Assembly: GCF_000315625.1 (NCBI RefSeq)
Contig: NW_005434665.1
Coordinates: 238,893 to 302,892 of the forward strand
Length of the DNA stretch: 64,000 nt
Source of the DNA: Guillardia theta CCMP2712
Taxonomy: Eukaryota; Protista; Cryptophyta
Direction: 5' to 3'
Below, piece by piece: positions 1 through 64,000 of the stretch. A program made the translations under genes and the position numbers. Every line of letters starts with the position of its first letter. The stretch's first letter is position 1. The notes beneath the pieces are model-generated. The model was given only the letters and a program-made list of their open reading frames with translations. It did not search any database and had not been told where the DNA came from.

Positions 1-2454
1 GAAGAGTATAACTCACCACTTTCTCGACCTTCTTCTCCTGCTTGTTCCTCGCGACCTTGTCGCGTCTCTTGCCTGACCCCGTAAAAGCCTCGGCCTCGTC
101 GATGTACCGCTGAGCTTCCTCTCGCACCTCTGAGCAGCGAAAGTCAAGGAGGACGAGGACGGAGTCGTCCACGTACCTTGCGGGAAACCTTTTTCAGCCT
201 CGCTGCAGAAAGACTCCCATCGAGATTCAGTCAGGTTCTCCTCGTAGACGACAATCTGAGGGGGAGGGTTTGAGCTGCAACAGACTCGCAAGGGAATGGA
301 CCGGATCTCCTTCGTCCTTGACCTCATGAAACGGCGAGAAAATGTCGTACACCTTCCCTTCCGTCACGTTGCTGCATGTGCGTCAGCCCCTGGTCTCTGT
401 GAGGGGAGGGAGTACTTCAAAATCATTATTTTCTCATCCCAGGGCAAGGTACAGATGCCTTCAGGATCGGGGGTAGTACTGCAAGGCGATCAAGGGCTTT
501 CCCTCCTGGCATGTCGACGTACCTGCGGGTGGGAGAGGAGACTCGGCTGCGAGCACCGTTCGCCTCCATCAGCATCTCGATGACCTGCAGACAAGGATGA
601 GGAGAGGTCGAGCGTCGGTCAGGCGGCGAGGGCATCATCCACCTTTTGGTTCTCTATCACGGCGTTCTCATGGTCCTGAAAAACGATTGTTGAGCGAAGG
701 AGGAGGGCGGGAAGGAACTAACGTACATGCTCTTTGATGTGCACGGCGAGATCCAAGGGATTGAAGAAACTCGCATCTTGCTGTCCGACCAACAAACTTC
801 AGCGGCAGCCGGTCTCCTGCTCCGCCACCTCCTCCTTCACTTCCATGACCCCCCCCCAACCCCCCACCTCAACCTCCTGCTTACCAGGTGCGGGTTCGCT
901 CCAGCTCGAAGCAGGTCGTAGACGATCCGACAGTCGGATATGGCGACCTGCCCTCGTTCAAATCTCATCCTCTCCCTTACTCGCTTCTCTCACAGCGTTG
1001 TGCAGCGGCGTCCTCCCCCTCTCCGTTTGCAGGTTGACGTTTGCGCCGTACCTGGCCAACATTAACAACCATCGGGGGGGTGTAGATGATGTCAAGCTCG
1101 GATCTACAATCACATCTGCCTCTGCGGACTGCTACCACATACCAACATTGCCATCATCAATATAGACAATGACTCAACCTGATGAGCAGCGTCACTGCTT
1201 TGTGCCTCCCTTGCACGGCAGCCCAGTGTCTGAACAAGGCGATCGAGTCAGGACGGCAGGTGGCAGGGATATTGAGAGGAGACGAACAACACGCGGAAGA
1301 CTCACAGGGGAGAATCGTGGAAAATGTTCTGATGGTTCACACTGACACCTGACTCTATCAACCGGGTGATCTCATCTACACTGATTCAGCAAAATTCTTC
1401 ACAGAAAGATTCACGTTCTACCCAAGTCTCCAAATTTGGCAGCTTCCATCAGTTTCCTTCCTTGAAAGTGATACTGACCATGCTCGTGAGAAGAGGGAAG
1501 ATAACGGCAAGAGTAGCATGATCACAATCTCAACAGCCGACATGCAGCGAAAGTTGAAGTGCTTTGTCTTCATCACTTCATCGTGCAGGGCTCGGCCCAT
1601 TCTCTGCGAGGGGATCATGAGGGAGGGGCAAGAAGCGGAGTCGCTCACGTCGTTGAACTTCCGATCGTGGAGCCAGCGATGCATTTTCATGTGCTTGAGG
1701 AGCTGAAAGAGAATGATCCCCATCCTTTCCCTCCTCCTGGCACTCGTTCAAACCTCAATGTCCTTCGCCTTGTTCGGCCCCACGTACACCTTGTCCCTGA
1801 CTCTGACGTCAGCAGGGAGCATCACCGCAGGAGCAACGTCAGCACATGTCGAACGGGTCAAGGTTGTCCGGCTGAAGGCACGAGTCAGGCGTCGGCGACT
1901 GACATGGCCAGGCAACCAACCTCGTACTCGTCATGGTCGACCTCCAAGTCCGAGAGTGAGAAGCTGCTGTCATCCTTGATCTCCTGATGGCTGGATCAGA
2001 TGTGACTGCATGCTCCATTACCGACGCCATGCCTCCTTGTGCTGTCTCTCGTTCTTTAAGGCCTCCTCCATCAACCTCAGTGTCCCGTTGAACATCTTCT
2101 TCAGGTCTGGGTAGACCTCGTCACTCTTGTTGAACCTGGAGGACACCGCGTCAACAGGAGGAGGTACAAGGATGAGGCAGGAGAGCTCTCCTGTCAAACT
2201 GATCCTGCAAGTCTGTCAACCGCACATACTCGTCAGCACGGGGCGGAGAGATCGGCAAACGGCTCACGGTCAAAGATCAACCGGTCGGGATGCAGGTGCT
2301 TGTATTCATCCTCCCATGAGGAGGAAGGGTAGAAATCGAGTCCTCCTCGAAGACAGAGAGAAAGTTTCGACACTCCCTGGACTCGATCCAACAAGATGCC
2401 GGACGGAACAGCAAAATTCACAACAACCATGCACAGCAGCAGCTTGAGTCGCAT
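1..2454 (-). CDS. Multi-exon ankyrin-repeat protein with signal peptide and LRGG motif; 3' end runs off the window
   Basis: ATG 2454 MRLKLLLCMVVVNFAVPSG...LCLRGG, then acidic exons. Spliced exons read GRKLMEAAKFGDL / DEITRLIESGVSVNHQNIFHDSPL / HWAAVQGRHKAVTLLIR / YGANVNLQTERGRTPLHNAVREA / VIEMLMEANG, matching the ankyrin consensus (G.TPLH.A, GAnVN). Confidence 0.8.
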
Positions 2455-2661
2455 CCTGGCTCCAGCTCCAGTCTCCCCCCTTCCCGCTTCGGATTCTTTC
2501 CCTCTCCCCACCTCCTACTCTGTTCCCCTTCACCTACCGCTCCGGTTTCTCTCCTCAGTTCCTCTCCCCGTCCGCTTCTCACGCTGCTCCATCCTCTCCT
2601 CCTCTCTTTGATTTCCCCTGTGGAGACAAATAAAAACAATTACCGGCCGCATCCTGTACCT

Positions 2662-3956
2662 ATGCAGCTGAGGCTCCTGCCGCTCCTCCTCCTCCTCCTC
2701 CTCCTCTCCTGCCCTTCGTTGACCTCACTACCCTCACGATCCTCTGCGTTTGTTCCCTCTCCCGTCGTGCACGCGTTAAGGCGGTGGGACAGCGCATGCT
2801 CGCTGCAACCGCAGGCTGTGGAGGACCGGGAAGTGATAACAGCAACCAGACTGTGAGGACCGTCCCACTTCCTCATGGCACTGACGTGCCCTGCAGATGG
2901 ATAGACGGCTGGGTCGTCGGCCTCAGCCTCTGCCCATGGGCGTGGTTGGTCCGCAAACCTCCCGAGCTCAACCTCTCTGTGATCCGGTCGGAGGCAATGG
3001 AGAGGGATGTGAAGTCAGTGGTGATGGCAGCGCGGGAACTGGTGGAAGTTCATTCTCAGATCAGTCGAGACGACGGAAGGAGGGGATTTGCTACCACTCT
3101 GCTCATGTTCCCGTCGGAGAAGTACGCAGGAACTGATCCGTATACCCTGGCCAACCCGTCGGACGCTGCAGATCCCTCGGCGATCTGCGGAGATTTCCCG
3201 GTGATACTCTCTTTGCATATCTACATGACATGTATCGGCCAACAACTGACTCTACCTTCTTCACAGAGGCTGACACGTCTCTGTCAGGTATCTTGCAATC
3301 GTCTGAGGAGGCTGACTGTTGTGGAGGAGGAAATGACATGATCACGCATCTCGTTGGGACTGGGCAGGAAGCTCTTGCTGAAATGCCTGTAGACTTGCTT
3401 GCATTCCACCGGTAACCTCAGATGTAAGGGAAAAGAATCTTACATCAGCTTTCAGGTGGCGATTCGATGAGGGTCCTGGCTGTACCTCCGACTTCGAGGA
3501 TGCTGCTCACTTTTCAGTTCGATCCCCGTAGCATCTTCTTCTCTCTTAGGCTGTCTCTCTTACAGCTGCTTCTAGCTACCCGACCCTTCAACTTCTCGTC
3601 AAGGATGACTTGAAGTTTGCTCGCCGGCAATGGGCGGCATGGCAGGTGCGTAATGTCTTCACTTGAAACGATGCTGTGCACATACTATGCTGTCAAGATT
3701 TTCATGGATTGCAGTGCTGAGAAGATGATTGAATGCTGCCATGATTATTCAATTGCAGAGAAGAAAGAAGGCTGAGGAGTTGAGCACGTTGGGACTACTG
3801 TTCGCCAACAAAGACAAGCTGAGGGCCATTGGTCGTGGTACAGGGACATGTACCATTGGAATCTTATGCACTCATGTAGGTTTCGATGCTCTTGCTCGCC
3901 AAATGAGAGAATTTTTGAGTTCAAGGGCCAACTCTTCCGCCAGACTAGAACATTGA
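2662..3956 (+). CDS. DUF1415-family protein with bipartite plastid-type leader, multi-exon
   Basis: Leader [17 protein letters not shown]...SSAFVP. Motifs WIDGWVVGLSLCPWA, LLAFH, HFSVRSP and YPTLQLL resemble DUF1415 (GLNLCPFA, ASFHP, RSPYPTLHLL). Confidence 0.7.
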
Positions 3957-3992
3957 GTTCAAGAGCCAACTCTTCCGCCAGACTAGAACATT
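3915..3992 (+). repeat. 38-bp tandem duplication spanning the DUF1415 stop codon
   Basis: TTGAGTTCAAG(G/A)GCCAACTCTTCCGCCAGACTAGAACA at 3915 and 3953, one mismatch. Confidence 0.95.
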
Positions 3993-4139
3993 AGATGCGG
4001 CGCAAACAAACAAACCATTAAGAAACGAGAAGAATCCTACTTGGTATCATCTCTCCTACAGAAATTACGGTCTGACAATGTAAATAAACGATTTTTTTTG
4101 TTTATGTTCGAAATATTTTACATTTGGAATTTGATCCTT

Positions 4140-4892
4140 TTACATAATAGAGCAAGAAGCCGCAGTGTCATACGCTAAGCTGGAAGGTACGAACAGTAAA
4201 TATACTTCAAAACCAAGGCAAACGAAAACTCACGCTCTTCCATCCGTGCAATCTTGGCAGCGGAACCATTGGGCAGTGGCAGGCTTAGTGCCCGGTGGTC
4301 GTACAAAACTGCGAAAACACAAGTCATTTCACTTCGAACCCTACAATCGAACAAAACAACTGCTAAAACGAAATCAAACATAATGAAATCTTCAGCTTCT
4401 TTTGTCTTGACACATCTCAGAACGATCACATTCAACTCATAGTGCTACTACATTGCGGAGAAATCTACACAAAATATCTCCCATCCTGCAGTATTCAAGA
4501 CATGGCAGGATCACCTTCGCCCGCATCGTCTGCACGTCGGCAGTTCCCCAGGAACAACAGGCTAATGAGCATGAAGTGAGTAACCAGTGGGTGACGCTAA
4601 GAGGAAGTCAAATGACTTGATACCCGTGCATAAGAGGTGTCAGCAGGATTAGCATTCAACGGAACTACAGGAGTAGCGACTGGCACAGCAGATCCATGAA
4701 CAGGCTGACCATACTAAGAACAAGGTCAAATCTACATGTGACGTAGGATTGTATCATCCTCACCGCCTGATATGGAGGCGGAGGCAGATCAGGAGCAGAA
4801 GGCTGGGGGGGTTTGTTCGGCTGCTCAAAGTCCATGCCGCAGGATCCACAGAAGCGACCTGTGATCGCCGCACCGCATCGCGGACAAGGCAT
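4140..4892 (-). CDS. Small zinc-ribbon/proline-rich protein ending in a CaaX box (CSIM), 5 exons
   Basis: Exons: MPCPRCGAAITGRFCGSCG...PPPPYQA / YGQPVHGSAVPVATPVVPLNANPADTSYAR / PVVPGELPTCRRCGR / FVRPPGTKPATAQWFRCQDCTDGRA / LAYDTAASCSIM*, bounded by GT-AG sites. Confidence 0.7.
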
Positions 4893-5676
4893 TGCGAAAG
4901 TTTGGGTACAAAGACAGTTCCACGAGGGGGTGGGGTTGTAACCCGAGAGGTGTAGCTGTTAGAAAACGGTGGGTATTTTTCAGGACAAAAAGGGGGTACT
5001 GTCTTATCATTGAAGTATAAGGGGTGGGGTAGGTAGTTTGGAGACGATGAAATTTGAGGGCCTGGCCGTCCAAGAAGTTCGAAACCCGAGAGGTCCGGTG
5101 TCTCCGATGGTTATGAGCCCTCGTTTCTTTAGAATGCAATTTTATGAAATTGTACCATGATCCTGTAATAAGGTTTTAATGGAGATTCTTCCCGTACATC
5201 GAAGATCTGCTGTCGAACACTCTGTACCAAATACATACATTTATAACACTTTTGAAAGCAGGTACAGGAAATGTAGGGGTAGTGGCACGTGGAATAGATG
5301 GTAGGGGTGCTTGATGATTGCACGTGCCCCTACCCCTTCTTCACTACCCCTACCCCTAATTTCCCAGTTATTTGATCCCCTCCATCACCTCTCCGCTATC
5401 TCTCTATGTCCACCTGACCACCCCAGCTTTCATCTATGAAACTACCCCATCATGCACCTGGACCCAGATGGACAAGCAGGGGTCTTCCAATAATTCTGTG
5501 TTCACGTACCGGTGAGATGTGAAGTATGAAGTAGGGGTACTACTTGTAACTAAAGTACCCCCACCCTTCCATGCCCTTGCAGGGGTCCTTCCCGCCATGC
5601 CCGCGCGTACGATCTAAGAGCAGGCGGGCGAGTGAAGTGAAGAACAGAGGAGAACGGCAGGCGAGGAGCAGGGAAC

Positions 5677-5714
5677 GAGAGAAGAGAGAAGAGAGAAGAG
5701 AGAAGAGAGAAGAG
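5677..5714 (+). repeat. (AGAGAAG)n simple repeat
   Basis: About five tandem 7-mers. Confidence 0.85.
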
Positions 5715-6171
5715 TGATCGTTTAAAGGGAAGGGAGCTCAAGAGAAGGCAGAGGGAAAGCGAGTGTATCGAGTAGGCCTGTTGGTGTTGAAAACGGCTCA
5801 CATTTGCAAGAGGGTGTCAGGAATCGAGGTGACCAGGGTTGCACAACCAAAGCATCTGTTCCCCTGCTCCACTTTTGTGGTGTACTACCGCACTCTCAGT
5901 CCGAAGAATCAATAGGTCAGTGTCATGAACCCTCCTTGATTGAAGCTGCAGTACTGACTAGGATGTTGTCAGAACAATCAAACAGTCTTGATTTAGACGG
6001 AGCCTGATCAACGCAGGTTCACAACTTTTGTCACTGTATTTCTTTCGAATCTCCCAACTCTTTCACAACTTTTGTCACTCTATACTCTCTGTGTTTCTTT
6101 CGTATCTCTGAACTCATGGATACGATCTCTTCTGTTGGCTTATATGATGTGTTAGTCTCAATCCCAAGATA

Positions 6172-8587
6172 ATGTACGGAGGGATGCAAATGCCTGTCCT
6201 GCCGGTATGTCGAATTGCCAAGTTTTTGAACTCTTTGTTGATGATGTTCTTCCAGCCACCATGGCAGATGGGTATCGATCCTGCTACGGGAGTGCCCTAC
6301 TACTTCAATGTTGCAACCAAAGTCACGCAATGGGAGTACCCCACCTTGGCTGGTAAACCCGACTCTTCCGGTAAACCACCCGAAGATTCAAAGGGCAAGG
6401 AGGGTGGCATGAATGGCAATGGTCCAGTCGTGAATGGCGGCCCCCACAACAGAATGGGGGCTTCCCATCGAATCCCCTCTACATGAATGGCTTCAATCCC
6501 TCTCTCAATAACCTGATGGGAAGAGGGCCTGCCCCGCGAGGGAATGGAGGTGGAGGTTCGAACAAGGGATCGAACAAGAACAAGCAGCCTTTTGAGGACC
6601 TTACTAACATTCCACATGATGACCAAAGCTCTTGTCCGAAGGAAGTTGTTGAGTGGAGAAAAAGTCATGAAATTACGGTTGCAGGTGGCTGCCCAGGTTG
6701 GTTGCTTGAGTTGATGTACCAGAGCGACTCTGACGCATTGTTACAGATCCCTTCTTTACTTTCAGGGAGCTCCCTGTTCCACAAGTACTTCAGGATCAGT
6801 TGTTGCGCGCTGGATTCTCTGGCCCATCCGTGATCCAAGCACAAACATGGCCTGCTGCGTTGAAGGGCAGAGATGTGATTGGAGTTGCCAAGACGGGCTC
6901 AGGAAAGACTCTTGGGTTCCTTGTCCCAGGTTTCATGCATATCATGAATGATGGACTGAAGAATCCAAGGATGGGACCCTTGATTCTTGTCCTTGCACCG
7001 ACTCGCGAGCTCGCTACCCAGATTCAAGAAGAGTGCATAAAGTTTGGGTCGTGTATTCACATTCGATCTTGCTGTGTCTATGGTGGTGCGCCCAAGGGAC
7101 CACAACTGCGTGAGCTGAGAAGTGGAGCTCACATCGTTATTGCAACCCCTGGCAGATTGAATGATTTTCTTGAACAAGGAATGATCAATCTGCAGCAAGT
7201 TTCATATCTTGTGTTCGATGAAGCTGATCGTATGTTGGACATGGGATTTGAACCTCAAATCCGCAAGATCCTGGATAGAATTCCTGGGAAACGGCAGACC
7301 CTCTTCTATACTGCTACATGGCCGAAGGAAGTCAGAAGACTTGCAAGCGACTTTTTGGACAAACCGTGTATCGTTTATATTGGAGACACAGACACACTTG
7401 TTGCGAACAAAGATGTAACCCAAGTCATTAAGGTCATTGATGACAGATTCGGTGAAAAGGATATGATACTGCAGGACATTATTCGAGGAGAGGGTGTTGG
7501 ATCAAGAATCATAATCTTTTGCTCTACAAAACGTATGTGCGACCAATTAGAGAGGAATCTCAGTCGTATGGTACCCTGCGCTGCAATTCATGGTGATAAA
7601 GACCAAGGACAGAGAACTAGAATTCTCAATGATTTCAAGGCAGGACAATGCTGCGTAATGATCGCTACTGATGTTGCGGCAAGAGGCCTCGATATCAAGG
7701 AGGTCAAAGCAGTCATCAACTACGAATTCCCAAGCAACACAGAAGACTATATTCATAGGATTGGAAGGACAGGTCGTGCTGGAGCAAAAGGGACTGCTTA
7801 CACTTTCTTCACAAAGAAGGATGCTTCCAAAGCTTCTTCGTTGATCAAGATTCTCGAGGGGGCAGGCCAGGAGGTTCCACCTCAACTTCGAAATTTCTGT
7901 TTTGGAAGCTATCAACAAACAGGCAGCAATATGCAGTTTGGATCAGGATACTCCCGGGGCATGCCTAGACCTCGAGATGATGACAAATTTGGAAGAGAGA
8001 CAGACCGCTTCGGTGACAGGTCCGACAGCAGTAGGGGATTTGCTGCAGAACAGGACAAGGTCAGGGGGCGCAGCCGCAGCCGCAGTCGAAGCCGAAGCCG
8101 TGGTAGAAGTCGCAGATCTCCACGATCTCGCTCTGATCGCAGCCCACGTCATCGCTCCCGATCACGATCTGCGGACAAAAGTCGCTCGAAGCATAAGAGA
8201 TCTCACTCGAGGTCTCCAAAGCGCAGCAAGAGATCGAGGTCGCGAGGCAGGGACAAAAGCAAGGAAAGGGAAAAGGAGAAGGAAGGTGAGAACGACCGGG
8301 ACAAGGAGAAGGACAAGGAGAAAGACAGGGAAAAGCACAGAGACCGTGATCGGAGTCGGAGCAGGGACAGGGACAGGGACAGGGATCGTGACAGGGACAG
8401 GGACAGGGATCGTGACAGAGACCGGGACCGAGATCGAGAAAGAGACCGTGATCGTGATCGCGACCGAGAGAGAGATAAGGATCGTGACAGGGAAAGGGAT
8501 CGTGAGAAGAGCAGGAGGTCAAGGTCCCGCTCACATCACAAAAGGAGTAGTCGTGACAGGAGCTCTAGTCGTCACCGCAGGCATTGA
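6172..8587 (+). CDS. DEAD-box RNA helicase, DDX5/DBP2 subfamily, with N-terminal WW domain and RS/RD tail (plant RH14/40/46-like layout)
   Basis: WW: [29 protein letters not shown]. Helicase motifs [39 protein letters not shown]. Introns near 6204-6254 and 6697-6746. Confidence 0.95.
8340..8505 (+). repeat. Coding hexamer repeats encoding an (RD)n tract in the helicase tail
   Basis: GACAGG/GATCGT/GACCGA units give RDRDRD... Confidence 0.9.
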
Positions 8588-8737
8588 AGGAGCTGAGATC
8601 CTCAGTCTGCACTAATTATCGTGGCCGTGATACAGCAATAGTGTCTAAGTAGCTCATAAACTATGAATCGCTGCAGAACGAATCGGCCAAAGGAGGAGCC
8701 AACCAGCAGGCTTAACTTTACTAGAACATCGGGCTCA

Positions 8738-9577
8738 CTAGTTCACTTCTACAGGTCCCGTCAAGCACTGTTCTCTCGGCTCAGCACGCTTCCTTCTATA
8801 CTCCGCAGCGTCTTCATGAACCCTCCGACAGACGAACTCAAACAGCGGGGTCAAATACTCCTGCTGTCTAAGGACGGCGAGCTCTTCGATCTGATCCATT
8901 GGTTTGTTGAAGCACAGCGTCCCATGTTTGATATAGGTCACGTGGGTCCCCCACTCCTCAAGCCCATCAAAGATATGAGTTGAGAACAGGATAGTCACCG
9001 ATCTTTTCTCGTTTTCTTCCTGGAGAAACTGAAGCAAACTCTGTCTTGCCAGCACGTCAAGATCGGTAGTCACCTCATCCAAGAGGAGGATTGCAGAAGG
9101 TTTCAAGAAAGCAAGCAGGAGTTGAACTCTGCGCTTCTTTCCATCACTGAGCTGGTTCACACGCCAGTTCAAGTCGATATGAAACTTATCCACGATCATC
9201 TGCATCCTGTCACGGTCCCAGTCCGATAACAGGTCCAGCATGCTCCTGACACTGCAGTCCCCCCTTGGCTGCCACCTCTCACCAACAATAGTGCATTCTC
9301 CTTGACGCCAGATGTTGGTCCCACAGATGATTTCAACAGATCCACTGTTGCCAAGTCTGTTTGGCACGTATGCCTCCTTTCCAAAAACCTTGACACTTCC
9401 TTCGTAATGATACATGCCACCAACGATTCGAAGCAAGCACGTCTTTCCTGCCCCGTTGGCACCTACTACGATTGATCGACATCCTTGTGGGAGGTCCATG
9501 CTCACGTCACTCAGCGCTCGTTCACCAGAGGGCCATGAGAAGCTGGCGCTTCTAAGGGAAATGGCGGATTCATTCAT
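8738..9577 (-). CDS. CAF16: Soluble ABC ATPase, CAF16/ABCI19-21-like
   Basis: Walker A GANGAGKT, signature LSDGKKRRVQ, Walker B LLLDEVTTDLDV, H-loop THIFDGL; no transmembrane domain. Confidence 0.85.
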   Translation of the reverse strand: MNESAISLRSASFSWPSGERALSDVSMDLPQGCRSIVVGANGAGKTCLLRIVGGMYHYEGSVKVFGKEAYVPNRLGNSGSVEIICGTNIWRQGECTIVGERWQPRGDCSVRSMLDLLSDWDRDRMQMIVDKFHIDLNWRVNQLSDGKKRRVQLLLAFLKPSAILLLDEVTTDLDVLARQSLLQFLQEENEKRSVTILFSTHIFDGLEEWGTHVTYIKHGTLCFNKPMDQIEELAVLRQQEYLTPLFEFVCRRVHEDAAEYRRKRAEPREQCLTGPVEVN

Positions 9578-10247
9578 GGCGCTCAAAGATAATATGTGGT
9601 TGACCGAGAGATCCTGTCAACAAGAACACTTACGATGGATAAGATCAGAACTGAGACGCAAGCTATCAAGTTCCCGTGCTCTAGCTCTGCTTGCCTATGC
9701 CTGAACCTATGCCTTCCTGCAACGAGCCAAGACGGTGTAGCGTAAGAGAAGGAGAAGCACGCAATGGGGAGATACAAGGAGGAGCGTGAGGGATCGGGGT
9801 CCTTGTACGTGCAGGGAGAGCTGACTACCGGTGCTTTTGAGCGATTTTACAAGAGAAAGGACGCGGTGGTTAGTGGACCCCACCCTCACAAGATCAGCAA
9901 TATTCTTCTAGATTATGGGTGGGTGAAGTGACCCACTCACAACACCATTTATGGTAGAGAGAGGAGGGTGGGGGGGGTTGGGGGAGGGTAGGGTCATGGA
10001 CCCACCCCCAGAAGATCGTGCTTTGGACCTAGCATGACCAGTGTAAAACCGTTGTGTGCTCAAAATTTCTCTATAACGGTCAACACTTAAACGTAACGGT
10101 CTGAAACGCCCAATTAAGTTTAACTAATAATGATAGTAGAAATTCCTTTCAGTTTTGAGAGAAAAGGGTCTTCAAATATACTCCAGATATTTCAAATTTA
10201 TTTCAAAATAATCGAAATCGAGAGCCGGACAGCTGTCAGGGCTCAAC

Positions 10248-11770
10248 ATGGTGCTGGAAGCAACGGTGATCTGGTATGGCCGAACATGAAATCTTGCAAT
10301 ACTTTCGAGGAACACATGTCTTTCCTGATGATGTTTCTTGTTTTTGGAGTTCTGATCATGTTCTTATAATCTGAATTTGTTGATAGTTATGATAATTGTT
10401 GTTTTTGCAATGTTTTAAATTTTCAATTGGTCATGCTTAATCTTCATCGCGTATGGAATGAATTCTGTTGTTTGGAAGAAGATTTCGTGCATTGCACAAG
10501 TGTTTCTCATTATATTCGTGGTTTGCGCTGTCTGACTAACATTTTCTTTCTTGACAGTGTGGACAACTCTGAGTGGATGAGAAATGGAGATTATCTTCCG
10601 ACTAGGATGGAGTCTCAAGCTGACGCAGTCAATCTCATTTGTAACGTGAAAACCCAACAAAATCCTGAAAGTACAGTTGGAGTGATGACTATGGGAGGAC
10701 GAAGGTAGAACATAATTTGCTGTGTACTTGCACTGATTCATTTTTCAAGCCCTGAGGTTCTTGTGACACCGACTCATGATCTGGGAAAGATCCTCACTGC
10801 TCTTCACAATGTCAAGATTACTGGCTCTTGCAATTTCTGTTCCGCTATTCAAGTAGCTCAGCTTGCGTTGAAGCATAGGCAGAACAAGAATCAGAGACAG
10901 CGCATTGTCGCATTCGTCGGCAGCCCACTTGAAGATGATCAAAAAGATCTTGTGAAGCTCGGCAAAAAGCTCAAGAAGAATGATGTCGCTGTAGACGTTG
11001 TCAATTTTGGTGAGACGGCAGAAAATCAAGAGAAGCTTGAGGCATTCATCGGCGCGGTGAACAAAAATGAAAATAGCAACCTTTTGACCGTCCCTCCCGG
11101 GCCTCACATTCTTTCGGACATCATTATCTCTTCAACAATTTGTAATGACAAAGATAATCAAGGCATGATGGGAGCTGGCATGGGAGGTTCGAGCATGGGT
11201 GGTGGATTTGAGTACACCGATGACGCGATGTACCCGGATCTTGCCATGGCTCTTCGTATTTCTGCCGAAGAAGAAAGACAGAGGCAGGAGCGCGAGGCCA
11301 AAAAGGCTGCAGAAGAAGGCAAACCTGCAGAAGGCGGATCGACTGAACCAGCAGCTGCCTCTGCTCAGGAGACTTCAATGTATGAAGACGATGACGATAT
11401 GCTTCAACAAGCGCTGGCCATGTCCATGCAGCAGGCACAACCGAATGCTAGCACATCAGAAGCTGCTAAGGAGGGTTCAAGCGCAAAGGCGACAGGAGGG
11501 GCTGAACCCATGGAGGAGGACGACGAGCTTCAGAAAGCACTGCAGCTCTCGATGGCAGGTGACACAGGTTCAGGTGCTGCTGCCCAGGGTCTCTTGCAAA
11601 ACGCTGAGTTCCTGACCAACGTTCTTTCATCCTTGCCTGGTGTTGATACCTCGGATCCCCGTGTTCAAGGAGTTCTTGTCGGGATGAAAGGAGAAGATGG
11701 AGAGAAGAAGGGAGACGAGAAGTCGGGCGAGGAAAAGAAGGATGATGAGATGAAGGATGGGGCGAAGTAG
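10248..11770 (+). CDS. RPN10: 26S proteasome ubiquitin receptor Rpn10/PSMD4 (vWA + three UIM-like motifs), 3 exons
   Basis: MVLEATVIC / [16 protein letters not shown]...NPESTVG / [21 protein letters not shown]. UIMs [27 protein letters not shown]. Confidence 0.97.
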
Positions 11771-11979
11771 AGCAGCTTGTTGGAAACTGAGCTTCGGTGC
11801 GTAGGGCAGCTGTCAAAACCTGAAACAATCTCCTTGAGGAATTGTCAATATATCACAAATTGTCGTTTCGATTCTCTGTGCTCGTGTTGCAATTTTCACA
11901 AACTCGTGGGTGAAAAGAATCCTCATTTCATTTTTCGATTCTAAACCTCTAAAAGATCATTTGCCGAACACTTGCAGTT

Positions 11980-12980
11980 TCAGTCCAGATTGAAACGCAG
12001 TAAAAAGTTGCACATCATCTCAGTATCTTCTTGTTCCTCTGCACCAGTTGCGATGCTTCCCATGTTGCCTCTGAGTTTTGCGGTTTCCACACGAAGGCAC
12101 AAAATTAAAAAACGGAGGAGGGACCTCTTCGAAACCTTACAGTCAACCATCTTGAAAATCTCGTCGTAGTTTGCTTTGACAAGATTAAATGTGGATTCTC
12201 CGCGTGAAGCAAATCTTGCGTCAAAGATAGTTATAATCTCATTCTCCTCATCATCACTTGTCTCATCGTGATCATCCATCTTCTTGCTCCCAGTCTCTTC
12301 GTCCTCGTCCTCGTCCTCGTCCTCTTCCCCCTCCATACTATATGTAAGACTCATTTCTTCTACAAAGCCCTCATTGTCATCTTCATGCCAATAGCACTCC
12401 ATAGTTACAAGAACGGTGCCCGCAACTGATTCGATTGCTATTGTGTTGCATACACTGCAGTATTCGTGCCGAGGACCAAGAGTCCAGTCCTTATCCTTGG
12501 ATTTCGTGTGGGAGACGACAGCACACTTGGAAAAGAGCTCTTTCAAATGCTTCTTCTCTTTCGTTTCGAACAGGACCTTTTCTCCATGATGAGAAAGAAC
12601 TCTTTCGAACATTTTGTTCAGAGTGGCCGTGTAAAGCATGTTCCTCACTCCTTCTTTCACCTTCAACACGAGCATTCAGCACGTTAGCGTCCAAATATCT
12701 AAAAGGGTACCTGATCAAAAGCTTCTTCTAGCTCTTCGACAGTCTGAAGCTCTTCGAAGACAGACAATGTATTCCCCACTACCAACTCTACCGGAGAAGA
12801 GTCATGTAGCATTTCGCAACCTCCATCACAGGATTCATCGTCGCAGCAGCCTTCATCGATAATTTCTGCAGGAGTTTCCTCCTTCTTCAAACCCTTCTTT
12901 GTCCTCTTCGTCGATACTTCATCGCTTGTAGATTCTTGCCGTCTCTTGTTCTCTGTTTTCTTGGTCATCGCACCTAACAT
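11980..12980 (-). CDS. Hypothetical acidic protein with basic N-terminal patch, at least 2 exons; start uncertain
   Basis: ORFs 12699-12980 and 11980-12675 join via a short intron (DQ|gtacc...gaag|VKEG). No family recognised. Confidence 0.6.
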
Positions 12981-13194
12981 GCAAGATATCAGCGGGAGTT
13001 CCTAGAGTTTCATCCATGTCAGGCATGCAGACGTTGTGGCTATCTGTTTCCGCCGATCCTACTTCCTTTCGTTGGCTTCTCTCATCAAGCATCAGCTCTC
13101 CTTCCTTTGCTTCGCCCTATCAAACTAGCCCTTGTGCCTTCCCTTGCGACAAAGGAATCTTTCGCAGCTTCACGTGCCGCAGTTGCGGCAAGTC

Positions 13195-13760
13195 ACCCCC
13201 CCGGGCCCGCAGCCTCTCCATCGGGCCCCGGCGCGGCGCCGCTCCCGAGTCCACAGGCTCAGTGGGCGCGGCCCGGCCGAAGCGGCTTAGTTAGTTATAG
13301 TTACTAGTTAGTCGATTGACTCCAGGCTCGCCGGATGAATGGCCGCCAGGAGGCGAGGCTCCGAGGCTCAGTGACTGCCACCGTGGCCTCAGTCGGAGTC
13401 ACTCCGGCGGTGCACTCAGTGCGGCAAGACGGAGTCCGGCGGACTCCCCGGGCCCGGACCGTTGACGCCGGGTACGGTCAACGGAGTCACGGCCGGGTGC
13501 CCTCAGCCGGCAGCCTGAGACGGACGGTCCATCGCCATGGCCAAGTTGGCAGTGGGCCAATCATGACTACCGGTTTCAAGTTGGTTCTCGCTGTCTTTCT
13601 TTTCTGAGTCGCCGTTTGGCCTGTGCGACAGTGTCAGGTTCAACGTCCAAGCCTGAGTGACCGGCCGGGCAGGTTCAACCGTCCGAGTCAGCCTGTACGG
13701 TACGGTACTCCAAGTCAGCAGTGGCACTCCCGAAGTTCAGGCAGTCATCACTGAACTGAG
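13195..13760. other. GC-rich intergenic island rich in CCGG/GGCC/CCCGGG, CTCAGT/GAGTC and TACGG words
   Basis: Composition differs sharply from the flanks; lies between two divergent genes. Confidence 0.6.
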
Positions 13761-14209
13761 GCTCTACACTACCTACTTTTTACTCAAAGTTAAGTTAAAA
13801 ATCAGTACGAGGACAATAACTCCGCTGCCAGCAGTTAGGAAAGGCCGGGCCACACACCTGGCAGTGCGCTATAATTCACCAACAAAGCCCCCAGCCCACC
13901 CACCCCTCGAGCCCCCGTTATGGCTCCATGCTCCTTCCCCACCCCCACCCCCAGAGTCCCATTCCTTTACCCCCAGTTTGGCTCCATTTCACGTTACTTC
14001 GGCGTACCCAACCCATTCATAATGAGCAACTTATTTTTTTTAACCCACCCTACACATGATTGTGTGAAAATGGGGGTGGTATCCGTCTCTCACAAACTTT
14101 TTTTTGCGATTACCACTGATTTTACTACGAGCATCGCTCTACACTTGCCTTCAACAGCTACGTGCCTGAGTTGCTCCTGCTCACCTCGCTCTCCTCTCCA
14201 TCTTCCCGC

Positions 14210-14435
14210 CAGTCAGTCAGTCAGTCAGTCAGTCAGTCAGTCGGTCAGTCAGTCAGTCAGTCGGTCAGTCAGTCAGTCAGTCAGTCAGTCAGTCAGTCAG
14301 TCAGTCAGTCAGTCAGTCAGTCAGTCAGTCAGTCAGTCAGTCAGTCAGTCAGTCAGTCAGTCAGTCAGTCAGTCAGTCAGTCAGTCAGTCAGTCAGTCAG
14401 TCAGTCAGTCAGTCAGTCAGTCAGTCAGTCAGTCA
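14210..14435 (+). repeat. (CAGT)n microsatellite, about 56 units
   Basis: Nearly perfect array with two CGGT variants. Confidence 0.99.
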
Positions 14436-14488
14436 TCTTTCTCACTTCCTCCTTACATCCCCGCCACTTCCCTTTTCTCTCCAGATTC

Positions 14489-16031
14489 ATGAGTCTTGAA
14501 TTTCCGGCGGCCGAAGATGTCTTTCTCCCAGTGCTCCCCGACGACCTCTTGGTCATCGATACCACCTGTAAAGACCTCCATCAGCTTCTTCAGCGATCGC
14601 TCATCAGGTCAAAGCCCCAAGGCCGAGCCTGTACCCGCTGTCGTCGTCAGAAGCTGCGATGCGACCGGCTCAGGCCGTGTCTGACTTGCTTGACACGGGG
14701 TTGTCGGGAAGAATGTGATGCAGAGATGGGTGCTACCTCCTGCCTTGCTTGCAAGACATCAAAAACAAGGTGCGACAAGATTCGGCCTTGCTCGACGTGT
14801 GTAGCTCGCAGGAGGCCGGAGGAATGCAGAAGCGGGTCCAAGCCCAGGTCGAAGCAGTCTAGGACGAAAAAGACTGCCCCTTCCTTGGAACGAACGCCCT
14901 CGCCATTGACTCCGATGACTATCAGCGGACTTGAGACTCTTCGCCCTCTTATCGTCCTTTCGTCGAGGTCCGGCTACAGTGAGTCGTCGGTCCTTCGGCT
15001 CATCAACGTCATGGGCCCCGGTTTCCGGACAGTCTTGAGCGCCATGGCAGCTCTGGTCGCCGACCTAAACGCCGTCCGTATCCGCAAAGGTGAAGCTCTA
15101 CTTGACGGTGACGAGATGCCCTCCCTCCTCTCGCGGCCACACGTGCGAACAAAAGGAAGCAGATGGGCTGCCTGGACGGTGCACTGCGGCGCAGGAGGGG
15201 GCGAGCGGGAGAGGATCGAGTTTGAGAGGGGGCTGGACTTCCTGTGGCGGGACGATCTTCCTGAAATGACTGAAGGAGACGAGAGTCGTACGCAAAGGCT
15301 GGTTGAATGTGAGCCAGGGAGGATGGAGCGAGAGATGCCGACGTCCGACGTAGAGTATCTGTGCATGCTCGTAGACGAGCTCCTGTCCTACAGGAATGCT
15401 CGGACAGTCATGTACCACAGGCTGTGCGGCAGGTCGGTAGCAGGGCTACTTGAAGACACCATCCTAGTGCGATACACTACCGTGAAGGAGGAAGATGAAA
15501 CTGGACGTCTGGTGAACAGCTCACACCTGCTGGAGGCGCTTGAGGCCGAGGAGTGGGAGCAGGAACAGCGAACCCCCGCAAACAGGTGAGGAGAGGATGA
15601 ATCTTGTGAGAGAAGAAGGGGAGAGAGGAAGAGGAGAGAGGAAAGGGAGGGAGGAAGGGGAGGGAGGAGGAGGAAAAGGTGCTCACGGGTTTTGTTTGGC
15701 AGGTCCACGTACCTGCAGCTTCGAAGCTACTTGGGAGAGGAGCCGACAGGCGAGGAGGTCACGAGGGCGCACCGGACGGACATGGTGAGAAGGAGGCAGG
15801 GACCAGCTGTGAGGAATGGGAGCTGACCATAAGATGATACAGTTGTTCGAGGAGGACTTCAGCAGCATGGCACAAACATTGGAAGGGCAGCAAAGGATGG
15901 AAAGGATGCACTTGTTCATGGCAGAGAAGCATTCAGAGCTGGCAAGCATCGGATTCAGCCATGATGTTTTCATTCAAGACGACAGTTCAATTTGTAGTAG
16001 CATCTCTCCAGAATTGAGCATGATATTGTGA
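14489..16031 (+). CDS. Putative transcription factor with two tandem Zn(II)2Cys6 (GAL4-type) clusters
   Basis: CTRCRRQKLRCDRLRPCLTCLTRGCREEC and CLACKTSKTRCDKIRPCSTCVARRRPEEC at 14630-14827. Downstream exons after 15585 are less certain. Confidence 0.85.
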
Positions 16032-16089
16032 AGGTGAAAGAGAGATTCAGTAATACACGAGATCGCAGTAAAAAAGACACATTACAGTA

Positions 16090-17998
16090 ATTAAATTGGA
16101 ATTGGGACATGAAACACTGTGTCAGGAAGGAGGAGATCTTCAACACACGGAGTCTGTTCTTACCTCGGACGACAGTGTATTGAAATACACCACCCTGTCA
16201 TCGGAGGATCAGTAGAACGAGTCAAGGGATTTCAGTCTGATAGGTGCAAGTTCAGAGCGCAGCAATAAAATAGTTCTTGTAGCATGAGAGAGTCCGCAGC
16301 ATGACAACCAGTGTCAGCTTTGTCTTGACATCAACATTCAGTCGAGTATGGAAGAAACTTGTCATGGTGGTATCGCTGCTGCTCTGTCATAATTTGACTG
16401 TTTAATCACGTGACAGGACAATGATAGTCGGCTGGTCTACCCACCACCTCAAGTCTTGCGACACGTTTACCCTCCTTCTCTTTCTCTCCTCTTCATCAGC
16501 CCCCTCCGCCTCCATCTCCCCCTCCGCCTCCGTCTCCTCCACCACCGCCTCCCCCTGAAACAAAAGTCAATCGATGCAAGACTCACGAGTCAGCCAGGTG
16601 TATCAAACCTTGCGCAAAGAGAGCTCCAATCTGCTCGACGTGTCAACGAGAGAGTAGATAAAAAAGTCACAACACCTTGCATGCTGGAAGTGTCTGAAAG
16701 ACGATCAATCCTGGGCCCGTGTACTCCGTGTTGAACAGGCCCTGCCATGGACAAACTCGTTACATCATGTCTCCTCCGCAGCTCAGCCAACCTTTCCCCG
16801 CAAAACATCATGGCGCAACCTCCAGCTCGTCGGATGCTGACTTGAACAGAAGAGGACACCGCAAGCATGCAATCCTGCGGGTACATGATCCTGTCCCTTC
16901 ATCCCACCCTGTCATGTACCGTATCAAGAATGTACTTCTCCCCAGCAGCAAGGGTCTTCGTAATGATCTGCAGACCCTGTCAGTCAACTTATCACATCCC
17001 TTACTCCTTGCAAGTTCACCGTCCCGCTCCCGCAGAGGAAGCAGATGCCGTTGCCTGCGGGTCCGTCACCTCCACACGCGGCAGCAAGGGGGCATCATCA
17101 CCGAAGAGCTTCGTCTGCAACAAGTTCCCTTGACCGAGACACTCCGTGAGCGATCGAGGGAAGAAAGTCTCAAACCGCAGCTCGCTGTTGACAACCAGCG
17201 TCAGACATTCAGAGGCGTTCTGTGCTATTGTACCTCCCCGTCGTGGCGAGGAAGGAGCCTTTCTGAATGGTGATGCCGCTGGTACAATACCATCACCAAC
17301 ACAGCAGCATTAACGAGCAAAGAGATCACGAACAACGGCTTACAGCTGCGTTTGACACGAAATGGAGGGAGGGAGGGAGGGAGGGAGGGAGGGAGGGAGA
17401 CGAGAAGAAGGGATGGAGGAGGGAGTGAAGAGGTTCTCAGTTTTTACCTGTAGACTGACAAATCGATGGGGATGACCTTGGAGGGGAACATGGATGTTGC
17501 TGAGAGAAACTTGACTGTTGATGACTCATTCTTCCACTTCAATCTGAAGATATCCTCGCTCGCCATGAAGGCTCCGAATGGATTTCGCAATGAGGTGCTG
17601 GGCTTCACTCCTTCGTCTGCGTGCACCATGCTCCCCGGTTGCATCATCACTTCCTGAACCGCAGCATATGAGTCGCCCAAACTCTGAGAGTTTCCTCACA
17701 CCTGCCCAGGCTCAAGCTTGAAGACTATCAGTTGCGAGTCACTGCCAACGATTTGCCATGGAGCTGAGAGGACAAAGAGGGAGAAAGAAGGGTCACTGAA
17801 GCACTCGAGTAGTGATGTACTACCTCCTCGGAACGACAGCTTCGAGCAATCAGGAAGAGTATTCAGCCCGCTCATGTCCAGTGGAGCAAGCGCCTGGGCA
17901 ACCTGGCAGACATCGAGTCTCAACCAAAGTACTCGATTGGTTGGAAATTTTCAGGTCACCGGAATGCCCTGAGCCCCTTCGACTGGACGCACGCTCAT
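16090..17998 (-). CDS. AIM24: AIM24 (DUF124) family protein, paralogue A, multi-exon; 3' end approximate
   Basis: WQIVGSDSQLIVFKLEPGQ / EVMMQPGSMVH / FPSKVIPIDL / QKGSFLA / GVVYFNTL. Confidence 0.75.
17365..17399 (+). repeat. (GGGA)n intronic microsatellite
   Basis: Tandem GGGA units. Confidence 0.9.
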
Positions 17999-18578
17999 CG
18001 TGACAACAACAAATTGTTACGAGGCTCGAGATCGATCCTGTACAATCGTCATGAATAGTTTCCTGGTCTTACTTCAACCCGGGCCTGCCTGTCTGCCTTG
18101 CTCCCTCTCTATCTCTATCTTCTCTGTATTCCTCCTTCTCTCTCTCTCTTTCTCTCTCTTCTCTGCCTGTCTGCCATTGCTCTCAAAAATGTAATTATTA
18201 GTTTTACAACACAACAATGTCGTACTGATTTTAACAATAAAAGGGGCGAGTACATTGTTTGGAAAATTTACTTCAAGTACGGGTGGTATGATTCTGAATA
18301 CCCCACCAAGGATCTTGAGTTTTCAGCTGTTTAGTAGGTTGGGGTGACAAGTATGTATCCACCACCACGGGTAGTCAGTGTATATATATGAATTGACAAT
18401 CGCCTTGGGTTTTCATCAGATTTAAAATGATAAACTTGTAAAATCTACTAGGGAGAAACTGCAAATTGTTTTTAAATTTAAAACAGATGCACCGCTACAG
18501 CTTTGTGGTACAAATGACCGAATTTATAAAACCTTTTCACTTGTCCAGTACAAGTTTTATTAGTACACTTGGGAGGCA

Positions 18579-20393
18579 TTACGGTCTCATGTACGACATG
18601 GCCCACTTGCTAAAGCTCATGCTCTGCACGTAGATGGTGCCAGGACCTGACGAGCCGTCATATCCCTCCCTTCCTTCCTCCCCCCCCCCTCCCTCCCTCC
18701 TTCCCTCCCTCCGTCCCTCCCTGCTCCGACCTCTCAATCTCTCCGCTCCTCTCCCTCCCTCCCTCGTTCTCCCTGATCCCAAGGGATCCCTTCAATGGTG
18801 CTTCACCTGTGAATTTGGCAGTGCAGAATCCCATGCCACCGCAACAGACTACTCCAGGTCCACCCGCACATGCTCCTTCCAGTTTCACCTGTCACCGTCA
18901 AGTTACTCCCGACATCGAAAAGCCAGCAGAATCTGCACTTTCTTGTCCCAAGCGAGCAATGCAGTTGTTTGCACGACAACTACGACGTGTCAGCACATAA
19001 TAAATCGTGGCAATAGAAGTAAAGATAGTCAAGAGCTGCACCTGATTCGCCTTCTCTCAAAGTCTTCTTCATAACCGTACCTGTTCGCGAGCGGTCATAT
19101 CCAATAACATACACGTCTCCACACAGCAACGGCTTCTACCTCCTCCAGCGAGGAAAGAATAACCACTACCCACGAGGGATGGGATGCAGCATCTGCATCA
19201 GCCGATGCCAAGGTCACTCTCTCACACAAGACCAGATTCATCGAGTACCCCAGCCCAAGACAGCAACACTGACTGAAGCTAGGCATGCATCTGACATGGT
19301 TGTCAGTGATACACGTGCGCATTCTCTCTTCCACTCACGAAACATTGAAGTCTGCATCCCTCCCTACAGATGCAAGCCATGACTGGCGGGTGATGTACAG
19401 GCCACTGCAGTGGAGCAGTGAGGGTGAAACCGATCAAAGAGAGCACAAGGATCAACCTAGTATGCTCGTTCATCGACACCGGGATGATCTGATATTCCAA
19501 TGAGTGCCGACAGACGAAACAACTTGAAGAAGAGCTAGCTCACCTTGGATGGGTAAGGGGGCGAGACTGTCACATGCTGCATCGCACTTAGCACACAAGA
19601 AGCCAGTCAACGTTGCTGCATGAGACCTCCAGCCGGCCGTTGACGTTCTTGTAGTGCGTGCGACAGCACAGCTCTCCAGCACACCAGCACCGTTTGCATC
19701 CGTTGAAGCAGCCCCCTGCAAAAGGCAATACGCCAGTGAGTCTTCGCTGTCTGCTTTCATGCTCTTCTCATGAGGTTACCTGTGGTGAGCTCCGGCTCTA
19801 CCGTACCCGTGGTGGAGACCATAGCTCCTGGCTGGCACATCACTTCCTGCAAGCACAAGTTACTGACAGTCAAGTCCGTCACCAGCTCCTCTTCTACCTG
19901 TCCTTGTTGCAGTACCGCCAGCAACGCCTGTATGTCATCGCCAACCACTTGCCAACCTTCGCCCTTGATCAACATGTGTCAGTGTCGATCATGGTTTTGC
20001 ACCATGTCACAGCAAACCTGCTCATTTGAGATGCCGGAAATAGTGAAGCCTGACTCCTTCACGATGGGGTCTACAGGGAACGAGTAAGGCATCAATGTTA
20101 TCTTACTAGAAATTCTTCTACCATCGTTCATGGTAAGAGGAGTGGGAGGCATATACGACATGCCTTGTTGCCCTGCGAACGCGCCGACTTAGTCCAGTCA
20201 GAGCGGATCAAGTGAGAACAAGAATGACACTATATGGTGGGTCAAGTAAGTTTTTGGCATTGTGGTAGTAGACTCAGTAGAGGACTTTTAGGCTATGACG
20301 ATGAATGATTGTTAGACATGCTTGCTGTAACTGCCCGCAGTGCAAGGCGCTCACGATCACGATGCAACTGCAGGGGAGCTGAGATGAAGCCAT
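18579..20393 (-). CDS. AIM24: AIM24 family protein, paralogue B, multi-exon; start approximate
   Basis: VVGDDIQALLAVLQQGQ / EVMCQPGAMV / IIPVSM / CCCLGLG / CCGGMGFCTAKFTG / PGTIYVQSMSFSKW. Confidence 0.8.
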
Positions 20394-21063
20394 GATCGGA
20401 TCAACGGTAAGAGAGCGGCAGGGAACACCAAGACGTGTAGCGAGGAGGGAGGAGCAAAGCGAAGCAGCGGGGACTGTGGAAAAATAATTTTTAAAGATTT
20501 GCTTTTAAAATATGTAAAATACTTGTTGACACTTATAGAATGCTTTAAAATGTGGTACTGTTTTACAAGTGGGTGAAGTGCAATGGCGAGAACAATGTTT
20601 CTTCATGCCGGGATGGCGACGGGCAGGAAAGAATGGGGACACAAGGAGACACAAGATGGGGAGTGTGAGATTGTTCTTGAAGGAGGAGTGCACGATGAGG
20701 TAGTAGAAGTACGTAGACAACAAGTGCGAAGGGATAATGCTGGAGGGAGTAAGAGGAGGAATTACACGTATAGGGGAATATGATGTAGGGGGACAAGGAG
20801 TTGCTGTGAACTCCAGGAATGGAAACACTTGGAAGTATTCCGATGAAATCCAAGAGTACGACGTTTGTGTTACAAGATTTTCTGCAGGATAGTCTTGCGG
20901 TACAAAGGCTCTTAGGCAACGATCTTGTCCTCTGCTGCTTCGAACGGCTTTTATGTTTTCTGCTCATAGCACATATGATGTTGCATTCATGTTGAAATCT
21001 TTCTAAAAGATCTGAGTGTAAGTTGTTGAGACTGACTTCGCCTTCAGACAAGCGTTGTCCAGC

Positions 21064-22333
21064 ATGTCCAACTACATTCCGAGCGCGGTGGCCAACATCG
21101 TCGCTGTTCCCGTGCAAATGTCCATGGATGGACAGTCTCCCCTGGAATCCTGCGGATGGGAGGCAGTAGACATTCACTCGCACGGTGAAAACTGGAGTGT
21201 GGTTGGCGAGTCTACTCAAGTTCTCATGGCGAAGCTCCTCAGCGAGCAGGTTTGTGAGCTTGTCTTACGGTAGCTGTATGAGACTTGATGCACAGGAAGT
21301 GCTGACGGAGCCGGGGGGGATGATGATTCACTCCTCAGGCATCAAGCCGTCCATGAACATGGGAGGACTGTGGTTGGGTATACGTCGAGCGTTCTGTGCT
21401 GGGGAGTCGTGCTGTCGCGTGCAGTGGAAGAATCATGGTGAGTCGCACTTGAGGAAGGGGCTCGGTTCAAACCTGTTGTTTCCAGAAAGTCAGCCCAAGA
21501 TCATGACGATTCATCCCTCCTTCCCGTCCAAGGTTGGTCGGGAGGTTTGCCGGACAAGCACGCTCACAGTCAGTGCGATTGAGCAGGTTGTGCCGGTCAA
21601 CCTGGACGAATTCCAGGGATCCATGTACATGAAGCGAGCAGCCTGGATGGCTTCACTGAATACGTGAGTTAGTGCGCTTCTTCAAAGATGATGGCAATGA
21701 CGACCAAAACTTGACAGACAACTGGAGTTTGACATCAAAATGGCTCCATCCTGTACAGCTGCTTGGTGTGCGGGGCAGGTCTCCATTGGCATCGTTATGT
21801 TGCTGGGTCTGACGTGCTCGTGGGGACCCGTCAGGGTTGCTGCTTGACCCTGGTCAAGGGTCGAGGACTCACCTTTCTCAATGTTGGCGGAACAGTGCTG
21901 AAGAAAACTCTGAGAGACGGTTGCTACTTCCCGTCTTCCCTTGACTTGAGCTGAGGCCCGTGCAGGTGAGAAGGTTTTCATCGACACGTCTGCGCTGGTT
22001 GCCTGGGCCACGACGGTGATGGTTCGCTCCTGCTACCACCCTTCATTCTCTGTTACAGGCCACCATCAGCGCGGAGCGAGCGGGGAACTGCTGCACCATT
22101 GTCAGGGTGTGCAGGAGAGGATGAGGGGACTGACTGGGTTGCTGCAGTGTTGTGGTGGGATGGGGTTGGCCAACACGACCATCACTGGTCCGGGAGTTGT
22201 CTACATTCAGAGCATGTCGAGAGAGAAGGCTGCGCAGGTACAATGACCGTGCCTAGGGTGCTGCCGCGTCATTGGGACATGTAACGGCTGTCAACAGGGA
22301 TACATGATGGCTGCTCGCGCAAACAGCAAGTAG
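21064..22333 (+). CDS. AIM24: AIM24 family protein, paralogue C, multi-exon
   Basis: WSVVGESTQVL / EVLTEPGGMM / AGESCC / FPSK|VVPVNL / GRGLTFLNVGGTVLKKTL / IDTSALVAW / CCGGMGLANTTITGPGVVYIQSMS. Confidence 0.88.
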
Positions 22334-23099
22334 ATCGCTTCCTGGCCCTGATCCTCACATCTAAACCTTTTGATGTGATTCACAACTCGGCCCTTGACCT
22401 CTACACCTGGGATTCGGGAACGACAGTGCGGGACTGGCACGTCAGGTTCCGAGGCATCCGAGAACTCAGGAGCCGCTAAGGGCTCCGAACTTCGGCGGAT
22501 CCAGAACTGAATAAACTGATCATAGCCTGATGCCAAGTGAATCTCAGGCTCTCAGACTCACTCACTCACTGCCATGACTGACAGTTATCAGTCACCAGGC
22601 ACTCAGGCTGTGTTGGTATGGATGTTCAAACTGATACTCGTGCTTACTTTAACAGCTGCCACTCTATGATTATTGACCGAACTCGGGAAGGACTTGAAGT
22701 GTATCTCAGTGTGACTCGTGATTTACTCATGAAGGACAAGTGAGGCTAACTAAGGCTAGGGCCGCAGGGAGAGATTACCATATCAAGTCCGCCTCAGAGA
22801 GATATAGGAACAAAAGAAGGGGCAGTGAAAAAACTTACTACAAGGGTATATATATGACCATCGTCCCATGATAGGTTTATAATAGTTTTAATCATCGGAG
22901 CGCACGTGAAGGGAGGAGGCAGGCAAGCCCTGAGGAGCAACAGGAACAAGAAGGAGAAGGAGAAGGAGAAGGAGAAGAGGTAGAGGACGAGGAAGCACAT
23001 CAAGGAAGACAAGGACAGACAGCTCAAGGACCTTGTCTCGTTGTTGCCACTCGTTTCTTGGACTGTTACTTGAGGCCCTTACCTGACTCAACCCTCACC

Positions 23100-25268
23100 A
23101 TGGTTGTGTACAACTTCAAGAAGATCGCCCCTGTCCCGACGTCCAAAGATTTCGTCGATGTTGTGCTCAGCAAGACCCAGAGACAAACGCCGACGGTTGT
23201 TCACAAGCAGTATGCCATCGGGCGAATCAGAGCCTTCTACATGCGCAAGGTCAAGTACGCGCAGCAGTGCTACGAGGAGAAGATTGCCCGCATCCTCGAT
23301 GAGTTTCCTCGGCTGAACGACATTCACCCCTTCTATGCAGACCTGATGAATGTGCTGTATGACAGAGATCACTACAAGCTTGCTCTTGGTCAGCTCAACA
23401 TGGCACGAGGGCTCATAGACAAGATAGGAAAGGACTACCTGAGGCTCCTCAAGTTCGGCGACTCCCTGTACCGCTGCAAGCAGCTCAAGAGAGCTGCGCT
23501 GGGTCGCATGTGCACGTTGATGAAGAAGCTCAAGTCTTCGCTGGAGTACCTCGAGCAAGTCCGCCAGCACTTGGCTCGCTTGCCTTCCATCGACCCCAAC
23601 ACGCGCACCCTCCTGATCTGTGGATTCCCCAACGTCGGGAAGTCCTCCTTCATGAACAAGGTGACGAGAGCAGATGTGGAGGTGCAGCCGTACGCGTTCA
23701 CCACCAAGTCGCTCTTCGTCGGCCACATGGACTACAAGTACCTTCGATGGCAGGTGATCGACACGCCAGGGATCCTCGACCACTCGCTGGAGGAGCGAAA
23801 CACGATCGAGATGCAGTCGGTGACGGCGCTTGTGCACCTCAAGGCGTGCATCCTCTACTTCGTCGACCTCTCTGAGCAGTGCGGGTACTCGATCAAGCAG
23901 CAGGTCTCTCTCTTCCAGAACATCAAGCCTCTCTTCGAAGGGAAGCCCCTCATGGTGGTGCTCAACAAGAGCGACATGAAGACCGTTGACCAGTGCTCGC
24001 CGGAGGAGCAGGAGCTTGTGAAGACGATGCAAGGGGCCAACGTCCAGTTTATCACCTGCTCGACTCTCACGGAAGAAGGAGTGACGGGGCTCAAGACTGT
24101 CGCCTGCGACGCTCTGCTCACTCATAGGGTCAACACTAAGATTTCCCGCGCCGAGAAGGCAGGAAAGGAATCTAGCGTGCTGGACGGGATCCACGTTGCC
24201 ATGCCGGAGAATCGAGACACGTCCGAGAGGCCGCCAATCATCCCTTCCTCTGTCATGGCTCGGATGCAACAGGGAGAGACGACCAAGACGCAACGGAAGC
24301 TGCAAAAGGAGATCCAAGAAGAGTGTGGAGGAGCTGGAGTGTACTCGATGGACTACCGAGAGCAGTACCTCGGGCTCAAGAAGGAAGACTGGAAGTTTGA
24401 CATCATCCCGGAGATCATGGACGGGAAGAACATCGCTGACTTCGTTGACCCCGACATCGAGCGCATGCTTGAGGAACTCGAGCGCGAGGAGGAGGAGAGG
24501 GAAGCTCGCGGAGAGTACGATGAAGATCCTGACGCGCTGGATGACGGGCTGACGGAGGTAAGGAAGACGATGCGAGTGAGGGAGGAGCTTGACGATGATG
24601 AACAGGTTGAGCGTGAGCAGCTGGATGCGGCGAGGAGGAAGAAAGCAACGCTGAGGCACGAGAGCATGATGGCCAGGTCGAGAAACCATCCCACCATGCC
24701 CAGGACTGTCGCAGCGAACAGACGAGGAGACTTGTCGGCTCGCGGTCGCTCCATGGACGAGCATCTCGAAGAGCTCGGTTACGACGAGGACATTGTGAGT
24801 CTGCAGTTGTGATGGCGGATGTGCTGACGATGACACAACAGGGGGCGAGGAAGAGAGCGCGTTCCATGTCGGAGGCAAGAGGCAGGAGCAGAACCAGGAA
24901 GGAGCGCATGGACGTTGAGGAGGGAGAGGAGGGAGAAGCTATGGACGTGGACGGTGAGCGTGCAGCGAAGAAGATGAGAATGGCAAGCCGGAGCAGAAGC
25001 CAGAGCGTTCCAAGGGATGTTGCCGGTCATGCGTACAAGGACAAGACGCAGCAAGAGAAGGCAAAGAAGGTAAGAGCGAGGAGGCGTGCTCCTCGCCTTG
25101 CTGACGCTCAGATGCTCTCAGATTACCAAGAAGGTGGTCAAGAGCGCGATGAAGGTGAAGGGCAAGGGGACGGCAAGGAAAGGAGAGGCCGACCGACATG
25201 TCCCCAACTTCAAGCCCAAACATCTCCTTACCGGCAAGCGCGGGATCGGCAAGACGGATCGGCGCTAA
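23100..25268 (+). CDS. NOG1: Nucleolar GTP-binding protein 1
   Basis: MVVYNFKKI...[51 protein letters not shown], and C-terminal [18 protein letters not shown]; three short 3' introns. Confidence 0.98.
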
Positions 25269-25446
25269 GAGCCTGTGGGACGAGCGAGAAGCTCGAGAGA
25301 GAAGAAGAGAGAAGTCGTCGGAGATGCCAGTTCGAAAGTGTCTCTCTGTTTGTGTATCCTCACTTAGTGAAGAACTTTTCAAATCCAGCTCTCCTCTTGC
25401 GTCCTTGTCCCTCTCCCTCCCTCCTGCTTCTCCTCTCCCTGAAACT

Positions 25447-26956
25447 TCATACGACATCCTCCAGGCTCTCCCATCCCCGTGGACCTCCAGACTGACAACC
25501 GACCCGCTCTGCTTCACTTCTCCTGCTGCGCAGCCAGTCACTCGCGCGTTCAGCAATCTCAACACGCACCTTCGAGTCCAGTTGGACGTACCGATCCCAC
25601 GAGTACCTGCACACTCCAATGAGAAGATGCGAGAGAGAAGCAGAGGGGTACATGGCAGATCCTAGGAGAGTGAGGAAGATGCCCAGGACGTTGACGCCCG
25701 TGACTTTGTTCCGGTAGAAGGCGATTCCAAGAGCTGCTTGCAAGGCGCTCTTTGCACAACTTGAAATGTGAGTTGTCAACGGGGATCCGTGCCTGCAGCA
25801 GGTTGAAAGGAGAACAACTTGGGACTGGGCTCACTTGATCAAGGCAAAGTACGCAAGGTTGATGAGGAATCCAAACAAGGCCGAGGCCGTCATGATGGCC
25901 CAGAAAGAGCGCTGGTAGAAGTGCTCGTTCTTGACCGCGTTGCTATACTCTCCTGACACGATCACGAGCGGCGCCGTCATGATCGTCGCCAAGATCGTCG
26001 TGTAGTGCATCAAGCGCCATGTTGAACCGTTCACAAGGTTGAGGACCTGGAGGGGGAGGGGGAGTCAGATCCGATCTAGCAGCATCAAAAAGTGGAAGGA
26101 GAACCTTCTTGACGTAAGTGGAGTAGAGGGCCATGAAAAGGGAAGCCAAGCATCCAGTGAACTAACAAAAACCTCGAGTCACAGCTCATCGTAGCACAAG
26201 GGGAAAGAGAAGTAGATGGCAAGCAAAGAAAATAGAAAGAGAGCTCACAAATCCTTCATAAGTGAAATTCAGCTCGCTGATGGATCCAAGGAAGAAACCC
26301 AACATCACTACAAGGCAGCAGCCCAGAGTTCGCATCCTCGGCAGGTAACCAAGAATCACAAAGCTCGAGAGGATGTTCAGCGGGATCACAAGTGAGCGCA
26401 AAATTTGATAGAAAGAAACGTCGACAAATCGAAGGCAGTAGTTGGTCATGGAAAGCATGCCGACGTACAGGAATGTCACCGGTACCACCTGGACCGCTAT
26501 TGACATGTCGAATTCAGGCGGCGGGGCAAACGAGAATGTCTTGTCCCACAAGCCTGCCGTCCCAATGATCCACAGGAGAATCCATGTGATGATGAGCTGA
26601 AAGTTGGTCACGAACAAAGGGAAGTGAAACTGTCGGAAGATCGACTTATTCATGAAGGTAAGGGACAGGGAGGTTGCGAAGTAGAATAGCACAGCTAGCA
26701 AGACTTTGTGCGTTCTCGTCAAGCTTCCACTCGAAGTGTGCATCCAACTCCATGATCCGCTCCTTGTGCTGCACGAACGATCGATATGAGCAATACGATG
26801 AGGTACCCTGCCTCGCCCCCCAGACAGACGGGAAAGGGGCGGAATCGATTGAGGAATCCTAGGGGGCGATGGAAGAGCATCAACCGCGCAGGTAAGGAAT
26901 GAAAGAGCCATGGCAGTCAAAAATGATGACAAGGTGAGCTGAAGAACACTCGTCAT
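25447..26956 (-). CDS. Nucleotide-sugar transporter (GDP-fucose transporter/SLC35C-like, TPT superfamily) with N-terminal signal-like extension
   Basis: YFATSLSLTFMNK, PLFVTNFQ, NYCLRFVDVSFYQILRSL, ALYSTYVKK, PLTTHISSCAKSALQ; multiple hydrophobic helices. Last exon uncertain. Confidence 0.85.
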
Positions 26957-27653
26957 TGGTCGGAGAAGCTTGCAGTCTCAATTCCGAACAGATGCGACCA
27001 ATGAAGGGTGAGGGGATAAACTGTTCAGTACAGTGACGGATCAACGAATGAGACCCAAGTTTGTACGAGCATGTTCAAGAAACTGTACAAGAAACATCTG
27101 GGCGGGTTGAGATGCACGAGTAGCCGATCACAAGGCGCCTCATTCCTCCATTCTTTCCCCTCCATTCTCCATGCCCTCCTGCCATGTCTGGGGTGATCAT
27201 CCACCCTACCCCCTCTTTGAGCTTGTTAAAATCCTTGACTACCCCTCATATTCACTTCGCTACCCCCATAGTTCCCCATAAAATCACCCTACCCGTCTCG
27301 TACCAATAGAACTTCACTCAACTCGAAGGCTCGCCTGGTCGAACTCAGTGAGAGTCGTAGCAACCCGGTCACTCAACCAGGGCCCCGGCCCCGGGCCCGC
27401 CGAGCCGGGATGGTCTGAGTGGGGATGAGGTTTATCTCTTCACAGTTTGCGAAGAGACGCGCGACCTTTGAGGAGCTGAAGGGTTTTACATAGGGGGTAG
27501 GGGTGAAAATATGAGGGGTAGTGGAAAATGAAGGGGTATTTAGTAGGGGTGGTTTTGATAGGCTTATTGGGTGTTCAATGGGATGATTTTCTAAAACATT
27601 GGTGGGTGAGAAGTGGTAGGGAGGGGGTAGGGGAGAGAGGGAGGGGGTGTGGG

Positions 27654-27662
27654 CTATATATA
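27654..27662 (+). promoter_or_regulatory. Candidate TATA box of the 56-aa gene
   Basis: CTATATATA about 35-40 bp before a putative donor (GTCAGT, 27696) whose intron would end at CAG 27911, directly before the ATG. Confidence 0.45.
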
Positions 27663-27911
27663 CCGAGGTGGCAAAACGGTTCGCAAACAGAGACGGTCAG
27701 TACGATGAGAACATGAACACTGAAATGATATGATATCTCGCGGTTTTTCCTTGTTCTTCCGTTGATGAGATGAGAGAAAAGAGAGGGAGCATACATATTC
27801 CTTGTGTCCTGTTGTGTTTCGTACCTCATGTATTCCCCATGAAGAACATGAGAGCTCCTTTTTATGTTTACATCTGTCGATGTCATAGTTTGTGTCTGAC
27901 AACATTAGCAG

Positions 27912-28082
27912 ATGATCTGCAAGCTCTTTGACCTCGAGGACTACGCCGGTACCTACCGCGAGACCCGCAACGCCTACCTCAAGGCCGCCAACCAGCTCAA
28001 GCTCGCCACTGGCCCCTACAAGGCTGCCCGCGATGCCTACGTCGCTGCCACCGCCACCTACACCAAGTCCCTCTACGAGTAA
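27912..28082 (+). CDS. 56-aa Tyr/Ala-rich protein, probable cryptophyte ejectisome (trichocyst) ribbon protein of the Tri/ejectisin type
   Basis: MICKLFDLEDYAGTYRETRNAYLKAANQLKLATGPYKAARDAYVAATATYTKSLYE*. Almost all codons end in C/G; about 6 kDa; absent from the ORF track. The family call is from recalled resemblance, not a search. Confidence 0.7.
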   Translation: MICKLFDLEDYAGTYRETRNAYLKAANQLKLATGPYKAARDAYVAATATYTKSLYE

Positions 28083-29119
28083 ATTGTCCTCCAGACAATG
28101 TCGAAGAGCAAGCAGGGGATATCGGCAGATTCGTTTTGCAATGAAACCTTTGTAAAATACTCCTGTACCATTGTTACACCCCGCCTGCCACACATGACAT
28201 TTCAAGGTTTCACACGAATTTTGTTGCTTTGCACATTCGAGTTGGACTGAATGTTGTATCTTGAGTTCCGCTCCAGTGCGATGCGTGCACGTTGGCAAGC
28301 GAGTCTGGCGATCGACTGTTGGGTTGGAAGATACTCTATGAAGAGACTCATGAAATCTGCTCTTGTGGGGTTGCCATCGAACTCGGATTGTGCAGAATCT
28401 TTGTAGTTCACTGACGTCGGCTGCTTGGAGCCGACACAGTATTCCTTTCTTTGAAAATTTAAACCTCTGTGTCCACTGCTCGTCATTTTCACCTGTTGTA
28501 GTCGAACTCGTCCTGCTCTTCTGCTGAGCTGAACAGCGCTCCCCTGGATCTCAACTACATACTGATCACACCTGTCACTTCCTCTTGTTCTTCAAACTCC
28601 ATTATCTCTCCTCGCCTTCTCTTCGTCTCCTGTCATCTTATCTACATTGCAAATCACGCGAATCACGTTCTGTTGCTAGTAGGCCACAAGCGTGGTGGTA
28701 GGCATCTGGACATATAGGGGGTGGTCAAAGGGTTTTAGGGGGGTGGGGGTAAAGGGATCGGGTGCATGCAAGGCAGGGGGGCAGGGGGCGGAGGGTGAGG
28801 GCCAGAGGAGGAGGAGGAGAGTATGTGAGTGACAGTTGAGATGAGAAGTGAGCTGTGGGATCAGCTTGTAGCTGAAGGAGGAGCAACATAGTCTGGCTGA
28901 AAGAGGGTTGGTGTGCACGGAATACTGATCAGCTATGACGAGGATCGTTCTAGAAGGGTTAACAGTCAGTCCATCACAACCTCTGCGTTCGCTCCTCCCC
29001 GTTTCATCGTCTCCCATACTTTTTCTTCTCTGCCTCCTGATGACTCTGCTTGCTCAGGTTCAAGTCAGCCCACCTCGGTCTCGAAGTCTGCATAATTGCC
29101 TGCTATACATGAGGGAAAG

Positions 29120-32100
29120 ATGAACACAATGGCGCACGTAGCAAGGGCAAGGCTCGCGCGCGTGGGCGCCATGGCTGTATCTGGGCTGCTGAGGAGCGGA
29201 ACTCGAAGAGCATTGAAGATCAGAGCTCCGACGCAAGTTGTGTGGGGCAGGAGCCATCGATGCGTGACTGGACTAGGAAGTGACATGTCGTGTGCTGTTG
29301 GCCATCGGAGCGTGAGTCGGAAGGAAGGAGCATGGCTATCAGGCGCTGCAGGAGAGATGGAGAACGTTCGAGAGGAGGACACTGCAGACATGAACGATCC
29401 GGAAAAGCCGGCGGGGGAGCCTAGTAAGAACAAGAGAAAGCTTTTCGTGAGGGGAATCCCTGCACATTGGAAGGAAGACGCAGTGAAGGAAACCTTTGAC
29501 AAGTTCGGGGTTATCAAAGAAATAAAGATTGTTCGGCCAGAGAAAGGAGGAAGTCAGAACGCCTCAGGTCTGTTTGACGGCTGCTCTTTCATTCTGCAGT
29601 GAGGATTGTGAACAGGAGCTTGTTTCATTGTATATGACAACGAGGCGAGTGCAAAGCAAGCTGCTGCCGAGATGGAAGGGCAAACGATGATGAACAGCCC
29701 ATCTGCTTTGAAAGTCAAGCTGCAATCATACGTCAATCAAGATGAGTCCAGCACGTCGCCAAAAAAGTTCTCCCTCTTCTGCACAGGGTGAGTTTCGATG
29801 GTCTCGCCTGCCCGCACTTCACAAAGTCTCAGCGTCTCTCCATGCAAGGACGCAAGTCCCTCACACGTCTCTGACCTCTGCATCCCCCATCAGGTTCAGG
29901 GAGAAGATTCGACCGAAGGATCTCCGAGGCCTCTTCCTGGAGCATGGATTGAAGGAGGTAAGGTTGCCCCTCACTCAACTGCTCTGATCGCTCCTATCCA
30001 GCAGGACATCAACGTTCAGATCATCAATGAAGACCATGCCATCAAGAGGAACAAGTGTCTGGCGGTGCTGAGCTTCGACACCATGGCGAGTGCGATATCA
30101 GCGATGAAGAAGCTCAACGGCAAGTACTTGAAAGCGAGCAAGCTCGAGCTCAACCCTAAGAACTTCGAATTGCCCGACGAGACTGTCGATCCTCCTCCCA
30201 AACCGAAAGCCGCAGCCTCTCCTCCACCGCCACCAGCAAAGGAAAACGGGAAGGCAACTAGCGCTAAGGAATCCGGCAAAGGCGCCAGCGCCTCACCGGC
30301 CGCTGCGGCGGTCCAGGCGTTCCCTCAGCCCAAAGTTTCAGGCAGACAGTCGAAGAAGGTCAAGTCAGATGATTCTAAGATAGTCGAGGTGAAGCCTGGC
30401 ATGACGATCAAGGAACTGGCGGAGACGATGGGCATACGTGTGGTGGACGCACTCAAGTCGCTGATCAAGATGGGAGAGGAGCCCAAGACTATCCAGGATG
30501 AGCTGACCATTGACATCGCAGAGCTTCTCGTGCTCGAGTACGGCATGCACGTCAAACTCCCTGAAGGGTCTGAGTCCATGGTTCTCGGAAGGACGTTCAC
30601 CAACGAGGAGTATCAGAAATTGGATCTCAGAGCCCCGGTGGTGACGATCATGGGACATGTGGACCATGGCAAAACAACGCTGCTGGACTACCTCCGTTCT
30701 ACCTCAGTCGCAGCGGGCGAGGTTGGGGGGATCACGCAGAGTATCGCAGCGTTTGAGGTTCACCGACCGAAGTTGGGTAAGATCTGCTTCATCGACACTC
30801 CCGGGCATCAGGCTTTCTCGTCCATGCGCGAGCGAGGAGCCAAGGCAACGGACATCATCGTGCTTGTCATTGCTGCTGAGGACGGAGTGATGCCGCAGAC
30901 CATCGAAGTCATCGATCATGCGCGAGCAGCCCAGGTTCCTATCATCATCGCCGTGAACAAGTGCGACCTCCCAGGCGCTGACCCCAACATGATCTACTCT
31001 CAGCTCATGGAGCACGGCGTCACTGTGGAGCCGTTTGGAGGAGACGTGCAGACGGTGAACATCTCGGCCCTCAGAGGCCAGGGGATCGACAAGCTGGAGG
31101 AGGCGATCCTCTTGCTGGCGGAGATGATGGACCTGCGGGCCCCGCGCGACGGGCCGGCTGAAGGATTCATCATCGAGTCAAGGAAAGACAAGGCGCTCGG
31201 CCCCGTCGCTTCCTGCGTCATCACCCTCGGGGCTCTGCGTGTCGGGGACGTGGTGGTAGCAGGAGCGGACTGGGGGAGGGTGAAGGTGCTCAGGGATGCG
31301 AAAGGAGAGTCGGTGAAGTTCGTCGGGCCCTCGTCTGTGGCGGAGGTCGTCGGGTTTCGGTCGCAGCCCTCGGCAGGGCAGGAGCTTTTCGTCGTCGAGA
31401 ACGATTCCAAGGCGGAGTCTTACACGGAAAAGTTCGGGTCAAGAAAGGGGAGCATGAAGAGGATACAGAGCTCGAAGCAGGAGGAGCACCAAGGGGAGCT
31501 GATGGAGGTTCCCGTCATCGTCAAGGCTGACTGCGAAGGAACGCTTGAAGCCGTCATGGCCTCGCTCCTCGCGCTCCCCAGCCACGAGATCGTCCTCAAG
31601 ATCATCGAGAGCGGGACAGGGCCGGTGACCGAGTCGGACGTGCAGTCGGCGAGTGCAAGCGGAGCTCACATCTACACCTTCAACTGCCGCCAACCGTCAG
31701 CCCAGCTGAAGAAGACGATCCAGAATCTTGAGGTGAAGGTTTCAGACTTCCGCATCATCTACGACCTCATCGACAACGTCACCAGCCTGCTGGTCTCCAA
31801 GCTGCCGCCCAGGGAGGAGCTGCAGGTGGTGGGAGAGGCTACCGTGCTGCAGAAGTTCGAGATCACCGGGAAGAACGCGACGGTGGTGGCAGGATCGAAG
31901 GTGACTAGGGGGATGGTGAAGTCCAAGTGCGATGTCAAGGTCATGAGGAAGGGCGAAGTGATCCACGAGGGGAAAGTCGAGACGCTGCGCAGGGGGAAGG
32001 AGACGGCGGATCAGATCATGGCGGGCAACGAGTGTGGCATCACACTGGAGTCGTTCACGGAGTTCGAGAAGGGAGACAAGATCCAGTTCTTCGAGATGGT

Positions 32101-32125
32101 GGTGACGGAGAGGAAGGAGCTCTAG
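29120..32125 (+). CDS. IF2: Bacterial-type translation initiation factor IF2, probably mitochondrial, with two N-terminal RRM domains
   Basis: Arg-rich, acid-free presequence. RRM1 KLFVRGIP...GACFIVY; RRM-like 2 FSLFCTG...LAVLSFDT..AMKKLNG. IF2-N MTIKELAE, GHVDHGKT, GGITQ, DTPGH, NKCD, KADCEGT, GNECGI. Confidence 0.93.
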
Positions 32126-32193
32126 TAGTCGCATGGCCCAACTTGTTGATTGCACGGTTACTGTACAAGACTTCTGGTCTCTCCCCAAGGGGG

Positions 32194-33738
32194 TTAAGGC
32201 TGCCTGTCGTCGCTCAGCAGCGGCTCCACGAGTGGGAGGAACGCTGGGACCTCGGGGTGGGGGAGCGCAGGGCCCGACAGTCCCTTCTCCTCCCCAGTCC
32301 CGTTCCAGCCTAGCGATCCGCCGCCCTCCCCCCATCCCACCTGGTGCGCCGCCGAGTCCTCCCGCACCTCGTGCTGCCCGAGGGGCGAGTAAGGCGCCTT
32401 GATAGAGTCGAGAGTCCACTCGAAGGGAGGATGGGAGTGAGCGAAGACGTCGGCATGTCCGTTGGCGATGGTGAGGTCAACCAGATCCTTCAGGAGGCTG
32501 TCCTCCTGCCCGCCCGAGTGCGCCTTGGCTGAGCTGAAATCGATCAGCAGCGCCTCTTGCTGGTGCAGGGGCACGTGCCCCTGCTCCTCCTGCTCCTCCT
32601 GCTCCTCCTGCTCCTTCTCGTCGTTGTTGCGTTCCTGATCTTGGCTCTCCTCAGGAGGTAATGTCTCCTGAGAGGAACCAGGTCCCGCGAGCATGTCCGC
32701 CGCTCTCCGCTGATCGTTGAGCTCCTGGAAGAACTTGGTCTGCAGAGAGCAGTCGTCATCCTCCTCCTCTTCCCGCCCCCCCGCCCCCTCTCCTCCCCTT
32801 CATCCCCGTCCACTCTCCCCCAACCTCCTCGCTCCTCCTCTCTCCCCAACATCCTCCTGCTCCACCTGCTTCTCCAACTCCTCCTCTGTCCAATCGAGCG
32901 ACTGATTCGACTTCCCGTTGTGCACGTGCATGGCCCAGCGCGTGGCGGAGGGGCCAAACCATTCCTCCTTCCATGGCGTCTCGTCCCTCTCCACCTCCCC
33001 GCTCAGCTGCGGACGTATGAGGAAGTGAAGAGAGAGAAGGTGCAGTTGGGGGAAGAGCAGAAGAGGAGAAGGTAATGACGATGGGGGCGAGGAGGAGGAG
33101 GTAGAGGAGGAGGAGGAGGAGGAGGAGGAGGAGGAGGAGGAAAGGGTTTCTTCCACCTTATCGTGGTCTCCTGTGATGCGCGAGTTCGGATCAGGGAGGA
33201 GGCCAGCATCGATGAAAACCTTGATGAGCATGTGGTTGCCCTGCGATGAATGATGAGAGAAGAGAGGAAGGGAGGAGAGGTGCGACTTACCTTAATGTAA
33301 CCTTTCTCATCTTTGAGATACATGGGCTATAGACAAGCATGAGGAACTGCCAGCGAGCTGGGGAGGAAGGGAACCAAGAGCGAGTGGGGGAATGGAGAGA
33401 GGAGGAAGAGGGAGACTGGGAGGGAAAGGAGGAAACTAGATGGGGTACCTTGTATACTGTTGTTTTCTGACGATTCGCCATCTCATTCAGCTCATCTCTC
33501 ATAGAGTAAAAAAGCCCCCGCATTGACATCTTGCTTTTCTTCTCCTCCTCCTTGCTCCGCTTCTCCTCCTCCTTGTCTAGCTCCGGCTGTCGAAAGATGC
33601 CGCAGTCAGACAGTGAGGAGCATCGAAAAGGGGAAGGAAGAAGGAAGAGGGGAGGCGGTGATGATAAGGAGTGACTGACTTCGTTCAAGGACAAGAAGCT
33701 GCAGGAGTTGAGTGGTGGTGGTGGTGGTGGTGGTGGTG

Positions 33739-33781
<43 letters not shown>

Positions 33782-36131
33782 AGGGCTGACCCGATCTCCA
33801 AATGAATCGTCGAAGGAGCCTTTTCCACTGGGCCCGTGAATGCTGAAGATTGAAAGCTCGAAAGGGTCATCAGCAAACTCCTGGTCCATGAAAGAAGCCT
33901 GACAAGCCAGTTAGCAATCGCGTCTCTCTCCATCCTGCCTCCTGGTTTGTCCAAGTCTTCCTCCCCCTTCATCATCCACGTCCTCTTCATCCTCTGGCTC
34001 TTCCTCCTCCTCCTCTTCCTCCTCCCCCCCCCCTCCCCCCACCTCTCCCCTTAGCTCATCACGTGGAGTACCTGAGTGCGCTTGCGGACCAGCACCTCGT
34101 ACATCTGCGATCGTTCGAACTCTGCCAGGAACTTGGCAATGTTCTTGCGATGAGATCGCGTGAACGCTTCCTTGTCAAACGTTGACACCCCGTCCTTGTG
34201 CTGCCGGACCTCTCAGGGTTTCGGAATCGTTGGAGAGTCAACAAACCTTGACGTATCTGCGGTAACTGCTGAAGACGCACAAGAAGAAATCAAGAAACAC
34301 GCTCGAGATCTGCAGACATGTGTCAGAGCAACTCATGCTCGAACATTTCTGCCATCCGCCCTCGCCCTGCCCTCTCTCCTCCCTACCCCTCCCCTTCTCC
34401 ATCTCCTCGAGCCTCACCGGTGCCCAGTCAGCATCCTTCCCGCTCATGTTGGACACGCACTTGGCAAGCGCGTTGACCATGGCGTCAAAGTGCTCATCAG
34501 GAAGGTGCTGGATGTCTTTCTCGTTGTAGCGAAGCCTTCCCTTGTCGAGGTCCACCATCACCACCTGGAGGCCTCGTCATTTCCCTTCTCAGCAGGCTCA
34601 AGAGATCTCACCTCTTCCATGGGCATCCCCTTAAGCTTCGGCAGCATCGAGATATGCATGCCGATGATGAAAGGCATCGGAGCACAGACGTAATCCAACA
34701 TCTTGGGGACTAAAATAGGAACGTAGATGTGCTGGAAATCTCGTTCAGAATACCACCCATTCTTCCTTCCTCTCCTCTCCCTTCCTCTCCTCTACCTTCC
34801 CTTCCTCTCTTCTCCCTTCCTCTCCTCCCTCTTCCTCCTCCACGTGTCACAAGCATCCTCCCAGCCGTCGGCTCACCTGCCATTCGAAGGGATACAAGAG
34901 CGAAGTCAGCGCGTGCGCGCAGTCCGAGAGGGTCGAGGGGCTGTTAGACAGGAGGATGATACGGCGCTCGGTCAACATCTGACCCGACAGTCAAGTTCAA
35001 CCCTCTCGCGTTCGCACCTTCTCACCAGGAAGAAGAGCATGACGACCTTGGAGATCGGCATGTTCTTGAACAGCGCGCACAGCCGATGGTCGTACCGGCA
35101 AGACGACGTATTGATGGGCCGCTCGATCACCAGCTCCGGTATGGTTGGGTGGATCCCATCCAGCAACACCCGGACTGTGTGTCCTGGTGCCGGCATCCCA
35201 ACCTCCTGAGACAGGTTCAGCCCGCAATCCTAGCACAGCAACTCATTCACTGCCACCTGAATCTTCTTCATAAGGGCGGCGACACCGTATACCCCCTTGC
35301 AGCCAAGAGCGATCTCCTCCGCAGCCGACAACATGTTGCAGAAGACCTTGTACCACGGGTTTCGGGTCAGGATGCAGGCAACCTCAGGCCCTGCTGGGGT
35401 GGAGTAGCGACGGCAGAAGCCATAGAGACGGTTGGAGTCGGAATCGGTCAACACAAAGGAGAAAGTTTCGCCAGCCTCCTTTGAATCATTCCTGGAGGCG
35501 AAGGGTCAGAGGGCAGGTGAGGGATCAGTCTCTGACCCTCACCCCTTGTGATTCTTGAGCTTCTGCGGGTCCGGGAAGGAGAAGTCAGGGACTGGCTTGT
35601 ACTGTAGCACGTTGGCGTTCTCCGGCGCGTAGCAGAACATCATGACGGGCATGAGGTTACCATCGCTCAAGGCTGTTGATGCAGAAACTATGAAGGCCTC
35701 AAACAGCCTCCCATTCTGAGATGTACACACGAAGAGTGTCAGCCGAAGGCAGAGTGAAGGAAGGAATGATCATGATTACGACGAATGCAGTTGTGTCTAC
35801 ATGTGCCGAACAAGTTGGGGAACAAGTTGCAGGAGGAAAGAAGCTCATCCAAGATGTGAGGTGATAGAGTGTCTTATCATCATGCGAAGATGGATAGACT
35901 TGAAGGAGGTCACAACAAGAGCGGAAATCGAGGAATGGTCGGGGTTGCGGCAGTTTGGCGGAAGAGAGAGTCGAGAGGAAGTTGGAAGGGAAAGGGAATA
36001 CATGGGGGGGGGGCGGAGGAAGGAGGCAGCAGGAGTCAGCATGATTCAGAATGAGTTAGTAGAAGCATGAAGGAGGAGAAGGAGCAGGAGCAGGAGGAAG
36101 CCGCGCACACGCGAACCTGCGCCTTGAGCAT
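32194..36131 (-). CDS. DENN-domain Rab GEF (DENND1-like), multi-exon
   Basis: RLFEAFIV, PDFSFP, FVLTDSDSNRLYGFCRR, ERRIILL, LYPFEWQ, IYVPIL...DYVCAPMPFIIG, FLDFFL; acidic tail with LLIDF. First exon MLKAQ is tentative. Confidence 0.88.
33088..33140 (+). repeat. (GGA)n intronic microsatellite
   Basis: Tandem triplets. Confidence 0.9.
33712..33778 (+). repeat. Compound (TGG)n(CAG)n microsatellite
   Basis: Adjacent triplet arrays inside a DENN intron. Confidence 0.9.
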
Positions 36132-36955
36132 TACGGAGCAGCCGGGGGAAGAGCTCAATGCGTATGAGGGGGATGAGGTGCGTGGTTGTGATCAGAGGTG
36201 GTAGGGGTAGACTGAGAGATCAAGGTGTGGGTAGTCTAATAGGAAATTCATGGATTTAGGTGGGTAGGGGGTCATGGAATCAAATTGAAAGATGTACCAG
36301 GGGGTGGGTGACCTCTTGGCAGGATTGTAGGGGTGGGGGTAGAATTGATTGTACCATGACAAGGGTGGTCCAAAATAAAAAAGGGCCCACTATTCAAAGT
36401 ACCCCCTTAAATAGGGGGTACTTTAAAGTAAAAAAGGGGGTATTACTTCGGCTACAGTGGAAAATTGGGGTGGTTGTAGATCGGAAGGGAAAAGGGGGTG
36501 GTCATGTCTCCCCAGCAGTTCAAAAGGAAGCGACTCTCCCCCCAGGTCCTGGCTCCTTCCGTTCCCTTGCTGCTTCCCTTCCTGCCCTGCCCTCCGTCCC
36601 TCCCTCCTCGCCTCCCCTCCCTCCCACTGCCTCTCCCCTGCCCTGTCCATTTTCTTCCGCGCTCTTGTGCTCTTTGACTTGCTGACTTCGCTCGTAAACG
36701 GTTCCTCGTGCTCCGCAGTTCGTTTTTGCTCCATCGATGTACGTTTCTTGACCCAGCGGCGAAGTCATTTATTTGATATTTGTTCTACTTCACTCGGTGT
36801 CCATCTCGTTATTCAATCACCCCTTCTTCTTCCTTTTCTTCATTCTTTGATTCTTTTATTTCCTGCTTCACCTTCGAAAGGCCTCTACGTCCCTTTCTTC
36901 CACTGCAATATCTTGCCACCGTCAAGCTAGCACAGACAACCTTCACAACCGCAAC

Positions 36956-39600
36956 ATGACAAGCGAGCCTGTGGCTGGCCCCAGAATGCGTGCAAGCACA
37001 CCCTATCTTCTTCTCCTCCTCCTTGTGGGAGTGGTATCATCAACCACCATCACTTACTGCATCTCCGACTCGTGCTCCTCGTGTGTTGAAGACTCCAGAA
37101 TGATCGCAGGCCAGCATAGTAGTGCGACAGACAGAGCCTGTGCATCAGTGTCGCATCTTCGAGGAGGAGGAAGCTTGAGCAGCAGCATGATGTCTAGCGT
37201 TGCCTTCCTCTTCGGGCCCCGGCCACCCGAGCGGCTCGCAGCGAACAAGTGCCCGAGCAAGGAGAAGCAGAACACTTGTAACCGAAGGATCCGAGATCAG
37301 AAGCTGCGGCTGCCCTTTTGGTTGTCCTGGCTCTTCCGCCCCGGATCACGGCAGACGGAGAACTTCCCGGAGCCGGCAGCGGCAGTGATGCTCCAGGGTT
37401 TCGATTGGGACCTCCTCTCAACGAGGAACGAGGTAAGCGCCAAGTGCTGGCAGTGTCGGAAGTCTCTTGCCTGACTTGTTGCCTCTCAGCTGTACAAGCT
37501 GCTGCACAAGAACATCCCTTCCTTAGCTGCTGCCGGTTTCAACGTCATCTGGTACCCCCCACCCTCTGCTAGCGCGGACTCGCAGGGGTATCTACCAGGA
37601 CGATGGTACGAGATCCCTCACAAGAAAGAGCTTCAACGAGCGATCGAGCAAGGAGAGAAGTTCGGCATCGTCAGGTTGTGAACCTTGACAGGCTCCGGCT
37701 GGGCACTGACGGCGTGGTAGCATGGTCGACGTCGTGCTCAACCATCGGACTGGCAGCAAGATCAGCAATCAGGTGCGGCGGCGGGGATGAAGTGTGGTAT
37801 GTTGACTCGTGATACGTCAAAGACTTTCGACTGGACGCGTTTCGAGCAGCCCGACTGGGAGGAGTGAGCGGGACTGCCGCTTGTCGCTTCTCTGACCAGC
37901 TGCAGGTGGGCCATCGTACAGAACGACTGGAAGTGTCCTCCTGAGGAGCACCTGAAGTACTGCCCTGAGAACTGCACGTGCGGAGGGCTAGACACTGGGT
38001 ACACACAGCCCGATCAAAATCGCTTCCCCTTATTGCTGCGATGCAGAGAGAACGCTTGCTTCGCCCCTGACATCGACCATACGTCCCCGAGGGTGCAGGT
38101 AGCAACTGACCGCCGGCTGTCCCCCCGACGTGTCTGACATGCTGGGAAACGAGGCTGACATCGAGGCCTGGCTATCCTGGCTGCAAGAAGCCATCGGCTT
38201 CCATGCTTTCAGGTTCGACAACACCAAAGGTGCTCCTGGAGGCTTCTTCTCTCTCCTCACCCCCCCCCTTTCCCCCAACATTCTTTGCCCAGCTGAGCCC
38301 CACCTTCAGGATACTCCGGGAAGTTTGTGGCCAAGTACATCGACTCTGCCCAACCCTACATGAGCGTCGGGGAGTTCTTTGACACTAACAGGTACCCCGG
38401 AATCAGGGAGACGTCCCTTCAGTCGGCTGATGGGAAATGACAGGGACCTCCTGGAGTCTTGGATCAAGGAGAGCGAGGGGAAGGCGGTAAGACGTCTTGT
38501 CTTCGTTCCTGACAAGTTCTGATGGGTTGTTCCACAGAAAACGTTTGACTTTGGGTGATTGACAGCAACTTACGTTGTCATCTCTTCACTAAATGTTTCA
38601 CAGACTTCGTTACAAGCTCAAAGATGCTATCCACCAGGTGCTCCCAGTTTGGCCTTGCAATGGCGAGCAGACTCAGTTGGTGTTCAGGACGACTATTCTC
38701 ACATCATGGACACCTTCTTTGGTCCCATGATATGGTCTCAATCACAGGCTCTTCTCGCAATCATTGATGAAACCTCCGCAGGTACGCTACAGACAGCTCA
38801 GTCTCGTTCCTGGACAACCATGACACCGCCGGGTTGCTCAAGGATCGTTTCGGTCAGTCAATCGTTGAGTCTGTCAATGAGAAAGCATCTCCAACTCACC
38901 TGCCTCCTCCATGTTTTGCAGGGACCGACGATCAGATCGCCATGGGCTATGTCTTCATTCTCACCCACCCTGGCGTCCCCTGCGTGTTCTGGCAGGTCTG
39001 CAGCTCCATTCCTCTGCTCTGCCATGACGACCTGAGCACAGGATTGGTTTGGAAGCAACCAGCGCACGATCCGCGACCTTATCGCTCTCAGGCAGAGGGC
39101 CGGTATCACCGCGCACAGCAGCTGGAAGGTAGCTCTCAGGAGCAGCCGTTGCCTGCGTCCTAATCTAGTGGCAGGTGGAGGCTGCGACCAAGGGACTGTA
39201 CGCAGGATACGTTGGTGACAGGTCTGCCCCTCCTCCTCCTCCTCCTCCTCCTCCTCCTCCTCCTCCTCCTCCTCCTCCTCTAACGTCTCACCCCTTCAAC
39301 CTCAGTCTAGCTGTCAAGCTTGGGGGTGGGGAGTGGAGCCCTAACACAGGGAAAGCCACAAGAGAATGGGAGCGAGGAGCGTCGGGGAAGAACTGGTGCT
39401 GCTTGCTGCCCCATCCCCCCGCTGCCCGTCCTGACTCAGCAGCTTCTACAGGTGTGTGTGGATCAGGTCAAGCTCGAACGACAAGGACAAGTTGCAGCCA
39501 CTCGGTGCCCCTCCCTCTTTTCCATGACGCCGGCCCTTCCCTCCTCCCTTGTGCTCCTCCTGACTCTCTTCTTGCAGATGGACAACGATTCGTCGTGTGA
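36956..39600 (+). CDS. GH13 alpha-amylase (plant AMY type) with signal peptide, many exons
   Basis: MLQGFDW, WYPPPS..QGYLP, DVVLNHR, PDIDH, FRFDNTKG, VGEFFD, FLDNHDT, GYVFILTHPGVPCVFW, AVKLG. All three catalytic acids are present. Confidence 0.93.
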
Positions 39601-39601
39601 G

Positions 39602-39678
39602 CTCCCGGCTGACCTCAGTTCGTCTCCCTCCTTCCTTCTCCCGGCTGACCTCAGTTCGTCTCCCTCCTTCCTTCTCCC
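39602..39678 (+). repeat. 36-bp perfect tandem duplication just after the amylase stop
   Basis: CTCCCGGCTGACCTCAGTTCGTCTCCCTCCTTCCTT at 39602 and 39638. Confidence 0.95.
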
Positions 39679-39769
39679 TGCTACCCCGGGGAGTCTCGTG
39701 TAACATTTCAAGTATCTTCCTCAACTCTCATAAACTGCCGGACATACCACCACGTTACAAGTCATCGAC

Positions 39770-40690
39770 ACTGCAGCAGCCCCGCGGACTCACTGAGTCA
39801 GTAATGAACTTCCGTACTCAGTAAGGTAGTACTACGGTATGCCGCGCCTACCGGGCCCCCCGTAATCCCGGCTTAGCCACTGAGGCCGCTACCAGCCTTC
39901 CGACTCGGACGGCATCCGGCGCGGCCTCAGTCACTGACGGTGCAGCCGCCCAGCGCGGCGATTCGGTCGGCCCGGGCCCGGGGCGCAGCCTATCCGGTGC
40001 CACCCTCAGTTATGTGCATGTGACAACTGGCAAGTTTTCTCGAAGTGACAAAATCCCGGCCGGCCCGCCCCGGCGCTGCTGTCCGAGCATCAGAGTACGA
40101 AAAGTTCCATCGGAATGCTCAAGATATTTTAGTTAACTCTTTATCAGTACCGTGATGAAGGGGTAGGGTAGTCCTGTGATGGCACTTGATAGAATCTCAT
40201 GAGGGGTAGGGTGATAAGAGAGGGGGGTGAAGGATGACGGGGGTCACCATGGTGGGGTACATTCTAGGACTCCTGTCAATTGTTTGACAGGTTGAAAGGA
40301 AAATTCCCTCAAAGAACTCTACAGGTAGGGGGTGGGGGTACGATAGGGTGGACGACCACAACGCAGAAGGGGTGCCGAAGATATTGGGGTAGGGTGAAGC
40401 TCGTCAAGGGTAGGGTCAGGGTCTGTCAAAAAGCGGTAGTGCACGGGGATATTCGAGGGATGTGGGTACCCACCCTAGGAATGTCTAATAAGTGGGGTGG
40501 GGGGTGTAATTCGGGGGTAGGTACAAAGGAAAGGGGTACAAATAGAGGACTATGAGGGGGTAGGGGGCATCGTAAGGATCCCATGAGGGGGGGTCCAAAA
40601 GGACCGGAAATAGCAACCAAGGAGGGGATGGCCCGCGCTTGGGTATTGGAGGATCGAAATGGGGTAAGGATTCCAAGTAGGAGGGTAGGG
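39770..40690. other. CCGG-rich island followed by a GGGGTA-rich tract
   Basis: Core 39770-40090; many GGGGTA/GGGTAGGG words on + from 40158 to 40690. Confidence 0.65.
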
Positions 40691-40829
40691 CCTGATAGCC
40701 TAATATCAGACTAGAGAAATCGATGAGGTAGAGGATCGGGGAGGGGGATAAGAACGGTCTGCATTTTTTTTTGCCTCTATTTCGGGAGCAGAGGGTTTTT
40801 TAGCGGAGGAGGACGAAGAACCGAACAAA

Positions 40830-41707
40830 ATGTTCCAGGTGACATGGCGGCATGAGGCTTGATGGGATGCTCGATGCGTGTTTGAGGGGGAGATATGGCT
40901 GGGAGAGGATGCTGGAAGTTGTGTTGGAAGTTGCGGGTGGTTGATTGACGGTGTCTCGGGCACGGACGAAATGAGTTTTGTTATGTTGAACGACGAAAGT
41001 GCGAGGGGTTGCTGTGTTGGTTCAGAGCTGATAGCTGCGGCGGAGTCACGAATCAAAGGGAGATTGTCTGGAGAGGAAAGTGGTCTAGATTGAAAGAGCA
41101 GAAATGTGTAGTGCGTATGAAAGTATCGAGTGTGTTTCAAGTTTGTACTTGCTAGTGATGGTGATTTTTCGTGGACGGTCTTGGTTGGTGAGGAACTTCC
41201 ATTGTGTAGTGGTGGCAAGAGAGCAAGAATGCTTTGATATAGAAAGAATGTAAATCTTCGTGATGTCGATGATGTTTCGTGCTCTGTGTGCTTGTTGGAA
41301 CTTCCAGCCTTCCGTAGGTCTGACTTGTGTGACAGGTCCTTGCCAAGGCTGTTGCCTCTTCTGTCGTCTCTGGAGTCGACACCGGATATGCTGGATCCAG
41401 CGGCTTGATGCCCCAGCAGTTCGTCTCCAACAACCAGCCATGCGGCTTCATCTGCTATGGCTTCGGTGAGTTCGACGGACAGGGCTCTGGCCACGACTTC
41501 TCCGGCAACGTAAGTGAAACTCTCTATCTTGTCTTCACTCTTCCGTTCCATAGTGCTCGTTTCTTTCTCCAACCTTGATCTTTTGCATTCTCTCGTGCTC
41601 GACTTTCTTACTGACTGTTTGTGCAGGACTGGCACCCCGCCTTCGGCTTCGTCAACAACTGCGACGGTGCCCGCTCCCACTCCTACTGCGATTACCGCCA
41701 GCAGTAA
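40830..41707 (+). CDS. 87-aa Gly/Ser/aromatic-rich protein with four Cys, 3 exons (40830-40838, 41336-41509, 41627-41707)
   Basis: MFQ|VLAKAVASSVVSGVDTGYAGSSGLMPQQFVSNNQPCGFICYGFGEFDGQGSGHDFSGN|DWHPAFGFVNNCDGARSHSYCDYRQQ*. Phase-0 GT-AG introns, C-ending codon bias; exon 1 is tentative. Confidence 0.7.
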
Positions 41708-41911
41708 ACCGATTTAAGACGTATGGGTGAAATTTTGTAAAGTGCAACTGCGAATTTTATCTCAAGTTCTTCACTCAGTGAACTATGTCTATGTGGACTC
41801 AAAACTCGCATCCTTTCACCATCGAATCTGCTGTTGTGACACTGTACATGAGGACGTGCTGATCGCAGCGATCACACATGAACCTTGAGCAACTGTGTGG
41901 CAGCGCACGGA

Positions 41912-44900
41912 TTAGGAAGAGGACTTGTCTGCCTTCTTGCTGTGAGCAAACGTCCTAGCCTCCTTCACAAGCTCGATGAGCCGCTCTCGCGAGCACGTGG
42001 CTGTCGAAAGTGTCAGGGGCCATGTGGGAGCAGGAGGGAGGAAGACCTTTGAGGAAGGGATGCTCGAGGAGATCCGCGGAAGACGCTCCTGCGAAGAGGT
42101 CAGCGCCGTCAAGATTCACTTGCAGTCGCTCACGTTCAGAGGGTTCAGCAGCAAGAGTCTTCTCGTAGAAATCTTTGATATGCCTGTCGGGAGAATGAGC
42201 TCCCTCCTCTCTGCCTCTTCCTCATCCTCCTCTACTGCCGCTCCCTCCCTCTTGGTCCTCTTCATCCGCTTCCTTGTCCTCATTCCTCGCTATTCCTTTC
42301 CTCTTTCATCCTTCCCTCTCGCCTCCCTCCATTCCTCTGCTGTTTGTTTTCTCCTGTCTCCTCTCCCTCTCCATTTCCGCGTTGCATCTCACGCACTTCA
42401 CCTCCTGCTCTATCCTCTACTTCGTCCTTACCTCCCCCACGACTTTGACTTGAGCTTAGGAGGGCCCTTGGTCGCTATGAGGTAGAGGGCGCGCAGGGGA
42501 TCCTGCGAGGAAGTTGTAAGGAGGAGCGCAGGAGGGAGCTGGGAGACCTGACGGAGGTAAGGAGGTTCTCCTTCAGCCATTTCTGAGAGACGATCAATGA
42601 GGATGAGACAGGGACAAGGAGGAGACAAGAGAAGGGACGGGAACAAGAAAAGATGCAAGAGGAGGGGAGGAGAGGAGATAGGAGAGGAAACGAGAAGAGG
42701 AGAGGCGAGAATGGAAGGAGAGGAGAGGAGAGGGAAGGGGAGAGAGAAGAGGAGAGGAGAGGAGAGGAGAGGAGAGGAGAGGAGAGGAGAGAAGAGGGAG
42801 AAGGGAAGGAGAGGAGAGGAGAGGAGAGGGGAGANNNNNNNNNNNNNNNNNNNNNNNNNNNNNNNNNNNNNNNNNNNNNNNNNNNNNNNNNNNNNNNNNN
42901 NNNNNNNNNNNNNNNNNNNNNNNNNNNNNNNNNNACAGACGAGAGTGGGAGGGAGTAGAGAGATTGGGGCGGGGGGATAGGAGGTGGAAGAGAAGGAAGC
43001 AAGTATTACATCTCCTCGTCTTCCTCCTGCATCTCGATGTCTTCGTCCTGTCCTCTCTCCTTGGTCTCCTGCCCCTACCATCACCTGATGCTACCAACCC
43101 GGCATGTCCTCACCGTCTTCTCCTCCTCCTCCTTCTCCTCCTCCTCCTTCTCCTCCCCTTCCTTGTCCTGGCCCTCTGCCTTCATGAACGCCTTCACGAG
43201 CGGCAACTCCGTGACCTGACCAACCGTCAAACAGCGCAGGCGAGAGGAGAGGAGGAGAGGAGAGGAGGAGAGGAGAGGAGGAGAGGAGAGGAGGAGAGGA
43301 GAAGAGGAGAGGAGAGGAGAGGAGAGGAGAGGAGACGGGAGAGGAGAGGAGGAGGAGGAGGAGAAGAGGAGAGGAGAGGAGAGGAGAGGAGAGGAGAGGA
43401 GAGGAGAGGAGAGGAGAGGAGAGGAGAGGAGAGGAGAGGAGAGGAGAGGGAGAAGGAAGGAGAGGAGTGGAGGGGAGGTAAAGCAACCGATCAAAGTTAT
43501 TCCCATAGACCAGATGTCGACCTTCTGATCATAATGCTGTACAAGGAGAGTGAGGTGGGAGTGGGGATGGGGTCAGCGAGATACCTGGCCTCTCACAAGC
43601 TCCGGAGCCATCCAGTAGTAGGTGCCTGCCATGGACTGCCGCACCCGTTGCTCCTCTGTCAACTACAAGAAAATCAGAGAACGAGGAGGAGGAGGAGGAG
43701 GAGGAGGAGGACGAGGAGGAGGAGTGAGGATCAGGAGCAGGAGCAGGAGGAGCAGGAGAAACTCAAGCAACCTGCACGCAGAAGCCGAAGTCCGCGATCT
43801 TCACTTGACCGGCGGAATTGACGAGGAGGTTGTCAGACTTGATGTCTCTATGAACTCGCCCCTGAGAGGAAGAGTGAGGAGGGGGGAGGGAGGAGATGAA
43901 GCAGCAAGTCAGTGAGGAGGGCAGAGGCGAGGAGGGTGCGGAAGTTTGCGGATGCTGGAGCTAGAAACAGAGGAGACATGACATGGAATGACCTTCTCGT
44001 GGATGAATTCAAGTCCTTCCATGGCTGGACGCAAAAATCCTGCGTGCATGAAGTGAGGGGAAGGCAAGCTGATAGGAGGGAAGGGAAGGAGGAGGGAGGG
44101 GGAGAGGGAGGGAGACGGGGGCAAGAAGGGAGGAGGGTAACATGGGGCGAGGAGTGGAGGAGCAGCGATCAGAAGGGAGACGAGGACGACAGCAGTTGGC
44201 CTCGCAGAGGTGTACAGGGACTCGTTTGTTGCACCTGCAATCTCTTCCTCCATGAACTTCTTGCCGTTAGAGAAGTGACTCTTGACAAACAGCGTGAGGA
44301 GAGAAGGAAAGAGAGGAGAGATGAGGAGACTTGGATCAGCGAAGTCAGCGATCCGCCGTCCATGTACTCCATCACGACCTGTTGACAAGTGCGGAGAGTC
44401 AAGGGAGGCCTCGAACGACGTCATCAGTTTCACGTACCCAGAGATGCTTGTCGTGGATGAAACTCTTGATGTACTGGAACATCGTGTGAGCATCTCTCGA
44501 TGAATGTTGTAGTTTTTTGTATTGCTTGCTTGCTTGTTTGTTTGTTTTTGATGTAGTTGTAGTTGTAGTTGGTGTAGTTGGTGTTGGTGTTGGTGTTGTT
44601 ATTGTTGTTGTTATAGTTGTTGTGTTATAGTTGTTGTTGTTGTTGTTGACCTCACCTTCACTGTGCAAGGGTGGGAGCACATCTTCATCATCGCAATCTC
44701 ATTCTGCAGAGCTGATTGCACTATTCCCCCCTGCGGAACATCTTCACTTTCACCCTCTTCACCTCCACCTTCACTGCACTTGTTCTGACAGTCGTAGCTT
44801 CTTCAGGGCAACCTGAGGGAACTTTGACATGTTGGCACGCGCATAGAGATCCCTTCAACCTTGTCTCCTCCTCTCTTTGGACGACCGAGATAAATCGTTC

Positions 44901-47900
44901 CAGTGCACCCCTGGCCACACAACGTTGAATTTAAGGAGAGTAGGTAGAGGAGGGAGGGTGTGGTGGTGGTGGTGGTTGAGGAGGAGGAGGAGGTGGAGGA
45001 GATGGAAGTGGTGGTGGTGGAGGAGGAGATGGAGGAGGAGATGGAGGAGGAGATGGAGGAAGAGGTGGTGGTGGAGGAGGAGATGGAGGAGGAGATGGAG
45101 GAAGAGGTGGTGGTGGAGGAGATGGAGGAGGAGATGGAGGAGGAGATGGAGGAGGAGAAGATGGAGGAAGACGAGGAGGAATGTGGGAGGGGGATGAGAA
45201 GGGGATATGGAACGTGGGCAGCAGGACTCCAGGAATGAGAAAGAAGTTTCGAACCTGCCCGACAGCTTTCTTGGAGATTTCAAACTCGATCGATGGATCA
45301 GTTGTTTCGAACTGGAGGGAAAATTAACCTCTTTCTCCCTCCCTCCAGCCTCTCCTCTCCTGGTACCCTCCACATTCTTCACCACGTCCTTCTCCCTTCT
45401 CCCTTCTCCACTCCTCCTCCCCTTCTGCCTCTACCCTCCTCCGCTTCCCTCTCCTTGTCCTCCCCCTCTCCTCGAACACGCCTCCCTCCCTCCCAACTGA
45501 TTCTATCGCTCACTTGCACGGCTTCCCGCATGTCTCGGGAGGCCACAGACTTCGTCGGCAGAGCAGGAAGACCACCTGAAGGTAAGATGAACGAAGTGGC
45601 GATGGAGGAGGAGGAGGGGATGTTTTTTCCTTCAGCAGGAGGAGGAGGAGGAGGAGGAGGATGACGATGAGGAGGAGCAGGAGGAGGAGCAGGAGGAGGA
45701 GGATGACGATGAGGAGAAGCAGGAGGAGGAGCAGGAGGAGGTCAGGACAGGGTTGTCAAGAGGGTGAGGACGGAAGGGCAGGTAAGAGAGACTCGATTGT
45801 TCTTCGTGCCTTTCTCCGTGTGGAACTTCAACACGTCGAGCAGCTCATCGATGTGCTCCATGGCCTGCGGTGTTTGAGAACAGAAGGGTGGGCAGAGTGA
45901 GCAGAGAGGGGAGGGGAGGAGATGAGATGAGAGGAGCGGAGAAGAGCTGAACCTCCTCCGGCGAGATGTTGGCCTGTTTCAGCAGACTCTCCCAACCAGG
46001 TGGGAGACCCTTGAGCCCTGTCGACTGTTCGACAGTCAGCGACAGCAAGGACGAGGAGGGGGGAGGAACAGCACCGATGTTGGGTCAGCAACGACTTTCA
46101 GATTGGAGTGTGAAGAGGAGGAGGAGGAGGAGTCCGTTCTGAGAAGAGGGATCAGACTCGGAAACGAGCACGAAGTGGTCTCATCACCTATCCCTGCCCA
46201 CAGGAGTAGAAGGATTCTTCATCCCAACACGAACCAGCTCGACGGTGAAGGGCTCAGCATACCCTCTCCTGCTGATCTCCAAGACAACCTGACACCAGAA
46301 GTCAGGGGAGGGGGAAGAAAGGAGGAGGGGGGGGGCGAGAGTTTGCAATGACGAATGTCAAGAGGTAGAGGAGGGGGATAGAGATAGGAGAGGGTAGAAG
46401 TAGAAGAAGGAAGCAGAAGGAGAGGAGGAGACGAGGAGAGGAGGAAGAGACGAAGTGGAGCAGGATGAAGCAAAAGGAGGAAGCAGCAGAAGAGCAGGAG
46501 CGAGAGCAGGAGCAGGACGATGATGAACCAGCACGGAGGATGGGGGGGGGGGGGCAGGAAGCGAGGACGAGGTAAGGACGAGGAGAGAACTGAAAGGTAA
46601 GAGGAGGAGCAACACACTTTTGATCCAACGGTTCCCTTGATCATTGGAGCGACCTCCTCCACCGTCATCCCCTGAATGTCCTGTACCAGCACATCACAAA
46701 CAAACCATCTACAGATCGTCTCCCTCTACTCCCCGACCTCCCTCCCCTCCCAAAACGGACATATCTTCTCCCTACCCTTCTCATCCCCTCCTGCCACCTC
46801 TCCTCCCCCAATCCCTCCTAAAGCCACCTCCACCACATCCTCCTCTCCCTACTTCTCTCTCCCTCTTCATCCCCTTTCCGCTTGCTCTCCTTCGCCTTCT
46901 CCTATCCTGTCCTCCGCCTTCGCCTCCTATCACCGTGCCTCCGACGGAGAGGATCGTGTCTCCAACAGAGATCATGTTGCTCTTCGCCGCTGCCCCGTGG
47001 GGATGGAGCTCGACCACCTGCTCCCGTTTCAACGAGGCGACATGAGAGTTGTCAAACCTTGAAGATCCCCTTGCTGTTGGGCTTCAGCAGCGCTCCTATC
47101 CCTACCAGGCTCTCGCTGCTGGGCTCGCTGCTAGCCTTGTTCTTCCTCCCTTCCTGTCGCTCAGCCTCCGACGCCTCCTGCCTCTTGCTGCTCTTGGCTC
47201 GCTCGTCCTGGCTCGAGCTCTTGCTCTTGCCGCTGCTCATGTAGTCTATCGCAGACTCCAGGTCATTCTGGCAGGCAGCGAGGGCAGCAGTCACCGACTT
47301 GTAGTCGTATCCCATCCCCACCAGTGTTGCGGTGTTGGACGCAAAGCTCGAGGCCTCTTCCCGCCCATGAGCCAAGCTCTTGTGGTAGCTGATGTTGCTG
47401 TCCACCCTCCTGCCTCCTCCGCTCGCATCGAACGTGTCTGGTCGCTCAGTGCCGACCGAGGAGGCGATGGAAGTGTGGAAGGCGTCGGCCTCTATTGCAG
47501 TGGAGGCTCGAGAGCTCGGAGAGAAGTCATCGGGAAAGTCCGTCGGCATCTCAGTGGCTGCTGTAATGCAGGAGGCGTGAGAGGTTCTCGCGGAGAAGAT
47601 TTCGTCCCGCGCAGTCCCGTAGCCTCCATCGGTAGAGACCGAGTCAACGCCAGCCCGCGAGCTCGTCTCAGAGCCGTCAGAGATGCTCGACAGGTAGTCA
47701 GCATGGTCCTTGTCTGTGAGGGGAACGAGCTCGGGGCTGATGATAATGTTGTTAAGGGGCGATCGGTTCTTGTTCTCCCTCAGCCACTTCTCGATCGCCC
47801 ATTTCTCGTAGATGTGACCGTCTGCCGCCCTCACGGGCGTCTTGATCGGCTCACACGTCAGCACACACTCTCCCCAGTCCTTGGTCGGAGTTTTGTTCTT

Positions 47901-49471
47901 GCGCGCGATCTCCGACGGCAGCACCAGCCTCTTCCCAGCCTGGATCGACGGCGTCGGTTCTCTTCCTTGCCAGTGGTTGCTGTTGGCAGGGCTCTTGCTA
48001 CTTTCCTCTTCCTTTGGCGATGGCACGTGCTTCGGCTCTACCGGCTTCTTCGACGAGGCGCTACGAGGGTCCTCCGCTGCTGCCCTTGAGTCGTTCCTTC
48101 TCGGCGACGGCTCCTCCACTCGCTCTCGAGAGCTTGCAGGAGGTTTTTCTTCTTCCGTCCTGGGAGGTGTCAGGAAGCCTTCCGGCTGGTCGTTGGCACG
48201 GTAGGTTGGAGTGCTCGGCTCAGAGGAGGCGTGAGTTGGTTTCCTCGTTGCCGGCGACTTGAAGTCTGGTTTCGAAGGAAGGGGCCCTTGCTCCCTCTCC
48301 ATCTGCTTGAACAGGTCTCTCGTCTTCGCTGCTCGCTCGGTCATACTGTGAGTTATGCTCTGGCCATACATCCTGCTCACTCCACTCCTATCCTCCTCCG
48401 CCTTCTTCCTTGAGGTCTCTCTCAATACGTCGCTGTCCGAGTGCTGCCGGGGGAGTTTTGGAACGCCAGGTTTGACCTCGGCAGCTTGACGTTCGGGCCC
48501 CTTGCCAACCTTCTCGTCTCTGCCTCCTCCGTCGTTTCCTCGCTCAGGCTTCTCTTCTCTTTCGCCGCGCTCAGCCCTCTTTGGCGCTTTCTCGCTCTTG
48601 CCCGCAGCAGCGTTGCCATCCTTGTACTTGTCAAGCTCTGCCAGCGCCTCTTCGAGTTGCTTCTTGTACATGTCTCTTTCCTTCTCGCACTGCTCCTTCT
48701 CGCTCCGCAGCCTCTTGCACTCAGCATCCAGCTTCTTGACTTCCTCTCGAAGTGAACCATCTCCTCGCCCACGCAGGGCGCGGGCCTCCGCCTCCGCCCT
48801 GTCTTTCGCTTTCCTGGGAGCTGATCAATAATAGGAACGAGGATTCACTCAAGGATAGGGAGGAAGCGTCTCCTCACCTCAAAGTCTCGTTCTTCGATAT
48901 CTCGAAGTCTAATTCTTCTCTGACCTTGTCCAAGGTCTTGTATAGCTGGAAAGATTCGTCAGCCCCATGGCATAAAAGATTACAATCAGATTGTTGCATC
49001 ACAGTTCTATGGTTGATGACACAGAGACCAGCAGACATTTCAGCATCGTACAGTAAGTTGGAAGACTCGAGTCGCTTCTAGAATCTGCTTTGTTCCTACA
49101 TCTCCATGACAGAATAGCTACAACTTGATTGACTAGTTGCTTGATTGACTAGTTGGACATGTTAAAGTACGAAATGCTGTCGCTACCCAACAGTCTCTTT
49201 CCAGAATTTCTACAATCATGAAACATCGTCTTAAAAAAGTTCAATTCTTCACAACACCCTCATCGTGCGAACTGTGCAGAGGCTTGTAGATCGGAGGTGG
49301 TACAAAAGAGTCTTCCATTCTCATGAGACAACACGAGCCGCATTGAAGCGAAGCATGCGTGATGCTCTGGATCAAGTGCAACACGATTCAAGCATGGTAC
49401 TTCACCTGCTCCATCTCCGTCTCCTCCATCGCCTCCTCCATGGCGCGGCTGAACCGCTCCGATACCGCCAT
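41912..49471 (-). CDS. STE20/PAK-family kinase fused to coiled-coil, U-box, UBA and PDZ domains, multi-exon
   Basis: U-box [33 protein letters not shown]; [28 protein letters not shown]; [46 protein letters not shown] switch [23 protein letters not shown]. Kinase [54 protein letters not shown]. Confidence 0.85.
42650..43450 (+). repeat. (GGAGA)n arrays on both sides of the gap region (42650-42834 and 43243-43450)
   Basis: Tandem pentamers. Confidence 0.9.
42835..42934. other. Assembly gap (100 N)
   Basis: Run of N. Confidence 1.
44958..45180 (+). repeat. Intronic GGA/TGG compound repeat (GGAGGAGGAGAT units)
   Basis: Tandem 12-mers interspersed with TGG runs. Confidence 0.9.
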
Positions 49472-49479
49472 GGACGATC

Positions 49480-50100
49480 ACCCCACCCTGACTCATTCGA
49501 ACATACCCTACCCCACAAGAATCTATTTGAGTTGAAACCTACCCGTGCAATTCAATAGCCAAATAGGGGTAGCCTTTCATGTGTCTGAGCTGACTACCCC
49601 TCATTTTGATCAAAGCCGGTAGGTACCGGTCCTTTCAAAAATCATTTGACTCGTCGAAATGATCCTTCTGGCTGTTTGACCCCACCCCCTTGAGTTACCC
49701 TTCTCCTCTCCTACCCCCTCCTTTTACTGACTTACATATGAGGAAATACCCTAGTCAATCACTGAGTTATGACCCCCACCCCAGGGTCCTTGACAGTGAC
49801 GGTACTATTTACTTTTACAAAGGGATACAGCCGTTACACTTCACCGTTACTCACCTCCAGTCATGGTTGTATCGGAGAAACCGTCAAGTTCCATTCAAGT
49901 CCGACAGTCAAGAACTGGCTTGAAGCCTCGCACTACATTGAGTACAGGCTACAGTACACCACATCGTACGGTCAAGTGTAGTACCTTTCGGTACTACGGT
50001 ACGGTAACTCATCCGTTGAAACGGGCCGTGTGGGTGAGTGGCCAGCCTGCGGGGCCGGGGCCGGGCGGCCTCAGGCTGGCGTTTGTTGCCCGGGGTGAAG
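49480..50100. other. TACCCC-rich tract followed by a CCGG-rich island
   Basis: TACCCC/CACCCC words 49480-49785; core 49960-50100. Confidence 0.6.
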
Positions 50101-50274
50101 GTTCCATAATGATTGATACGGACAACTGTCATGCCACAGAGTGTTGCACTTGCTTACAAAGGCCGCCCCTGCGATCAGTCGAGATCGGGCATCGGGACAA
50201 GGATGGGCAAGGATTGAATGAACCATGCCAGGCTGCTAGATACAGACTTCACTTTTTCATGTTTGGCATTTCCA

Positions 50275-52920
50275 TCACCACATGTTACATCGCTGCCTCG
50301 GGCTCATGTACGATCCCTGTAGGTCTCTCGTCAGAGTCCAAACATGAGAAACAGGCTCGGCCTACCGCAGGACACGAATACGCTTCCGCGAAAGATTCAA
50401 AGTTCATGAGGGGGCCGTTGACTCGTAGCTGCAGGAGGGGAGGTCAACCACCTTGGACCAGAGGCACGGGAGGGTTGTCACCTTGTTGGGGGAGTGTTCG
50501 TCAGTGAAGAGCTGCAGCTCCTCGGCCCTCTTCCTCTCAACGGTGCACCAATTCTGAGCCCAGGAGAGGAAGAAGAGCTTGTCCTCGTCCTTGGTCGACT
50601 TGCGGTGATACTTCTCCTGCATCACCGCCTGCAAGGCCTCGTACGAGATCTTTACGCCGCCCATGTCCGCAATGTTCTCCCCCAGTGTTAGAAGGCCGTT
50701 GACATGCCTTCCCTCCACCTTGAAGGAGGAGTAGAAGTGCTCAATGCATCGGGCTTTCTCCTCGAACCTCCTTGAGTCCGACATGGTCCACCAGTTTGCC
50801 AGAGTCCCTCGCCCACCAAACTTCCTCCCCTGATCGTCGAATCCATGAGTGATCTCATGCCCAAGAATGCCGCCCAGAGCTCCAAAGTTTCTTGCAAGAG
50901 GGTAAGACGCACTGAAAAATGGCTCCTGCAGAATTCCAGCAGGGACGTATAGACCGTTTGCCGTGTAGCTGTAGAACGCATCCACCATAGTGGGGGAAGT
51001 GCTGCCCCAACGGTGAGGGTCGGTCTTTCTCGTCAAACGCTTGAACGAATGTTGGATGTACCATTCCGAAAGCTGCAAGCCGTTCCACAGGTACTTGTCG
51101 TCGACTAGATAGACTCCATTGTAGTAGTTCCAGTAGGATGGGCGGCCGATAGCAAAGAACATCACGTGCAGCTTCTCCAGCGCTGCCTGCTTGGTGGAGT
51201 TCTGCATCCAGTCGACCCTCAGCAAGTCGTCTTTGAAGGCAAGTTTCAACCGCATCAACATGTGCTCAGCTGCCATCTTACGCTTGGTGGAGAAGAAGTT
51301 GTTGACAAAGAGCTTGCCAACATCGTCTGGAAGGGCATTGATCGCAGCATGCATGCACTTCTTCCATCTTGGAACTTTCTTAACCTGACCAGTAACAATC
51401 CTTTGGAGCATGAAGCCTGTGTCTTCCATCTCTTTGTCCATATCTGCACCCAGCACAAATGCAAGTCGAAATAGCAGATAAGCCTTGATGCTGTCCAGAT
51501 CAGCCTGCATTAGCATCAGTAAAACATGGAGAACTTGAGGTCAAAAAATTACCTTGACGAGATATTTGTTCATGGATTCGAAGTAAGGCGAGTTTCTGAT
51601 CATGATTGTTATCTTGTCTGCGATGGTATCTGCCTGCGAGTGATAGGTGCCAGCCATTGCATTGATGAACCGCTTGAGATGGAGAGCAGGACAGAGTTTC
51701 TCGAGCTCTTCGATGTCGTAAGGTTGCGCTCGCTCCACCCTCTGCTCCTGCGCTGAGGCAAATCTCTCGGCCAACGCTGTTTCCACCTCAAGAGACCTTT
51801 CCGCTGCGACTTTGGGCCATGTGGCCACATCGCATTCGGGCATAATCTTACAGACCTTGGTGAGCACATCAGTCGCCACGCGCTTGTAACCCTCCCTCTT
51901 GAGCTTCATGGATGGCTCACTCGAGATGTAGAAGTTGGGGGAGGGGAACGTGATTCCTCCCTGCATCAAGTACAATGCCGACTCTTCGGGCTTATCTGGA
52001 TTGCTCTCTACTGACCAATCATAGAACACCACCACGTTTGCCTTGTGCCACCAATACACGACCACGGTCAGTGAGACAAGGTCTTTGACCGCATGTACTT
52101 GTTTGATAAATGGCATCAGAGGAGAGATCCCAAGCGCATTGATCGCCGACGTATTCATGCAACTCCTAAAACATATTCATCAGAATTCAGCTTTCGCATG
52201 AGTTAGCTTCTAGGAATGTATCAAACCTGTAGAAAACGCCAGCATTGCTGTCCGAGTTTGCTATAATAGGGAGCAATCTTCGTGTGTTGTTTCTTTCCAC
52301 ACCATCCCATGCGTGGGCGAACTCTAACTGGTCTGGATTTAGCTTGTGGTTCTTAATGAAATTCCCGCAAGCATATTCGTAGAAGTTGTCGCACGGCGAT
52401 GCGCTGTTGTCCATCAATTGAGTCATGTCAGCCGGGAAGAGCTGCGAGGATGCCGGCAGCATGCTCTTGTTGGAAGGATTCCATGATTTCAGAAAATATT
52501 TAGACACTTGTATCACGACGAAGACGAATCCGCAAAAACAAACGGCTATGCCGAAAAACCAGGCAAGCCTTCGTCTCCAAATCTGAGCGGAACATGACAT
52601 GAATAGAAAACTTTCACTCGAGAATAATAAGTACCTTCTGTCCTTGTTTGCTATAGATAGGAACATCTTCAGGGACAAATGTCCCGTATCTGTTGTCAAC
52701 CAGCATCAGGTATCGAAGTCAAGCCGAAGACACTGAACAGGAGGAGGCCTTTTGAAGGCTTGCTGAGGGGTAGTATTGCGAGGTGGAGAAAAGAGAGCAA
52801 GGGGATCAAGCATAGCAAGAGTAACCAACATGAAAAAGGCGGCAAACACTTGGAGTCAAAGAGTTCTTAAGACTGCAGCTTCGGCATGCTCAACCTCTCC
52901 TACCTGTCCTCCCCCGCCAT
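50275..52920 (-). CDS. M13 family zinc metallopeptidase (neprilysin/ECE-like), type II membrane protein
   Basis: TM WFFGIAVCFCGFVFVVI, PCDNFYEYACG, VDAFY, GILQEPFF, GHEITHGFD, GENIAD, HSP, terminal CNMW*. Confidence 0.95.
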
Positions 52921-54235
52921 GCCTTCGGGCTAAATGCGCGCCATTAGGATGAGTCACCACACCACCCCTCCTTCCTACTGTGACCCACCCCTCCTTGACC
53001 TCTACCCCCAAATTTCAATACAAAGTATCGGGTCCTCGGAAAGAAGGTTTGGTGCTACGCAATGGTCTCTATTGGAAAATGGTGTGGGGATAAGACTGAC
53101 GGGAAGCGAGGAAGAGAAAATGAAGCTCTCCAAGACGGCAGAATGAACTCTCAAGGTTATAGGGCACAACAAAGCGCTCGATGGTGCCGAGCATGCTTCT
53201 TTTGCGAGCAAAACTGAGTGTGGGGAGTAGTGGCATGGTACAGAAGATTTGTCATGGTTGGCTCATTCAGCGATAGAGCGGGTTGCAAACATTCTTGAAA
53301 ACCAGCAGAACTGTACAAAGTGACAGGAAGGTTCAGATCCTACTGCAGAGGATCATCTGATAGTCTGTTTGCTCTCTCACGAAAAGCCTTGGGACAACAT
53401 GTGCCTTTAGCAATGGGTTGGAAGCATTCGAATGGCAGAGGTTCACTGCGCAAGTGCAAATTGAGTTTTTGACGAAACGATTCAGAACATAAGAATTGGT
53501 CGGACTGATGTCCTATCCAAGTCAAAAAGGCCGCCACGCATACAAGATTGTCAGAGATTCGGACTGAGTGCGAACACTGCTTGTCTTGCGAAAGTAAAAA
53601 TTCAATAAGATAGAGATGTTAGTCCCCCTTACTTCGAGCGCCCAAGTCTTCAAGCATATGATAACCTTCAAAATCAGGAACTTTAGACATAATCGAAGGG
53701 GTACAGCCCCTTTTAAGTGCAGTCAAGTAATCCGTGACACAGACCCCATTGGTCGACTGACTTGTATGTCCAATATTGTTTTCATGTACCTGATGGGTTT
53801 TACTTTCATGAGAGATATGATCTAATAAAAGCGCTCTGAGAAACCCCACCTTGTGTAACTCCAGATTCTGCGCATGTATTCTTGCTGAACTAAAGCTTAG
53901 AGAATCGCTCACACACCCGGAAGATAGTTCGCATTCAGTGTGCGATCAAATTTCTGAGTAATCTCTTGAAAAAACAATAGCCAGCCACCTCTTGACAAGA
54001 TTTCCTTCTCTCCATCAAGTTCTCACTCAATCGGCACAACTCTGTCCAGCCCCTCTCCTCATGCCCAAATCCCACAAAGCCCCTGCCTGCAGCCTGCCTG
54101 TCTTGATCAAGGACCCCATAAACCTACAGACAATCAGGGGGTAGTGTCACACATAGAAAATGCTCAGCCCGCCATCGAGGGTTGGTAAGACTAGTGGTGC
54201 CCGGGCCCAAGTTCGGACCTGCACTGATAGTTCTC

Positions 54236-54422
54236 ATACCTTCTCGGCCTTTTGGCTAAGATCAAGTGTAGTATCTGTTCTTATCAGCTTAATCTCTGAT
54301 ACAGGGGCAATGCCCCTTCGAGATTAACTCAATTTCTCTCGCGGGAGGCTTCACCCGGGCGCTTGCGTCCCGAAGCCTCACGTGTGTCCTCGGAGCTGCA
54401 CTACTTCCTTGGACGCACACCG
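54236..54422 (+). ncRNA. U2: U2 spliceosomal snRNA
   Basis: ATACCTTCTCGGCCTTTTGGCTAAGATCAAGTGTAGTATCTGTTCTTATCAG 5' domain with GTAGTA branch-recognition sequence; stems IIa/IIb, III (GAGGCTTC..GAAGCCTC) and IV with TGCAC loop. Confidence 0.97.
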
Positions 54423-54544
54423 TCTGCTCTCTCAAACAAATACAAGTACACCTGAGATCTTACAAGCAACGATTCCTGCAATTATTATTTCCGAAAGTAT
54501 TGTCACTCATGAAGGCCGATAATTTGGTCTTGATCTGTCTTCTA

Positions 54545-55805
54545 TCGGCCTCCCGGAAGTCCGGGCTGAACTGGTTCCGGCCCGTATGGCCGTGGCGCAG
54601 CTAGCTCGGCCCTGTCGACCGGGTCCACAGGATCACAACCCCTGTTTTTGCTGAGAACCTAGCCGTTATCGGGGTACGCGTGTGAACTCGGGGCGGTGCA
54701 TTATTGCCATCCGGTGTACAAACAGGGGGTAGTACTGTCGTAGGGAAACCGTTCCTTTGAGGATTTACCACGGGTACGGTACGGTAGGCGACCAGAGAAG
54801 TTACCCTGGTTCTGAGAGATATGTTCTGAGGCGATGGGACGCATATAAAGAGGGGCGAGGGGGGTGGGGGGTGTGACAATATAATAATATATTGTCAACT
54901 ACCCCTAACACCCCTGGAATCTCAATTGATCACAGTTGTAGTGGTGGGCCTGCTCAAATGTGAGGCCACTGCTGACCATAGGCCCTACGCGATATCGAGT
55001 CCTAGAAAGATACAGCACAAAGCAGTGGCAGGTCATAGGAATAGACTCGGTGACTGGTTGTATGCAGTACGTGTCAAACATGCGAACTTTGGTCATTAGT
55101 GGGGGTGGTTCAGACATTTCTCAAGGGGTGGTGAATTGGATGGTGGGTAGGATATGAAATGTAGTGAAATAATAAAAAATTCGGGGGGTGGGGTACAATT
55201 TTTAACATTGGGGGTTGCGTTGGGGAGGCGGAAGTGAAAGGTGAATCATACAATCAAAGGGGTAGGGGTGGGGAAGGGATGTAATCAGCTAGGGCAGTGT
55301 AAAAAAAGGTGGCACGCATGTGGTAGGGTGGTGGATCACAGTGAGAGACTGAAACAGGGGTGGTCCTACCCACCCTATGCGTTTGAAGGAATAACCCACC
55401 CTATTCAAGTCTTTTGGCGGGAAAAGCACATTCAGTTGCGGTATGACTACCACAGAAATCATAGAGAAGCAGGGGTGGTATTCAAAGATCGGAAATACAC
55501 GGGTCCAGGTGATAAAAGTGAGGCAGCTGATCCTTTGTGGGGGTAGGGGGTAGAAAGGGGATACAAAAGGGTCCGAAGGGGTAGTTCACTTTAACGCAGG
55601 GGTAGATTCACCTTGTGAGGAAAGGGTGAGGGTGGGGGAGCACAATTGGATGGATAATGAGGGTGGGGGTACAGAAGTTATCAGATTGTGGAACTGGGTG
55701 GGTAGTGTCCAGGACCGGGTAGTCTTGGGGAACAAGTAGGGTGAACAACAAGGGTGACTGAGAGGAAAATCGTGAGGGTGGGGTAGTAGACCCGGATTGG
55801 GTGGG
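54545..55805. other. CCGG-rich island followed by a long GGGGTA/GGGTGG-rich tract
   Basis: Core 54545-54700; G-run words on + through 55805. Confidence 0.6.
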
Positions 55806-56497
55806 TTGAAATGGTCATGAGCCTGGACAAGAAGGCAGCGATGGAGTGAGAAGGAACATGACACAAAAGGAAGAAAGACATGATAACACAGATGAAAATG
55901 ACTAGAATATGAACATCTCATTCACTTCATGCACCCATCGTCATTTCAGACATGGAGAGGTCAGAAGAAACAGTTTGTGAGTTTGTTGCGAGGTGATGCA
56001 AGATGGAATGAGAATGTGGGGCTCGCAATTCATTCATTCTTGAGATTTCTGTTAGGATCTCTTGATGATGAGTTTTTCACCTTCTAGAGCTTTTGAATAT
56101 TTCTGAAATGTACAATCTCCTCTTGTTCGTGCTGGAAAGTGCAAGTGTGCGCCATCACTTTCCGGTTGTGCCAATCCTCGAATCTGCCTGCAGCCTTGTG
56201 TGTCCTCTTGATATGGACTGATCAGAATATGTTCATGATTAAAGATGAAGTAGAATTTTCTATACCTATCGAATGCGACTGCGACATACGTGTTTCTATT
56301 TGCAACGCGCTTTGTTTGAGACGCTGCAAAGTCCACAATGTTAGAATTTCTTTCTTATCCCCTTGCGATGATACCCCAACAACGGCCACTTAACTTTTCT
56401 CAAGTTTACTCTGTTGAAATTCTCAAGTTGACACGTTTTTGTTGTGCAGGAGCTGCTGTTCAAAGTGTCGGCTGGCAAGGATTTCAGAATACGCAAG

Positions 56498-56890
56498 ATG
56501 CCGTGGATATTCTCATGGTTCAAGAAGAACAAGTCGCAACCTGCCCTTGGTCCAGAAGTTGATTACAACTCAACTCGATCGGAGCAAGGATATGCTAAGA
56601 TCCCTGGCGTTGGAACTGTTGATCTGAATTGCAGTCGAAAGACTGTACACCTTCCCAGTGTAACCTCGGAAGAGTCCTCGGATGATGAATATCGTGACCG
56701 GAGAAGCACGCAACTTAGGAAGTCCATAGTTTGTCCGAAATCTGCATTGGTTGATTCGAGAGGGTCAATGACTGTCACTGAGCTCTACCTCGGGCCCAAC
56801 AAATCTCCAGTTTGCATAATCCTCGCTGAGGAGTACGAATCTTACAAACCCCCGAAGGCTTGTCGGCAAAGGTCACGAACTCCATTGTGA
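56498..56890 (+). CDS. Hypothetical 130-aa protein
   Basis: Open frame MPWIFSWFKKNK...RSRTPL* preceded by an acceptor (TGTGCAG, 56449); no family recognised. Confidence 0.45.
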   Translation: MPWIFSWFKKNKSQPALGPEVDYNSTRSEQGYAKIPGVGTVDLNCSRKTVHLPSVTSEESSDDEYRDRRSTQLRKSIVCPKSALVDSRGSMTVTELYLGPNKSPVCIILAEEYESYKPPKACRQRSRTPL

Positions 56891-57062
56891 GGTTCAGAAT
56901 TTGTTTAACTTACCCTCCCTTCATGGCGAATGCTTGATATGGGCGTTCCGCCATGTGTACTTTTAGAAGAAACCGTCGGGATTTTGAGATCATCTCTTGT
57001 AAAGCAAATGTGTGAAATACGATTTCTCTCCCATCGCGTTTTGATCACAGTTAAAAAGCCGA

Positions 57063-59812
57063 TCAAGACAGGGAGAGGAGTGCTCTTAGTATTGTTTTTT
57101 CCTCTAGTAACAATAAATACACATCAGAAAAACAGGCATCTGCAATGGCGTTGGGATCAAAGAAGCATTCCTCCCTACCAAGCGTCGTTGAGCGCCTCAA
57201 CTCGACTCTGCAACCAGATTTGACGATTCTCTGGAACAAACATTCGTTATAAATTTTCTGGGATATGCGATAACTCACGAGAAAGTTGCTTTAGCTGTGT
57301 AGTGAGGAAATTTTGCCTCTCAGATCTCCGTTTTTCATTTCCCGGAGGATTATTTAGAACCTGAATTCATAAAGGTCAGAACAAAGCCTTCCAAATTCAT
57401 CTGAAGATACCGAAGCAGGAATGAAATAGAAAGAGCATGCACTTATGGCCTTGACCGAATATCTTCGCTTTTTATCTGACTTGAAGGTATCTGAATCATG
57501 GAGTGGAGTATGATCAATAATTGTCAAGGTTGAAGAAGGAACAAAAACCTGCCAACTCTTCGCCAAACACTGAATATCGTCCACAGGTCATCAATCCCAA
57601 TCCGCGGACAGCCGGCGTCTTGGGACTGCTGCGCAACGCACTCCCACCCTCTGAAGTGAGCTAATTCAATATCTTAAGTGGCAACAGAGTTCAAGGTCGT
57701 ACTTCTAATGCCATTCAAGAAACTTTGTCTCGAGCTCTTGGCTGGGCTCGTCGACAGATGAATGCCGTCAATCTCTATCTGACATTCTCCCCAATGCAGT
57801 ATGTGCAAGCCAGACACCTCCTCCCCTTGTCTTCTCAGATGATCTTAGCTGTACGCTACAACAGCAAGAGAAGCAAACCTTGACAAATAGACATCCTTGT
57901 CTATCTGAACTCCTTCCACGTCCTTTACCAAGGCCAAGACATCAAGCCAGGACCAACTCTGAAATATATTGACACAGGAGAGCGAAGAAGCGATGAAGGC
58001 AAAACTGTCACAGGGACGTCATGATGGGTGAATGTGCACACAAGCGAACCTTGTCAGCCCTTGCCTCTGCGACCTTTCGTACGCATTGAAAGCCATCTTG
58101 CACTCCATCAGGTCAACCCGCAATAGCAAAGCTTGGGTTTTCACTATGTACTTCGTTTCTCGGCTGCTTTCCTTGTAAGAAGAATCAACGGAAACGATAG
58201 CTTGAAGTATAAGGAAATTTCTATCGCTTACATTCACATAATCCTTATCCTCCATTGTATCCTTGAACTCTTTGATTCCAAGCACGCTTCCAGGTTCCAC
58301 CATCTCATTGTCTGAACTCTCGAGCGTTCCGGAGAGTACGAGGAGCAGCGCATTTGAGTAATCATTGAACACTGTGACCATCACGGGATCAGCGGAGCTG
58401 CTTCACTTGTCGATGGCAAAGCAACATACCCATCTCGTCTACCTCGCCAGTGATATACCTGCCTTGACGACATATCAAGTATTTGTCTACAGCGGACAAG
58501 GAGTTCAAGACGGGAACATGGTTGATCAGACTCATGATCGTGTCCAGGTCTTTGAACGATCTCTCAGCGGGTCTGAAGCATTCACATGTCACCAATGTTG
58601 CAATGTTGAGATCAGATCCCTCACTCGATGCTCAGCAGTTGGCAGCACTGTCGTATGAATCTCTCACTCAGCTTCATGAAACCCTCCCCCGAGCTCCCCA
58701 CGTCGCTTTCGTGCGCGTGAGCTTTGCTCTGGAGGGCATGCACCTACTAGAAGTCAAACCAGGAGCTGAAGCCGGAGCTTGACATCACCAGCTCTTTGCC
58801 TTGTATGGTGATGCCATCATCGATGGATCGTGAGCGACGGATGGCGTTGGAGGCTCTCCTACTCGAGTACTCAACAAGACCTGCTTCCAACTCCCCGACA
58901 CTCACCTGCCGAAGCTCGACGTTCTGCCGAACAAGCCCATGGAGTGATGAACGGCAGGGAGCATGGTATGTCCGTAACGATGAACGTGCTCGACTGGATA
59001 GGATTCTTCGTGCATCATCTGTCGGCGTTGAAGGAAGGACAGTCTCGGCGAGGGCCGAGAGATGTCAGCATGCTCTGTCTGCAGTGGGTCTCTCTCCTGC
59101 AGTTGTCTGGAGATGGCGGTAGACAGAGGGGAAAACATGCTTGTTCCCTGCGTCCTCGTGAGCGATTTGATCCATGTCGGCAGGAAATCCACTTCTGAGG
59201 ACTCGTCACTGTACATGCTCGCGGTCCTGGTCCTAGTCATCTTGGTTGATTTCGACATATGCTGATATCGAGAAGCAGCACAGACAACTTCAGAGGCCCC
59301 TCATGCAACCGTGAACGGCGACTCCCATGCCTCGTGAGGCGGTTGCGCTTCCGATCAGATTCAGACTGGGACGTCAACTCAGCGGTTGCATCAGTGCGAT
59401 CCCGTCATGACTTAGGATCCTTCAGTCGCCCGCCGCTAAGTTCCCACAGCGGCTCTCGGCTGCGCTCAGCTCTTCGTGGCAAGTTGAGCCAGACAGCGCT
59501 GGATCTGCTGAGGAGCAAGTCTGACTGGTGGTACCTGGAGGAGGTTGAAGAGGGAGGGAGAGGGAGGAGGAGGAGGAGGAGGAGGAGGAGGAGGGTCGGG
59601 GACCTACGGTAACCGGAGCGTCAGTTTAGGAGGCGCCATCAAGCTCACCTCAGGGAAAACGAGTGGTCGATGAGGGGACGAGGGTGCCAAAATGGGTCAC
59701 AATGGTGCGGAGGCTTGAAGGGGCGGAAGAGGAGGAAGGAGGGGAGGGAGGAGGAGGTCCGAAGGCAGAGACTCCTTTCTCTCCGATGCTAGAGCATACA
59801 GACGACATCCAT
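57063..59812 (-). CDS. Multi-exon hypothetical protein with possible degenerate cyclic-nucleotide-binding domains; both ends approximate
   Basis: RPAERSFKDLDTIMSLINHVPVLNSLSAVDKYLICR and VTVFNDYSNALLLVLSGTLE resemble the N-terminal helices and beta-roll of cNMP-binding domains; Ser/Arg-rich N-terminal part. Confidence 0.5.
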
Positions 59813-59885
59813 GCACGCTCCCTCCCGGTGGGACAATCAAGGATCCGCGCGTGATGGCGGTGCCGTGAAAGATCCGTCGGGGATC

Positions 59886-62800
59886 ATGGGCCTGCCTTGT
59901 CGACATGCAGCATTGCTGCTGCTGCTGCTTTTGTATTCGGTTGACTCCAGCTATGATCTCTCTTACGTGGCTTCACCTCTGTATGCTCGTGACGTCGCCT
60001 CTTCTGCATTCCTTGGGAGCAAACTTTCCTACTTTCCACCCGGACCATACAAGACCCAGGTTTCCCTATGCTGCTGGTTCCGTGGCCGATGCCGGTTGTC
60101 GATGAAATCAGACAATGTCCAAAGGAGGAAGTCAAGCGGTCCTCGACGACACAGCCAACTTCGACACATCGATGAGATCTTCAAGAGGGATGAAGACGAC
60201 AGCACCAGATTGTACTTTTGACATTGAAACTCCTAGGCCCTCGGTCACCCACTTTGTCTGTTTGTCAGGAGGAAGGACGTGATGCTCTCCATGGGTCGAT
60301 TGAGCTCTTTCGGCAAGCAGGGCAAGGACCGAACGTGGCTAAGGAACACCATGAAGGTGCCAGACCCTTCTCGCAGCGGGAGGGAACCACTGACATGTCA
60401 CAGAACCTGGCGCAAGAACTAGAGCAGCAGCTCGTCAAGTCCAGGACCTTGCTGGTGATGTTCTCACAGTTGACATCACGGTTGCAGTCTTATCGGCGTG
60501 TCTTCAGGATGTCTGGTCGGACCCTGTTGAGTTGGACCACCTGTCGGCAGCGCTCAATTCTGCTGCTCGTTTTCCCGAGTGCCACTCGCTCTTTGCGACA
60601 GCAAGCACGATCTTGACGAGCAAGTGAGTCAGCGGGGAAGTGAAGCTTTCCTCGCTCACTGACGATCCTCAGGCGGGTTCTCAACGACATGAACAGCCGT
60701 ACAGTCATCACTCTCAGCTCGGCTTTCTTGCATCAGGGTATCTACGTGGAAGAGTTTGTACGGCATCCCAAACTTGAGAACTCTGTTGAGAAATGGGACC
60801 CGCACCTCGTTGCTCGATTCATTCATGGGATCTCAAAGGTGTCATGGTGGTGCTGAAGCTGCGTGTTGATCACGTGGGAGGCAGGTGGAACTGGCGAAGC
60901 ATCAGGAGTTGGCGGAGGTGATTACAAGAGTTGTTGGCAAGATCGAGCATGCCAGGTGTCTTCATGCTAGCAGAGCTGCTGTGTGACGAGCAGTGGCAGT
61001 TTGAACCTCAAGGATTCAGCTGTCATGATCTCAGCTCTTGCCCACCTGCAAGTCCAGGACGCGGCAACCTTGATCAAGGTGCTTGTTCTCTTGGTCTCCA
61101 AAGGCCTCTCACTTCCATCAGTTGCGAGCCAGCATCTTGGTGATACTAGCTGACTCCTCCTCCCTGAAAAGTTCGGGAGAGATAAGGTGCTGTTGTGCTC
61201 CCTCTCCCCATGCTGCAGCAGGGAGCGTTGACCCACAGCCCGGCAGATCCCTCTGCGCCATCCTGACAGCTCTCAGCAAGCTGAATCTGCTGGACCGAGA
61301 TCTTCTCGGGCAGACTTCGCGCCTGATTCGTGTGAGCAACATGTTGTGGTTATCTACCGTCACGTTCTCAACCGAGTTTTCATTGTGCAGGAGACCGACG
61401 AGCGGCTGTTGGCTGCTCCGTCTATCTCCGTCATCCTCAAAACTTTTGCCAACATGGCGGTCCGAGATTTCTCCTTGTTCCGAAGGCTGTTGGGAAGAGC
61501 CAGAGAGTTGGAGGAGGCGTCATGGACGCCGTTATCGCTGTCCAACGTCTTGTCTTCATGCAAGTAATTCCAACATCATCCTCGAGTCTTCCGCTGTCAG
61601 GGTCATGACGTAATTCTTTCAGCAAGCTCTCCGTCAGGTTTGAAGACGCATTGGAATACTTCTCTCATGGTACATCCGACCCTCTCTCCTCTCCTCTCCT
61701 CTCCTCGCCTCGCCTCGCCTCGCCTCTCCCCTTCTCATTTCTCACTTCTCAGCCATCCCGGCGATAGCCCCGGAAGATTTCGATCTCCAGGTAACAGGCT
61801 GTGGAGAGATTGAGAAGGAGAGGGAATAACTTCTGCTTGCTTGCAGTCACTGGCGATTATCCTCCATTCCTATTCCAACTTACAGTCTTCTCTCACTCCT
61901 GCCGTGGTTTGGCCCTCCTTCCCCCCTCACCCCCTCCTCCTTCCTTTCATCCTCTCACAGTATCCGTGTCTTTCTCCTTTCCTACTTGCTCCGCTGTCCC
62001 TTTCCCTGCCATTCCCACTCCCCTTGCCATCTTCCTACTTCCTCGCCTGCTGTAAAACTGACCCTTTCTTAGGACCGAGTATTTTCCCACCTCTCACGCT
62101 CACTCCAACTCGTTCCGCATTCTCAAATCAACATGTTCACCGTCGCCGTTACCATGAACTCCTTTGCCAAGGTTGGCAAGCAAGACTCCCACTTGTTCAG
62201 GTGCCGGGGATCTTCTTGTCATCCTCCCTCGTCCTTGACCCCCCGGTTGCGACAGACATATCCTCAGCGGGATAAGAGAGATGGAGACGAGGGCAGCAGG
62301 TTCGGATGATGAGGTACAGGGAGTGCCAAGCAAGACGTTGCAAGACTCGCACGCGATCTCCAACATCTTCAACGCGGTTGTCAAGCTCGAGATCGATGAC
62401 CCACACGTGCTCAACAATCTCATCTCCATGGCTCGTGACATCGATCTGAGCTACTGGAACGAGATCGGAATCGCTCAGGTCACCTGACCCTCCCGCTCGA
62501 CCTCCGACCTCCTGACCCGCCTCGTCCCTTGCAGATGTTCAACGCTCTTGCCAAGATTGACGTGGATTCCAGAGAGCTCGCTGATCGCTTGTCTCTGGCC
62601 GTCCTTGAGGTAGAACCCATCGATGGCAGTGATAGCCGGCTTGACTTTGTGTCCCCAGTTGCCCTCGCACAAACTGTCGCCCCAAGTCGTTGCCCTCATC
62701 TTGTTCGGCGCTTCTCGTCTCGGCGTCAACAATCAGCTGCTCTACACTGTGCTGTTTGCTAGAGTCCGCAAGATGACGCACAACCAGGTGAAACTCCGCT

Positions 62801-64000
62801 ACCCTCGCTTCCTCTCTTCTCTTCTCCCCTCCTCCGCCACCCATTCTCTCCCCTCCTCTCCCCTCCCCTCCTCTCCTATAACTCTCTTCACACCCACCTT
62901 CTTGCCCCACCATCACTCTGGTTGGTGTAGATGTCGACGAGGGTGCTCAAGATGATTGTTCGCTCAATCAAGATCATCGCAGATCAGAATCTCATCATCC
63001 GTGTTGATCGCAATTTGCTTCAGCACATGAGCAGGCAGGTCTGCCTCATTCCCCCGAGCGACTTAGACATCAGAGATGCTTCCTTCTTCTGTTACAAGTG
63101 AGTTCTTGTTTGAACATCTCCTCCTCCTCCTCCTCCTCCTCTCTCCTCCTCCTCCTCCTCCTCCTCCTCCTCCTCCTCCTCCTCCTCCTCCTCCTCCTCC
63201 TCCTCCTCCTCCTCCTCCTCCTCCTCCTCCTCCTCCTCCTCCTCCTCCTCCTCCTCCTCCTCCTCCTCCTCCTCCTCCTCCTCTCTCCTCCTCCTCCTCC
63301 TCCTCCTCCTCCTCCTCCTCCTCCTCCTCCTCCTCCTCTGCCTGTCATCTCAACCTCACATCCCTTGTCTTCTAGCCTGTTCCGTCTCGGAGTCCGCGAC
63401 GACTCTCTGTATCTCCACCTCAGCGACGTCGTGAAGTTCATCCCTACCAACAAGGTGGCGGCTGAGGCGGCGCGATCGACGGCAAATCTGATGCTGACGA
63501 TGGTAAACGGCTGAGACTGGTCGGCAGGCTTCCTACCTCCACCCTCTGATCACTCTCCTGAGCACTTTCTCAACGCTGGACTTCCAAGACCCGCAGCTGT
63601 ACCGACATCTCTTCTCAGCTCTCATCCTCATCCCCGTGGAGCAACTCAACATGCAGGCGATCGATGGAGGACGGGCCAGATGCCGTCTCGTTGACACTTT
63701 CAACAGGACATCGTCCTCCTGTCTCAGGTCGTCAGCCGTGTTGGGATCATGCAAGACACCTTGTTTTCTCGCATCAATGGTCGTCTGCAAGACATTCTCT
63801 GTGACGATGGGTCAAGACAGACCGTGACCGCCTCCCAGGTTGACAAGTATCTTTACCAGTTCTCCTGCTCTTGACTTGTCTCGGCAGCTCTCTTGTCTAC
63901 TTAGTTGCTTTTCGAGACTTCAAGTCTTTGATGTCTCGACCTTCGAAATGATCGCTGAGTGGATCAATGACTTCCATCCTGTTGAGGTCCTCCTCCTCCT
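59886..64000 (+). CDS. Signal-peptide-bearing helical-repeat protein (OPR/HPR/FASTK-RAP-like), probable plastid RNA-binding protein; truncated at window end
   Basis: Leader MGLPCRHAALLLLLLLYSVDS. Repeats of about 37-38 aa such as SWTPLSLSNVLSSC, SHAISNIFNAVVKLEIDD, WNEIGIAQ|MFNALAKIDV, LSPQVVALILFGASRLGV. Confidence 0.65.
63118..63337 (+). repeat. (CCT)n intronic microsatellite, about 220 bp
   Basis: Near-perfect triplet array with two CT interruptions. Confidence 0.98.

What the first reader, a model, noticed from the sequence alone, without database searches (positions are those of the whole stretch)
41912..49471. Single polypeptide combining U-box E3, UBA, PDZ and PAK kinase
Seen: U-box, UBA and the first PDZ strands share one ORF (47052-48671), and compatible GT-AG junctions lead through the PDZ into the PAK switch. 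The link from switch to kinase near 45790-45630 is least certain. Known: U-box kinases exist in plants with RLCK-type kinases. I know of no PAK with this set. Inference: an integrated ubiquitin writer/reader, scaffold and kinase module.
Basis: partly seen in the sequence, partly recalled or inferred. Interest (0 to 1): 0.75.

Follow-up and report, generated by a model that had tools for sequence, protein, structure and literature searches.

The report
U-box, UBA, PDZ fused to PAK kinase
A cryptophyte alga (Guillardia theta) most likely encodes one 1,097-residue protein that joins a ubiquitin-ligase-type U-box, a ubiquitin-binding UBA, a PDZ scaffold domain and a PAK-type kinase; the public annotation splits it into two genes, and the combination is new but its function is untested.

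Summary
On the minus strand, 49471-41912, I built a 26-exon model of 3,294 nt (1,097 aa). It encodes a coiled-coil-like N-terminus, U-box, UBA, PDZ, a PAK autoinhibitory switch with a degenerate CRIB, and a complete PAK-type kinase.

The genome is Guillardia theta CCMP2712. Its annotation cuts the gene in two: GUITHDRAFT_133858 (798 aa, ending in read-through of intron 9) and GUITHDRAFT_133857 (235 aa, a kinase without its N-lobe). The doubtful link is a 234-nt GC-AG intron (45809-45576), and no GT donor keeps the frame there.

Single-gene evidence:
- Uncultured marine relatives carry U-box to kinase as one uninterrupted 856-codon genomic ORF, listed from eleven near-identical sequences on over 30 metagenome contigs.
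- A third lineage is colinear.
- The missing N-lobe exons lie between the two annotated models.

The N gap (42835-42934) sits inside intron 21 beside an (AGAGG)n array. The flanking exons abut exactly as in the relative.

The U-box passes Pfam marginally, and its predicted fold matches solved U-boxes.

E3 activity, ubiquitin binding and kinase activity are all inferred.

This is a new variant of a known kind, of moderate interest. Another first-reader note flags a PDZ-CRIB-PAK paralogue elsewhere in this genome.

The parts
41912..49471 (-). Whole coding region, 26 exons, 3,294 nt, 1,097 aa. Exons (high-low): 49471-49406, 48945-48878, 48813-47058, 47017-46934, 46680-46618, 46288-46188, 46138-46075, 46024-45953, 45864-45810, 45575-45514, 45311-45255, 44910-44860, 44812-44790, 44746-44656, 44473-44438, 44378-44331, 44280-44235, 44039-43993, 43861-43772, 43662-43585, 43536-43488, 42582-42548, 42502-42432, 42183-42134, 42088-42047, 42000-41912
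   Evidence: All junctions keep the frame, there are no internal stops, and all introns are GT-AG except intron 9. The exon 2/3 boundary was corrected by reading the output against P0001.
48500..49471 (-). N-terminal charged, heptad-like region, probably a coiled coil (exons 1-2 and the start of exon 3)
   Evidence: Read from the sequence. It is conserved in the Tara relative upstream of the long ORF (L001:49-387). The coiled coil itself is inferred, not computed.
47706..47957 (-). U-box module. The Pfam core is 47736-47867.
   Evidence: Pfam U-box 22.1 bits against a cut-off of 21.4. The module is conserved in 19 sequences with only one invariant Cys. AlphaFold core pLDDT is 85-90. The top Foldseek hits are all U-boxes; Prp19 reaches TM 0.80-0.82 at rmsd 1.3 over 54-55 residues.
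47241..47336 (-). UBA domain
   Evidence: Pfam UBA E 1.4e-5, 25.2 bits against a cut-off of 22.4. The hit is also present in P0003.
46229..47108 (-). PDZ domain spread over exons 3-6, interrupted by introns of 40, 253 and 329 nt
   Evidence: Pfam PDZ E 9.6e-11, 42.3 bits, on P0001, which uses these exons.
46075..46138 (-). Exon 7: Ser-rich remnant of the CRIB motif ([19 protein letters not shown])
   Evidence: In alignment A2 the paralogues have ISAPFNFQHKxHVQVDP at this position.
45810..46024 (-). Exons 8-9: PAK inhibitory-switch part of the PBD (GLKGLPPGW...[11 protein letters not shown])
   Evidence: Pfam PBD 24.7 bits against a cut-off of 21.3, profile positions 23-58 only. It aligns to the PAK2 autoinhibitory segment.
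45576..45809 (-). Intron 9, GC-AG, 234 nt. This is where the public annotation breaks the gene.
   Evidence: It is the only frame-keeping junction found. The relatives read through this point in a single exon.
42047..45311 (-). Protein kinase domain, PAK type, exons 11-25. It has [32 protein letters not shown] and WMAPE.
   Evidence: The orthologue's kinase is closest to PAK2 and PAK1 (E about 1e-71 to 1e-68).
42583..43487 (-). Intron 21. It holds the N gap 42835-42934 and (AGAGG)n/(GAGAG)n arrays.

Best explanation
This is one Guillardia theta gene, now annotated as two (GUITHDRAFT_133858 and GUITHDRAFT_133857). It encodes a 1,097-aa PAK-family kinase whose N-terminal regulatory region has been rebuilt. 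The order is coiled-coil-like segment, U-box, UBA, PDZ, a CRIB remnant without its GTPase-contact residues, an intact PAK inhibitory switch, and a catalytically complete kinase.

Shown here: the gene structure, the domain identities, and the same arrangement in related lineages, including one uninterrupted ORF.

Inferred: it arose when a cryptophyte PDZ-CRIB-PAK kinase fused with a member of a family of proteins carrying this U-box module. The kinase is probably held off by the switch docking on its C-lobe, as in PAK1. Release would then no longer depend on Rac/Cdc42 binding to the CRIB, but on something read by the new N-terminal domains: ubiquitin through the UBA, a C-terminal peptide through the PDZ, or auto-ubiquitination through an E2 recruited by the U-box. 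On that reading, phosphorylation and ubiquitination act on the same PDZ-recruited targets.
For: Identity and annotation: the large ORF is 100% identical to GUITHDRAFT_133858. GUITHDRAFT_133857 lies on the same contig and starts at Pkinase profile position 62 of 263, so it lacks the Gly-loop, the VAxK Lys and the alpha-C Glu. Those parts are encoded by exons 11-14, which lie between the two models in a consistent frame.

Single ORF in relatives: P0003 (856 aa) is one uninterrupted ORF on a Tara Oceans metagenome scaffold and carries U-box, UBA, PDZ, PBD and Pkinase. Eleven listed cluster members of 856 aa come from over 30 metagenome contigs of up to 22.6 kb. Lineage L009 is colinear, and FHTEKGGLPTLPT lies in one exon there. 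G. theta paralogue exons also run through that point.

Orthology of both halves: 70% identity (PDZ-switch) and 78-83% (kinase) to the P0003 lineage, against 35-43% and 52-65% to the paralogues.

Domains. The U-box fold is supported. The nearest solved kinases are PAK2 and PAK1.

CRIB: it is lost in this clade only.

Switch-kinase docking: ipSAE 0.78, best of 3 controls 0.00. That mark was reached by 51 of 78 solved complexes and 2 of 108 mismatched pairs. The runs agree in at least 84% of contacts and the partner's pLDDT is at least 73. The contacts fall on the activation-loop/alpha-EF and alpha-G regions.
Against: There is no transcript evidence for G. theta.

The key intron has a non-GT (GC) donor, and the public model ends in it, so a kinase-less 798-aa isoform may exist.

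The Hanusia phi transcript is partial and retains the short intron.

The U-box HMM score is only 0.7 bits above the cut-off.

The complex pass may be memory of the solved PAK1 autoinhibited structure, and it was run on the orthologue rather than the G. theta protein.

All activities (E3, ubiquitin binding, PDZ ligand, kinase) are untested.
Confidence: 0.8

Rival explanations
1. There are two separate genes, as in the public annotation: a U-box/UBA/PDZ/switch scaffold protein and an independent downstream kinase.
For: The NCBI/JGI models GUITHDRAFT_133858 and GUITHDRAFT_133857 are separate. The link needs a GC donor. An in-frame Met exists in exon 10.
Against: The annotated kinase lacks its N-lobe and includes a spurious piece of intron 21 in place of subdomain IX. 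The 21-residue tail of 133858 is not conserved in any relative. Relatives carry everything in one ORF. Only 234 nt separate the two parts.
Confidence: 0.06
2. It is one gene with two products: the full fusion, and a kinase-less 798-aa scaffold made by retaining the weak GC-AG intron 9.
For: The GC donor (GCACGA) is weaker than the GT donors of the other 24 introns. Retention gives a stop after 21 codons. The sister-species transcript shows intron retention elsewhere in the gene.
Against: There are no RNA data. The P0003 lineage has no intron here, so this would be specific to G. theta.
Confidence: 0.25
3. The U-box-like module is a binding domain without ligase activity, so the protein is a scaffolded kinase and not an E3-kinase.
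For: The HMM score is marginal. Pfam matches only profile positions 7-50 of 73. Weaker matches to zf-Nse and zf-NOSIP also appear. Model confidence outside the core is low.
Against: The fold matches active U-boxes (CHIP, PUB13, E4B, Prp19). The loop-1 hydrophobic residue (L44) and the loop-2 Pro (P78), which I take from background knowledge to be E2-contact positions, are invariant in 19 sequences.
Confidence: 0.3
4. It is an assembly chimera or a decaying gene around the N gap.
For: There is a gap of estimated length, flanked by microsatellites.
Against: Both sides of the gap belong to the same kinase. They are in order, in phase and without missing residues against P0003. No exon has a stop or a frameshift.
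Confidence: 0.03

Closest known systems
Group I p21-activated kinases (PAK1-3; Ste20/Cla4 type)
   Same: The kinase domain is closest to PAK2 and PAK1. The inhibitory-switch segment lies N-terminal of the kinase and is predicted to dock on the C-lobe. It has the PAK-style motifs DFGFC.Q and HRDIKSDN.
   Different: The CRIB consensus ISxPxxFxHxxHVG is replaced by a Ser-rich stretch. There are a U-box, UBA and PDZ upstream, where these kinases have proline-rich or PH regions.
Cryptophyte PDZ-CRIB-PAK kinases (G. theta GUITHDRAFT_81068 and 83971; MMETSP transcripts of Hanusia, Cryptomonas and others)
   Same: The same PDZ-switch-kinase core and order. They are the nearest paralogues, 52-65% identical in the kinase.
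   Different: They keep a full CRIB (Pfam PBD positions 2-58, 50-60 bits). They have no U-box, UBA or long N-terminus.
Plant U-box kinases (PUB32-35 and PUB50-55 type); comparison from background knowledge
   Same: A U-box and a protein kinase in one polypeptide.
   Different: The plant kinase is RLCK-like and precedes the U-box. Here the kinase is PAK-type and follows the U-box, and PDZ, UBA and the switch are present. This looks like an independent fusion.
Par6 (PB1-semiCRIB-PDZ) and ACK1/TNK2 (kinase-SH3-CRIB-UBA), as described in PMC8847673
   Same: CRIB-type elements combined with a PDZ (Par6) or with a kinase and a UBA (ACK1).
   Different: The domain order and the kinase class differ. 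Neither has a U-box.
Coiled-coil U-box ligases CHIP and Prp19
   Same: The U-box fold matches. A coiled-coil-like segment in the same protein suggests oligomers, which is an inference.
   Different: There are no TPR or WD40 substrate modules. The kinase, PDZ and UBA take their place.

Membership tests
PAK (STE20 group) kinases | The kinase domain is most similar to PAKs | tested here: met
   For P0003:480-856 the best solved relatives are PAK2, PAK1 and PAK3, E 4e-71 to 1e-68. The G. theta exons are 78-83% identical to that lineage.
PAK (STE20 group) kinases | Complete catalytic motifs (GxGxxG, VAxK, alpha-C Glu, HRD, DFG, APE) | tested here: met
   Read in exons 12-20: [33 protein letters not shown].
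PAK (STE20 group) kinases | PBD/autoinhibitory switch N-terminal of the kinase | tested here: met
   Pfam PBD 24.7 bits against a cut-off of 21.3, but profile positions 23-58 only. Docking is predicted with score 0.78 against a best control of 0.00; 51/78 solved complexes and 2/108 mismatched pairs reach that mark.
PAK (STE20 group) kinases | CRIB consensus ISxPxxFxHxxHVG | tested here: not met
   Alignment A2 shows [16 protein letters not shown] where the paralogues have ISAPFNFQHKxHVQVD.
PAK (STE20 group) kinases | Activation by GTP-bound Rac/Cdc42 | not testable with these tools
   This needs binding assays.
U-box E3 ligases | Pfam U-box at or above the gathering score | tested here: met
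   22.1 bits against 21.4, which is marginal. P0003 scores 22.6 and a module relative, P0167, scores 28.9.
U-box E3 ligases | U-box/RING fold without zinc ligands | tested here: met
   Core pLDDT is 85-90. The top Foldseek hits are all U-boxes. There is only one invariant Cys and no conserved His.
U-box E3 ligases | E2 binding and ubiquitin transfer | not testable with these tools
   Conserved loop residues L44 and P78 are compatible with E2 binding. Activity itself is untested.
UBA domain | Pfam UBA at or above the gathering score | tested here: met
   25.2 bits against 22.4. The MGY loop is present. Ubiquitin binding is untested.
PDZ domain | Pfam PDZ at or above the gathering score, with a carboxylate-binding loop | tested here: met
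   42.3 bits against 23.2 on P0001. A GIGA loop stands at the GLGF position.
Plant-type U-box kinases | RLCK-type kinase N-terminal of the U-box | tested here: not met
   The kinase is PAK-type and lies C-terminal of the U-box.

The most novel reading that the evidence does not exclude
This would be a PAK whose small-GTPase switch has been exchanged for a ubiquitin switch. With the CRIB contacts lost, release of the retained inhibitory switch would be driven by ubiquitin, either bound by the UBA or attached by the protein's own U-box. The protein would then be a self-contained circuit that reads ubiquitin, writes ubiquitin and phosphorylates PDZ-recruited targets. It would be the first STE20-group kinase with an E3 ligase in cis.
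Probability: 0.15. Interest if true: 0.75.

Novelty: new variant of a known kind. Interest (0 to 1): 0.45.

Why it matters
The result corrects a split and truncated annotation in the reference cryptophyte genome. It also defines a small conserved clade with this architecture: G. theta, Hanusia phi and at least two uncultured marine lineages.

In that clade a PAK kinase is joined in cis to a ubiquitin-ligase-type domain, a ubiquitin reader and a PDZ, and it has lost the CRIB residues that normally couple PAKs to Rho GTPases. If the ligase and kinase are both active, this is a natural single-chain case of phosphorylation-ubiquitination coupling. It would also be a natural experiment in rewiring PAK autoinhibition.

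The wider PDZ-CRIB-PAK family in cryptophytes did not turn up in my literature searches.

Tried and rejected
- **GT donors for intron 9.** None keeps the frame.
- **Skipping exon 7 (46201 joined to 46024).** This is possible in frame, but it was rejected because the relatives and the public model keep the RVTADP segment.
- **Alternative last exon ending at 41955.** Rejected in favour of the 46-nt intron and the end at 41912, which the public model and the homologue's C-terminus support.
- **Synteny** between the Tara contig's neighbours and this window: none found.
- **Literature** on U-box or PDZ PAKs: nothing relevant.
- **Joined model.** It was not sent to any search or fold tool. The natural uninterrupted homologue P0003 and the public proteins P0001 and P0084 served as proxies.
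- **Full architecture outside this clade.** An exhaustive search with P0003:1-560 found it only in the P0004 and P0002 clusters. Other hits were multi-PDZ proteins, proteins with the U-box module alone, or PDZ-PBD fragments.
Full report
**What is there.** The window is from Guillardia theta CCMP2712. The large minus-strand ORF is 100% identical to GUITHDRAFT_133858, and earlier notes on neighbouring windows call the genome a cryptophyte. ORF 47052-48671(-), open up to 48824, carries Pfam U-box (aa 269-312, E 1.7e-4, 22.1 bits against a cut-off of 21.4) and UBA (aa 446-477, E 1.4e-5, 25.2 against 22.4). Its last residues, [15 protein letters not shown], are the first strands of a PDZ. A 40-nt GT-AG intron (47057-47018) joins them in frame to [28 protein letters not shown]. 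Two more exons complete the PDZ. The public 798-aa protein built from these exons scores PDZ 42.3 bits and PBD 24.7 bits.

**Gene model.** I guided the model with a natural homologue, P0003 (856 aa). tblastn places it colinearly on the minus strand from 47957 to about 41960. From this I derived 26 exons (49471-41912), totalling 3,294 nt and 1,097 codons, with no internal stop. Every intron is GT-AG except intron 9.
- Introns fall into two size classes, 40-64 nt and 88-460 nt. The long ones are CT/AG-rich low complexity.
- The joined model was not sent to any search or fold tool. Exons were handled by reference. P0003, P0001 and P0084 stood in for the joined product.

**The doubtful link.** After ...LKFHTEK-G the only frame-keeping junction is a GC donor at 45809 joined to the acceptor before 45575, a 234-nt intron. 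No GT donor works. This junction gives [11 protein letters not shown]. The relatives read EKGGLPTLPTR in a single exon, and two G. theta paralogues also run through this point inside one exon. The public model 133858 instead reads into the intron and stops after 21 residues that no relative shares.

**The downstream annotated model.** GUITHDRAFT_133857 (235 aa) begins at Pkinase profile position 62 of 263, so it has no N-lobe. It also replaces subdomain IX with a piece of intron 21. The missing Gly-loop, VALKK and NEIAMM exons (11-14) lie between the two annotated genes, in phase with the switch exons.

**The assembly gap.** N 42835-42934 lies in intron 21 (43487-42583), immediately next to an (AGAGG)n array. 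A second (GAGAG)n array lies upstream of it. The flanking exons give [16 protein letters not shown]|[12 protein letters not shown], against [28 protein letters not shown] in P0003. They are contiguous, in phase, and no residue is missing. So the gap affects only the intron length.

**Evidence for one polypeptide.**
- P0003 is one uninterrupted ORF (L001:1546-4116) on a Tara Oceans metagenome scaffold, which is genomic DNA. It carries U-box, UBA, PDZ, PBD and Pkinase.
- Eleven listed cluster members of 856 aa come from over 30 metagenome contigs of up to 22.6 kb.
- A third lineage, L009, has introns at other positions and shows the same order up to the kinase Gly-loop, where its contig ends.
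- The G. theta PDZ-switch part is 70% identical to P0003 and 35-43% to the paralogues. The kinase part is 78-83% against 52-65%. Both halves are therefore orthologous to the two halves of one ORF.
- A Hanusia phi transcript (84% identical) covers the N-terminus through the first PDZ strands, but it is partial and retains the short intron.
- No G. theta RNA evidence was obtained.

**Domain checks.**
- U-box: the module is conserved in 19 sequences, with one invariant Cys, no His pattern, and invariant L44 and P78. The AlphaFold model has core pLDDT 85-90. Its best PDB matches are all U-boxes: GmPUB13, LubX, Prp19 (TM 0.80-0.82, rmsd 1.3), CHIP and E4B.
- Kinase: the nearest solved structures are PAK2, PAK1 and PAK3, at E about 1e-71 to 1e-68. 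All catalytic motifs are present.
- Switch: Pfam PBD matches only profile positions 23-58. In alignment A2 the CRIB core ISAPFNFQHKxHVQVD of the paralogues is [16 protein letters not shown] here and GSSASSSSRLRVTAD in P0003. The GTPase-contact half is lost, while the inhibitory-switch helices are kept.
- Docking: a complex prediction of the orthologue's switch (493-566) against its kinase (567-856) scored 0.78, with the best of 3 controls at 0.00. That mark was reached by 51 of 78 solved complexes and 2 of 108 mismatched pairs. The runs agree in at least 84% of contacts, and the partner's pLDDT is at least 73. The contacts fall on the activation-loop/alpha-EF and alpha-G regions. A like complex (autoinhibited PAK1) is solved, so this shows likeness, not binding.

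**Family context.**
- G. theta has two paralogues with PDZ, a full CRIB and a PAK kinase but no U-box or UBA. They are at C163, about 98.7-101.2 kb, and C3, about 215.3-217.0 kb.
- MMETSP transcripts of Hanusia, Cryptomonas and other cryptophytes encode complete PDZ-PBD-kinase proteins.
- The U-box module also occurs alone in a G. theta paralogue (C2:612232-612543) and in many metagenome proteins of 100-900 aa.
- The simplest history is a fusion of these two families, followed by decay of the CRIB. This is inference.
- Word-based and exhaustive searches found the full set only in the G. theta/Hanusia, P0003 and P0004 clusters. Literature searches found no such PAK.

**How it probably works (inferred).** It is an active PAK kinase held off by its switch. 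The coiled-coil-like N-terminus may give dimers, as in CHIP, Prp19 and PAK1. The PDZ would tether it to a C-terminal peptide. The U-box would recruit an E2, and the UBA would read ubiquitin. Because the CRIB is degenerate, activation is likely independent of Rac/Cdc42 and may depend on ubiquitin or on the PDZ ligand.

**Verdict.** This is a new variant of a known kind, of moderate interest.

Noticed in passing
window 41912-44476 (public model GUITHDRAFT_133857): The public kinase model starts at an internal Met (MFQYIKSF...). It lacks the N-lobe, and it inserts about 34 residues translated from intron 21 ([34 protein letters not shown]) in place of the [28 protein letters not shown] exons.
   Followed up: yes
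G000:C163:98679-101200 (L002) and G000:C3:215289-216959 (L003): There are two G. theta paralogues with PDZ, a full CRIB and a PAK kinase. Their public models (GUITHDRAFT_81068, 396 aa, and 83971, 375 aa) lack the PDZ exons that Hanusia and MMETSP transcripts include, so they look truncated too.
   Followed up: partly
G000:C2:612232-612543 (L004:6233-6544, minus): A paralogue carries only the U-box-like module, 49% identical to P0003's module (52% to the window's) including the N-terminal I..G..L.PSE extension. The module is frequent in metagenome proteins that have no other Pfam domain.
   Followed up: partly
window 50404-51516 (-): The upstream neighbour on the same strand has an exon encoding an M13 (neprilysin/ECE-type) peptidase. 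It scores Pfam Peptidase_M13 170 bits and Peptidase_M13_N 92 bits, and has the HEITHGFD zinc motif.
   Followed up: partly
window 41912-49471, introns: Intron lengths are bimodal: thirteen of 40-64 nt, and twelve from 88 nt up (88-460 nt, plus the 905-nt intron 21 that holds the gap). The long ones are CT/AG-rich with pentanucleotide arrays, which translate as SSPLL-type or EERRG-type pseudo-ORFs on either strand.
   Followed up: partly
P0002 (Hanusia phi transcript), C-terminus: The sister-species transcript reads GIFKVRELVRVALLSKSRWLSCIPMGQLQRAT. This means it retains the equivalent of the 40-nt intron and shifts frame. It also has extra in-frame segments near the N-terminus where G. theta has introns 1 and 2.
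   Followed up: no
L007:11509-21101 (-) and L008:3144-9770 (-): The uncultured relative that carries the uninterrupted 856-codon ORF has a neighbouring uninterrupted ORF of more than 3,600 codons without Pfam hits. Its genome seems intron-poor compared with G. theta, and its taxon is not identified.
   Followed up: no
The tool says the filter also trips by chance. Nothing further was done with them.
   Followed up: no
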